A stretch of 64,000 nucleotides of DNA from Eledone cirrhosa (Eukaryota), in NCBI GenBank assembly GCA_964016885.1, contig OZ024758.1:12958001-13022000 (forward strand), read 5' to 3'. Below the pieces are notes generated by a model. It searched no databases. It was not told where the DNA came from and saw nothing but the letters and a program-made list of their open reading frames with translations. The position numbers and the translations under genes are program-made. Below are positions 1 to 64,000 of the stretch, one piece after another (within the stretch, counting starts at the first letter, position 1; each line of letters starts with the position of its first letter).

Positions 1-445
1 TCATTTAGAAGCATTGCTTGCTTCCAAGTTGAGCCCAGGCCACGCGCATTTAAACAGCCTACTCTTAGCATAGCCATGTTGGTGGTGAAGAGAAAAGGCA
101 CTTACCTCTCTGCGTCCCGGGTATCGGGCTGCACAATTTCCATTAGGGTGGGGGATGGGTTGTTGGGTGGGGTGGTGGTTTGTGGAAGTGTGGGGGCATC
201 AGTGTGTTGTGTGGTTGGGGAGCTTGGAGTTGTGAGGGTGTTTGGGGAGGGGGTGGGATAGTTTTTTAGGAGGACGCGGTTAATGGGCCCGACGCAGGGG
301 GGACCCACGTCCTCTTTAAAATTGTTTTTTAAAGTTTTATAGGTGTCCTGTGGGGCCTTAATCATTTTGAGGTGGGGGAAATCCCCTGCCTGGGTGAAGT
401 TAGGCCCTTGTGTTTTTATTAGATTGTTGTTGTACACAATGTTTA
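1..445 (-). mobile_element. 5'-truncated copy of the Tx1-like retrotransposon (ORF1 3' part 102-445, ORF2 start at 77 running off the window), joined to (GATA)n
   Basis: Nearly identical to 46491-46935 (one substitution noticed, aggacgcggt vs aggactcggt). Homology stops at ~445 and is followed by (GATA)n at 449-483. Confidence 0.95.
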
Positions 446-508
446 CAAGATAGATAGATAGATAGATAGATAGATTGATAGATATACACAAACGCTTGTG
501 TGCGTGTG

Positions 509-567
<59 letters not shown>

Positions 568-1227
568 GTGTGTGTAAGAGTTTATATATGCAAGTATGTG
601 TATACGTACGAATATTTGTGTAGGTTTTTAAATGTTATAATATCACATCGTCTTCGTGTTTATTTTATTTTTATTTTATTATTTTTATGTGTTTGGAACT
701 TCTGTTTATTTACTGGGTTTTAGCTATAGCTGGTGCTTGTTTTGGTCTTATTATTGTTTTTACTGCTTAAATACTCTTTTGTTCTGGTCAATAGCATTTC
801 TATCGGGGACGCTGCCCACGAAGAGTGAAGCCATTAACAAAATTAAAGCTCTTATTGCGAGAGAAAAATAAAATTGTTTTTCAAAAGTACAAACTTTATT
901 CATTCTACATGCATGTCATTGACTTCCAATTGTTAAGTAAATGTCTCTGTATAAAATATATCCTAAATGACAATTCCTTTCCTTTAGTTACTCCTACAAA
1001 TTCTTGTGAAATCTCGGAGTAAGTTTAAGCACGTCTAGACGTGATTTGTGGCATTCGTTTTGGTTGTCTCTACTGTGAACTGAACACAACCCGTCCAGGT
1101 CAACTTTGCCTTTCATCCATTCGAGGTCGATAAAACTGTATCAGTCCACTACTGTGATCAATTCTTCCCCTATATCTTATCGCTTTCTTACTTCCTCTTT
1201 ATCACACTATATATAGTGTGTGTGTAT

Positions 1228-1265
<38 letters not shown>

Positions 1266-1318
1266 GTTCTGGTGGCGTACGTGTCATTTGGTGAACAAAC
1301 AAATCCTCTTTCCCTCCC

Positions 1319-1402
<84 letters not shown>

Positions 1403-1444
1403 ATCTCTTTATATATATATATATATATATATTACTACAACAGA

Positions 1445-1530
1445 GGTCCGAAGAGCTTTTTGATTCCAGAGTCGGGCCAGATCAATACAGATCGAACCTT
1501 GAGCTGATCAATAGCGAAACGCGCGTCACC
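1445..1530 (+). ncRNA. Hammerhead ribozyme-like motif (type I, CCGAAGA core variant) in a short (TA)n-flanked insert
   Basis: GGU-CCGAAGA-GCUUUUUGAU...AUCAAUAGC-GAAAC-GCGC-GUC/ACC. Stem I is GGU/ACC, stem II is extended, stem III is the palindrome ACGCGCGU, and the cleavage triplet is GUC at 1525-1527. Confidence 0.6.
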
Positions 1531-1558
1531 AATCATTAACAAATCGTCCTTGTATTAC

Positions 1559-1606
<48 letters not shown>

Positions 1607-2198
1607 TTCTCTGGAAGAAACTGGCTGTCCTCATACTTAGAGATGGGCTGTACTCCGTCAGATATAAGATACCCTAGACGTGCTGTATATCACTATGACG
1701 ACATACGACTCGATCAGAAGTCACAGGTTCATCCATCCATCCATCCATCCATCCATCCATCCATCCATCCATCCATCCATTCATACATATATATAGCACC
1801 AACAAAATGGCGCTTTCGTCTGCTCCTATAATTTCAAACAAACTTTGCCTTTATTCTAGAAACAAAAACAACAAAAACCCAAATTGTTTCCGAAATTGTC
1901 GAAATTGTGTTAATGCATGCTTGTATTTAATCGTATCTGTAGTAAAGTGTTTGGTGCTTAAGGGGAAAGTCTGGGTCTGAAGTTATTCACATCTTTCAAA
2001 CTACCTACCGCGTCTCTAATAAACAAACAGCTTTTATGACAAACAACTTATACAGCTTTATAATATAGCAATATATTGCTACTTACATCCGACGCCCAAA
2101 GCATTCACAATTCTTGCAACTCGACTGCGCTTTAGTTACATACACACAAACACACGCACACACGCACGCACACGCACGCACACGCACACACAGACACA

Positions 2199-2355
<157 letters not shown>

Positions 2356-2606
2356 GTAGATAAATCTACCAAGAGTTTACGGTAGTGTCCAATCCGTATG
2401 AAGAACTCAATGTATTCCGGATATCATGGAAAGAAGAGATGTAATGAAAAATCACTTTCGGTGAAAGATAAACGGTATACAGAGTCAAGATAAAATATTA
2501 AACAAATAATGAATAAAATACATATATATATATATATACTGATGATGTTAATGTTGGTAAAACTTAAAACTACCATCATCAGCACCATCACCATCACCAC
2601 AAGAAT

Positions 2607-2666
<60 letters not shown>

Positions 2667-2778
2667 GATAGCTGTTAGTATTACTACAACCAACACCACC
2701 ACCTCAAGAATCACTCCTACTAATGATAATAATAATACCACACCACCACCACCACCACCACCACCACCACCCACACCA

Positions 2779-4830
2779 CCATGGACCCTGACACAAGCAC
2801 TTGAGAAGAAATTAGATGGTGCATACACTAACATACTTACGGTTGTTCAAAACATAAACGTATTACAAATGAAAATTGATAGAGAAACTTGCCCAAGATA
2901 ACAACTACAATTACTTATAGACGATTACAATTTACAGGAGATTACTGGAGAAGTAAGCAGGAAGTTATACACAAGGTACTATTTGGTAACCCATGAGAGA
3001 CACAGCAGATGAAGTTATACACAAGGTACTATTGTGGGAACCAACCCATGAGAGACACAGTAGAGTAAGTTATATACAAGGTACTATTTGGGAACCCATG
3101 AGAGACACAGTAGAGTAAGTTATATACAAGGTACTATTTGGGAACCCATGAGAGACACAGTAGAGGAAGTTATATGCAAGGTACTATTTGGTAACCCATG
3201 AGAGACACAGCAGAGGAAGTTATATACAAGGTACTATTTGGTAACCCATGAGAGACACAGCAGAGGAAGTTATACACACGGTACTATTGTGGGAACCAAC
3301 CCATGAGAGACACAGTAGAGTAAGTTATATACAAGGTACTATTTGGTAACCCATGAGAGACACAGTAGAGGAAGTTATATACAAGGTACTATTTGGGAAC
3401 CCATGAGAGACACAATAGAGGAAGTTATATACAAGGTACTATTTGGTAACCCATGAGAGACACAGCAGAGGAAGTTATACACAAGGTACTATTGTGGGAA
3501 CCAACCCATGAGAGACACAGTAGAGTAAGTTATATACAAGGTACTATTTGGTAACCCATGAGAGACACAGTAGAGGAAGTTATATACAAGGTACTATTTG
3601 GTAACCCATGAGAGACACAGTAGAGGAAGTTATATACAAGGTACTATTTGGGAACCCATGAGAGACACAATAGAGGAAGTTATATACAAGGTACTATTTG
3701 GTAACCCATGAGAGACACAGCAGAGGAAGTTATACACAAGGTACTATTGTGGGAACCAACCCATGAGAGACACAGTAGAGTAAGTTATATACAAGGTACT
3801 ATTTGGTAACCCATGAGAGACACAGTAGAGGAAGTTATATACAAGGTACTATTTGGGAACCCATGAGAGACACAATAGAGGAAGTTATATACAAGGTACT
3901 ATTTGGTAACCCATGAGAGACACAGCAGCAGAGGAAGTTATACACAAGGTACTATTGTGGGAACCAACCCATGAGAGACACAGTAGAGTAAGTTATATAC
4001 AAGGTACTATTTGGTAACCCATGAGAGACACAGTAGAGGAAGTTATATACAAGGTACTATTTGGGAACCCATGAGAGACACAATAGAAGAAGTTATATAC
4101 AAGGTACTATTTGGGAACCCATGAGAGACACAATAGAGGAAGTTATATACAAGGTAGTATTTGGGAACCCACGGGAGACACAGTAGAGGAAGTTATATAC
4201 AAGGTACTATTGTGGGAACCAACCAACGGGAGACACAGTAGAGGAAGTTATACACAAGGTACTATTGTGGGAACCAACCCACGAGAGATACAGTAGAGGA
4301 AGTTATACACAAGGTACTATTGTGGGAACCAACCCACGAGAGATACAGTAGAGGAAGTTATACACAAGGTACTATTGTCGGAACCAACCAACAAGAGACA
4401 CAGTAGATGAAGTTATATACAAGGTACTATTTGGTAACCCATGAGAGACACAGCAGAGGAAGTTATACACAAGGTACTATTTGGTAACCCATGAGAGACA
4501 CAGTAGAGGAAGTTATACACAAGGTACTATTGTGGGAACCAACCAACGGGAGACACAGTAGAGGAAGTTATACACAAGGTACTATTGTGGGAACCAACCA
4601 ACGGGAGACACAGCAGAGGAAGGCCTGCTCCAACCTTGATATATCAACTCTCAAAGAGATACAAACCTCAGTAGGGAACAGTTGCCAGGGGCAATGGAAA
4701 ATCACGAATTGGGGAGAGACTATGTCATGAATATTCGACTGTGGTCACAGTGATAATGATTATGAGGATGATCATGATGGTGATGATGCTGATGATGATG
4801 GTGATGATGGTGATGGTGATGATGATGATG
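2779..4830 (+). mobile_element. Degenerate RTE/RTE-X-type LINE 3' fragment with (GAT)n tail, interrupted by an internal minisatellite
   Basis: Translates as PWTLTQALEKKLDGAYTNIL...LPKITTTITYRRLQFTGDYWRSKQEVIHKVL before the array and ...WEPTNGRHSRGRPAPTLIYQL after it. This is the typical post-RT C-terminus of RTE-like ORFs. A (GAT)n tail follows at ~4750-4830. Confidence 0.75.
2958..4620 (+). repeat. 50/55-bp minisatellite, about 32 units
   Basis: Unit ccatgagagacacagtagaggaagttatatacaaggtactatttgggaac (period 50, e.g. 3351->3401), interspersed with a 55-bp variant containing attgtgggaaccaacc. Confidence 0.95.
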
Positions 4831-5133
4831 AATACTTTTTAAGATATCGGTTTATTGAGTTACGTTCATTAATTCGTTTTATTAGTATCACACCTTTTCC
4901 AAGTCATCGATACTATAGTTGAGTACATAGGGCGGTGTGATTAAACATAAAAACAGGTGCCGACATCAAAGGAAGCCGCTACTAAAGAGGACCTTTATCT
5001 TTTTAAATACCTGGGTGAAGAAGGGTGTAATCGCCTGCAGGATATTATACCACCCACAAGACAAAGGACAAATGTAAGACACGAAGACAGAAAGCAGAAT
5101 AAAATAAAACGGAAGGGAAGGTGATATCTACAT

Positions 5134-5248
<115 letters not shown>

Positions 5249-5780
5249 GAGAGAGAGATATGTAGTATAAATATATATACATATGTGTGTGTACATACGC
5301 ACACACCTATACATATATATACTGTATATATATATAGATATATAGATATACATATATATATGTATATATATATATATAAGGAAACGCATGAGGCTAACGT
5401 ATTAAACCAGACAAAAGTACTAAAACTAAAAACTAAAAAAAAAAAAAAAGAATACTAACACTACTACCGATACTACCACTAATAATAATAATAACTTTAA
5501 AAAACACGAGGGAGAAACAGGAGACAAAAGGTCTGACAAAGTGTTTAAAGTAATAAAACCTATATCAAAGATGTAACAGATTAGATAAACTATAGAAAGA
5601 AGTCATCTACTGGTGTATATAAAACATGGAGTTATGGCCGACTAGAGTTGATTTCTTACTTAGACACCAGACCACACATTTCTTCAAAATTAGTGGGTTT
5701 TTTTGTTTGTTTGGTTTTTGCAGATGTCTTGTTTATATAGGCACAAGATCTGTGATTGTAAATATGTAAATATATATATA

Positions 5781-5871
5781 TAATTGTTTCTAGATTTGTC
5801 CCAAGGCCAGCAATTACCCAGTACATTACTGGTACTTTATTTTATAGATCCCGTAAGGATGAAAGGCAAAG
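5781..5871 (-). mobile_element. tRNA-derived SINE, 3' half
   Basis: Reverse complement of ctttgcctttcatccttacggg..tataaaaataaagtaccagtaat...ctggccttg...agaaacaatta, shared with the full copies at 8536 and 27804. Confidence 0.8.
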
Positions 5872-5876
5872 TATAT

Positions 5877-6167
5877 ATATATTAGTAAAAAGGAAAAGAA
5901 AATGCTGACAAATTTTTCCCAGTGAAAAATAGCTCTAATCTGATTATAGCAAACATCACGAGCGCTCTATCTCAAAATTATTTTTGAAAAGCATTAGAAA
6001 TGCGCAACCGGTAAAAACTTAAAATTAAAACTGAATACTAACCAATACTTATTACTAATTTATACTTATTTCTAATTAAAGTATTTTTCATTGGGAAAAA
6101 TTTGTCAGCATTTTCTTTTCCTTTTTACTAATATATCACAACTCGTGTGTCACACCTCCATTTTTTT

Positions 6168-6170
<3 letters not shown>
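5877..6170. mobile_element. (TA)n-embedded fold-back insert with ~55-bp inverted arms
   Basis: attagtaaaaaggaaaagaaaatgctgacaaatttttcccagtgaaaaata (5881-) is mirrored by tatttttcattgggaaaaatttgtcagcattttcttttcctttttactaat (~6082-6132). The internal gcgcaaccggta resembles gcgaaaccggta at 17768. Confidence 0.6.
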
Positions 6171-6252
<82 letters not shown>

Positions 6253-6259
<7 letters not shown>

Positions 6260-6451
6260 TAACAGATTAAAATTTAAGCAAAGAATCGCTGCTTTCATCC
6301 TTAACAGTGAAACCAGCGATTCTTTGCTTAAACTTTAATCTGTTCTTATGATAAATACTTGTTCTTATAATAAATAGGGTTCTTGTATATTTGATATATA
6401 TTTATCCTTATCGAGGCCTCTTTGGATTTTAGTCTTCACATTTATTATTAT

Positions 6452-6455
<4 letters not shown>
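6253..6455 (+). mobile_element. (TA)n-embedded insert with a terminal palindrome centred just before GAAAC
   Basis: Arms are aacagattaaaatttaagcaaagaatcgctgctttca and tgaaaccagcgattctttgcttaaactttaatctgtt. Its 3' end (ctctttggattttagtcttcacatttattattattac) recurs at ~22450-22487. Confidence 0.6.
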
Positions 6456-6493
<38 letters not shown>

Positions 6494-7949
6494 TATCTAT
6501 CATAAAGACATATATTTTAGGCACTGTAAAAATACGATATTTTCACATTGACGATATTCCTTCTAGAACAACTCAACAGAATGTATGTCAACCTCAACTG
6601 AGAACTGAAACTGGTTTGCCGGAATTGTATTGTCGGTAAATTACTTTAAACTTTAATTTCATTCGGTACAAACATATAATATTAATAATAAACATAGGCA
6701 AATAATATCGATTTCTGACAAAGGCACAAGGTTTTTAAAGTTTTATAGGATCGGATAGTTCTTCAATGAATCACGTTGTTCATGGTTTAGTGGGAATGGT
6801 GGTCTGTCGTCGGTATGGCAAACAAAATGACGAAATGCAGTATACAGAAAATAAAGTTGTTTTTTTCTTTAAAAAAAACAACAACATAGGTTTCAAAAAA
6901 CAAAGGTTTCAAAAAAACAAAGGTTTCAAAAAAATCAAAGGTTTTAAGAAAAAAAGGTTTAAAAAACGAAGGTTTAAAAAAAGAAGGTCTAAAAAAAGCA
7001 AACGTTTTAAACAAACAAAGGTTTAAAAAAAACACCCAAGTTTGACTTGGTTACCCCATATAAAGTACCATTTGGTTTATTCAACGTAAGCTACACGTCG
7101 ACAGCAAAAGCAGCAATTGAAGATCCGCTAATGTCTGTAAATGTCGGTTACTTCTCTCAGGAGATTTTTTCCCCCTTATCTATAAAACTATGTGTGGGCT
7201 TTCATGCGTTGCCGCTTAATAACCATAATAACCTACTTGACCTTTTATACATTTGGCTCAGTGTTGTCATTACGTTATTGTTCTATGACAGCTAATGGTT
7301 TTTCATCGCTTTTGGCTCTTCTTGATGTTTCCGAATGTTGTGGGTGTTGCTGTTATTGATGTTGTTGTTGCTGTCGTTACTTCTGTTACTGCTGCTGCTG
7401 GTGATATGCTATTTGTTTCATAATGTTGTTGATATTGTTGTTATTGTTACTGTCATTGTTAGGGGTTATTTCTTTGATATTGTTGTTGTTGTTTTTATAT
7501 ATTCACCTTGCTGTAACTGTACCCGACGCAATAGATACTGTTGCTCTCTTGTCTAGGTACCCTTATCTTTTTATGTTTTTTTTTTTTTACATTGAGCTGT
7601 TGTTGATGTTGTTTGTTGTTGTTGACGTTTCTTGGCCATATATATATATTTGGAACTTTGTTGCTGATGCTGTTGTTGCTGTTGTTGTTGTTGTTGTCGT
7701 CGTTGTTGTTCTTGTTGTTATTGTTGTTGATATTGTGTTTTATTTCCTGGTGATGAGGTGGAGGAAAATGTTATATATATTATATACACACATGTATATG
7801 TTTCTATATATATATATTATATATTATATATACACACATACACACACATGTGTGTATGTGTGTATATATATTTATACACACATACACACACATACACACA
7901 GGCATATATATATATATATATATATGCCTGTGTGTATGTGTGTGTATGT

Positions 7950-8011
<62 letters not shown>

Positions 8012-8194
8012 TGTGTGTATGTGTGTGTATGTGTGTATACTTATGTACGTATATATATATATATATATACAAATCTGTAATGTATATAAAATATGTGTGT
8101 ATATATATATATGTATGTTTGTTATATTTCTTTTTATAATGACAATAGCTGAATTTTATGTTTCATTTTAAGTTTTGCTGCGTACACATATGTC

Positions 8195-8265
<71 letters not shown>

Positions 8266-8268
8266 ATG

Positions 8269-8312
<44 letters not shown>

Positions 8313-8535
8313 CATAAATACTATATATTACGTTACTCTTCAATCATGTTGTTATTGTCGTTATTATATTGTTGTTGTTGTTATTGTTGTAGTATTATTA
8401 CAGTTGTTGTTGTTGCTGTAGTATTATTACAGTTATTGTTGTTGTTATTGTTGTAGTGTTATTACCGTTGTTATTGTTGTTATGTTACATTACAGTTGTC
8501 ACATTATGTTGTTATTGATGTATTATTACTATGCT

Positions 8536-8722
8536 GGATTGGCAGTATCGGTAGAGGGTCGGACGCCATGCTTTGCCGCATAGAGTTACGGCCCTTTGTG
8601 GTCTGAGTTCAAATCCCGCCGAGGTTAACTTTGCCTTTCATCCTTACGGGGTCGATAAAATAAAGTACCAGTAATACACTGGGTGATTGCTGGCCTTGTG
8701 TCAAAAGCAGAAACAATTATTA
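8536..8722 (+). mobile_element. Full-length tRNA-derived SINE
   Basis: A-box-like tggcagtatcggta, B-box gagttcaaatccc, central ctttgcctttcatccttacggggtcgataaaataaagtaccag and (TTA)n tail. More than 10 related copies occur in the window. Confidence 0.9.
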
Positions 8723-8810
8723 TTATTTTTGTTAGTAGTAGTAGTAGTAGTGGTGGTGGTGGTGGTGGTGGTGGTGGTGGTGGTGGTGGTGGTGGTGGTG
8801 GTGGTGGTGG

Positions 8811-11450
8811 TGCTGATGGTATTGGTGGTGGTGTTAGTGGTTGGGATGATGGTGGTGATGGTGATGGTATTGGTGGTGGTGTGAGTGGTTGGGACGATGG
8901 TGGTGATGGTGATGGTATTGGTGGTGGTGTGAGTGGTTGGGATGATGGTGGTGATGGTGATGGTATTGGTGGTGGTGTGAGTGGTTGGGATGATGGTGGT
9001 GATGGTGATGGTATTGGTGGTGGTGTGAGTGGTTGGGACGATGGTGGTGATGGTGATGGTATTGGTGGTGGTGTGAGTGGTTGGGATGATGATGGTGATG
9101 GTGATGGTATTGACGGTGGTGTTAGTGGTTGAGATGATGGTGGTGATGGTGATGGTATTGGTGGTGGTGTGAGTGGTTGGGATGATGGTGGTGATGGTGA
9201 TGGTATTGGTGGTGGTGTGAGTGGTTCTGATGATGGTGGTGATGGTGATTGTATTGGTGGTGGTGTGAGTGGTTGGGATGATGGTGGTGATGGTGATGGT
9301 ATTGGTGGTGGTGTGAGTGGTTGGGACGATGGTGGTGATGGTGATGGTATTGGTGGTGGTGTGAGTGGTTGGGATGATGATGGTGATGGTGATGGTATTG
9401 GTGGTGGTGTGAGTGGTTGGGACGATGGTGGTGATGGTGATGGTATTAGTGGTGGTGTGAGTGGTTGGGATGATGGTGGTGATGGTGATGGTATTGGTGG
9501 TGGTGTGAGTGGTTGGGATGATGGTGGTGATGGTGATGGTATTGGTGGTGGTGTGAGTGGTTGGGACGATGGTGGTGATGGTGATGGTATTGGTGGTGGT
9601 GTGAGTGGTTGGGATGATGATGGTGATGGTGATGGTATTGGTGGTGGTGTGAGTGGTTGGGACGATGGTGGTGATGGTGATGGTATTGGTGGTGGTGTGA
9701 GTGGTTGGGATGATGATGGTGATGGTGATGGTATTGGTGATGGTGTTAGTGGTTGGGATGATGGTGGTGATGGTGATGGTATTGGTGGTGGTGTGAGTGG
9801 TTGTGATGATGATGGTGATGGTGATGGTATTGGTGGTGGTGTGAGTGGTTGGGACGATGGTGGTGATGGTGATGGTATTGGTGGTGGTGTGAGTGGTTGG
9901 GATGATGATGGTGGTGATGGTGATGGTATTGGTGGTGGTGTGAGTGGTTGGGATGATGGTGGCGATGGTGATGGTATTGGTGGTGGTGTTAATGGTTGGG
10001 ATGATGATGGTGATGGTATTGGTGGTGATGATAGTGGTTGGGATGATGGTGGTGATGGTGATGGTATTGGTGGTGGTGTGAGTGGTTGTGATGATGGTGG
10101 TGATGGTGATGGTATTGGTGGTGGTGTGAGTGGTTGTGATGATGATGGTGATGGTGATGGTATTGGTGGTGGTGTGAGTGGTTGGGACGATGGTGGTGAT
10201 GGTGATGGTATTGGTGGTGGTGTGAGTGGTTGGGATGATGGTGGTGATGGTGATGGTATTGATGGTGGTGTTAGTGGTTGGGATGATGATGGTGATGGTG
10301 ATGGTATTGGTGGTGGTGTGAGTGGTTGTGATGATGGTGGTGATGGTGATGGTATTGGTGGTGGTGTTAATGGTTAGGATGATGATGGTGATGGTGATGG
10401 TATTGGTGGTGGTGTGAGTGGTTGTGATGATGGTGGTGATGGTGATGGTATTGGTGGTGGTGTGAGTGGTTGTGATGATGGTGGTGATGGTGATGGTATT
10501 GGTGGTGGTGTGAGTGGTTGGGATGATGGTGGTGATGGTGATGGTATTGGTGGTGGTGTGAGTGGTTGTGATGATGGTGGTGATGGTGATGGTATTGGTG
10601 GTGGTGTGAGTGGTTGGGATGATGGTGGTGATGGTGATGGTATTGGTGGTGGTGTGAGTGGTTGTGATGATGGTGGTGATGGTGATGGTATTGGTGGTGG
10701 TGTGAGTGGTTGGGATGATGGTGGTGATGGTGATGGTATTGGTGGTGGTGTGAGTGGTTGTGATGATGGTGGTGATGGTGATGGTATTGGTGGTGGTGTT
10801 AATGGTTGGGATGATGATGGTGATGGTGATGGTATTGGTGGTGGTGTGAGTGGTTGTGATGATGGTGGTGATGGTGATGGTATTGGTGGTGGTGTGAGTG
10901 GTTGGGATGATGGTGGTGATGGTGATGGTATTGGTGGTGGTGTGAGTGGTTGTGATGATGGTGGTGATGGTGATGTTATTGGTGGTGGTGTGAGTGGTTG
11001 GGATGATGATGGTGGTGATGGTGATGGTATTGGTGGTGGTGTGAGTGGTTGGGATGATGGTGGCGATGGTGATGGTATTGGTGGTGGTGTTAATGGTTGG
11101 GATGATGATGGTGATGGTGATGGTATTGGTGGTGATGATAGTGGTTGGGATGATGGTGGTGATGGTGATGGTATTGGTGGTGGTGTGAGTGGTTGGGATG
11201 ATGGTGGTGATGGTGATGGTATTGGTGGTGGTGTGAGTGGTTGGGATGATGGTGGTGATGGTGATGGTATTGGTGGTGGTGTGAGTGGTTGGGATGATGG
11301 TGGTGATGGTGATGGTATTGGTGGTGGTGTGAGTGGTTGGGATGATGATGGTGATGGTGATGGTATTGGTGGTGGTGTGAGTGTTTGGGATGATGATGGT
11401 GATGGTGATGGTATTGGTGGTGGTGTGAGTGGTTGGGATGATGGTGGTGA
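8811..11450. repeat. 48-bp GT-rich minisatellite, about 55 units
   Basis: Unit attggtggtggtgtgagtggttgggatgatggtggtgatggtgatggt (8821->8869), continuing from a (GGT)n tract. Confidence 0.95.
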
Positions 11451-11802
11451 TGCTGGTTGTGATGTGAGTGGTTACCATAGTGGTTGTGGTGGTGGCAGCG
11501 GTGACATATGAGAAAATGGCGGTGGTGGTGTTAGAAGGGAGGGTGTGCTAGAAGGAGGGTGGTGTTGTTAGTGTGGTGGTGGTGTTAGGGTGGTTGTGAC
11601 GACGGTGACATATGAGAAGATGGCGGTGGTGGTGCTAGAAGGGGGGGGGGTTAAGATGGCGGTGTTGTTCCTCTTCCTGACGTCATTTAATGACGTATTT
11701 TGTTAGAGCTTCAAGAGAGACAATAAAAACACCGACCAGCGACTTTTGTAGCTGTGTGTGTATATATGTGTGTATGTGTGTGTATGTGTGTGTGTATGTG
11801 TA

Positions 11803-11837
<35 letters not shown>

Positions 11838-11909
11838 ATGTATGTGTGTGTGTGTGAGGATGTGTGAGAGTATGGTGTGTGTGTGTGCGTTTGTGAGGAT
11901 ACGGTGTGT

Positions 11910-12835
11910 GTTTGTGAAGGTATGTGGGTGTATGTGGGGATATGATGTGTGTGTGTGAAGGTATGTGTGTGTATGTGAGGATATGGTGTGTGTTTGTGAA
12001 GGTATGTGTGTGTATGTGAGGATATGTGTGTGTTTGTGAAGGTATGTGTGTGTATGTGAGGATATGTGTGTGTGTGTGAAGGTATGTGTGTGTATGTAAG
12101 GAAATGTGTGTGTTTGTGAAGGTATGTGTGTGTATGTGAGGATATGTGTGTGTGTGTGAAGGTATGTGTGTGTATGTGAGGATATGTGTGTGTGTGTGAA
12201 GGTATGTGTGTGTATGTGAGGATATGTGTGTGTTTGTGAAGGTATGTGTGTGTATGTGAGGATATGGTGTGTGTGTGTGAAGGTATGTGTGTGTATGTGA
12301 GGATATGTGTGTGTTTGTGAAGGTATGTGTGTGTATGTGAGGATATGGTGTGTGTGTGTGAAGGTATGTGTGTGTATGTGAGGATATGTGTATGTTTGTG
12401 AAGGTATGTGTGTGTATGTGAGGATATGTGTGTGTGTGTGAAGGTATGTGTGTGTATGTGAGGATATGGTGTGTGTGTTTGTGAAGGTATGTGTGTGTAT
12501 GTGAGGATATGGTGTGTGTGTGTGTGTGAAGGTATGTGTGTGTATGTGAGGATATGGTGTGTGTGTGTGAAGGTATGCGTGTGTATGTGAGGATATGTGT
12601 GTGTTTGTGAAGGTATGTGTGTGTATGTGAGGATATGATGTGTGTGTGTGAAGGTATGTGTGTGTATGTGAGGATATGTGTGTGTTTTAGAAGGTATGTG
12701 TGTGTATGTGAGGATATGGTGTGTGTGTGTGTGAAGGTATGTGTGTGTATGTGAGGATATGGTGTGTATGTGTGTGAAGGTATGTGTGTGTATGTGAGGA
12801 TATGTGTGTCTTTGTGAAGGTATGTGTGTGTATGT
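11910..12835. repeat. ~40-bp (GT)-derived minisatellite
   Basis: Unit gtgaaggtatgtgtgtgtatgtgaggatatgtgtgtgttt with variable GT run length. Confidence 0.9.
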
Positions 12836-13027
12836 GGCGATATGTGAGTGTGTTTGAGAGGGTGCGGTGTGTGTGTTGCACATATATATATGTGTGCGTA
12901 TGTGTGCGTATCTGTGTGCTTATGTGAGGGTACTGTGTGTGACTGCAAACGTACGTATCTATATGTGTGTGTATGTGAGGATATGTGTGCGTGTGCGTAA
13001 GATGTGTTTGTTGCGACAGTTGCCTTT

Positions 13028-13073
<46 letters not shown>

Positions 13074-13322
13074 TAATAATAATGTTACTCATGGGTGTAC
13101 ATTACAAGGGCCAACGATGTGACGAGGCGACGTGGGCGATCACAGCGCCGCCAGACCACACACAGGTGAATCAAAGAAACAAATAATCCACGTATAGTAA
13201 CTTTGTTGACTGGGCGACAACCAGAGACACTTCATTTATCATTACTTCTGCTCAGCCATTTGTTTCTCCAATAACATTACTTAAAGAGAACTTACTTCGT
13301 TCTTCATACGTGTATACATATA

Positions 13323-13366
<44 letters not shown>

Positions 13367-13399
13367 TATGTGTGTATGTATATGTATATGTATATATAT

Positions 13400-13605
13400 A
13401 TAATGGAAAAATTTGAACAGGGACAAAACAGAGAGGCAGTACAACAAATGTTTATTAATTTCACGCTCTGGAGGGTGGGGTGTTGGTGGGGGACGACGTT
13501 TCGGGCATAAGCCCTTCCTCAGGTGGGAAGTGTGTGGGAACAGAGTTCAAAGGGTGTGTAGGGGAGTGGTGGAGAGACATATAGCGAAAGGAAACGGTGC
13601 GAATG
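13400..13605 (-). mobile_element. Probable Penelope-like pLTR fragment with minimal hammerhead motif
   Basis: Minus strand reads CUGAGGA-AGGGC-UUAU-GCCC-GAAAC-GUC (~13495-13522), then AATAAA and a (TA)n junction. A second copy is at 18152-18276. Confidence 0.65.
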
Positions 13606-13655
13606 AAAAAATAAAAAATAAAGATAAAAATTTTAAAAAAATAAAAATAAAAAAT

Positions 13656-13688
<33 letters not shown>

Positions 13689-13692
<4 letters not shown>

Positions 13693-13887
13693 AGAGTCAG
13701 GACCCTGACGACTGAGCTCTGGCCGCTTCGACAGCTAGTTCTGAACGTTCTGATGTAGCTCTCGAAACGGCCGGAGCTCAGCCGTCGGTGTCCTGACTCT
13801 TTTCCTATTACCCACTCTACTACCCATAGTATCGAGTACTCTGGTGCGTTATGGTCCACCTGGTTCCTTACCATACTTCCTTCGTAA
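13689..13887 (+). mobile_element. Fold-back (TA)n-inserted element, family P copy 1
   Basis: Inverted arms gaaaagagtcaggac.../...gtcctgactcttttc flank GAAAC-GGCCGGAGCUCAGCC-GUC. Shared tail is cccactctactaccca..gagtactctggtgcgttatggtccacctggttccttacca. Confidence 0.8.
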
Positions 13888-13895
13888 TATATATA

Positions 13896-13933
<38 letters not shown>

Positions 13934-13974
13934 CGAAACATAAGTCAATTGCATGAACTCATAATCCTTTATTT

Positions 13975-14030
13975 ACTGCTATATATATTTCGATGATAGC
14001 CATTGAATGGCTATGACCTCATCAGGCAGT
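13975..14030 (-). ncRNA. Canonical minimal type I hammerhead ribozyme motif
   Basis: ACUGC-CUGAUGA-GGUCAUAGCCAUUCAAUGGCUAUCAUC-GAAA-UAUAUAUA/GCAGU. Stem I is 5 bp, stem II is AUAGCCAUU/AAUGGCUAU, stem III is palindromic AU, and AATAAA follows. It lies in an insert between (TA)n tracts (13930-14092). Confidence 0.75.
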
Positions 14031-14089
14031 TAGTCAGTTCTTAGATATGCCAGCTCTGTGTGTATAGTGTTGATGGTATCAGAGCCTTG

Positions 14090-14135
<46 letters not shown>

Positions 14136-14161
14136 ACATATAGTAATATATATATATATAA

Positions 14162-14362
14162 TTGCACTCAGTACTCCTTTGGGAGCCCCTACATGGACAC
14201 GCTAGAAGAGGAAGACCAAGGTTAACGTATGTTGATGCCCTAAGGACAGACACTGGTCTGTTGGAGATGCAGGACATGGCAGCGATAATGAGGGACAGAG
14301 ACCGCTGGAGAGAACTCGTTCATGGATCTCGGGAATTTTACCCGCCTTAGATAGATAGATAG

Positions 14363-14364
<2 letters not shown>
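14162..14364 (+). mobile_element. RTE/RTE-X-type LINE 3' end with (GATA)n tail
   Basis: HSVLLWEPLHGHARRGRPRLTYVDALRTDTG...DRDRWRELV carries the LW.P....RGRP...DR..W motif. The stop codon runs directly into tagatagatagataga. Confidence 0.75.
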
Positions 14365-14394
<30 letters not shown>

Positions 14395-15125
14395 TAACAT
14401 ATCATTAATCAATGAATGCTTTTTCAAACTCTCATTTCAGTGAAAATTAATTTTCCCGGATTAGGATAGTTAACTGTGGTATGTTGTATGCTGAGTCTAA
14501 AACCTAAAACTTTCCACCAAACAATTGGTGAAAGTAGACAGCAACTAGAGTAAAAATAATATCACTGATACCCTATCGTGACTTGATTCCAATCATTTCA
14601 TTAGTCAACATCAACAATCCATTATCCATGATGTATCGTTGATCCCTTTCCAATATCGTCCATGTTGTTGATATTTATTTCATTTCTCCAATCTCTAGTA
14701 TGTCGTCCATGTTGTTTGTTTTTTCTATTGCTGGCTGCGGTCTTCATAATACGAAAGTATTAAGCGGCCATTTTTGTTTTCTGACATTTTGATATTTTCT
14801 TTTTTTTTGGGGGGGGGGGCTAAATATAATATGTATAGCGGCAAAGAAAAACATTGTGGTATTGTTATTGATATAGAATATATAGAATAATAGAAAATAA
14901 TATATAATAATATATAAAAATATAAAATATATAATAATATATAAAAATAGAAGACATATAATCATATAATAATATAAGATATATATTGATATAGAATATA
15001 TATAATAATATAATAATATATAATAATATAAAATAATATATAATAATATAAAATATATCATAATATAAAATATAAAATAATATAAGATATATAATAATGT
15101 AAATGTATATATATATATAAGTTAT

Positions 15126-15408
15126 ATAATTGTTTCTACTTTTGGCACAAGACCAGCAAATATCCAGTGCATTACTGGTACTTTATTTTATCGACCCCGT
15201 AAGGATGAAAGGGGGTCGATAAAATAAAGTACCAGTAATGCACTGGGTAATTGCTGGCCTTGTGCCAAAAGTAGAAACAATTATTATTAGTAGTACTTCA
15301 AATCCCGCCGAGGTTAACTTTGCCTTTCATCCTTACGGGGTCGATAAAATAAAGTACCAGTAATGCACTGGGTAATTGCTGGCCTTGTGCCTAAAGTAGA
15401 AACAATTA
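15126..15408. mobile_element. Cluster of three SINE 3' halves (first inverted against second)
   Basis: 15126-15210 is on the minus strand. 15211-15290 and 15296-15408 are on the plus strand. All are the same family as 8536. Confidence 0.85.
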
Positions 15409-15658
15409 TGATATAAAATATATACGAAAAAGTGTTGTTAAATTAATAGCAAGCAAAGAAATATGTAAATTAAAGCTAACAGATGCAGCGTCCTTAAAAA
15501 TAGATTTGATATCCAGAGGACTTCTCTCTCTCTCTCTCTCTCCCTCTCTCTCTATATATATATATTATATATGCCAAACTGTAGAGTGCTCAATATTTTA
15601 TATATATATATATATGTTTGTGTGTGTGTGTGTGTGTATGTGTGAGAGAGAGTATTTA

Positions 15659-15705
<47 letters not shown>

Positions 15706-15708
<3 letters not shown>

Positions 15709-15964
15709 CTCTCTATATCAGCCTGTAGTTTGAGGAAAAGAAGGAGAGGAAAGGAGTACAAACTCTTCGTACTCCTGGAGATGAGGGTTGCACATTTTTT
15801 TTCGGGGGTATGTGTTACCCATATAAACTGTCTCCCTCTATTGGGGAAAATCGACTAACTTTTTAAATTCCATTTGTGATAACATTTTACACGTTTTTAT
15901 TGTATGTAAACTTCCCCCTTTGTATTTGTCCCCTTCTTTTGTGCCCCTGTGGCTAATAAAGAAA
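15706..15964 (+). mobile_element. Tx1-like subfamily B 3' end inserted in (TCTA)n
   Basis: Nearly identical to the reverse complement of 41931-42192. Encodes the ORF2 end (SLYISL*) and finishes gcccctgtggctaataaagaaa, with (TCTA)n on both sides. Confidence 0.9.
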
Positions 15965-16037
15965 TATATCTATCTATCTATCTATCTATTTATCTATCTA
16001 TTTATCTATCTATTTATCTATCTATTTCTATCTCTCA

Positions 16038-16077
<40 letters not shown>

Positions 16078-16086
16078 TCAATTTTA

Positions 16087-16163
<77 letters not shown>

Positions 16164-16325
16164 TTACAACGCTTAGTTTATTTGGCTGTTATTTATAGCA
16201 GGTCGAACGGCCATGTTGCGGTTTCGTCTTGTTTTTTCGTGTTTCTTTTTTTTGGGGGGGGGTGAGTTTATATCACGTTAAAATAAAAAAAATGGTGTAT
16301 TTTCGTTGTGATTTTACTGTTGTTT

Positions 16326-16365
<40 letters not shown>

Positions 16366-16913
16366 GTTTGTTTTATTTTCAATATTTATTTTATTTTACT
16401 TTGCCTCAATAAGGAATAGAAAAGAACGACAGAAAGCGAGGATATAGAAAACATTGACTCGCTAAATGAATAATTCAAATGTCTAACAAAGTAAATACAA
16501 CAGAAATTACCGTAACAGACAGCCATATAAATAAATAAAGGGAAGGAGGGGAGAAAGAGAGAAAGAAAGATAGAGAGAGAAATATAAAGAAAGAAAGGAG
16601 AGAAGAAAGATAAAGAATGGAGGAGGGAATGAAAAGTCATAAGAATTCTTCCAGTTTAAGGCCATTTCTTTTTGCAGGATCACGCTTTACTTGCAGAGAC
16701 GGAACATTGAGTGAGACGAAAAGAAAACAAACGATTTATTTACATTCTTGAAGTATTGTCAACTTTTGGTCTTTTATTCCACTCTGCTGCCAATGTCGAC
16801 TCTTTGACGACAATGTTTATATACCATTTCTCCAATAAATGCAAATAAAACAAACTTATACAAAACAATTTTTTTTTTTTTTGCTTTGCTTATCACATCA
16901 ACCTCTAACTATC

Positions 16914-17345
16914 TCTTCTTCTTCTTCTTCTTCTTCTTCTTCTTCTTCTTCTTCTTCTTCTTCTTCTTCTTCTTCTTCTTCCTGAGAGGGTCGTGGGGAA
17001 GCCAAAGTCCTCAAACACTTCCTCCAGTGGGTCGTGTCAGAAGCAACTGCCTCCAACTGATCCGGCTTGATCCCCAAGCGTGACTAGCCAAGCTCATTTC
17101 ATTGATGTTATCCAACCATCTTGCTCAGGGGTCTACCCCTGGGTCTCCTACCTGATGGTTTTGCCCGTAAAATCTGACCAGTGATTCTCTCCTGAGACAT
17201 TCTAACCACATGCCCATAGTATCGGAGCTGTGATCTCTCAATTCGGACAAGTAGCGGCTCTAGCTGGAGTGACACTCTGATCTCCGAGCTACACATTCTT
17301 TCCTGAGACATTCTAACCACATAACCATAGTATCGGCGCTGTGCC
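16914..17345 (-). mobile_element. RTE-clade LINE 3' fragment with (GAA)n tail
   Basis: LLVRIERSQLRYYGHVVRMSQERITGQILRAKPSGRRPRGRP motif. An internal ~40-bp duplication is at 17191/17302 and (GAA)n is at 16914-16981. Confidence 0.8.
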
Positions 17346-17913
17346 ATTCAAATATTAGTTCATTTCATCACTCTGCCTAATCTAAGATATCGAATACAGT
17401 GTACCCACATCATACGCGGTCAAAAATCGTGTATGCTGAAGACCCTTCTATAAAAGCGTGAATGCGCGACAATGTTTTGGAGAAGGCATGACGTCAGTTT
17501 CTCTGGAGTTTGAGAAAACTCAACAAAAGAATAACCGCAGTGGGAGTTCGAAGTATTTCCTCCCATTAGCTTTAATAATAGGAATATTAAAACTCTACTT
17601 CGGTATTGAGTCCTCTTTTCTCTCAGCCGTCAAACACATGCAGATATATATACATATACATATACATACATATACATATATATATATATATATATAAAAT
17701 GTGAGAAAAATGTGAGAAAAACAACAGACCCTCCATCTCAACTCTACATTTGAAAAGCAGAAGAATTGCGAAACCGGTAAAGGAACCAAATAAATATATA
17801 TATATTTTTTTTAATAAGACCCCAGTTGCATTTTCGATTTCATCTTTTTTTCTTTAGACTTTCACTCGTGTAGGACACCTCGGTTATTTTTCATTTTGTA
17901 AAAAAAACCTCAC

Positions 17914-17951
<38 letters not shown>

Positions 17952-18085
17952 AGGAGTTGACGGACCCAGCATATTTATCAATGCCAGGACAGGTTGTATC
18001 TCAGCGTACCCTACTACTACCGAGTATTCTCTTGAAAAATAATCGTCTAACTAGTTTAATACTGGTTTAATCCTTATATATATAC

Positions 18086-18151
<66 letters not shown>

Positions 18152-18156
<5 letters not shown>

Positions 18157-18276
18157 GGAAAATTTGAACAGGAACAAACCAGAGAGGCAGTACAACGAAT
18201 GTTTATTAATTTCACGCTCTGGATAGTGGGGTGGTGGTGGGGAACGACGTTTCGGGCATAAGCCCTTCTTCAGGTG
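18152..18276 (-). mobile_element. Probable Penelope-like pLTR fragment with minimal hammerhead motif, (TA)n on both sides
   Basis: CUGAAGA-AGGGC-UUAU-GCCC-GAAAC-GUC. Homologous to 13400-13525. Confidence 0.65.
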
Positions 18277-18410
18277 TATATATATATATACACACACAAA
18301 TATATATATATATATATATATATAAGTATATAAATGAAGTAATTCCGTCGGAAAGGTCCAGGAAAAAAGAGTGCTCTATATATATACATATATATATATA
18401 TATATACATT

Positions 18411-18455
<45 letters not shown>

Positions 18456-18651
18456 CAGGATTAAACCAGTATTAAACTAGTTCTTCAACAGAATACTCGC
18501 TAGTTTGGGATAGTAGAGTGCAGCTCTATCCAATATATATATATATATATATATAGTTGAGTAGAGGGAGTAAAATTTCCTACAAATAAAAAGACTATAA
18601 GCGTGTGTGTGATGTATATATATATCCGCATATATATATATATATATATAT

Positions 18652-18814
18652 AGGAACGAGTAGGACCCCGACGGCTGAGCTCAAGAATTAGCCGCGAAAC
18701 GGCTTGAGCTCAGCCGTCGGGGTCCTACTCGTTCCTATTACCCACTCTACTACCCTAAGTATTGAGTACTTTGGTGCGTTATGGTCCACTTGGTTCCTTA
18801 GCACATTTCCTTCG

Positions 18815-18816
<2 letters not shown>
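18652..18816 (+). mobile_element. Fold-back family P copy 2
   Basis: Arms aggaacgagtaggaccccgacggctgagctcaag and cttgagctcagccgtcggggtcctactcgttcct, with the same tail and (TA)n flanks. Confidence 0.8.
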
Positions 18817-18894
<78 letters not shown>

Positions 18895-19289
18895 GAGGTA
18901 GACTGTTTTTACATATACTACATAGGTAAGTATACAAACATGTAACATACATACATTAATGAGAAGGATGTATATGCCCGTGGGTGTTCTTGGATGGGTG
19001 GTACTTTGTTTTCGCCGATCGTTCGCTATTTTAATGTAATACACTATAATGTTGTAAACATGATACTTACATATAACTTACTTCTACATACTCACCAACA
19101 TACAGATACGCTCACATCAACACACACATATATATATATATATACACACACACATGCACAACCATATACATTTCTTATAACTAGAAACTTGATTATATAC
19201 ACACATTTACAAACACACAAATACAAATTATACACATATATTATTTAATTATAATTACACAAATAAATAACATAATATATATATATAAT

Positions 19290-19438
<149 letters not shown>

Positions 19439-19596
19439 TATGTGTGTGTATATATATATATAAATATATATATGCATATACATATATACACATAAATACA
19501 CTTATGTAAACATAACATCTGTCTTTACGTCATTGCTTACATACACACGCACACGCACACACACACACACACATACACACACATATATATATATAC

Positions 19597-19642
<46 letters not shown>

Positions 19643-19692
19643 GTGTATATGCGTGTCTCCCTCTCTCTCTCTATCTATCTATCTATCTCTCC

Positions 19693-19737
<45 letters not shown>

Positions 19738-20849
19738 TGAACACTCACATAAACACGTTATATATCATGAATGAACACATCTCATTTGCCACACACAAAC
19801 ACAAACATTTGAAAGTGTTGCAGACTTCTACAGACATGTTATCATTACTTTAGCTCATGATTCTCCTTTACAATCAGCCATATTTCCTGTTCTCCTTATC
19901 TGAAATAGATTCACCGTACCACTACAACTTCTAAGGAACATTCTGCCAATAAAAGTCCTATATAATTAACTGAATACTTCCTTCAAAAATTTCAATCTGT
20001 TTAAATTACAATAAAAGCCTCGAGTTATTTAGAAAATAGACTCATTGCTTCTTTTATTTTTCCTGTTTAGCAAATTAACCAATGGCGACAGGTCTATATT
20101 CTGTAAACCACGTTTTGCAATGTGACTGATTTAGAGAACCTAAACAACAAAAATAGAGAAAGAGAAAAGAGAAAAGAGAGGTGCCATTTACCCATGCGGT
20201 TTATAAAAGCTCACTGGATATGTCCAGAAGAACATCCCCAATCTTTTTAAAAGAACAATTAGATTCTCGGGAGACATCGGTTGTTCCTTGATCTGCAAAA
20301 ACTGACGAACGTTTAAAGCCAGACCGGACGTGACAGCTGTACTGTTTCTGATTCAGAAACAAAAGATCCACGCCCATCGGTCACTTGATCGGAAAACTAA
20401 GTGCTGTGAAAAGACTACAAGATTAGTTAAGACTCTTGTTCCGACAGATGCCGAGCGTGACTTCAGTTGATGATCGGCCATCTCCGGTAACGGCTATATT
20501 AGTTATTAAAGACACGTATGTGCCATTGGCCTAGCGTAAGGCGCGTACCATGAAACAATGAGAGACAATTGTTACGAAACGAAGCACTGGCCCTGCTAAG
20601 TGAAATGTTTAATCCAGCGGCTGACACCAACCGTGATAGAATAGATTTAATATCGAGAAATTGATCAACTATTGGTGTGACGATGGGCCAGGGAGTCTGC
20701 AAGCGGGTATTTAACTTTAGGTCTATTGTTCCTTCTTTGGATTTAATTTCAAAGGCGATAGTTCAAAATCGACGATATTGACAGTTGGTCGAGATCCATT
20801 TCCTCCCCCACTCCCCCCTCCTCTCTCTCTCTCTCTCTCTCTCTTTATT

Positions 20850-20905
<56 letters not shown>

Positions 20906-21000
20906 TATTTCTCTATTTGTCTCCCCCTTTCTTTCTCTATTTACCTCTTTCTCTCTTTGCCTCTGTCCATCTCTCATTCATATATATATATATTTTTATA

Positions 21001-21100
<100 letters not shown>

Positions 21101-21114
21101 CATACATACATACA

Positions 21115-21150
<36 letters not shown>

Positions 21151-21174
21151 TGTATGTATGTATGTGTGTGTATA

Positions 21175-21215
<41 letters not shown>

Positions 21216-21984
21216 GCTCCTCTCTCTATCTATAAATCCCTTTCTCTCTCTCTCCCCCTTCTCTCTCTCTCTCTCTAATTGGATACGCCTATTTCCCAGA
21301 TAGCATCAATCAGATCGAAGTGAGTCAGATCTAACTGGAAAATCATAAAAACAAACGAGTGGAATGCGTATCGAATCGAATGGTCAATGGATCGCGCACG
21401 TGTCGGCTGACGTTCGCTTTCCTTTTGTTGTGTAAAATCATCGCAAAATGGTAGCCTAATAGACCTATTGATGCTTCTTAATAGGAGATGTGGTTGGTGA
21501 CTGGATGGATATGGGTTGGGGACGAACGACCAAACGTTTGTAAGAACGGACAGTCGTTTTCTCGAACGTTTTGAGGGGAGAGTGCGATTAAATAAGCTGA
21601 TAGATTCTATTACATTAACAAAACACTAGAAAGTTTTTATTAGATATTAATCAATAACAACAACGTTGGCAATATCTAAATCAACAACTACAGCAACAAC
21701 AACAATAGCAACAACAGCAATAACAACAGTAACAACAGTAATAACAACAGCAACGATATCAATGAGAAAACAACTTTGTATACACCGGAGCTCACACATA
21801 AATGAACACAAAGACAAACATACACGTGTGAATGAGTAGGAAGATGTTTATGTATGTTTTTGTGAGGGTGTATATATATTCAAATGTTACAGTTTCACAA
21901 CGAACGTGTAGGAGAATATACAATACGTTGTGTAGAGTATATGTATTTCTTCTCGCAATGACAGACACACACACGTATGTCTGC

Positions 21985-22022
<38 letters not shown>

Positions 22023-22033
22023 TATGTATATAT

Positions 22034-22222
22034 AGGAAAAGAGTCAGGATCCCGTCGGCTGAGCTCCGGCCGTTTCGACTGCTAGATCTGAACTCGTTGT
22101 CGAAACGGCTGGAGCTCAGCCGTTGGGGTCCTGACTCTTTTCCTATCACCCGCTCTACTACCCAAAGCATCGAGTACTCTGGTGCGTTATGGTCTACCTG
22201 GTTTCTTACCACACTTTCTTTG

Positions 22223-22228
<6 letters not shown>
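22034..22228 (+). mobile_element. Fold-back family P copy 3
   Basis: Same architecture as 13689, with (TA)n flanks. Confidence 0.8.
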
Positions 22229-22279
<51 letters not shown>

Positions 22280-22367
22280 ATTAGGAATATACTCAGGTAT
22301 TTCCTAATGTTTGTTGAGTGAGTTGGAATTTGGCCGGAGTATCGCTATTAGCTTTCTCCGATTATGT

Positions 22368-22411
<44 letters not shown>

Positions 22412-23469
22412 TTTTAATATTTTGATATATATATTATCCTTATCGGGCCCTCTTTGGATTTTAGTCTTCACATTTATTATTATTACTATATATATATATA
22501 TATATATAGTTTTGGTGGTTTTAGATGTTGCTTTCTGGTTATGTTGAGGCACCTATTTCATGGGAACTTAGCCAAACATATCACAGTTCTAACTATATAT
22601 ATATATATATGTGTGTGTGTGAGAGAGTATGTGTGCGTATGTATATATGTATGTATGTATTATGTACATAAATAGTTACATATATCTTTTATTTATATAG
22701 TCACAATGCATGTAATATGTACACAGAGGCTTCCATCTGTTCTTTGACCTGCCAGAAATCCTAAAATCACCCTTTGTCTAAAAAGAAACGAAAGTCTACG
22801 TTGGATAACGTGCTTCTAGTGTAGACAATGAGTTAGGAGAATCAGTAGAGCATGGCACAATATGGGTTCAAATCCCGCCGAGGTCAACTTTATTCTTCTA
22901 TGTTACAGCATGAATAAATTAAAGTTCCCCGTCCAGAGTTTAACACCACTACCTGGATCTTGCGAGTCTTTAATTGAATTAATTCTTCTGTTGCAAATAT
23001 TTATATCAGGTCTTCAGTTTGTGGGTAACTTCCTTCCGACGGTCTTGTAAGGGCTGAAGCGGGGCAGGGGAAATGAATCATGGGCTATAACTATTTCAGT
23101 GATAGAGAAATTACGGCTATATCCCGCTCGGAACTCGGAAAATAGGTATTAGAAATAGACCTGTTTTATAGGCAGGTTTATTTTAATCCCTTGAGATTTA
23201 TTAGTTTTATTTTAATTTCTTATATGATCTGGTCCCTAACAAGAAAATCATGACCCAATTAAGTGAAATTGTTGACCTAATTCCAATCTTCTTTTACTTT
23301 CCCGTTTGATATATTTTTTACGATATCCCTTAAAAGGGGTCCTTTCTCATTAAATAACCACCATAATGTAGAACAAAAGGAAATGTCCAGGATGACAATT
23401 AGGATCAAAATTTTAGGGGAGTTTTTTACTACGCTTAATAACGATTATCTATCAAATATATACATATAT

Positions 23470-23551
<82 letters not shown>

Positions 23552-23869
23552 GTAACATTAAGACCTTTATTGCTCCAATCAGTCCACAAAACACTTAGTA
23601 AACACCCTAAACCGAACACCATCTTGCACTCATGACTCCTGCTAAACCAAACCCTGACCCAGCCCACTAAATTCGGCAAACCAAACGCGGACGACCCACC
23701 TTCTCAAACTCTGCATACCAACCCGGACCACAAAAGCTTCCAGTTTTATGGAGGGTTATTCTCATGGAGAAGATTAATGATCAAAGATTTTCAAGTCGTG
23801 AATTTCCTAATTCTTTATTTCTATTCAATGGTATAGTGTCTCCGGCTCTCTGATCTCTAAGTCCAGATC

Positions 23870-24200
23870 CCACCAAGGTAAACTTTGCTTTTCATCCTTT
23901 CGAGGTTGATGATATAAAAAAAAGTACCAGTCAAGTACTGGGGTCGATTCTTCCTCTATATATCTCTTTCTCACTTCCTTTCTCTCAATCTCTATCCTTC
24001 TCTGGAAGAAATCTGCTGTATTCAGACCTGGAGAAGGATAATCTCCGCCCTAGAAACCCCGTAGGGGAGACGAAATTCGATTATATCAACCCTAGTGCAT
24101 TACTGGTACTTTATTTTATCGATTCCATAAGGATTCAAGGCAAAGCTAACCTCGGCGGGATTTGAACTGAGAATGTAAAGGGACGTAACTCTAATATGCT
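23870..24200. mobile_element. Two degenerate SINE copies in opposite orientation
   Basis: Plus-strand aactttgcttttcatcctttcgaggttgat..agtaccag at 23881-23930. Minus-strand copy at 24095-24200. Confidence 0.7.
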
Positions 24201-24403
24201 ACAGCGTATAAGATCCTCTCGGGTCTTATACTCTGCATCATTGATCCGTCCTCGGTCTCTTTCCTTCAGCGGTTCTGTCGTTGTCTGTACGAGGTAGTCG
24301 CTACTGTGATAAACAGTGCTAGAGACATGGAAAGAGTTGAAAATGTTATCAATATGCTAACAACTTAGTGTGAACAGCTATCATCGCTGACAACGGAAAC
24401 TCA

Positions 24404-24443
<40 letters not shown>

Positions 24444-24486
24444 ACGCCATGTAAATTAGTCGACACCATTACTGTAACGAACAGAA

Positions 24487-25025
24487 GGTGGTGGTGTGGG
24501 GTGGTAGTGGTGATGGTGGAGGTGGTAGTGGTGGTGGTGGTGGTGATGGTGGAGGTGTTAGTGGTGTTGGTGGTGGTGGCAACGGTGATTGTGGTGATGG
24601 TGGTGGTTGTGGTGGTAGTGGTGGTAGTGATTGTGGTGGTAATTGTGATGGTGGTGGTGGTGGTGGTGATGATGGTGGTGGTGGTAGTGGTGGTGGTGGT
24701 GGCAACGTTGATTGTGGTGGTGGTGGTGGTGATTGTGGTGGTGGCGGTGGTGGTGATTGTGGTGGTGGTAGTGGTGGTGGTGATTGTGGTGGTGGTGATG
24801 GTGGTGGTGATTGTGGTGGTGGTGATGGTGGAGGTGGTGATGGTGGAGGTGGTAGTGGTGGTGCTGGCAACGGTGATTGTGGTGGTGGTGATTGTGGTGG
24901 TGGTGGTGGTGATAATGGCGATGATTGTGGTGGTGGTGATTGTGGTGGTGGTGGTGATGATGGTGGTGGTGGTGGTGGTGGTGGTGGTGGTGGTAAAGGT
25001 GGTCGTGTTAGTGGTGGTGGCGATG
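24487..25025. repeat. (GGT)n-based low-complexity tract
   Basis: Degenerate GGT/GAT triplets with a recurrent gattgt motif. Confidence 0.9.
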
Positions 25026-25499
25026 TTAGGAGATAGCTTTATGGAGTGTATGTACGTGCATGTGTATGCGTACCTATGTATGTCTATATGTGACTATGTG
25101 TATGTGCATGTGTGCCTACGTCCATGTGTGCCTATGTGTATGTTTATATGTATGTGTCCGTCAGGTCTATGTGTGTATATATATGTGTTTGTATATATGT
25201 GTGTGTATACGTGTATGTGTGCCTATGTATGTGTATATGCGCCTATGTATATGTGCATTTTTGCCTGTGTGTATGTGTGCCTGTGTATATCTATATGTGC
25301 CTATGTGTATGTACCTATGTATGTGTACGCCTGCCTAAGTATGTATATGTGTGTGTGTGTGTATGTGTTTATATATATATATATGTTTGTGTATTTGTAT
25401 ATATATATATATACAAATACACAAACATATATATATATGTATGTATGTGTATTTGTATATGTATATATATATATATATATATATACAAATACACAAACA

Positions 25500-25530
<31 letters not shown>

Positions 25531-25547
25531 ATTTGTATATGTATATA

Positions 25548-25581
<34 letters not shown>

Positions 25582-25673
25582 CAAATACACATACACATAT
25601 ATATATGTTTGTGTATTTGTATATATATATATATATACAAATACGCAAACATATATGTATGTATGTGTATATG

Positions 25674-25713
<40 letters not shown>

Positions 25714-25725
25714 AATACACAAACA

Positions 25726-25859
<134 letters not shown>

Positions 25860-25864
25860 CAAAC

Positions 25865-25937
<73 letters not shown>

Positions 25938-26758
25938 ATATATGTATGTGTACTTGCGCTGCAGTTGTGCATAACAAGCAGGTAGCTAAGCTGTCAACTG
26001 TAGTAATCAGTAATCAGTGATACAATTCTTAACTGCAACTCCGATCAAACGACCCTGGCCAGTCTGTCTCGTATCTTATAAAGTTCAATTCGGGCCGCAT
26101 GGAAATGGTAAACGAAACTGATCAAAAACACTGATAAGAGCAAATAACGCACGACAAGTAATTGTAGAAAATCTGTTTAAATTCCCTGTCTACACAGATT
26201 CAGAATCAGAATCCAAGAACTACAGAGTTACAGGCGAGAACTTAACAACAACACATTTCAAGGATTTGGTTTTGTTTGTAAATTAAACGACGATAGGAAG
26301 TGATATAATAAATGTAATGTAAATCTATGGAACACGGTTTGGGAAGTAAATGTTATCGCCACCACCACCATCATCATCACAATCAGAGCCAGTAGCAGCA
26401 TCACCGCAACCGTCATCACACGATTACCGCCACTGTCACCGCCACTAAAACATATCACCACCACCAGCTGCAGCAGTAACAGCACCACCACCACCACCAC
26501 CACCACCAGCAACAGGAGTATCACCATCATCACCATCATCACCATCATCACCAGCAGCAACGCTACATTAACCACCACTACCACAAGCCCCGGCACCATC
26601 ACCAATATGTAAAACATTTCAGACATGCAATAACTACACATTTTATATCTATGTTAGAAACCGACTCTGTGCTGGTAAAAATTTATAAAATTATTATCAA
26701 GCGATGGTTGCGCTTGAAGCTTTTTTAAGTGAGGAAAGGCTTTGCACGAAAAGGCTTT

Positions 26759-26817
26759 TTTCTGATGAGTGAAGACAGACATAAGTGTCAAGCTCTTCAA
26801 GAAACCATTGGTAAATG
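26759..26817 (+). ncRNA. Hammerhead ribozyme-like motif
   Basis: CUGAUGA-GUGAAGA...UCUUCAA-GAAAC-CAUUG-GUA, followed by AATAAA and a (TA)n junction at ~26895. Stem I is weak. Confidence 0.55.
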
Positions 26818-26888
26818 AATAAATTATCTTATGTTGTTTATTACATAACTAAAAAGCTCTGTAGCCTACATAGAGCAGTCTCTTTTCC

Positions 26889-26938
<50 letters not shown>

Positions 26939-27033
26939 CATATATATATATATATATATAGACACACAAAAGCAAGATGGCTTAGGACAGAACAAAGGAG
27001 ACGCACAAAAACAAAGAAAAAAATCCCCAGTGG

Positions 27034-27068
27034 CTGAAGAGGTCACAGAATGTGTGACGAAAGAACTT
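27034..27068 (+). ncRNA. Hammerhead core-like motif (degenerate)
   Basis: CUGAAGA-GGUCACA-GAAUG-UGUGAC-GAAAG inside a (TA)n-flanked insert (26960-27280). Stems I and III are poor. Confidence 0.4.
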
Positions 27069-27276
27069 TGACAATATATAAACAACTATTTGGTTGTGGA
27101 ACCGACCAACCGGAAATTTATACATTCCTAAATTTATAAATTTATTATAATAAATTGAAGTGAATGCAACCGGTACGTGTGTTTCTTATTGGCAACATGA
27201 CCCTCCCAAAGTATAACAATATCGGTTTCAACACAGGTTTTCAGATAAAGAATCTTGCTAAACAAATTCAGAAACG

Positions 27277-27343
<67 letters not shown>

Positions 27344-27486
27344 AATATAATGAATCAAAACATATCAAATATGTTAAAATTCTATGCTTCTCAATAAACG
27401 AGCTCAATAGACTTTATCCAGAGCAAATAATAAATCAAATGTAAAAGATATATGTATATATATCCCTATATATACATATATCTTCT

Positions 27487-27568
<82 letters not shown>

Positions 27569-27803
27569 ACATAAATTATATATACATAAACATATATTAC
27601 TTGTATGTTTCCAGTGTTTATTTGATCACAGTTTAAGCAGTAATTTCACCATTACCAATAGCTAATCAATATACAATCAGAACGAATGCCAATTAGTTTA
27701 ATTCCAATTCTATTTGTTATATCTATTTATTTATTTGTTTTTCAACATCGAAGTGATCACCATCATCGATACTATCACTACTATCATTATTATTATTATT
27801 ATT

Positions 27804-27990
27804 GGATTGGCAGTATCGGTAGAGGATCGGACGCCATGCTTTGCAACATACAGTTACGTCCCTTTATGGTCTGAGTTCAAATCCCGCCGAGGTTAACTTT
27901 GCCTTTCATCCTTACGGGGTCGATAAAATAAAGTACCAGTAATGCACTGGGTAATTAATGGCCTTGTGCCAAACGTAGAAACAATTATTA
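27804..27990 (+). mobile_element. Full-length tRNA-derived SINE
   Basis: Same A/B boxes, central domain and (TTA)n tail as 8536. Confidence 0.9.
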
Positions 27991-27998
27991 TTATTATT

Positions 27999-28055
27999 GT
28001 CCTGTACTGTCCTTAATGTCTACTTTATGTAAACCCTTGTGGTTAATAAAGAAAA
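27999..28055 (+). mobile_element. Short Tx1-like 3' terminus embedded in (TTA)n
   Basis: Ends aacccttgtggttaataaagaaa, matching the Tx1 terminal motif gcccctgtggctaataaagaaa. Confidence 0.5.
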
Positions 28056-28379
28056 CATTATTATTATTATTATCATTATTATTATTATTATTATCCTTAT
28101 GATTTTTGTTGCTGTTACGCTTTTTTTCTGTCGTTTTTTTTTTTGTTTTGGTTTGTCTTTGTTTTTTTTTTTTGAAGTTGCTGCTGTTGGTGCTTTAATT
28201 GTTGTTGTTCTTCTTCTCCTTCTTTTCTTTTCTAGATGTCTTTCCTTTCAGCAAATTGATGTCTCTTGTGAATTAACAAAGTCAAGTGTAGCAACACGAT
28301 ACCATTATATCCCCGACGTCCTTCCGTAACAAATTGTATGGAAAAAAATAGTTACAGACCACTGCCAACCACTTTTTCT

Positions 28380-28391
28380 CTCTATTACTAC

Positions 28392-28463
<72 letters not shown>

Positions 28464-28478
28464 CTGTTACTACCTCAT

Positions 28479-28513
<35 letters not shown>

Positions 28514-28560
28514 CAATCTGTTATACCTCATTCTCTCTCTCTCTCCTTCTCTCTTACTAC

Positions 28561-28610
<50 letters not shown>

Positions 28611-28620
28611 CTGTTACTAC

Positions 28621-28688
<68 letters not shown>

Positions 28689-28698
28689 CTGTTACTAC

Positions 28699-28775
<77 letters not shown>

Positions 28776-29351
28776 TCTGTGTGTGTGTGTAAGGAAAATC
28801 TACAGTTAGAGCAACTGAGAGCAACTATCTCTCTCTCCATTACTTCCTTACTCCCTCTCGCTCTCCTCGCAACACACTCCCCCCCCTCTCTCTCTCTCTC
28901 CTGGCAATCTCTCTCTCCCTCTCTCTCTCTTTCCCTCTTCTGCCTATCCTCATCTCTCTGTATCTCTCTACCTTTCTCCCTTTATAAATGGGAAAACTAC
29001 AGTTAGAGACGACTGCGAATGACTACTTCTATCTCTCTATTCCTCCCTCATTCTCTCTCTTTCTCTCGCTATCTCTCTCTCTCTCTTTTCTGCTTATCTT
29101 TCTCTCCGTTTGTTGTCTCTCTGCCTTTCTCTCTCTCTCACCCTCTCACTCTCCCCTCACTTCTGCATATCATTCCCTCTCACTCTCTCTATGCTCCGAC
29201 TATCCTTCTCTCCATTTGTTCTCTCTCGCTCTGCTCGGCCATCCTTCTCTCTCTCTCTCTCTCTCTCCCTTTCTCTCCCCTCACCCTCTCACTCTCTCTA
29301 TGCTCCGACTATCCTTCTCTCCATTTTTTCTCTCTCGCCCTGCTCGGCCAT

Positions 29352-29418
<67 letters not shown>

Positions 29419-29496
29419 TCTCTCCCCTCACCCTCTCACTCTCTATGTTCCGACTATCCTTCTCTCCATTTGTTCTCTCTCGCCCTGCTCGGCCAT

Positions 29497-29505
<9 letters not shown>
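28380..29505. repeat. Compound (CT)n minisatellites
   Basis: Repeated spacer ctatcaatctgttactacctcatt (~4-5x) and ctctatgctccgactatccttctctccatttgttctctctcgccctgctcggccatcc (3x), separated by CT runs. Confidence 0.85.
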
Positions 29506-29534
<29 letters not shown>

Positions 29535-29597
29535 CTCTCCCTCTCTCTCCCTCTCTCTCCCCTCTCCCCCTCACCCCCTCCCCCCCCTCTCTCTTAC

Positions 29598-29945
29598 CCG
29601 CTATGTGTGGTGTTCTCAGTTATCTGTTCATCAGTTCGTTACGGACAATAATCCCGCGAAAGATTGACACAGTGATATTGTCAGGCAGCGATCCAGTGGC
29701 GACCATCAAACACACCGTCTGTCGAGGAATCACTGTTAGCAGAGCCTTACCCTCCGACCTCACGATCTCATCATGCCTGACTCGCAAAGTAGAATAACAG
29801 AGAGAGAGAGAGAGCGAGAGAGAGAGAGAGGGGAGGGGGAGGGGGAGGACGGAGGAAGGAAGAGGATCGGATATAAACAGTGAGAAATGAACACATACGC
29901 ATGCGCCATATTGGCTGCAGCAGCGGAGAGTGAAGAATTAAGACA
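29598..29945 (-). promoter_or_regulatory. Possible promoter / non-coding first exon of a host gene
   Basis: Unique CpG-containing island. Minus strand ccaatatggcgcatgcgt (YY1-like AANATGGCG overlapping NRF1-like GCGCATGCG) at ~29897-29914, and splice donor CGG|GTAAGA at 29598/29597. Confidence 0.3.
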
Positions 29946-30064
29946 GCTCTCTCTTTCCCTCTCTCTCTCTCTCTCTCTCTCTCAGTTTTCTTTCTACCTA
30001 TCTATCTATCTATCTATCTGTCTATCTTTCCATATATCTATCTATCTCCCTTTCTCTTTCTCTT

Positions 30065-30095
<31 letters not shown>

Positions 30096-30170
30096 CTATC
30101 TCTCTCTCTTTCTTTCTTTCTACCTATCTATCTCTCTCTCTACCTATCTATCTATCTATCTGTCTATCTT

Positions 30171-30273
<103 letters not shown>

Positions 30274-30300
30274 CTATCTATCTAGCTATCTGTCTATCTT

Positions 30301-30382
<82 letters not shown>

Positions 30383-31636
30383 TCTCTCTAGATTTTAGTG
30401 GTGAAAAGAGATCGCAAGAGAGAGAAATATATATAAATAAAGATGGGAAGGAGAGAAAGTATGAGAGAGAGAGGGGGAGAGATGAAACTAGTTACTTTTC
30501 TTGTATCATAGAAGAGAAAAATTGAGAGGGAGAGAGAGTGAGAAAGTGAGAGTGAGAAATTGAGAGAGAAAGTGAGAGAGTGAAAGAAAAATTGAGAGAG
30601 AGAGAGAGTGAGAAATTGAGAGAGAAAGTGAGAGAATGAAAGAAAAATTGAGAGAGAGAGTGAGAGAAATTGAGAGAGAGAGAGTGAGAGAGAGAGCGAA
30701 AGAAAGGTCTTAAGAGAGAGAGAGGGGGGGAAGAATTCTGTTATTTCTCTCACAGATTTAACTCTAATGACAATTTTACTCTCCTCCCACTACACAGTAC
30801 ATCTCTTCCTCCCTTCCTCTTTTATCGTTCTTCTCTTCCACTTTCGTCCCCCACCACCCCCAACCAATCTATCTAAACTAACCATCCAGCCACTCATCCA
30901 CCCCATCAGGCCACCTCAGCCACACCACCATCTATTCCGTAACAATTTGTTGTCGTTATCATTGTTTTTGTTGTTTTCCTTTTTTTTTTTGTTTGTTTTC
31001 CTTTTTTTTTGTTGTTTTTTTTGTTGTTGTTTTTTTGCCTTGCGCACCAGAAAATGAGGATTTGAATGAAATTGCCAGGACGGTTAAGTGCAAGAGTTTG
31101 CCAGTGATTTAGGATGAAGATAAGAGAATGGAGGAAAATAGTAAAGGAGAATTAAGATGTGGCGTAAACGAAACGAAATCCGCATGCAATGTGGTTTCGC
31201 ATCTAGTTAGTTGTAGTTTATTTGTTTCCCTTTCTCTAAGTGAATGGGCGAATAAAGATTGAGTCTCTGACTGACTCCTAACCTCTTTGCCAAGTAAACT
31301 GTACAGATCATTAATCAGAATTTAAAACTCTTGCTCTGCTAAATGAAGTTGAAATGCCTAACACTAATACAGTTGGTGTATTGTGTCAGGGGATTAAGGA
31401 ATTTACCTAAGATTTTCCCGGAGAGAATTAAGATAATCGTATCTTTTAAAAACGGTGCGCTACTAATTCTTCTTCACTATTTTTTATATTTTTAGGGCTT
31501 GTGTGTAGTGATATTACTGATAAGAAGGGACATTAGAAATACGATACCTGAGAAAAAGGGGAAAGACAAATGGGTCCAGAAGAATGATATAGATAGACGG
31601 AGAACTAGAGAGAGAGAGACACAGTAAAATAGAGTC

Positions 31637-31667
<31 letters not shown>

Positions 31668-31882
31668 TATAGTGGCGGACTGGATCTAAAAATATGGGTT
31701 GCCAGGAGATGAAGGGAGCCCACCTACATATAGAATGCTATCATTTAATTTAAATAACATTTTCAAAAAATACATGTGGAAACAAAACAGTGGAAACAAA
31801 ACAGTGCAATCAAATTTTTCTGGAAAAATATCTTACCTTCACCAATAAAAAATATGCATTTTGCGAAATCCAGACTTTCAAT

Positions 31883-32311
31883 AATGTCCAGAAGTCGCAC
31901 CTAATAGCTCTAGGAAAGCCATGAACGTCACCACATATTTTTAACTTTGATTTTGAAAGTCGGTTTATCATTATCAATTTTCATTATACGTTTGTAGCTA
32001 TCTCGGTGGCCGACGGTGGTGATCTTTGTCTGGAGTTCGATCCTGGTCGAGAGTAGGGTTCCCGTTTTTTCTATTGGTTTTAAAATAAAAACTGAAAAAG
32101 GTTACTTGTACCTCTGGACCAGGATTGAACCCAAGGCCAGGATATCCATCATCTCTAGTACCTACCAATAGTCCAATGAGAGAGCTACAAAAACTACTGA
32201 AAATTCATACTTATAAACCTACTTTCAAAATGTTCAAAACAAAGTGTTGTGGTGTCGTTCATGTCTTTCTTAATGTTATTGCTCCTACTTAAGGTCGGCT
32301 TCTAAATCATT
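31883..32311. mobile_element. ~430-bp imperfect palindromic (MITE/fold-back-like) element with tRNA-like B-boxes in both arms
   Basis: Paired segments: agaagtcgcacct/aggtcggcttct, gaaagccatgaacgtcaccaca/tgtggtgtcgttcatgtctttc, ttttgaaagtcggtttat/ataaacctactttcaaaa, tttgtagctatctc/gagagagctacaaa and gttcgatcctggtc/gaccaggattgaac. Confidence 0.65.
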
Positions 32312-32415
32312 TGGTTGTTCTATAAACTACATGCTCGTTTTGTTTCACATCTATCTAGACTATATTTTAACCTGTAATCCATGTTTCATTTCTGTTGGAC
32401 CTAATTTCTCCCCCT

Positions 32416-32485
<70 letters not shown>

Positions 32486-32496
32486 TGGAATCCACA

Positions 32497-32770
32497 CCAG
32501 TACATTACTTTATTACATACTTTATTTTATCGACCCCGTAAGTATGAAAGGCAAAGTTAACCTCAGCGGGAATTTAACTCAGAATGGAAAGGGCCGACCG
32601 TAACTCTTTGCATCAAAGCATGGCGTCCGACCCTCTACCGATACTGCCATATAATTGTTTCTACGTTAGGCACAAGGCCAGCAATTACCCAGTGTATTAC
32701 TGGTACTTTATTTTATCGACCCCGTAAGGATGAAAGGCAAAGTTAACCTCGGCGGGATTTGAACTCAGAA
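32497..32770 (-). mobile_element. Two tandem tRNA-derived SINE copies
   Basis: Reverse complements of the 8536 family at 32497-32649 and 32652-32770. Confidence 0.85.
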
Positions 32771-32786
32771 TGATACTGCCATATAA

Positions 32787-32913
32787 TGATAGCTAAACTG
32801 AACAGGTTTTATATTAGGACCCACCTCTTGCCATTGTGCACTTTTACTCGACATTATTGTCTGTGTCTTTGTATTGTACCCTAAATGTCGGCCCTTGTGG
32901 CCTATAAATGAAA
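32787..32913 (+). mobile_element. Tx1-like 3' terminus ending in (TTA)n
   Basis: Ends ggcccttgtggcctataaatgaaa-(tta)n, the same terminal hairpin and poly(A)-signal-like motif as the Tx1 copies. Confidence 0.45.
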
Positions 32914-32934
32914 TTATTATTATTATTATTATTG

Positions 32935-34098
<1,164 letters not shown>

Positions 34099-34531
34099 CT
34101 TTCTCACACAAGTAATCACACAATCTGCCATTCTTCATATGAGATAAATATTATATTATATTATATTATATTATATTATATATATATAATATAAGTGCTG
34201 TGATATACGGATACATGTATTGCATATTATAAAAATTGTTAACGTGTAAATGCTTTCGCTTAACTCATCAAACTTCTATCCAGTATTTATATATTCATAG
34301 AGTTTCTAAAATAACGCATGTTATTATAAAGCACGTATTTGGCGAATTGGCGAGCATATACATAATTGTACATTATTGCATTATTATAATTACATTGCAC
34401 TTTATTCAGTTCAGTAACATTCATTAAGAAATATAGATGAACATGTGTTTTATTAGCATCTGCTACCACACTGTACACATGCTTTCCCATGCAGATTATT
34501 TCCCACTATTTTCGCACGCATGGCGTTAGAA

Positions 34532-34684
<153 letters not shown>

Positions 34685-34689
34685 TTATA

Positions 34690-34771
<82 letters not shown>

Positions 34772-34882
34772 TTGTACAAGAGTGTTGTTCCCTAACCCTA
34801 ACCATGTAACAGAAATATATATAATGCAATAAACAATTATGGTGATTTAATCCAGTTTTAACTACCATTGTTTGATATATAC

Positions 34883-34938
<56 letters not shown>

Positions 34939-34940
<2 letters not shown>

Positions 34941-35126
34941 CGAAGGAAATGTGGTAAGGAACCAGATGGACCATAACGCACCAAAGTACTCAATACTAAG
35001 GGTAGTAGAGTGGGTAATAGGAACAAGTATTACCCCGACGGCAAAGCTCAAGCCGTTTCGACGGCTAATTCTGGACTGAATTAGCCGTCGAAACGGCTTG
35101 AGCTCTGCCGTCGGGGTCATACTTGT

Positions 35127-35130
<4 letters not shown>
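34939..35130 (-). mobile_element. Fold-back family P copy 4
   Basis: Palindrome ctcaagccgtttcgacggctaatt/aattagccgtcgaaacggcttgag plus the shared tail in reverse, with (TA)n flanks. Confidence 0.8.
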
Positions 35131-35213
<83 letters not shown>

Positions 35214-35250
35214 GATGGATAGATAGACAGACAGACAGATAGATAGATAA

Positions 35251-35323
<73 letters not shown>

Positions 35324-35627
35324 ATCGGTTTAAATGTAGTTAGACCATTACTCACCAGAGTACTCAATACTTGGTGGAGAAGAATATGGCTGTATTACAC
35401 ACAGTACTGTATATGAGGATATGGCTCACAAATTAGAGTAAATTAAAGCACTGCATATCATCATATATCATCTGCATAAAATGGTATTATAAATGTGTAG
35501 GTGTGTATATATATGTTTGCGTGCGTGTATATGACACTATGCAAATACCCAAGCATATCTATGCTTATATATGTGTGTCTGTGTTTGTCTGTGTGACACA
35601 GTGTAAATATGCAAACGTATCTATGCT

Positions 35628-35663
<36 letters not shown>

Positions 35664-35824
35664 CAATTATTGCTGTATGTTTGGGTGCGTATGTCATCCG
35701 CACTGCAAACAGTGTGTGTGTGTGTATAATTATTGCTGTATGTTTAGCTATTTATGTCATCCGTACCGCCAACAGTGCGTGTGTGCTTGTGTGTGTAACT
35801 ATGTGTGTGACACTGTGCAAATAT

Positions 35825-35921
<97 letters not shown>

Positions 35922-36399
35922 TGTGTAATTATTGCTGTATGTTTGGTTCTATCTGTCGTCCCTACTGCCAACAGTTTTTCGCTTTAATCGCGATATTAAA
36001 CAGTATTATTCAAATCAATTCTTCACAGAGAACTCCGTCGTTTTACAAATCAGGTTAATTTGATCGCTTTTTGTTTCATTATTTCACAGTTTTTTGTCCC
36101 TCGATTTTTTTTCTGTATTTGTTCTGTATTTGTTTTTCTTTTTTAATTTGTTTGTGTGTGTATGTGTGTGTGTTATTTATTTTTCTCTGTTTTACACTCG
36201 TATACACAGTCTAACACATACAGACACAATCAAATACATATTGACATACAAGCCCCTATACGTACACATATACACACACACTGGGATAAACAGAGCCATG
36301 CACGTATAGACAGACCATCCCCTGCACCCTCACACACCAAAGAAAGACACACATACATACACATACACACAAGCACACAAAAACACACAAACACACACT

Positions 36400-36730
36400 C
36401 ACGGGAATAAACAATGTCATACACATATAGAGAGACAACCTCTATCCCCGCTCACCAAAGATACGCACGTACACACACACACACACACATGAGAATAAAC
36501 AGTGACATACAAATCCATCCACACACATATATACACACACACACACACACATGAGAATAAACAGTGACATACAAATGCATCCACAGACACATACACCCAC
36601 ACACTAACACCCACACATACACACACACACGAGAATAAACAGTGACATACACACGTACACACACACATATACACACATACACACACACACACACATACAC
36701 ACACGAGAATAAGCAGTGACATATACATAC
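36400..36730. repeat. (CA)-rich compound minisatellite
   Basis: Spacer gagaataaacagtgacatac recurs about 5 times between CA runs. Confidence 0.75.
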
Positions 36731-37624
36731 ATCCACACACATACACCCACACATATACAGCCACATATATACACTCATAATTTTGTTTTCATCGTACCAT
36801 TCCTTCCCAACATGTCTGTTGCTAATCAGCAAGTCAAACACTTCTCTATTTGTTTGTTTGTCTTTTATGTGTTTGTGTGTCTTTTGTGTGTTTGTTGTGT
36901 GTCTTTTGTTGTAGGGATTATGGTTCTTCCATCGGTCAACTAATGGCAGTGAGACGGATCACAACCTTTCCATTCTCCCCAGTCCATGGAACCACATTAT
37001 ATGTCTTCTCTTTTACTGGTTCCGGGTTTAGTCCACTGCTTATTTATTTTATGGATCTTTATTTATCGAATTGCTCAGTTGCAGGATATAAACAATCAGC
37101 ATCGATTGTTAAACGATGTCGACGACATAGGAACAGCCATGGACAGACACAAATTCAGACACAGAGACACACACAGACACACACGCACACACAGACACAG
37201 ACACACAAACACACACAGACACACACATACACACACACACACAACCCTCAAGAGATGGGATATTACCTAATTTCAAGAACAGACCTCTTCAACCGTTGCC
37301 CACGCATGTTCAAATATATACTTAAAAACTCAAATATATACTTAAAAACTTTAAAATATCTCACTAAAACTACCACCAACACCACCAGAAATTCTATCAC
37401 TATCATAGTCATAACTACCATTAACATATTTACAACCATTGGCATCTCTTTCACTGCCATAACTGACCCATACCAACATGAACGTACTTAAAACCTTCGT
37501 GAATACCAATATCACAATCATTGACCAAACAACTCTGCTAACACTACCACCAACGCCGTCGCCCTGACTATCTTCTCTTGATCCACCACCTTAACCGCCA
37601 GCATTTCAATCACTTCCAATCACG

Positions 37625-37696
<72 letters not shown>

Positions 37697-37820
37697 CACA
37701 CAGACACACACATAAACAAACATTCACGCACACACGCATACAAACACATACACATCCATGATTTACAATATATCTGACATGTATCGGCGTTGTTGTCACC
37801 ACCGCCGCCACCACTCTTAC

Positions 37821-37855
<35 letters not shown>

Positions 37856-38619
37856 AGAGCATTATCAATTGGCTAATCAATCATCATAGTCATCATCACC
37901 ATCAACATCAGTAGCATCAGCCGCTACATCACCATCATACACTTCATCATTACCAGTGGTGGTCATCGTCAATATTACAACCACTATACCATCATCACCA
38001 TCATCACCACCACTACCAACAGCCCATTCCATCATTCTCATCCACATCGTTACCATCATCACCATCATCACTATAATTACTACCATCACCACCATCATCA
38101 CCCCATGCCATCATCACACTCACCAACACCATAACCACCATTAATATCATTACCACCATCACCATTAGCATCATCACTATAATTGCCACCACCACCATCA
38201 TCACTATCATCACTATAATTACCACCACCACCATCAGCTTCGTCACTTTAATTACCACCACCACCATCACCATCATCACTATAATTACCACCATTACCAT
38301 CACAATAACCACATTACCACCTTCACCATACCGCTATCATCACCATCATCGCCACAACGACTATGTCGCCATCATCACCACCATTACCACCATCACCTCA
38401 CCATCACTATTCCCTCACAATCTGCTCTACTCTCCGTCCAATACAAAATATTAACTCTTATCTCAGCCATCTTACATCCAACGCTACATCTAGTCATCAT
38501 AACATACTCTTATTCGTTGCCAGTCTTAATCGCATGAATACATTAACAATTTCCCTCGTACAAACATATATACAAATATACATACATACATACATTCATA
38601 CAAACATACATACATACAT

Positions 38620-38684
<65 letters not shown>

Positions 38685-38838
38685 TATGCAAGTATATTTC
38701 TATATAATAATATATGTAATTGTTCGGCCGCTAATATGTGTGAAAAAATGCGTTTGTTGTGTGCATGTACTTTACATATTAGATACACACTCGGCATACA
38801 TATATATCCATATATATTTGCGTGCATAAATACATATG

Positions 38839-39020
<182 letters not shown>

Positions 39021-39076
39021 AATGTATGTATGTATGTATGTATGTATGTATGTATATAAAGGCATATATGCATGTG

Positions 39077-39112
<36 letters not shown>

Positions 39113-39434
39113 TGGAACATTTACACATAGATACACAGACACACAAACACAGCCATTTTACTCTATCAGCCATTTTGGTCTATCAGCTTGTATGTAAACT
39201 GTCTACTCTATTTCTTCCCTGTTTTATTTGCCTTGTACAATGTAGTACACTCGTACATATGTTATCTGCCTACGTATTAATATTATCTGTTCTGAACGTC
39301 TTCTAATCTGGACTACTTACAAAGTATATCGACCTATCGTTATATCGTCAGATCGTCCTATCACTATAACAAGCCGTATCACCGCAGATCCTAACACATT
39401 CCACCTCCGCTTGCGCTTCCGCCCCCACGCCGCC

Positions 39435-39493
<59 letters not shown>

Positions 39494-39669
39494 TCTCCAT
39501 TAACATTCAAAATCCAACTAATATCTTCTACACTTGTTAATATTCAATGTAATTTTTGTAATTTGAAGGGAATTGTAAATTGCTACATCTACTACTTCCG
39601 CCGTTGTTGTTTTTTGTTGTTGTTGTTGTTGTTGTTTTTTTGCATCATCTAACACCACCATCACCGCTT

Positions 39670-39735
<66 letters not shown>

Positions 39736-41469
39736 TTATTATTATTATTACAACCACTACTGCTACTACTACTACTACTACCGCCACCACCACTACTGCT
39801 ACTGTTTTACTGCTGCTATTACTACTACTACTACAACTACTACTACTAATACTGCTACTACCACCACCACTACATGTATGTATATCCATACGGGCGTGTA
39901 TGCGTGTATAGTTGTTCTTGTTTATATAGATATGTATGTATGTGCGTGTAATTGTTGGTTAACGTGCAATTGTGTATGTGTGTATTCATAAGATTTCTTA
40001 CGAAAGAAATAGTTCTAGTCCTGTAGAAGTTATTTCTATAATAAAATGAAGATACCCATATATATATATATATATAGATACACACACACACACACACATA
40101 TATATAGGGTTAAAGTATTGTAAGAGAGGATGAAGCAGAGCGGTACAAAGCGAAACACGTGTAAGACCTATATAAAGAATTGTTTTAACGGTTTGTAACT
40201 CCTTCATTCACTCCTTCATTTGCTTATATATATATATATATATATATACAGTAAGAAAGAAAAAAAATGCCGATAGAGTGTTATGGGAAATGTGAACCAA
40301 ATGAAACAGAAAGAAAGAAAAGAATGAAGAACGAAGGAAAAATAGTAAGAGAGTAAAACACTGAGGGAAGGGGAATAGAAGTAAGTACATCAGTGAATGA
40401 GTTAATAAACAAGTGATTCTCGATAATTTATACCAGTAAACATATTTCTCCACTCCACATACATTAAGTCTCTTTTAAACATCCAAACAACTCCAGATTT
40501 TGGTTAATTTTTCTTCTTACTTTTTATTTTTCTAGTTTTTTTTTTGTTTTTGTAGTTTTCTTTTTACAACTTTTTGTCACATTCTCCAGACTTTTCCTGG
40601 TTGTTGATCCGATAAACAGACCCAATAATTCGCCATATCCACTCTGTTTTACGCTGTCTTGCCGAATTATATACGGCTTTTCCTCATAGTCTTCTTTACA
40701 AAGGCTCTCATTAGCAACAAACATTACATTCTCGAAAATATTTCAATCAGGTACAACGTCTCTCTCTTTTCGTTTCTTTTTCCTTTCCTAAATTTATATC
40801 CAACTTTTATATTGTTTTGTTTTTGATTTGTTTTATTTCATTTAATTTTTTTTTTTTTTTTTTCATTTTGTTTATTTGTAGTTTTTTAAGTTTTTGTTGT
40901 TGTTGTTTTTTGGAGGTTATTTTTGTGTTTATTTTTCTCCCGAACAAATCCCCTTTAATTCTAATTGGGCTTTACTAATTCTTTTAATTCATTTCTTCTA
41001 AATTTTGTTTAGCTTTCGATCTCTAACTGCCCCCCACCCCACCCTCCCACCCATCTCTCTTTCCCTCTCCTACCATCACTCCTCCACCTCCTACTCTCGC
41101 TAATTTCTTCCTATGGTTCTCTTCCTCTTCTTTCTCTTTTCTATTTTTGACATATATACATGCACCCATACATACATACATACATACATACATACATACA
41201 TACATACATACATACATACATACATAGACACATACATACATACATACACACTACATACACACATACATACATACACACATACGTACACACATACATACAC
41301 ACATACATACACACATACATACACACAACCATACATACATACATACACACATACACACACATACATACACATACATACACACACCTCACCATTTCTGTTT
41401 GTTTTCCTCATCTTAAAGCATCTTTATTCTATCTTTATTGTGTTTCTTGTTTATCTGTCTGTCTATCTA

Positions 41470-41534
<65 letters not shown>

Positions 41535-41707
41535 TTGTCTGTCTGTCTGTCTGTCTCTGTGTCTATTGGTCTCTTACTCTCTCTAATCGTGCACACAGAC
41601 AGATATACATGCAAGTGTATGTATATATGTACATGTGTGTATGTATGTATGTATGTATGGATGGGAGACAGACAGACAGAAAGGCAGACAGACAGACAGA
41701 CAGACAG

Positions 41708-41765
<58 letters not shown>

Positions 41766-41766
41766 T

Positions 41767-41805
<39 letters not shown>

Positions 41806-41807
<2 letters not shown>

Positions 41808-41871
41808 ATTTATTTGCCATAAGGGCGTACACAAATGGGACATTACAAGACGTTACGGCGGGGGGGTTGAC
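41806..41871 (-). mobile_element. 65-bp Tx1-like 3' terminus (subfamily C) in (GATA)n
   Basis: Minus strand gtcaacccccccgccgtaacgtcttgtaatgtcccatttgtgtacgcccttatggcaaataaattt-(atct)n. Confidence 0.75.
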
Positions 41872-41930
<59 letters not shown>

Positions 41931-41931
<1 letters not shown>

Positions 41932-42424
41932 TTCTTTATTAGCCACAGGGGCACAAAAGAAGGGGACAAATACAAAGGGGGAAGTTTACATACAATAAAA
42001 ACGTGTAAAATGTTATCACAAATGGAATTTAAAAAGTTAGTCGATTTTCCCCAATAGAGGGAGACAGTTTATACGGGTAACACATACCCCCGAAAAAAAA
42101 TGTGCAACCCTCATCTCCAGGAGTACGAAGAGCTTGTACTCCTTTCCTCTCCGCCTCCTTTTCCTCAACCTACAGGCTGATATAGAGAGAAGGCCCATTC
42201 ACTCGGGCCATTCTCGCCACTTTCACCCACCTTTTATAAAACTTGCTGGGGTACAGCACCTCTCTCTCCATCCTGATTCTTCTTCCAAAGTGGTATTTGA
42301 AAAAAAGAATCAGTTGTTGGCCGGAGAGAAAGGTGTCTGACCTCAGCCCTTTCAACCTTGTCCACCATACAACCTCTTTCGCCATAGCTATCACACAAAG
42401 GAAAACCGCCTCTCCTTCGTTTTT
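41931..42424 (-). mobile_element. 5'-truncated Tx1-like subfamily B copy in (GATA)n
   Basis: ORF2 C-terminus IAMAKEVVWWTRLKGLRSDTFLSGQQ...NGPSLYISL (42170-42394) is highly similar to the full element, but its 3' UTR differs. Confidence 0.9.
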
Positions 42425-42448
42425 GATAGATAGATGGATAGATAGATA

Positions 42449-42747
42449 ACTTTCTTTTTATTTGCCACCAGGGCATCAAAAGTGGGACAAGTACAATGGG
42501 GGGAGTTTACAAAACAAGGCATCCTCAATAAGGAGGAGGCAATAACAATATATAAAAATAAAATAAAATATAACAAAAATAAAATTTATAACAAAGTCCT
42601 CAATAGAGAGGAGGCGCCTTGGGGGGTCGCACACACCCCCGAAAAAAGTGTGCAACCCTTCTCCTCAGGAGCACAGAGAAGGGGTGCTCCCTTGGTCTTT
42701 CATCTTCCTCACCTATAGTCTGATGTAGAGTGAAGGCCCATTCACAC
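42449..42747 (-). mobile_element. 5'-truncated Tx1-like subfamily A copy (3' UTR + ORF2 end) in (GATA)n
   Basis: Near-identical to 42868-43165. Confidence 0.9.
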
Positions 42748-42771
42748 AGATAGATTGATAGATAGATAGAT

Positions 42772-42836
42772 AAATTTATTTGCCATAAGGGCCTACACAA
42801 ATGGGACATTACAGGACGTGACGGCGGGGGGTTGAC
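42772..42836 (-). mobile_element. Second 65-bp Tx1-like subfamily C terminus in (GATA)n
   Basis: Same sequence and same 5' end point as 41806-41871, with a few differences. Confidence 0.75.
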
Positions 42837-43129
42837 AGATAGATAGATATATAGATAGATAGATATATTTCTTTTATTTGCCACTAGGGCATCAAAAGTG
42901 GGACAAGTACAAAGGGGGGAGTTTACACAAAAAGGCGTCCTCAATAAGGAGGAGGCAATAACAAAATATAAAAATAAAATAAGATATAACAAAAAATAAC
43001 ATTTTTAACAAAATCCTCAATAGAGAGGAGGCGCCTTGGGGGGTCGCACACACCCCCGAAAAAAGTGTGCAACCCTTCTCCTCAGGAGCACAGAGAAGGG
43101 GTGCTCCCTTGGTCTTTCATCTTCCTCAC

Positions 43130-46100
43130 CTATAGTCTGATGTAGAGTGAAGGCCCATTCACACGGGCCATTCTCGCCACTTTCACCCATCTTTCATAGA
43201 AACGGCTGGGGTGCAGCACCTCTCTCTCCATCCTGATCCTTCTTCCGAAATGATATCGGAAGAAACGGACCAGTTGTTGGCCAGAGAGAAAGGTGCCCGA
43301 CCTCAGTCCTTTCAGACGCGTCCACCATACAACCTCTTTCGCCATGGCTATTACGCACAGAAACACCGCCTCTGCTTCATCTTTGAAGGGGGGAGGCGGC
43401 TTGATCATTACAATAGACTCGGTGGTCAACCGGATCGGTCCCACCCTTGACAGCAGTTGTTCGACATAGCCCCACAGATCGGCTACGCCCGAGCAGTGTA
43501 CTAATGCGTGTGCAACGGTTTCCTCGTCGCACACGCATCTGGGACAGATCTTTTTGGCGGGGTCCCTACCCGGGCGCCCGTGTCTGTAGAGCCTTTCTCG
43601 AACGGGTAAAGCCCCTCGGTAGCACTGCCAGGCCAGGGACTTCTGGAAGTTGTCCATAGGTCCCGGGCTGAATGTCCTACCGAAAAGGCTGGCCAGTTCG
43701 TCCTCCTCCATGTCTAGGGCTTCTCCGAGGGCGTCGTCGCACCTGCTGCGTACCAGCCCTCTATAGAATGTTGCGGTGGAGTCTCCACTGATAACCGGAT
43801 CCGCTTGCCAGAGGGCGGTGAGCGCCTGGGCACACTCAGTGTGCCAGGCGCCCAGTTTTCTCGGTCTTTGCTTGACCCAGGATTGCAGCTCGGTGAGTGA
43901 GACGAGTCTGGGAAAGGTTCGTCTCACAAACGAGGCCCACACCGGTTGTCCGGTGAGGAATACGTAGAGGTGCCGTAGCCTTAATGCGTGTTTACGCATC
44001 ATTAGCCACGGCATCCCCAGCCCTCCTTTCGAAGGGTGTTGACAGCAGATGGATCTCCTCACCATAGGAGCCCGCCTCTTCCAAAGGAATTGGAAGAGCG
44101 CGCGCTCCATCTTGGTGAGGGTTTCCCTTGGGCAGGGCACTACGGTCAGGCGGTAGTAGATGACGGACGCTATGTAGGTGTTCGCCACCTCCGCCCGACC
44201 TTTCAGGGATAGTTTGCAACTGGCCCACTTCTGGGTCAGTGCAAACACCCTGTTCGTAACCTCCGCCCAGTTTTTCTCCACCTGGAGGTCCGGTCCGAAC
44301 CAGACCCCGAGCAACTTCACCGGGCCCTCCGTCCAGCGTCCGACGACGCTATCGGAGGGCATCGGTCTGCCCCTCCACGTGCCGAGTTGCAAACCGATCG
44401 ACTTGTCCCGGTTCAGCTTAGCCCCTGTGAACTTTTCGTACTCCTCCAGTAAGGTGCCGACCGCCTCGATTTCGGAGGCCGTCGACACCATTACTGTCAC
44501 GTCATCGGCGTAGGCCGACACCGCTTTCCGCAATCCCGGTTCCAAAGGGATGCCCTGCAACAACTCCAACTTCCGCAGTAGTGGCTCGAGAGTCAATACA
44601 TACAGAAGGGAGGAGAGAGGGCACCCTTGTCGGATGGACCGCGCGATTTTGAACGGCTCCGAGAGGTAGCCGTTCACCTTGACCCTAGAGCAGATGCGGC
44701 TGCTGTGCATAGCAGTGATCCAGCCCCTGAAAACGGCTCCGAAGCCTGCCGCCGCTAGCACCGCATCCAGGTAACCATGGTCGACCCTATCGAACGCCTT
44801 AGATTGATCCAAGTTGATCAGAGCCCCACCAAAGCCGGGTTCGTTCCCAACCCTCTCTATGATGTATCGCATGAGGTGGAGGTTGTCATGGATGGACCTG
44901 GACGGGATAGCGCATGTCTGCGCATCTCCCACCAGGTTGCCCACGACAAGCGCCAACCTCTTTGCTAGCACCTTGGCCAAAATCTGTAACTCTGTATTTA
45001 GCAGTGTTATGGGCCTGAAGTTACTTATTTCGTCCCCCTTGTTCTCGTCCTTCCTCACTAGCGTGACTACGCCCTTGGTCACAGTACAGGGAATTCTCCC
45101 GTTCTGTTGCCAGTTGCAGTAGACCGCCTCGAGGAGATCGGGGAACAAGTCCGGCATAGCTAGATATAATTCGTAAGGAAGACCATCGAGACCCGGGGAT
45201 TTGCGTTTGCCGCATTGGCTCAGCACGTCCTCTATCTCAGCGGCCGAAATCGGCTCCTCGCAGGACTTCGCCTCCCTGTCCGAGAGGCGCGGCAGGCCGT
45301 CGAGGTATGGACCGAAGTCCACGTTCCCAACCGGCTCCCCGCCCCTCCCGAACAGTCGGGCAAAGTGCCTTTGAAAGGCCTCACACATCTGCTTAGGCTC
45401 AAGAATCGCCCGTCCATCCAGGTCTCGCAAAGACCGGATGGTGGATTTAGTTCCACTGTTGGCCTCTGTCACGCGGGCCCAGCTAACAGCTTTGGTCCCC
45501 TCGTTCCCTAGAGCACGTATTTTACTTCGGACAACGCAGCCTTCGTGCTTCGCGTCGAAAAACTGGCTCAAAGCCGTTCTCGACGCTAGCACTCTGGCCA
45601 CGTCGCCGCTTCTAATTGCCTCTTCTACTCTATCTATTAGCTCCCTTTCCTTCCTATTCCTATCCGCAGCTAGAACCTTACTAAATTCTATCGAGACTAC
45701 TCTAATCTCTCTCTTTAGAGATACCCACCACCTGCTGTTGACGATCGCTCCAGTCAACCGTTCCTTAACTAACGTACTAATCCGATTCCTGTAGGCTCTA
45801 CTTGCCGGCAAGGACAAGTTGAGCTTCCAGTAACCGGGGCCCTGTCTATGAGTTCTGTCAAGGTTGACCATGCAGGTCACTAATTTGTGGTCTGAATAGC
45901 CAACAATGCGCATTTTTGGACAACTTAAAAAGTCCTTATCCTTAATTCTAACTAAGAACCTATCTAGGTACGACCTAGATGATCCGCTACGATTTGCCCA
46001 AGTCCAGGTTGGCGCAGTCGGAAAATCTAGTCGATATCTATCGGCCAGGTCAAATCGACCGATTAACCCTTTGAGGCTATTACACCCCTCTCTATCGGGG

Positions 46101-46567
46101 CAGGCCCCTACGTAGTCCCAGCGTGCATCTAGGATACCATTCCAGTCCCCCACCAATAGCAAGGAGCGGGACGTCCCTAGAAAAGTCTCCAGACGATGGA
46201 AGAAGTCCGGCCGCATTGACCCGAAAGGGCCGTAGGCGGCTACCAACCTAAACGCTCCGCCTTTACCACTGCCAAGGTCCAGAACCACTAGTCGACCCTC
46301 CGGGTCCAAATGTACCATCTGTGTTGCGAGACCCAGATGTTTTTGCAGCAGAACGACAACTCCACCCCCACCTCCAGGCTGACAGAGAGATGCGTGCATC
46401 TCAAAGTCATCAAAGGCGGGGGCCAGCTGTCGCACGCTGCTGATCCGGGCCTCGCAAATAACCATCACATCTATACGTTGTGACCTGAGGTCATTTAGAA
46501 GCATTGCTTGCTTCCAAGTTGAGCCCAGGCCACGCGCATTTAAACAGCCTACTCTTAGCATAGCCAT
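43130..46567 (-). CDS. ORF2p: apurinic-like endonuclease + reverse transcriptase + C-terminal CCHC (Tx1/L1 type), 1145 aa from the first ATG
   Basis: APE motifs GCLNARG, GDWN, YLDRFLV and SDH. RT motifs KSPGLDG, FRPITLLN, LDQSKAFDRVDH, IRQGCPLS and AYADD. C-terminal CPRC..EETVAHALVHC. No stops or frameshifts. The track's start at 46591 is a GTG, and the first ATG is at 46567. Confidence 0.95.
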   Translation of the reverse strand: MAMLRVGCLNARGLGSTWKQAMLLNDLRSQRIDVMVICEARISSVRQLAPAFDDFEMHASLCQPGGGGGVVVLLQKHLGLATQMVHLDPEGRLVVLDLGSGKGGAFRLVAAYGPFGSMRPDFFHRLETFLGTSRSLLLVGDWNGILDARWDYVGACPDREGCNSLKGLIGRFDLADRYRLDFPTAPTWTWANRSGSSRSYLDRFLVRIKDKDFLSCPKMRIVGYSDHKLVTCMVNLDRTHRQGPGYWKLNLSLPASRAYRNRISTLVKERLTGAIVNSRWWVSLKREIRVVSIEFSKVLAADRNRKERELIDRVEEAIRSGDVARVLASRTALSQFFDAKHEGCVVRSKIRALGNEGTKAVSWARVTEANSGTKSTIRSLRDLDGRAILEPKQMCEAFQRHFARLFGRGGEPVGNVDFGPYLDGLPRLSDREAKSCEEPISAAEIEDVLSQCGKRKSPGLDGLPYELYLAMPDLFPDLLEAVYCNWQQNGRIPCTVTKGVVTLVRKDENKGDEISNFRPITLLNTELQILAKVLAKRLALVVGNLVGDAQTCAIPSRSIHDNLHLMRYIIERVGNEPGFGGALINLDQSKAFDRVDHGYLDAVLAAAGFGAVFRGWITAMHSSRICSRVKVNGYLSEPFKIARSIRQGCPLSSLLYVLTLEPLLRKLELLQGIPLEPGLRKAVSAYADDVTVMVSTASEIEAVGTLLEEYEKFTGAKLNRDKSIGLQLGTWRGRPMPSDSVVGRWTEGPVKLLGVWFGPDLQVEKNWAEVTNRVFALTQKWASCKLSLKGRAEVANTYIASVIYYRLTVVPCPRETLTKMERALFQFLWKRRAPMVRRSICCQHPSKGGLGMPWLMMRKHALRLRHLYVFLTGQPVWASFVRRTFPRLVSLTELQSWVKQRPRKLGAWHTECAQALTALWQADPVISGDSTATFYRGLVRSRCDDALGEALDMEEDELASLFGRTFSPGPMDNFQKSLAWQCYRGALPVRERLYRHGRPGRDPAKKICPRCVCDEETVAHALVHCSGVADLWGYVEQLLSRVGPIRLTTESIVMIKPPPPFKDEAEAVFLCVIAMAKEVVWWTRLKGLRSGTFLSGQQLVRFFRYHFGRRIRMEREVLHPSRFYERWVKVARMARVNGPSLYIRL

Positions 46568-46591
46568 GTTGGTGGTGAAGAGAAAAGGCAC

Positions 46592-48373
46592 TTACCTCTC
46601 TGCGTCCCGGGTATCGGGCTGCACAATTTCCATTAGGGTGGGGGATGGGTTGTTGGGTGGGGTGGTGGTTTGTGGAAGTGTGGGGGCATCAGTGTGTTGT
46701 GTGGTTGGGGAGCTTGGAGTTGTGAGGGTGTTTGGGGAGGGGGTGGGATAGTTTTTTAGGAGGACTCGGTTAATGGGCCCGACGCAGGGGGGACCCACGT
46801 CCTCTTTAAAATTGTTTTTTAAAGTTTTATAGGTGTCCTGTGGGGCCTTAATCATTTTGAGGTGGGGGAAATCCCCTGCCTGGGTGAAGTTAGGCCCTTG
46901 TGTTTTTATTAGATTGTTGTTGTACACAATGTTTAACAGTTTTTTGTTTCTTGTATTTATGTATGTGTATGCATGTTTTTGTTTTTGTGTGGTGTTTTTT
47001 GTTTGCTGTTGTGAGCTCTTTTGTGTTGGTGTCAGTGTTATGTTTTGGGGAGGGGTTTTTTTCATTTGTGTGTCTGAGGTGTGTTTTCTTTTTTTTCTTT
47101 TGATTGTGTGGAAGTGCTCCTCCTCGTCTGACGACGAACTAGGGTCATCTTCTGCGTTGGAGGGGAGGGGTATATTTTCGGGTTGTGTTTGCGGTACGGG
47201 TGTTTTGGAAATTGTTTTTGTTTTTTGAGTGGAGGGGATGGGTTGGACATTGTTTTGTTTTGGTTTGAGCTGTGGTGGTTGTTTTTGTAGTGGTTGTTGT
47301 GGTGATTGTGTTGGTTGTGCAGTTGTTGGTGGTGTAGGCAGGATTGGGGTTTTCTTATTAAGTTGGGGACAGACAGCCCTCAGGTGACCTCTGGTTCCGC
47401 AGAGGTAACACGAGGGCCGTCTACCCTCAACGGTAATGTTGATGAAGGTTAGATCATCCAGTATGACGCGTTCAGGGATCTGGGCGATCCTTTCGGGCCT
47501 CATTTGAACTACAAGTTCGAGGCTCGTTCCACTGAACGCGTCACCCGATGCCTTTCCCATGGACACCAGCATGTCATCCTCCAGGTCCAGAAAACCTGTC
47601 AAAACCCACCATATGTCCATAATCGGCAGGATGGTGTGGATTTTTATTTTTTGTGTTCTTCTACCCATGTACGTAGGGTAGAAGGTGTATGCGGTGGATG
47701 TGATTGGTTTGATGGACAGTTTCACTGCTGTGTCCCTGTCCTTCATGAGAATGGATAGACTCCCGTAGAGTCTATCCTTCTGAATGAAGGTGATGTCCTT
47801 CATGACGTCTTTTAAAACCAGCTCTATCTCGCTCTGTGATGGTTGAGCTGGTTTTTTACTTTTGTTCGAGATTGTCCTAAACATGACCGTGTTTAGGAGT
47901 CTCTGGCTTTTTAGTTCCGGGGGGGAATGGATTGTGAATGAACCATTTTCCCCGTACACTATATATTTTTTCGCATCCGCCAGTAGCTCCTTCGCTTTTG
48001 TTATATCTACTGGCAGATAGTCGAGGGTTTTCCTTGTCGTCTCGGCGAAGGAGAAATTTTGTTTGTTTGTGTTGTTGTTGTCGTTGGTGGTGTTGTTGTT
48101 ATCATTGTTGTTGTTGTCACCGTTATTGGTCTTGTTGTTGTTATTGTTATTGTTATTGGTGTTGTTTTCTACCGTCGCATTGTTGTTGTTGTTGCTGTTG
48201 GTTCTTTGGGTTGTTGCCATGGTAACGTCAAGTTGTCGGTTAACAGGTGGAGAGAATTCTTCCTCTGGCTGACCTATCTTCTTGACCTCTGCTACTGTGA
48301 CAGTGGCAGGGGGAAGCTGTAAGTTCATCTTCCCCTTTCCTCCTTCGAATTTTTGTGAAGAAGCTTCGGCCAT
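46592..48373 (-). CDS. ORF1p: gag-like nucleic-acid-binding protein (593 aa)
   Basis: Zinc knuckle CYLCGTRGHLRAVC (CX2CX4HX4C) after VEGRRP, Asn-rich N-terminal tract, Pro/Gln/Thr-rich region and basic KRKKRK. Lies directly upstream of ORF2. Confidence 0.9.
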   Translation of the reverse strand: MAEASSQKFEGGKGKMNLQLPPATVTVAEVKKIGQPEEEFSPPVNRQLDVTMATTQRTNSNNNNNATVENNTNNNNNNNNKTNNGDNNNNDNNNTTNDNNNTNKQNFSFAETTRKTLDYLPVDITKAKELLADAKKYIVYGENGSFTIHSPPELKSQRLLNTVMFRTISNKSKKPAQPSQSEIELVLKDVMKDITFIQKDRLYGSLSILMKDRDTAVKLSIKPITSTAYTFYPTYMGRRTQKIKIHTILPIMDIWWVLTGFLDLEDDMLVSMGKASGDAFSGTSLELVVQMRPERIAQIPERVILDDLTFINITVEGRRPSCYLCGTRGHLRAVCPQLNKKTPILPTPPTTAQPTQSPQQPLQKQPPQLKPKQNNVQPIPSTQKTKTISKTPVPQTQPENIPLPSNAEDDPSSSSDEEEHFHTIKRKKRKHTSDTQMKKTPPQNITLTPTQKSSQQQTKNTTQKQKHAYTYINTRNKKLLNIVYNNNLIKTQGPNFTQAGDFPHLKMIKAPQDTYKTLKNNFKEDVGPPCVGPINRVLLKNYPTPSPNTLTTPSSPTTQHTDAPTLPQTTTPPNNPSPTLMEIVQPDTRDAER

Positions 48374-48612
48374 TTAAAAAAATATTGACTTTTCAACAAG
48401 AAAAAACTTTTTTTTTAACTATTTCGCCTAAAGGCGTAGAATATTTTGAGAGACTGACCAGATCAAAGTTTGACCTGGCAGTCCCTCTACAAAATGGTAC
48501 AAAATTTAAAGTTATCAGACAAGAATTTCTATAGAAATTTAAACAGAACTTACTCAGCAAGTTATACGCGTGTGTCCATCATAGATAGATAGATAGATAG
48601 ACAGACAGACGA

Positions 48613-48651
<39 letters not shown>

Positions 48652-48949
48652 AACAGACAGACAGACAGACAGATAGATATACACGCCAGCTATAGTTCTT
48701 ACTCTTTCTCTATGTTCTTGACACTGGTTAAAGTGTAATTTCGACAATGAAATTATCCGTCGTCAGATATGAGGTTAATGTCACCAGATCAATGTTACAG
48801 CGTCTTCTTCAATTTGCAGACGACACTTTTCAAGGGAAAACAATTGTCTTTTGCTGTTTTATATATTAAATCATCTTATTCACTACACACAATTTCCTTC
48901 GATTCTTTCTCTCATCCTCAAATTATTTTCTCTCGTTCTTCAACATATT

Positions 48950-48980
48950 TCTCTTCTTTCTTTCTCTCTCTTCCTCTCCT

Positions 48981-49012
<32 letters not shown>

Positions 49013-49102
49013 CTTTCTCCCTCCTTCTTTCTCTCTATCCCTCTCTCTCTCCCTCTCCTTTTTCTCTCTCTTTTCCTATTTTTCTTTCCCTCTCTCTGTC
49101 TC

Positions 49103-49144
<42 letters not shown>

Positions 49145-49218
49145 TCTTTCTCTTCCCCTCTCTCTCTCTCTCTTTCTCTCTCTCCTTTCTCTCTCTTTAT
49201 CTTCCTCTTTCTCTTCCC

Positions 49219-49249
<31 letters not shown>

Positions 49250-49530
49250 CTTTCTCTCTCTTTCTCTTCCGCTCTCTCTCCCCTCTCTCTCTCTCTCTCT
49301 CTCTCTCTCCTTTCTCTCTCTTTCTCTATCTCCCTCTCCCTTTCTTTCTCTCTCTCCTTTCTCCCTCTTTCTCCCCCCTCTCCCTCTCTTTCTCTCTCTC
49401 TCTTTTCTCTCCCAGCCTTTCTCTCTCTGCCTCTCCCTCACCCACTCTCTCTCACCCCTCTCTATCTATCCCCCACTCCCCTCTCCCCTACCCCCTCGCC
49501 CCTCCCCTCTCTATCCTCTCCTCTCTCCTG
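48950..49530. repeat. CT-rich polypyrimidine low-complexity tract
   Basis: Degenerate (CT)n. Confidence 0.9.
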
Positions 49531-50199
49531 CCTTATCAAGAGAAAGAAGCAGTCTTATTAGCACTGTTTCTTATCTCCACCATCAATATCAATATCACAA
49601 CCCATCACCGTCAGAATCACTATCACTTTCATTATCATTATCATCGTCTGCAACATCGTCTGCTTTTCTCCAAGGTTTTCCTATCGCAAAATCAAGTTCA
49701 TCCATTTTTACTCAACTGAAATTTGATAGTTTTATTATTTTTTTAGGGTGTGGGGTGTGGAGGTGTTCGAAAGAAATATAAATCTTTATCCAAAGACATG
49801 ATGACTCATGGGAATGTTGCTTATCTCGTCTTCTTGTCCTGCTAAGAGTTTTCAAGACAAATGTCCCTTTGAATAAGATTTCTGTAACTGTTCTGTTCAG
49901 TAGGAACTAATTCCGGAAGGGACTAATCACTGACACCGTCAATTCATGAGACATTGTGTTCCTGAATAATTATAATTATTTCACTTTACCATCACCGAAA
50001 TATTGGCCACGAACGAAGACTCTCTTTTATCGTTCGATCTGTTCAATGTAGCAGCCGAACTTTATTTAATATTTCTGCTACTCTCTTTAAAGTGAAAACC
50101 AAATCGTTTATGTCCAGTCATGCGGTATGGCTTTAAGAGAAAGAAGTTAACTATGAGTAGTTACTTCAATAACACGCTTCGTTGATCATCTGTGAGATA

Positions 50200-50670
50200 C
50201 ATGTTAATCAGCTCCTGTATTGGTGGAACTTTCCATTGTAAGAGGCGAAGAGGAACATGTCCCAAGATGAACTGGCGACAGCGACAGATAATCAACAGAG
50301 AGCTGAAACCCATCAACAAAAGTTGGAACGATGTATTGATAGTTGGAACTGACTGTGGTCATTGGAATACTTTGGCTGCTTCATGTGTCTCAAGATGTGG
50401 GATGTTTTGATAGATGTAACAGACCGTGGTCCTTGCAGCACTTTGGCTGCCTCATGTGTCTCAAGATGTGGGATGTTTTGATAAATGTAACTGGCCGTGG
50501 TCCTTGGAGCACTTTGGCTGCCTCATGTGTCTCAAGTTATGGGATGTATTGATAGATACAAAATGACTGTAGTTATTGGAGCACTTTGGCTGCCTCGTCT
50601 AACAAATGAGGCGGGTGTATTGATAGCTAATATTGACCGTGGTCATTTGGAGCACTTTGGTTGCCTGTGT
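50200..50670 (+). mobile_element. Degenerate RTE-type LINE 3' end whose last 71 bp are tandemly amplified (~4.7 copies)
   Basis: KRRRGTCPKMNWRQ..INRELKPINKSWNDV...DCGHWNTLAASC. Unit starts at 50330, 50401, 50472, 50543 and 50614. Confidence 0.65.
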
Positions 50671-51614
50671 AATATTAGTCCTGCACTGGGTTTTATAAGG
50701 CACTGACACGAAGCTCATACATTTGCTGTCCTTGTGTCAGCTGAAATATTATATATTGATTCACTTTATGTTAATGTTGTGTATCATCTCTCCCACTTTC
50801 AAACTGTACAAGTCTGATGAAGCATGATTCTCTTTACCAATCCGAATCCTGTTTTATTGAGATTGAATGTCAGGAATTAAGGAGGTCGTATTTTGCCATC
50901 ACTAAGAACGGTAACTACTTTGAAGAATTATATTATCGATATTTTGCATTCACTGCAAAGACATTCAAGTTCAATAAATACTTTTAGGATTAGATATAGG
51001 AAAGGTAAATGTAGCTCTTGTATGTATCAATAATCTATAATTGATCGAATTAGTAAATATTGTTCAGTTCTTACACTACGGTTTCCTGTTTGGTGTATTG
51101 TTCCCAAGTGCATGAATGAGTACAAATGTTATACCTTAAGACAATCACAGAATAAACTGCCCAAAGTGTAATATTGATAGAAATACAAACGATACAATCC
51201 CAAACAAAGAAGAATTTCTCTGATAAAAGACAAATTCTCTGATAAATCCAAACAATTTGAAATAAAGCACTTGCTGGCATGTTCCTGATATATAGTGACA
51301 AATTGGAAACATTTCACACGAGAATAAAACAGAATAAATATATGTTATATCAAAACATTCAGTATGCTTTCATATTATATAACAGTTGATATACACTAGA
51401 AATCCAGCCATTACGAACGCTGTTAATAGGTTCATTGTATTATATGTTGTTGTTAATATGTATATTAAACTGAACAATAAGAGCTGACGAACACAAAAAG
51501 AGACCTCAGTGTCGAGAGAGGGGGATGCTGTTATATAAACCAACTGCAATCCAACAACTAACAATCTAACAATCAAGCAATCTTAAAAGAAAGTGAGGAT
51601 TATATACAGGGAAT

Positions 51615-51705
51615 TAGATTCGCAATCGTGAGTTTAGGAGTTCAATTCCCGGACCGGGCGATGCGTTATGTCCTTGAGCAAGACACTATATTTCATGTTG
51701 CTCCT
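51615..51705 (+). mobile_element. CORE-SINE-like fragment
   Basis: B-box ggagttcaattccc followed by tgtccttgagcaagacact..atttcatgttgctcc, resembling the CORE domain. Confidence 0.55.
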
Positions 51706-52026
51706 TCTGCCGGGAGTTGCAACCTTTTATGGTCTGTATAGAATATCAAACCGGAGTACAATAACTCCTTTTAATGGAAGTGTCTAGCCTATTGCTATAT
51801 TATATAATATTTAATAACCGCTATATATGCTTAATTTAATTTAATATAATATAGAATACTTAATTTACTAACCATTATATGTTATACTTAGTAATATTTA
51901 ACCATTCATGTATTTATTCATTTATTGAGCGTCTCTCGAAAGTTACATTTCATATATGAATCTAATTTAGTTGTTTTTAATGGAACGAAATAAAGGTTTA
52001 TCAAAAGAAAAAAAAAATAATAATAA

Positions 52027-52200
52027 TGGCTTCTGATTTAGGCAGAAAGCCAACAATTTTGGGGAGAGGAAAGTCGATTAAATCGACCCCCAGTGTATTA
52101 CTGGTACTTTATTTTATCAATTCCGTAAGGATGAAAAGCAAAGCTAACCTCGGCAGGATTTGAACTTAGAACATAAAGGGGTATAACTTTATGCCGCAAT
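52027..52200 (-). mobile_element. tRNA-derived SINE (diverged)
   Basis: ctggtactttattttatcaattccgtaaggatgaaaagcaaagctaacctcggcaggatttgaact is the reverse complement of the 8536 family core. Confidence 0.8.
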
Positions 52201-52437
52201 ATTAATAATTTCTTTTAATGACGATGATGATGATAAGCTGGGGGAGGAGAAGGAGGAGTAGGAGGAGAATGATGATGATGAAACTGAGAATCAAAATGGC
52301 GGTCGTTAGCCAATAGACTATTGTTGTCAAATGAATAAATAATGATACAATTCTTTATGTACGTCTTAATTAGTTTGTTTGTGTTGTCACTTCAACTCAC
52401 TTCTCTCCACCATATCTCTCCCTCTCTCTCTCACTAC

Positions 52438-52475
<38 letters not shown>

Positions 52476-52646
52476 ACCCCTCTCACCCTCACTACCTCTC
52501 TCTTCTTCTATATCTCTTCCTCTTTCTCGGATATTCTGACACACACACTGTCATGTTTTCACTATATCACACACAAGCATACATACATACATACATACAT
52601 ATATACATACATACAATATACATATCTCTCTCTCTATATATATATT

Positions 52647-52737
<91 letters not shown>

Positions 52738-52997
52738 TATGTATGCATGTATATGTGTATGCATTTCTTTTTCTTTCGGTTGCCATCAGCGCCATCATCT
52801 TTTCGATGCAAGCCTCGAAGAAGACGAGATAAGACGAGATAAGGTGAGATTTATTTCGAATGACCGTCCAAGTTGAATATGCTAAGGCGACTATCTTCAT
52901 CTCGCATCGTATTTAGAAACGAGGTTTCAAGTCAAAGTGTTTGAAGAAAAATGATTTTATCCTTAACTACCGCTTTACCATTCCTCCTTCTCCCAAT

Positions 52998-53104
<107 letters not shown>

Positions 53105-53410
53105 TATTATTCTTTCTCTTTCACTCTATTTATCTTCACTTAGTCTTTCTCTTTTACCAACACGTGCTGTTAAACTCTGACCTCTGACCCTTTTTTGACG
53201 TCGTATCGGCAACTTCGACAGCGGATGATAAAACTGGAAAGTAATAGCAAAAACACAGTCATACGCTCTTGTGCAAACTCTCTACACATACATACATATA
53301 CACATATGCATACACATGCAAGTACAGCACACAGACATACAGACAAACAATATTTAGATATATATATATATAATATATATTAAAAAAATATATATATATA
53401 CATATGTATG

Positions 53411-53453
<43 letters not shown>

Positions 53454-53703
53454 CAGGCACATGTGAACGTATAAGTTTTTAAAATTAAAATGTGAGGAGT
53501 GAAACCTTTGGAGTAATCAAACACAACTGCATATAAATTAAAATTTATATAAATTCTTTGAATTAGTGTGTTGGGTGTATATGGGGGTGTTGGATGTGTG
53601 TGTGTATGTGTGTGTCTCTGTGTAATTTAAGATGTGTGAATAAATAATATGTATGCATACATGTGTATAAATATATTGAATCGCGCACACACCCGCACAC
53701 ATC

Positions 53704-53735
<32 letters not shown>

Positions 53736-53911
53736 ATCACGAAGGCAGACAAACCGATACAATAAATATATAAATATGCATGTGTATAGCGTTTACACAC
53801 ACAGCCATTCATACATACATATATACATACATACATACATACACACATACATATATATGTGGGTATGTACGTATGCATGTATGTGGGTATGAAAGTATGC
53901 ATGTACGTATG

Positions 53912-53978
<67 letters not shown>

Positions 53979-54114
53979 ATGTATGTATGTATGTATGTAT
54001 GTATGTATGTATATATACATACATACATACATATATATATATGCATACATATAGGTATGCATATATGTACATATATAAATATACATATATATATGTATAA
54101 ATCTGTATTTATAT

Positions 54115-54156
<42 letters not shown>

Positions 54157-54501
54157 TGGGTATGTATGTATAAATATATATATATATATATGTATGTATA
54201 AGTGTGTATTAATTTGCCTGTATGTTGGTGTGTAGTGAGGACTATCTAGCTGATACATGTTGCTGTAAGATTAAACGGCTAAAGTTCAATTGTCGATATT
54301 GTTGTACATCTCGTGAAATTCTAATTGTGGTTTGATTAAACTTCCGAATGAATAATAACACAAAATATTTACACACACACACACACACTACACACATGCA
54401 TTATATATATACATTATGTATATACATATATAACATATATACACACACAACACACACATACATACATATATACATATTTATACACAAACACACATACACA
54501 C

Positions 54502-54554
<53 letters not shown>

Positions 54555-54612
54555 ACACACATTCACACACGCGCGTACAAACTTACACACATGCACACAA
54601 CCACACACACAC

Positions 54613-54650
<38 letters not shown>

Positions 54651-54660
54651 CGAGAGAGGC

Positions 54661-54747
<87 letters not shown>

Positions 54748-55366
54748 AGTGAGAGAGGGAGAGAGAAAATTCTAGACTAAAACGAAATTATGTTGAATTC
54801 ACCATCTACTTCAACTAATGTATGAGATGAGATCAAAATATTTCAGGCTTTTGTTTAAAAGATGCCGGTTTAATTCAGATTATAAAGATTTAGGATGAAT
54901 TTATTTTTTATTTGGGCTAAAAATCTCTCCTTCCAGGGTAAAATCTGGAAGATTTGATAAAAAAGATTGCATTAGAAATCACTAAATTGGGAAAATAGTT
55001 ATCAGCTAATATACAATAAGGTTTTGCGTAATTTAATGTAAGCGGGTGGCTCTTACCGTTGGTTCTACGCACAATGATGCTTGTGTGTCGCTAGCTTAGA
55101 ACAACTCTGGCCTCATCGAGCAAGAGCAAGAAAAAGAAGAAGGTCCTTATTTAAGTATTGTATGAGGGGTTGGTTAGAAGCTGATAACAGTTGTGAAGCT
55201 GTGTTTTCAACAGAAATAGTAACAAGGGGAGCTCTCATATTTTTAACATCATGTTTTGTCATCATCTTTATCTTCCGCGTCATCGTTGTCATCTTTGTCA
55301 TCGTTGTCATCCTCATTACTCATCACTATCGCCATCGTCATCTTCATCATCGCCAGCAGTAGTAGT

Positions 55367-55398
<32 letters not shown>

Positions 55399-55818
55399 TA
55401 GACGTGATGTCAGCATTAGTAACAGCATCATTATTCAACTTCCCTTTCATCATCATCATCATCACTATCAACATCACCATCATCATCACCATCATCACCA
55501 TCACCATCATCGCCATAAGCACCATCAGCTTTCATCATTTATCAATGCCAATAATATCATCACACTGCCACAACTCATCCACCACTTTCAATGTTATCGT
55601 TTCCAACATCAAAACTTCCACCATCACCACCACACCACAACCACCACCACCATCCACCACCACAGCCGCAACCATCACCAGCACAACCACCACCACTACC
55701 ACCAACTGAATTCCAACTTGTGAAACTAGCCATATGAGTGGCTGAGTATTCCACAGACACATGCTTCCTGAACGCAATTCTCAAGACGAATCATACGACA
55801 AAATCTGACATGGCTTCA

Positions 55819-55854
<36 letters not shown>

Positions 55855-55897
55855 TATTTATATATATATATAGTATATATATATATATATAATATAT

Positions 55898-55979
<82 letters not shown>

Positions 55980-56048
55980 AGAGGGCGGGGGATGGAGAGA
56001 GAGAGAAGGAGAGAGGGAGGGAGGGGGAGAGAGGAAAGAGAGTATACA

Positions 56049-56183
56049 AACAAAATTTAATATAGAAATGGCTTCTACAGGACTAGAACTGTTTCATTCA
56101 AAGGAAATCATCAGGAAACCCTAATGACGTCCTTCGAATGAAACAGTTCTAGTCATGTAGAAGATATTTCTATATTAAATTTG

Positions 56184-56185
<2 letters not shown>
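56049..56185. mobile_element. Palindromic insert made of two back-to-back hammerhead-bearing arms
   Basis: Minus strand 56070-56120 reads GGUUUC-CUGAUGA-UUUCCUUUGAAU-GAAAC-AG(UUCUAGUC)CU-GUA/GAAGCC. The plus arm has CUAAUGA...GAAACAGUUCUAGUCAUGUA. Relatives are at ~40006-40050 and ~59331-59380. Confidence 0.7.
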
Positions 56186-56224
<39 letters not shown>

Positions 56225-56833
56225 GGGGGGGTATGTGTGTGTGCGTTGTGTGTGTGTGTGTGTGTGTATGCCTCCATACACATATATACATATAGTCAGG
56301 CGCATGTGATAGGCTTTCAAAACTTTCATGTACGTGTGGAAAGATAAATATTGTAAGTGGAAGATGTATTATGTTCTAAAAATGATGAGAAAATAAGCGA
56401 TGTTTCATAAACCAAATTGATGGACCTGGGAACGAAGGATGAGAGGAACTGAGATGAGAGGGCGACGAGAGCGAGGTAGAGGAGGAAGTGAGATAGAGAT
56501 AGATAGAGGGAGAGATGTGGGAGGAGAGAGTGAGAGGGGGGAGAGGGGATGTGGTAGGAGGGAGTGAGAGGGGGAGGAAAGAGAGGGGGGTGGATGTTGG
56601 AGGAGGGATAGATTGGAAAATAAGAGACAGTGAGAAAAGCGAGAGATACAAAGCGAGAGTGAGATAAAAATCTAGGATCGTTGAAACAAAATGAAAAGTC
56701 ATGGCAATCTTTTCCTTTTTCCTTTCTTTCTTTTACAGATAATGGTAACAATAACAATAACAATAACAATTATTATTGTTGTTGTTATTATTGTTGTTGT
56801 TGTTATTACCGTTGTTATTATTGGTATATAACA

Positions 56834-56868
<35 letters not shown>

Positions 56869-56965
56869 TCAATATGAATAATAATACTATGAAAAATGGT
56901 ATCCAAACGACTGAAAAGCTATCAACAATAGAAATAACAACAACAACAACAATAACAACAACAAT

Positions 56966-57035
<70 letters not shown>

Positions 57036-57159
57036 GAAATAACTGCACATCAATAAAAATTATAACTGTGACAGAAAACATTGTTTTATCAAATATATTT
57101 TATCAAATATAATTTTTCATTTGGTAGCGTTTGTAGCTGCGGAGGTTATATTGGTGTGG

Positions 57160-57548
57160 ATGATGGTGGTGGTGGTGGTGGTGGTGGCGGTGGTGGTGGC
57201 GGTGGCGGTGGTGGTGGTGGTGATGTGGTTTGTGGTGGTGGTGGCGGTGGCGGTGGTGGTGGTGGTGGTGGAGGTGGTGGTGTGGTTTGTGATTGTGGTG
57301 GTGGTGGTGGTAATGTGGTTTGTGGTGATGATGGTAATGTGGTTTGTGGTAGTGGTGGTGGTGGTGGTGATGATATTTTTGATGGTGGAGATGGTGGTGG
57401 TGATGCTGATGATGGTGATGGTAATGATAGTGATGTTGATGGTGGTGTTGGGAGTGATGAGAATGAGGATGGAGATTTTCGTATGATGATGATGATGGTG
57501 ATAGAGAGGTTTAATGTTGCTGCTACTACTGACGATAATAGTGATGAA

Positions 57549-57623
<75 letters not shown>

Positions 57624-57635
57624 GATGATGGTAAT
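57160..57635. repeat. (GGT)n / (GAT)n low-complexity tract
   Basis: Triplet repeats. Confidence 0.9.
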
Positions 57636-57766
57636 GGTCTTAGGGGCGGTAGGAGCCATTTCTTTATCAAACTTGATGTTTACACTCTACTAATGTATTG
57701 AGTACATACAAGTAACTGTGGTTACGCTCGTTTGAACCCGTGACACTCATATATGTATATATTTAC

Positions 57767-57816
<50 letters not shown>

Positions 57817-58039
57817 CTTCAAAATATTAATAAATATAGACATTCATGTGATCAAATATATTTTATTATACATATTTCAGAGGTACTGAGCTATTTCATC
57901 AGTACGTCCTCATCAGATAAAATAAATTGATGTCTGACATACCTCAACTGTGCTGAGGGTTCAATTCCAGTCTTGGCAGTACCTCTGAAATATGTATAAT
58001 AATGAAGGAGTAACAATTCGTCCTTGTTTTATTTCATTT

Positions 58040-58107
<68 letters not shown>

Positions 58108-58110
58108 TAT

Positions 58111-58301
58111 AACAAAGGAATTGTGGTAAGGAACCAGATGGACCATAACGCACCAGAGTACTCAATACTTAGGGTAGTAGAGTGGGAAATAGGAGAAAGT
58201 ATGACCCCGATGGCAGAGCTCAAGCCGTTTCGACGGCTATTTCTGGACTCAGAAAAAGCCGTCGAAACGGCTTGAGCTCTGCCGTCGGTGTCTTACTTTC
58301 T

Positions 58302-58304
<3 letters not shown>
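58111..58304 (-). mobile_element. Fold-back family P copy 5
   Basis: ggcagagctcaagccgtttcgacggct/agccgtcgaaacggcttgagctctgcc palindrome plus the shared tail, with (TA)n flanks. Confidence 0.8.
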
Positions 58305-58383
<79 letters not shown>

Positions 58384-58687
58384 CACATGTATGTGTATAT
58401 GTTAGTCTGTGATAGAGTTAGACAGGGATTCCCCTCAGTTTCCAAATCTATCATTCCTATCACATACTCATCTCTTCAGTCAACATTTCCTCCTCTTCTT
58501 AACTCCAATTCTTTCTCTACCATTTCTCTTCCTCTGCAATTTCTTTCTTTCTTTCTTTCATTCACCCCCACCCTCTATCCCGTGACCATCTCTCTGTCTA
58601 TCTGACTATAGATCTCCCCTCTCTCTCTATCTATCTTTCACTGTCTCCCTCATTCATTTCCATCAGTGTATCTATGCCTCTCTCTCC

Positions 58688-58759
<72 letters not shown>

Positions 58760-58980
58760 ACTCTCGCTCTCTCTCTCTCTCTCTCTCTCTATCTGTCTAT
58801 CTATGTCTGTCTGTCTATCTACCTAATATGTTTCGTTTCTACTATAATTCTTCATGTCTTGACATAAGAGCTTTCATCATCCATTCCTACATTTCCTTAT
58901 TTGTCAAGATTTGTCCGATGTCTATCTATCTATCTGTCAGTCTACCTTTCTATCTATCTATCAATCAATCTCTCTATCTC

Positions 58981-59060
<80 letters not shown>

Positions 59061-59093
59061 GTTCTTTGGTTGTCTCTATCTATATTTTTTTTG

Positions 59094-59134
<41 letters not shown>

Positions 59135-59404
59135 CTGTCTATAGTTATTTTCCTATCTATTTCTCTGCTTATAACTGTAGTTACACACCCAACTTATATA
59201 TATATATATATGTGTGAGTGCGAGAGAGAGAGAGAGAGGGAGAGAGAGAGAGAGAGAGAGACTCGGGTTCAATCAGGGTTAACCTCAGTAGGTAAGGTAC
59301 TCAGTACATTAGTAGAGTGTAAACATCAAGTTTAATATGGAAATGGCTTCTACAGGACTAAAACTGTTTCATTCAAAAGAAACCGTTACTATATTAAACT
59401 TGAG

Positions 59405-59440
<36 letters not shown>

Positions 59441-59558
59441 ATACATACATATATTTGTATATACATGCATACATATACATATAGATATACACACAGACAT
59501 ATATATATATATATGTGTGTAACATTCTTTCCTTATTTTTAATTTATATTCCTTTGAA

Positions 59559-59676
59559 GTTCCGATGAGCCGCTCTATCTTTAACTATGTTAATTATTTT
59601 CAACTGAACAAGATCAATAATGATATATAGTCATTTGATCCAGAAATATTATATGGAGTAGCGAAACAATTGTAAA
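59559..59676 (+). ncRNA. Hammerhead-like motif with CCGAUGA core and very long stem II loop
   Basis: GUU-CCGAUGA-GCCGCUCUAU...AUGGAGUAGC-GAAAC-AAUU-GUA/AAC, with palindromic stem III ACAAUUGU. Confidence 0.5.
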
Positions 59677-59802
59677 CGGACATTATTTTAATTAATATTA
59701 TTATTATTATTCTCTACATTCCTTACATCAAAATAAAATATGTTGACAATCTTTGAATAATGTCTTCCTTGTGAAATTTGTGGTCTCATTTTGCTTAACT
59801 AA

Positions 59803-59863
<61 letters not shown>

Positions 59864-59893
59864 ATATATATTTGATATATCTCATATGAAATG

Positions 59894-59966
59894 ATACAGC
59901 CAATTTTATATAACCAATATATATATATAACCCATGCTAGCGTGGAAAATGAACGTTAAACGAAGA

Positions 59967-60017
<51 letters not shown>

Positions 60018-60030
60018 CATATTTATATAG

Positions 60031-60116
<86 letters not shown>

Positions 60117-60210
60117 TCATCATCATCATCATCTTCGTTTAACGTCCATTTTCCACGCTAGTATGGGTTATATATATATAGATATATATACATATCCCAT
60201 TGGCTGTATG
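59894..60210. repeat. Inverted pair of LINE/SINE 3' tails around a (TA)n centre
   Basis: aacccatgctagcgtggaaaatgaacgttaaacgaagatgat is mirrored by atcatcttcgtttaacgtccattttccacgctagtatgggtt. Outer arms are atacagccaat/attggctgtat. Confidence 0.75.
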
Positions 60211-60424
60211 TCCAAGAGTGGTAGTCAAATCTTATCATTACAATCCCCCATTGACATCTCGCATATTTATTTTATTTATTCGTATTTTCGTATATTTTTT
60301 ATATTATTTTGTTACGTTTTAACATGGATATTTTACACAACATGGCGCTGTCATTGTTTTATCACTATTGCTGGTCAACACCCTCTCTCTCTCTTTTTCT
60401 CTCACAGACACGCACACATACACG

Positions 60425-60460
<36 letters not shown>

Positions 60461-61041
60461 TACATACACACATGCACACACTCTCTGTGTCTGTCTCTCA
60501 CACACACACATACATGCACACACACACACACACACACACTCTCTCTCTCACAGACACACATGCACACACTCTTTGTCTCTCCGCCTCTCTCTCTCTCTCC
60601 CTCTCTCTCTCCCTCTCTCTCTCCCTCTCTCTTTCACTTTGTATCCTTCTTCTTCTTCTTCTTCTTCTTCTTCTTCTTCTTCTTCTTCTTCTTCTTCCTT
60701 TTCCAGCCTCCTCTTCTCACATATTTTCTATTCTCTTTCTTCCTCTTCTCTTTCTACACCTCCTTCTTTCCCTTTCATCTTTTCGCTAGCTTTCATTACT
60801 GCATCACCATCACCCACCCTCCCTCTCCCCTTTCCACACCCCTCTGCCCTCCCTCTCTCCTACCTCTCCCCTCCCTCCTCTCTATTCCCGCATGTTCTCG
60901 TCTCCTGCCATCACAGATGGCATTTGATGTCTTTTGACGCTGAACAGAAAACAGAAATCCTAAACTATGGACTTCTGGACTTCAGGATTTCTCAAACCAG
61001 ACATCTTTCAATTGTACCGACTCACACTTTCACGTCAAATA

Positions 61042-61073
<32 letters not shown>

Positions 61074-61079
<6 letters not shown>

Positions 61080-61703
61080 TTGCCTTTCATCCTTACGGGG
61101 TCGATAAAATAAAGTACCAGTAATACACTGGGTAATTGCTGGCCTTGTGCCTAACCTAGAAACAATTATTATTATTATTATTATTTGGCTGTGGATTGGC
61201 AGTATCGGTAGAGGGTCGGACGTCATGCTTTGACGCATAGAGTTACGGCCCTTTCCATTCTGAGTTCAAATCCCGCCGAGGTTAACTTTGCCTTTCATCC
61301 TTACGGGGTCTATAAGATAATGTACCAGTAATGTACTGGGATAATTGCTGGCCTTGTGCCAAAAGTAGAAACAATTATTATTTGGCTGATCGGTAGAGCG
61401 TCACACGCCATACTTTGCAGCAAAGAGTTACGGCCCCTTATGATCTGAGTTCAAATTCCGCCGAGATTAACTTTGTCTTTCGTCCTTACAGGGTCGATAA
61501 AATAAAGTACCAGTAATGTACTGGGGTAATTGCTGGCCTTGTGCCAAAAGTAGAAACAATTATTATTATTAGATTGGCAGTATCGGTAGTGGGTCGGACG
61601 CCATGCTTTGCAAGCATAGAGTTATGGCCCTTTATAGTCTGAGTTCAAATCCCGCCGAGGTTAACTTGATCTTTCATCCAGTCTATAAAAAAAAGTACCA
61701 GTC
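61074..61703 (+). mobile_element. Head-to-tail array of four tRNA-derived SINE copies
   Basis: Units at ~61074-61170 (partial), 61193-61380, 61383-61563 and 61572-61703, separated by (TTA)n. Confidence 0.9.
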
Positions 61704-62056
61704 TAATAATGAGGTCTAGATCACTTTCTCATCTCCATCCTCTTACTCACTCTCTATCTTTCTCTGGAAGAAATCTACTATATTCAGACCTGGAGAGAGG
61801 AGATAGGTTCTTCCGAGCTTTAAAAATGTTCAAGAAACATCAGATGCCAATATGGCGCCCCTAAAACTCCTTCAGGGGTTACGGGACTTTACACTGCATA
61901 CGAAGAAGCACAGACGTAAATATTGTCTGTTTGTGTCAGTGTCTGTTTGTGTCAATGCCTGTGTGTGGGGGAAAAAATGATAATGGTCTTTTGAAAAAAG
62001 CATCCATATGTGTGTATATGTGTTTGTGTGCATGTGTGTGTGTTTATATATGTGTG

Positions 62057-62087
<31 letters not shown>

Positions 62088-63351
62088 TTACCTACTTATC
62101 TCTTTATATATCAAAGTGTTTATTTATGTGTTTAACTGTTTAGCTATCTGCCGATATGTCTGTCCCGCTAACCATCTATATATTAACTTATCTACTTATT
62201 TGCTTATCTATCTGCCTATAAATGTATCTACGCTAGGTCTCTAGTAATCTATCTATCTGTCTATCTATCACTATCTATCTATCTATCTAGGTAGGTAGCT
62301 GTCTATCTGCCTATCTATTTATCAATATATATCTGTCTGTCTAGTTATTTATCTATCTGTCTATTTATCAAGCTAGCTAGCTTGCTGTCTCTCTGTCTAT
62401 CAATCTATCTATTTATCAATCCATCTATCTATTTATCAATTTATCTATCTATTTACCAATCTATCTATCCATTTATCAATCTATCTATCCATTTATCAAT
62501 CTATCTATTTATCTGATCTATATTTGGTCAACTTATTTGGTTATGGACTGGCTTTCAGCCAAGTAGAGGCAATTTATCAATTTGTGAATCAATAAGATAC
62601 ACCAGGGAGTTAGTGTATAAAGTAGGTGGTCGACCGTTCAACGATCTGCTAAAACAGCATCGATTAATTTTATAGCTTGACTGGTCTTCCGTACATACGT
62701 TGGAGTTAGTCAGGGGAAGCTAACCACTAAAAGGAAAATACAGAGCAACATCGCTGTTAAATGCTTACTGAAGCCAGGTTTCGCTTGGTTGGCAAATGAC
62801 AAACGGACGTATCAAATCAGGGGAGAAGGGAAAAAAAATAGGGGAAAGGAGAGGCGAGCGAGAATACCAACCAACAGGGAAATAAAGAGCTTGAATAAGC
62901 AGAATATCATGTTTAAACGAAGAAGGTGAAAGTAGTTTTTAACTAGACTTATTGACCAGCGGCCGATTACCCAAGGGAGCAACACACTGCATAGTAATCA
63001 ACAATTACTACGATTGGGTGCTTCCATAATTGGTTGAAAATGACAGTACAACAAACGTTTGTTACTTATTTGCTATGATGGCGGACAAACAACTTATTAG
63101 GAAACACTTAGCGGACATAATGATCCGAAACGAGGCTGTGACATCATCAAAGCATCCTGCCACAACTAGTGACCATCATGGCGTTACAGTTTAATGTTCT
63201 GTAATCACATCAGGGCGTCAAATCGTTGCTGTCCTTTTACACTTATCTTAGCTTTCATTATATATTTATAGTTATATTTATATTTTTTGTTTATATATTA
63301 TTACTATTATTGTTGTTATTGTTATTATTAAAGAAAGCATTCATTATTAGT

Positions 63352-63411
<60 letters not shown>

Positions 63412-63479
63412 ATTATTGCTTTCGTTTTGTTTGTAGTGAGGGGGTGGCGGGTGGAGATGGGGCGAAGTATTTGTATATA

Positions 63480-63525
63480 TTGCTGCTGTTGTTGTTGTTG
63501 ATGATGTTCTCATTGCGGCTGTTAG

Positions 63526-63556
<31 letters not shown>

Positions 63557-63912
63557 GATGTTCCCGTTGCTGCTGCGGTTGTTGTTGTTGATGGTGTTGT
63601 TGTTGTTGTTGTTGGTATTGTTGTTGTTGTTGTTGTTCTCGTTGTTGCTGCGGTTGTTGTTGTTGTTGTTGTTGTTGTTCCCGTTGCTGCTGCGGTTGTT
63701 GTTGTTGTTGTTGTTGTTGCCGTTGCTGCTGCGGTTGTTGTTGTTGTTGTTGTTGTTGTTGCTGCTGCTGTGGTTGTTGTTGTTGTTGTTGTTGTTCCCG
63801 TTGCTGCTGCGGTTGTTGCTGCTGCGGTTGTTCTTGTTGTTGTTCTCGTTGCTGCTGCGGTTGTTGTTGTTGTTGTTGTTGTTCTCGTTGCTGCTGCGGT
63901 TGTTGTTGTTGT
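63480..63912. repeat. (GTT)n compound minisatellite
   Basis: Recurrent cccgttgctgctgcggtt spacer between GTT runs. Confidence 0.9.
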
Positions 63913-64000
63913 TAGAGAGACAGGAGTCGTGTCTATTCAGTGAAGTATAAATTCCAAATGAATTTGAGTGAACTGGGTATAACAGAGTTGCTGTGGGGGA

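Follow-up and report, generated by a model that had tools for sequence, protein, structure and literature searches.

The window, the whole 64-kb stretch of DNA analysed here, contains seven pieces of a LINE lineage joined to tetranucleotide repeats, five of them stacked on the minus strand and two lying elsewhere, and its re-examination reproduced the positions and strands given for all seven in the original prediction. A further piece of the same lineage lies outside the stack. The features are as follows:

1..445, minus strand: 5' portion of a truncated copy of family A (L406, 4068 bp) that extends left beyond the window; TATC at both ends
15706..15964, plus strand: family B copy, truncated and flanked on either side by (TATC)n
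32795..32912, plus strand: 3' terminus of an element of sister family E, with (ATT)n after it; same lineage, not in the stack
41707..41805: outer (GATA)n tract of the stack, which runs on as (GACA)n
41806..41872, minus strand: first of two 65-bp family C 3' ends (copy 1), with the junctions of copy 2 and probably a duplicate
41873..41930: (GATA)n spacer
41931..42424, minus strand: truncated family B copy, 99.4% identical to other B copies
42425..42448: (GATA)n spacer
42449..42747, minus strand: truncated copy of an A-related subfamily, 96% identical to the full copy and 98.3% to other loci
42748..42770: (GATA)n spacer
42771..42836, minus strand: second 65-bp family C 3' end (copy 2)
42837..42865: (GATA)n spacer
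42866..48580, minus strand: almost complete family A element, counting the terminal TA at 42866-42867; its 5' end is about 5 nt short of the family's
42868..43129, minus strand: 3' UTR of 262 nt with a conserved GCC-N5-GGC motif, AATAAA, and AGAAA at the end; no poly(A)
43130..46567, minus strand: ORF2, 1145 aa from the ATG, with APE endonuclease (domain at aa 1-240), reverse transcriptase (RT) and a C-terminal CX2CX8HX4C knuckle (Pfam Exo_endo_phos, RVT_1, zf-RVT)
46592..48373, minus strand: ORF1, 593 aa, with a CX2CX4HX4C zinc knuckle
48374..48580, minus strand: 5' UTR of 207 nt
48581..48599: (GATA)n abutting the 5' end of the element and passing gradually into (GACA)n

The family A element at 42868-48580 had been described as intact, which holds for its coding capacity (ORF1 of 593 aa and ORF2 of 1145 aa) but not for its 5' end: other full-length copies start 4-6 nt further 5', with CTGG, TCTGG or ATCTGG, so this copy is slightly clipped. 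Over 5713 bp it matches another copy in the genome at 99.93% identity. Its 5' UTR gave no match in Rfam at the gathering level. Residues 110-345 of ORF1 are similar to RRM/CCHC proteins (0.90-0.92 to CCHC/RRM clusters in the ESM Atlas), and the zinc knuckle is visible, with a weak Pfam zf-CCHC match (E 0.051). The best PDB match of ORF2, both by sequence and by fold, is human L1 ORF2p; this closest solved structure has the APE-RT-CCHC layout and the catalytic residues in common with ORF2, at 16-17% identity in the fold alignment. Aligned to it, ORF2 keeps the APE catalytic motifs N, E, Y, DxN, D and DH, in agreement with the intact endonuclease proposed earlier. The AlphaFold model of ORF2 has a mean pLDDT of 68.6 and falls below 50 in the hairpin loop, and is therefore uninformative on specificity. 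The presence of ORF1 and an ORF2 with APE, RT and C-terminal CCHC, together with variable 5' truncation, target site duplications and the lack of LTRs, is that of an L1-group non-LTR element of the APE type.

At the 3' junction of the element, AATAAA is followed by AGAAA or GAAA and two bases and then directly by TATC, with no poly(A), and the sense strand reads (TATC)n at every junction of the seven pieces, both as first noted; the three types of 3' UTR recognised at that time correspond to families A, B and C. The two 65-bp family C pieces have both junctions in common, differ by 3 substitutions and 1 indel, and are the only two of 40 hits scored that match the 67-bp query in full, so they are probably one insertion that was locally duplicated. 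All pieces of the stack described as five-deep are present, but they would probably represent four insertions plus this duplication. Such a depth is ordinary for the lineage, since 60 of 153 ends (39%) abut a co-oriented relative; 1 abuts an opposite piece.

In the C-terminal part of ORF2, family B is 87-88% and family C 73-77% identical to A; leaving out the window loci, ORF2 lies directly 5' of the family C tail in 16 of 28 loci. An apparent SINE-Tx1 chimera at L131/L132 was rejected, being a tRNA-type SINE inserted in a family C 3' UTR. Among the best genomic matches to APE, 150 of the 150 scored were 99-100% identical, the 1153-codon frame was full in 125 of these 150, and both ORFs were kept in 20 of 37 fetched full-length regions. 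Copies 99.8% identical occur on many contigs, with differing flanks and truncation points. The lineage is thus a young, intact, APE-type LINE with many near-identical copies. Spliced retrocopies without ORF2 numbered 0 in 66 ORF1-end sites (not deduplicated), and a second search for them also gave none.

We tabulated flanks in genomic samples made up of the best-scoring hits, that is, of the youngest copies and not of all copies. TATC follows 106 of 112 family A and B 3' ends (A 62/68, B 44/44), poly(A) none of them, and no junction among the tabulated ends has GATA on the sense strand, so that orientation relative to the repeat is fixed and not random. The first unit at 133 distinct A and B ends is TATC in 126, TATA in 5, TATT in 1 and TACC in 1, the exceptions being located in (TA)n, TACC-type or satellite DNA. 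In a control, a Dong/R4-like family from the window, (TAA)n follows all 27 displayed 3' ends and TATC never does.

TATC at nearly every 3' end could also mean that the repeat is a tail made by the element, insertion being untargeted and 5' TATC coming from the tails of neighbours or from read-through. The 39% of ends that abut another member of the lineage fit this reading, as does L093, where a TATC run 5' of the element in a TACC-type site hints that full-length 5' TATC can arrive with the RNA. Truncated copies, however, cannot bring their 5' flank with them, yet TATCTATC lies within 30 bp 5' of 46 of 59 truncated ends, many in unique DNA. Most truncated copies of both families are flanked in this way (A 16/22, or 16/18 when four internally deleted copies are left out; B 30/37), as are 21 of 24 full-length family A 5' ends; for random positions, the preceding 30 bp contain TATCTATC in 1.2% of cases in the window and in 0.02% at the control (Dong) loci. 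Moreover, duplications that include non-repeat bases start with TATC on both sides, and we consider the element-made tail hardly credible. For comparison, PMC4494074 calls a Tx1 family microsatellite-specific when the target lies in >20% of flanks; here it is found at 106/112 3' ends and 46/59 truncated 5' ends.

At nine imperfect sites, duplications including non-repeat sequence begin exactly after the terminal dinucleotide and span 12-27 bp (L016 15, L025 12, L094 25, L097 13, L101 27, L107 12, L123 18, L124 21 and L146 13 bp), the left edge of each being uncertain by 4 nt if the RNA carries UAUC. L063, with CATC 5' and TATC 3', hints that it can. These duplications imply that the repeat was present before insertion and is a target, not only a tail. 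The specificity is strong but not strict: TATCTATC is absent within 30 bp at 9 of 55 truly truncated A and B ends, some of which have imperfect or single units, L114 and L115 show neither TATC nor a duplication, and (TA)n, (TACC)n and single-TATC sites are used. With this qualification, TATC-rich flanks on both sides and fixed polarity bear out the strand-specific, tetranucleotide-targeting lineage that had been proposed.

A pattern left by random insertion with survival favoured in repeats, or one created inside repeats by recombination or a collapsed assembly, would be in agreement with the duplicated 65-bp pieces, with three copies separated by an identical spacer at C3:217.9 Mb and with a genome rich in simple repeats. 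Survival nevertheless leaves unexplained the strand polarity (0 GATA-sense junctions), the fixed phase, and the use of other repeats by the sister families and by Dong within one genome. Near-identical copies on many contigs with their own flanks and truncation points also speak against this kind of explanation. We regard both versions as very improbable.

We consider it likely that this young lineage, probably of the Tx1 clade, sits in (TATC)n/(GATA)n in one orientation and with target duplications because its endonuclease nicks the GATA strand. ORF2p would nick at or near 5'-GATA^GATA-3', and the element RNA would be reverse transcribed from the terminal dinucleotide after AATAAAAGAAA, perhaps with the help of read-through UAUC (one or two units) that base-pairs with the nicked strand; the second strand would be cut 12-27 bp downstream. 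Insertion would leave TATC on both sides, so that the site could be hit again and relatives would pile up in one orientation, with local duplication contributing to some stacks. The purified endonuclease Tx1L-EN reportedly nicks its own target selectively.

The targeting could also be real but set mainly by RNA-DNA pairing, with a loose endonuclease nicking AT-rich DNA and insertion being productive only where a read-through UAUC 3' end anneals. The absence of poly(A), the better conservation of the first TATC unit than of the second (126/133 vs 104/133), the 3' TATC of L063 despite CATC in its 5' flank and the use of (TA)n sites are consistent with this, and APE loop swaps, as far as described in PMC1950540, give no simple transfer of specificity. 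However, at (TA)n, TACC or satellite sites the first unit matches the site and not TATC (7/133; e.g. L013), and in L025 and L107 the number of units is equal in the 3' and 5' flanks, which implies that nothing was added. Control mainly by pairing thus seems to us rather unlikely, and nicking of the GATA strand by ORF2p is the reading we follow.

Two related families use another repeat. In family E, ORF2 homology lies 5' of the 3' end in 21 of 30 loci, and TATC follows 0 of 30 ends, the repeat used by the family being (ATT)n; in family F, ATTATT follows 22 of 24 3' ends and precedes 6 of 12 truncated 5' ends, with no TATC. The Dong-like family has such ATT/TAA arrays in common with E and F, in the opposite direction. 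In quick tree searches with SH-aLRT as the only branch support, the TATC families form one clade (100 for RT, 100 for RT+C-terminus, 95 for APE) beside the (ATT)n-using families, which makes a single target switch likely. The direction was probably from ATT to TATC, as read from the RT+C-terminus tree, where E joins the TATC clade with support 99; the APE tree, which groups E with F (support 89), does not confirm it. A broader proposal is tentative, and we think it doubtful as a whole: a Tx1 radiation of octopods, so far undescribed and comprising 125 or more intact copies of a single family, that switched once from (ATT)n to (TATC)n via few endonuclease changes, such as Ile/Met to Ser in the beta-hairpin loop (Ser194 in the TATC families, Ile/Met in E and F). 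If true, such a switch would offer closely related families, found in nature, from which the target choice of APE could be decoded, and such a radiation would mean that GATA arrays of the genome have been reshaped by repeated, self-regenerating insertion.

In the RT tree, which contains no named Repbase Tx1, Kibi or Koshi, the lineage falls together with a Stylophora 'TX1 149 kDa' protein, with elements adjacent to 5S and with a Keno-like element inserted in U2 (support 86 and 92), whereas the L1-like P0070 falls outside (316 bits to human L1, vs 168 for family A ORF2). Placement in the Tx1 clade, with a reference set free of named Repbase entries, has moderate support. The Keno-like element, L332, has U2 on both sides according to Rfam and resembles this lineage in its layout, in an A-rich end that lacks long poly(A) and in the TATCT with which its 3' junction starts; it belongs to a separate clade, with 40% identity in RT and 30% in APE. 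The common TATCT may be chance. The junction prompted the idea that the lineage descends from a Keno that targeted U2, but this was supported neither by the trees nor by a search with one exact junction pattern, in which an element end joined to the L332-type U2 site had 0 matches in the genome. Keno is described as a U2 snRNA-targeting Tx1 (PMC4494074, PMC6136364), and no U2 was found in or beside the element.

Among other repeat-seeking elements, Waldo and Mino (R1 clade) target ACAY/AC, and Dong carries a restriction-like endonuclease; like this lineage they target microsatellites with fixed polarity, but they belong to different clades. Dong is placed in the R4 clade, with (TAA)n as its target, in PMC3812793. 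Closer in kind are Kibi and Koshi of teleosts, in (TC)n and (TTC)n, and crocodilian Tx1, in (TTCC)n/(TTTC)n (PMC4494074, PMC3812793). Compared by description only, these too are APE-type Tx1-clade LINEs in a particular microsatellite, but the repeats differ: (TC)n or (TTC)n is not the target here, TATC being the first unit in 126 of 133 ends, with (ATT)n in the sisters, and the host is likely an octopod. Human L1 instead has poly(A) tails and a weak TTAAAA preference (PMC3812793), in contrast to TATC sites and no poly(A) here. Targeting of TC, TTC, TTCC or TTTC by Tx1 is thus already known, and the GATA/TATC target and the close switch appear to be new; we found no description of a GATA/TATC-targeting family in a search of published papers. 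For Octopus vulgaris, PMC13282606 tabulates 80 L1-Tx1 families.

According to PMC3812793, the way in which APE-type LINEs select their microsatellites is poorly understood, and loop grafting between distant APE enzymes did not transfer specificity (PMC1950540). The TATC and ATT families would allow tests of how repeat-seeking elements change target: the two sets have APE domains approximately 60% identical, occupy different repeats within a single genome and include one that is intact, which makes domain swaps practical. Octopod repeat annotation and GATA markers are also affected, as a young 5.7-kb element has inserted in many of the GATA tracts. A conserved 3' stem-loop is a lead only: GCC-N5-GGC becomes ACC-N5-GGT in family F, a single compensatory event, and the search pattern fixed part of the stem. 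A 'tRNA' label given by eye to L340 was not confirmed by Rfam. The closest proteins are 69% identical, with 62% for Argonauta and 52% in RT for Acanthosepion, and a metagenome profile scan returned distant relatives only (24-32% identity). 5S genes adjoin L334 and L338 and are at most candidate targets.

All seven pieces of the LINE lineage claimed in the original prediction were recovered in place from the window sequence and self-comparison, and at each of their junctions the sense strand reads (TATC)n. Those at 41806-48580 form a stack within one (GATA)n array, which includes a near-full-length family A element (42868-48580, reverse strand). Families A, B and C, the TATC users, are told apart by their 3' UTRs; E and F are sister families associated with (ATT)n, and D and G are further families. 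Other repeats in the window are:

32945-33969, reverse strand: Dong/R4-like LINE fragment, 5'-truncated, in (TAA)n
32795-32912: family E piece with the 3' motif of the lineage, followed by (ATT)n
2959-4595: tandem array of a 50-bp unit, 31.7 copies
8754-11452: tandem array of a 48-bp GGT-rich unit, 56 copies

The long element comprises a 5' UTR of 207 nt, ORF1 (593 aa), ORF2 (1145 aa) and a 3' UTR of 262 nt. ORF2 harbors Exo_endo_phos, RVT_1 and zf-RVT domains, and its top solved relative is human L1 ORF2p, both by sequence (E 1.5e-48) and by predicted fold; alignment to this protein indicates that the catalytic motifs of the endonuclease domain (APE) are retained, in agreement with the predicted intact endonuclease. 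The nearest named proteins belong to Argonauta hians, at 62% over 59% of ORF2, and to Acanthosepion pharaonis, at 52% within the RT, which points to an octopod as the likely host. A consensus 5' splice site, AG/GTAAGT, overlaps the stop codon of ORF1 (46589-46594, reverse strand), and the ORF2 stop reads YAG/G (43130-43132, reverse strand). Families B, C, D, E and G carry similar signals, F instead ending in TAA; no spliced retrocopy was found among the genomic copies examined.

Searching the 3.0 Gb genome, in which the window is G000:C19:12958001-13022000, with the APE domain gave 35,587 first-look candidates, and the best 150, which were scored, are all 99-100% identical; by our count from the match listing, 125 of these lie in the full 1153-codon frame. 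Both ORFs are kept in 20 of 37 fetched full-length regions, and the long element of the window is 99.93% identical to another genomic copy. Such near-identical, intact copies indicate that the lineage was recently active.

Loci for junction analysis come from searches with the A, B and C 3' UTRs, the family A 5' end and the ORF2 end. The counts describe best-scoring matches rather than a genome census, and ends were deduplicated on their first 45 flanking bases, so TATC is undercounted because perfect-repeat sites are merged. TATC follows 62 of 68 family A and 44 of 44 family B deduplicated 3' ends; none of these has poly(A), nor GATA on the sense strand, as expected from the fixed orientation originally claimed. 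The original prediction had named non-GATA 5' flanks in most copies as evidence against it; we found TATCTATC within 30 bp upstream of most truncated copies (A, 16/22; B, 30/37) and of most full-length A copies (21/24); the background is 1.2% at random window positions and 0.02% at control loci. Of the six truncated A copies lacking it, four have a complete 5' end and are internally deleted. Target duplications, readable at nine imperfect sites, span 12-27 bp, and each begins with TATC straight after the last two bases of the element. The first unit after A/B ends (n=133) is TATC in 126 cases, TATA in five, TATT in one and TACC in one, these exceptions matching local DNA. Given the 5' flanks, the duplications starting with TATC and the matching exceptions, the repeat was therefore there before insertion and is the target, and the predicted (GATA/TATC)n targeting is real and well supported. 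Against it, 5' TATC and a duplication are both absent at L114 and L115, at L117 the insertion lies at a single TATCT, and loci L063 and L093 suggest that the RNA can carry a few repeat bases along. One family A copy (L013, G000:C4:76757258-76760520) sits within an AT-rich satellite with a unit of about 58 bp, and its 22-bp duplication starts with TATA, not TATC.

Dong/R4-like elements served as a control. Among 30 loci, three of them without a displayed end, (TAA)n follows 27 of 27 displayed 3' ends and TATC none; thus, TATC flanks do not characterize the LINEs of this genome in general. The genomic Dong/R4-like copies have (TAA)n flanks, and several adjoin oppositely directed ends of ATT-family Tx1 elements.

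Most likely, the GATA strand would be nicked at or near GATA^GATA, where target-primed reverse transcription would start, with a second cut 12-27 bp from the first nick; we infer nick position and endonuclease specificity from the junctions. The main rival to targeting set by the endonuclease is RNA-DNA pairing via read-through UAUC, which may contribute.

The genomic relatives of the piece at 32795-32912, which make up family E, show ORF2 upstream in 21 of 30 loci; in none of the 30 does TATC follow the 3' end. In family F, ATTATT follows 22 of 24 3' ends and precedes 6 of 12 truncated 5' ends; (ATT)n lies 2.1-2.4 kb upstream in 7 of 9 E/F copies reaching the ORF2 start. The TATC-using families, namely A, B, C and another three encountered in flanking sequence, group in a single clade (SH-aLRT 100; 95 in the APE tree). 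Combining RT and C-terminus gives a tree with E as sister to this clade (99) and F outside, which suggests that ATT was the ancestral target; E and F pair together in the APE tree (89), which favours neither direction of the switch. The loop aligned with the L1 betaB6-betaB5 hairpin has Ser in TATC families and Ile or Met in E/F. Because it is confined to one branch, this difference is only a lead on specificity, and passages of PMC1950540 report that the hairpin loop by itself fails to transfer specificity. The main value of the lineage is this testable pair of ATT-using and TATC-using families. A tRNA-type SINE also runs at its 3' end into ATT (L131, L132, L252, L264, L282, L294, L296; window about 32530-32780), and often adjoins ATT-family Tx1 copies or sits inside family C 3' UTRs.

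Repeat-targeting Tx1 elements are already known, TATC being an apparently new target. Passages of PMC4494074 describe Tx1 families in microsatellites (Kibi, (TC)n; Koshi, (TTC)n; crocodilian, (TTCC)n/(TTTC)n), those of PMC3812793 give ACAY, AC, TC, TTC and TAA as LINE repeat targets, and PMC4640811 assigns (TG)n to Togen. For octopus, the relevant parts of PMC13282606 (13 recently active L1-Tx1 families, 80 in total), PMC8967140 and PMC10294476 treat L1-Tx1 without giving targets. Our search of the literature, as distinct from Repbase/Dfam entries, found no GATA/TATC-targeting Tx1 in the text it reached. In RT trees the lineage groups with a Keno-like element inserted in U2 and with a TX1-named protein, and lies apart from L1-like proteins; with support of 86-92 for this grouping, membership in Tx1 is likely, not proven. 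Of the Keno-like metagenome loci, L332 is flanked by U2 on either side; in L332, L326 and L328 alike, another U2-like piece precedes ORF2.

Across the repeat from A/B 3' ends, a co-oriented lineage member lies in 60 of 153 cases and an opposite piece in one. Stacking is the norm for the lineage, as would be expected of a target that each insertion restores. The pieces of the stack, originally described as five-deep, are all present, but its two 65-bp family C pieces have both junctions and private variants in common, so one is likely a duplicate of the other. Judged by identity to other copies, C (92-96%) would be the oldest, followed by the A-related piece (98.3%), B (99.4%) and A (99.9%). 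Elsewhere, three full-length tandem copies with an identical imperfect TATC spacer (G000:C3:217897502-217914700; L047-L049, L410, L411) are a tandem duplication, not separate insertions. At G000:C14:18977500-18994700 (L408, L409), one TATC array holds three long family A copies with spacers of differing length.
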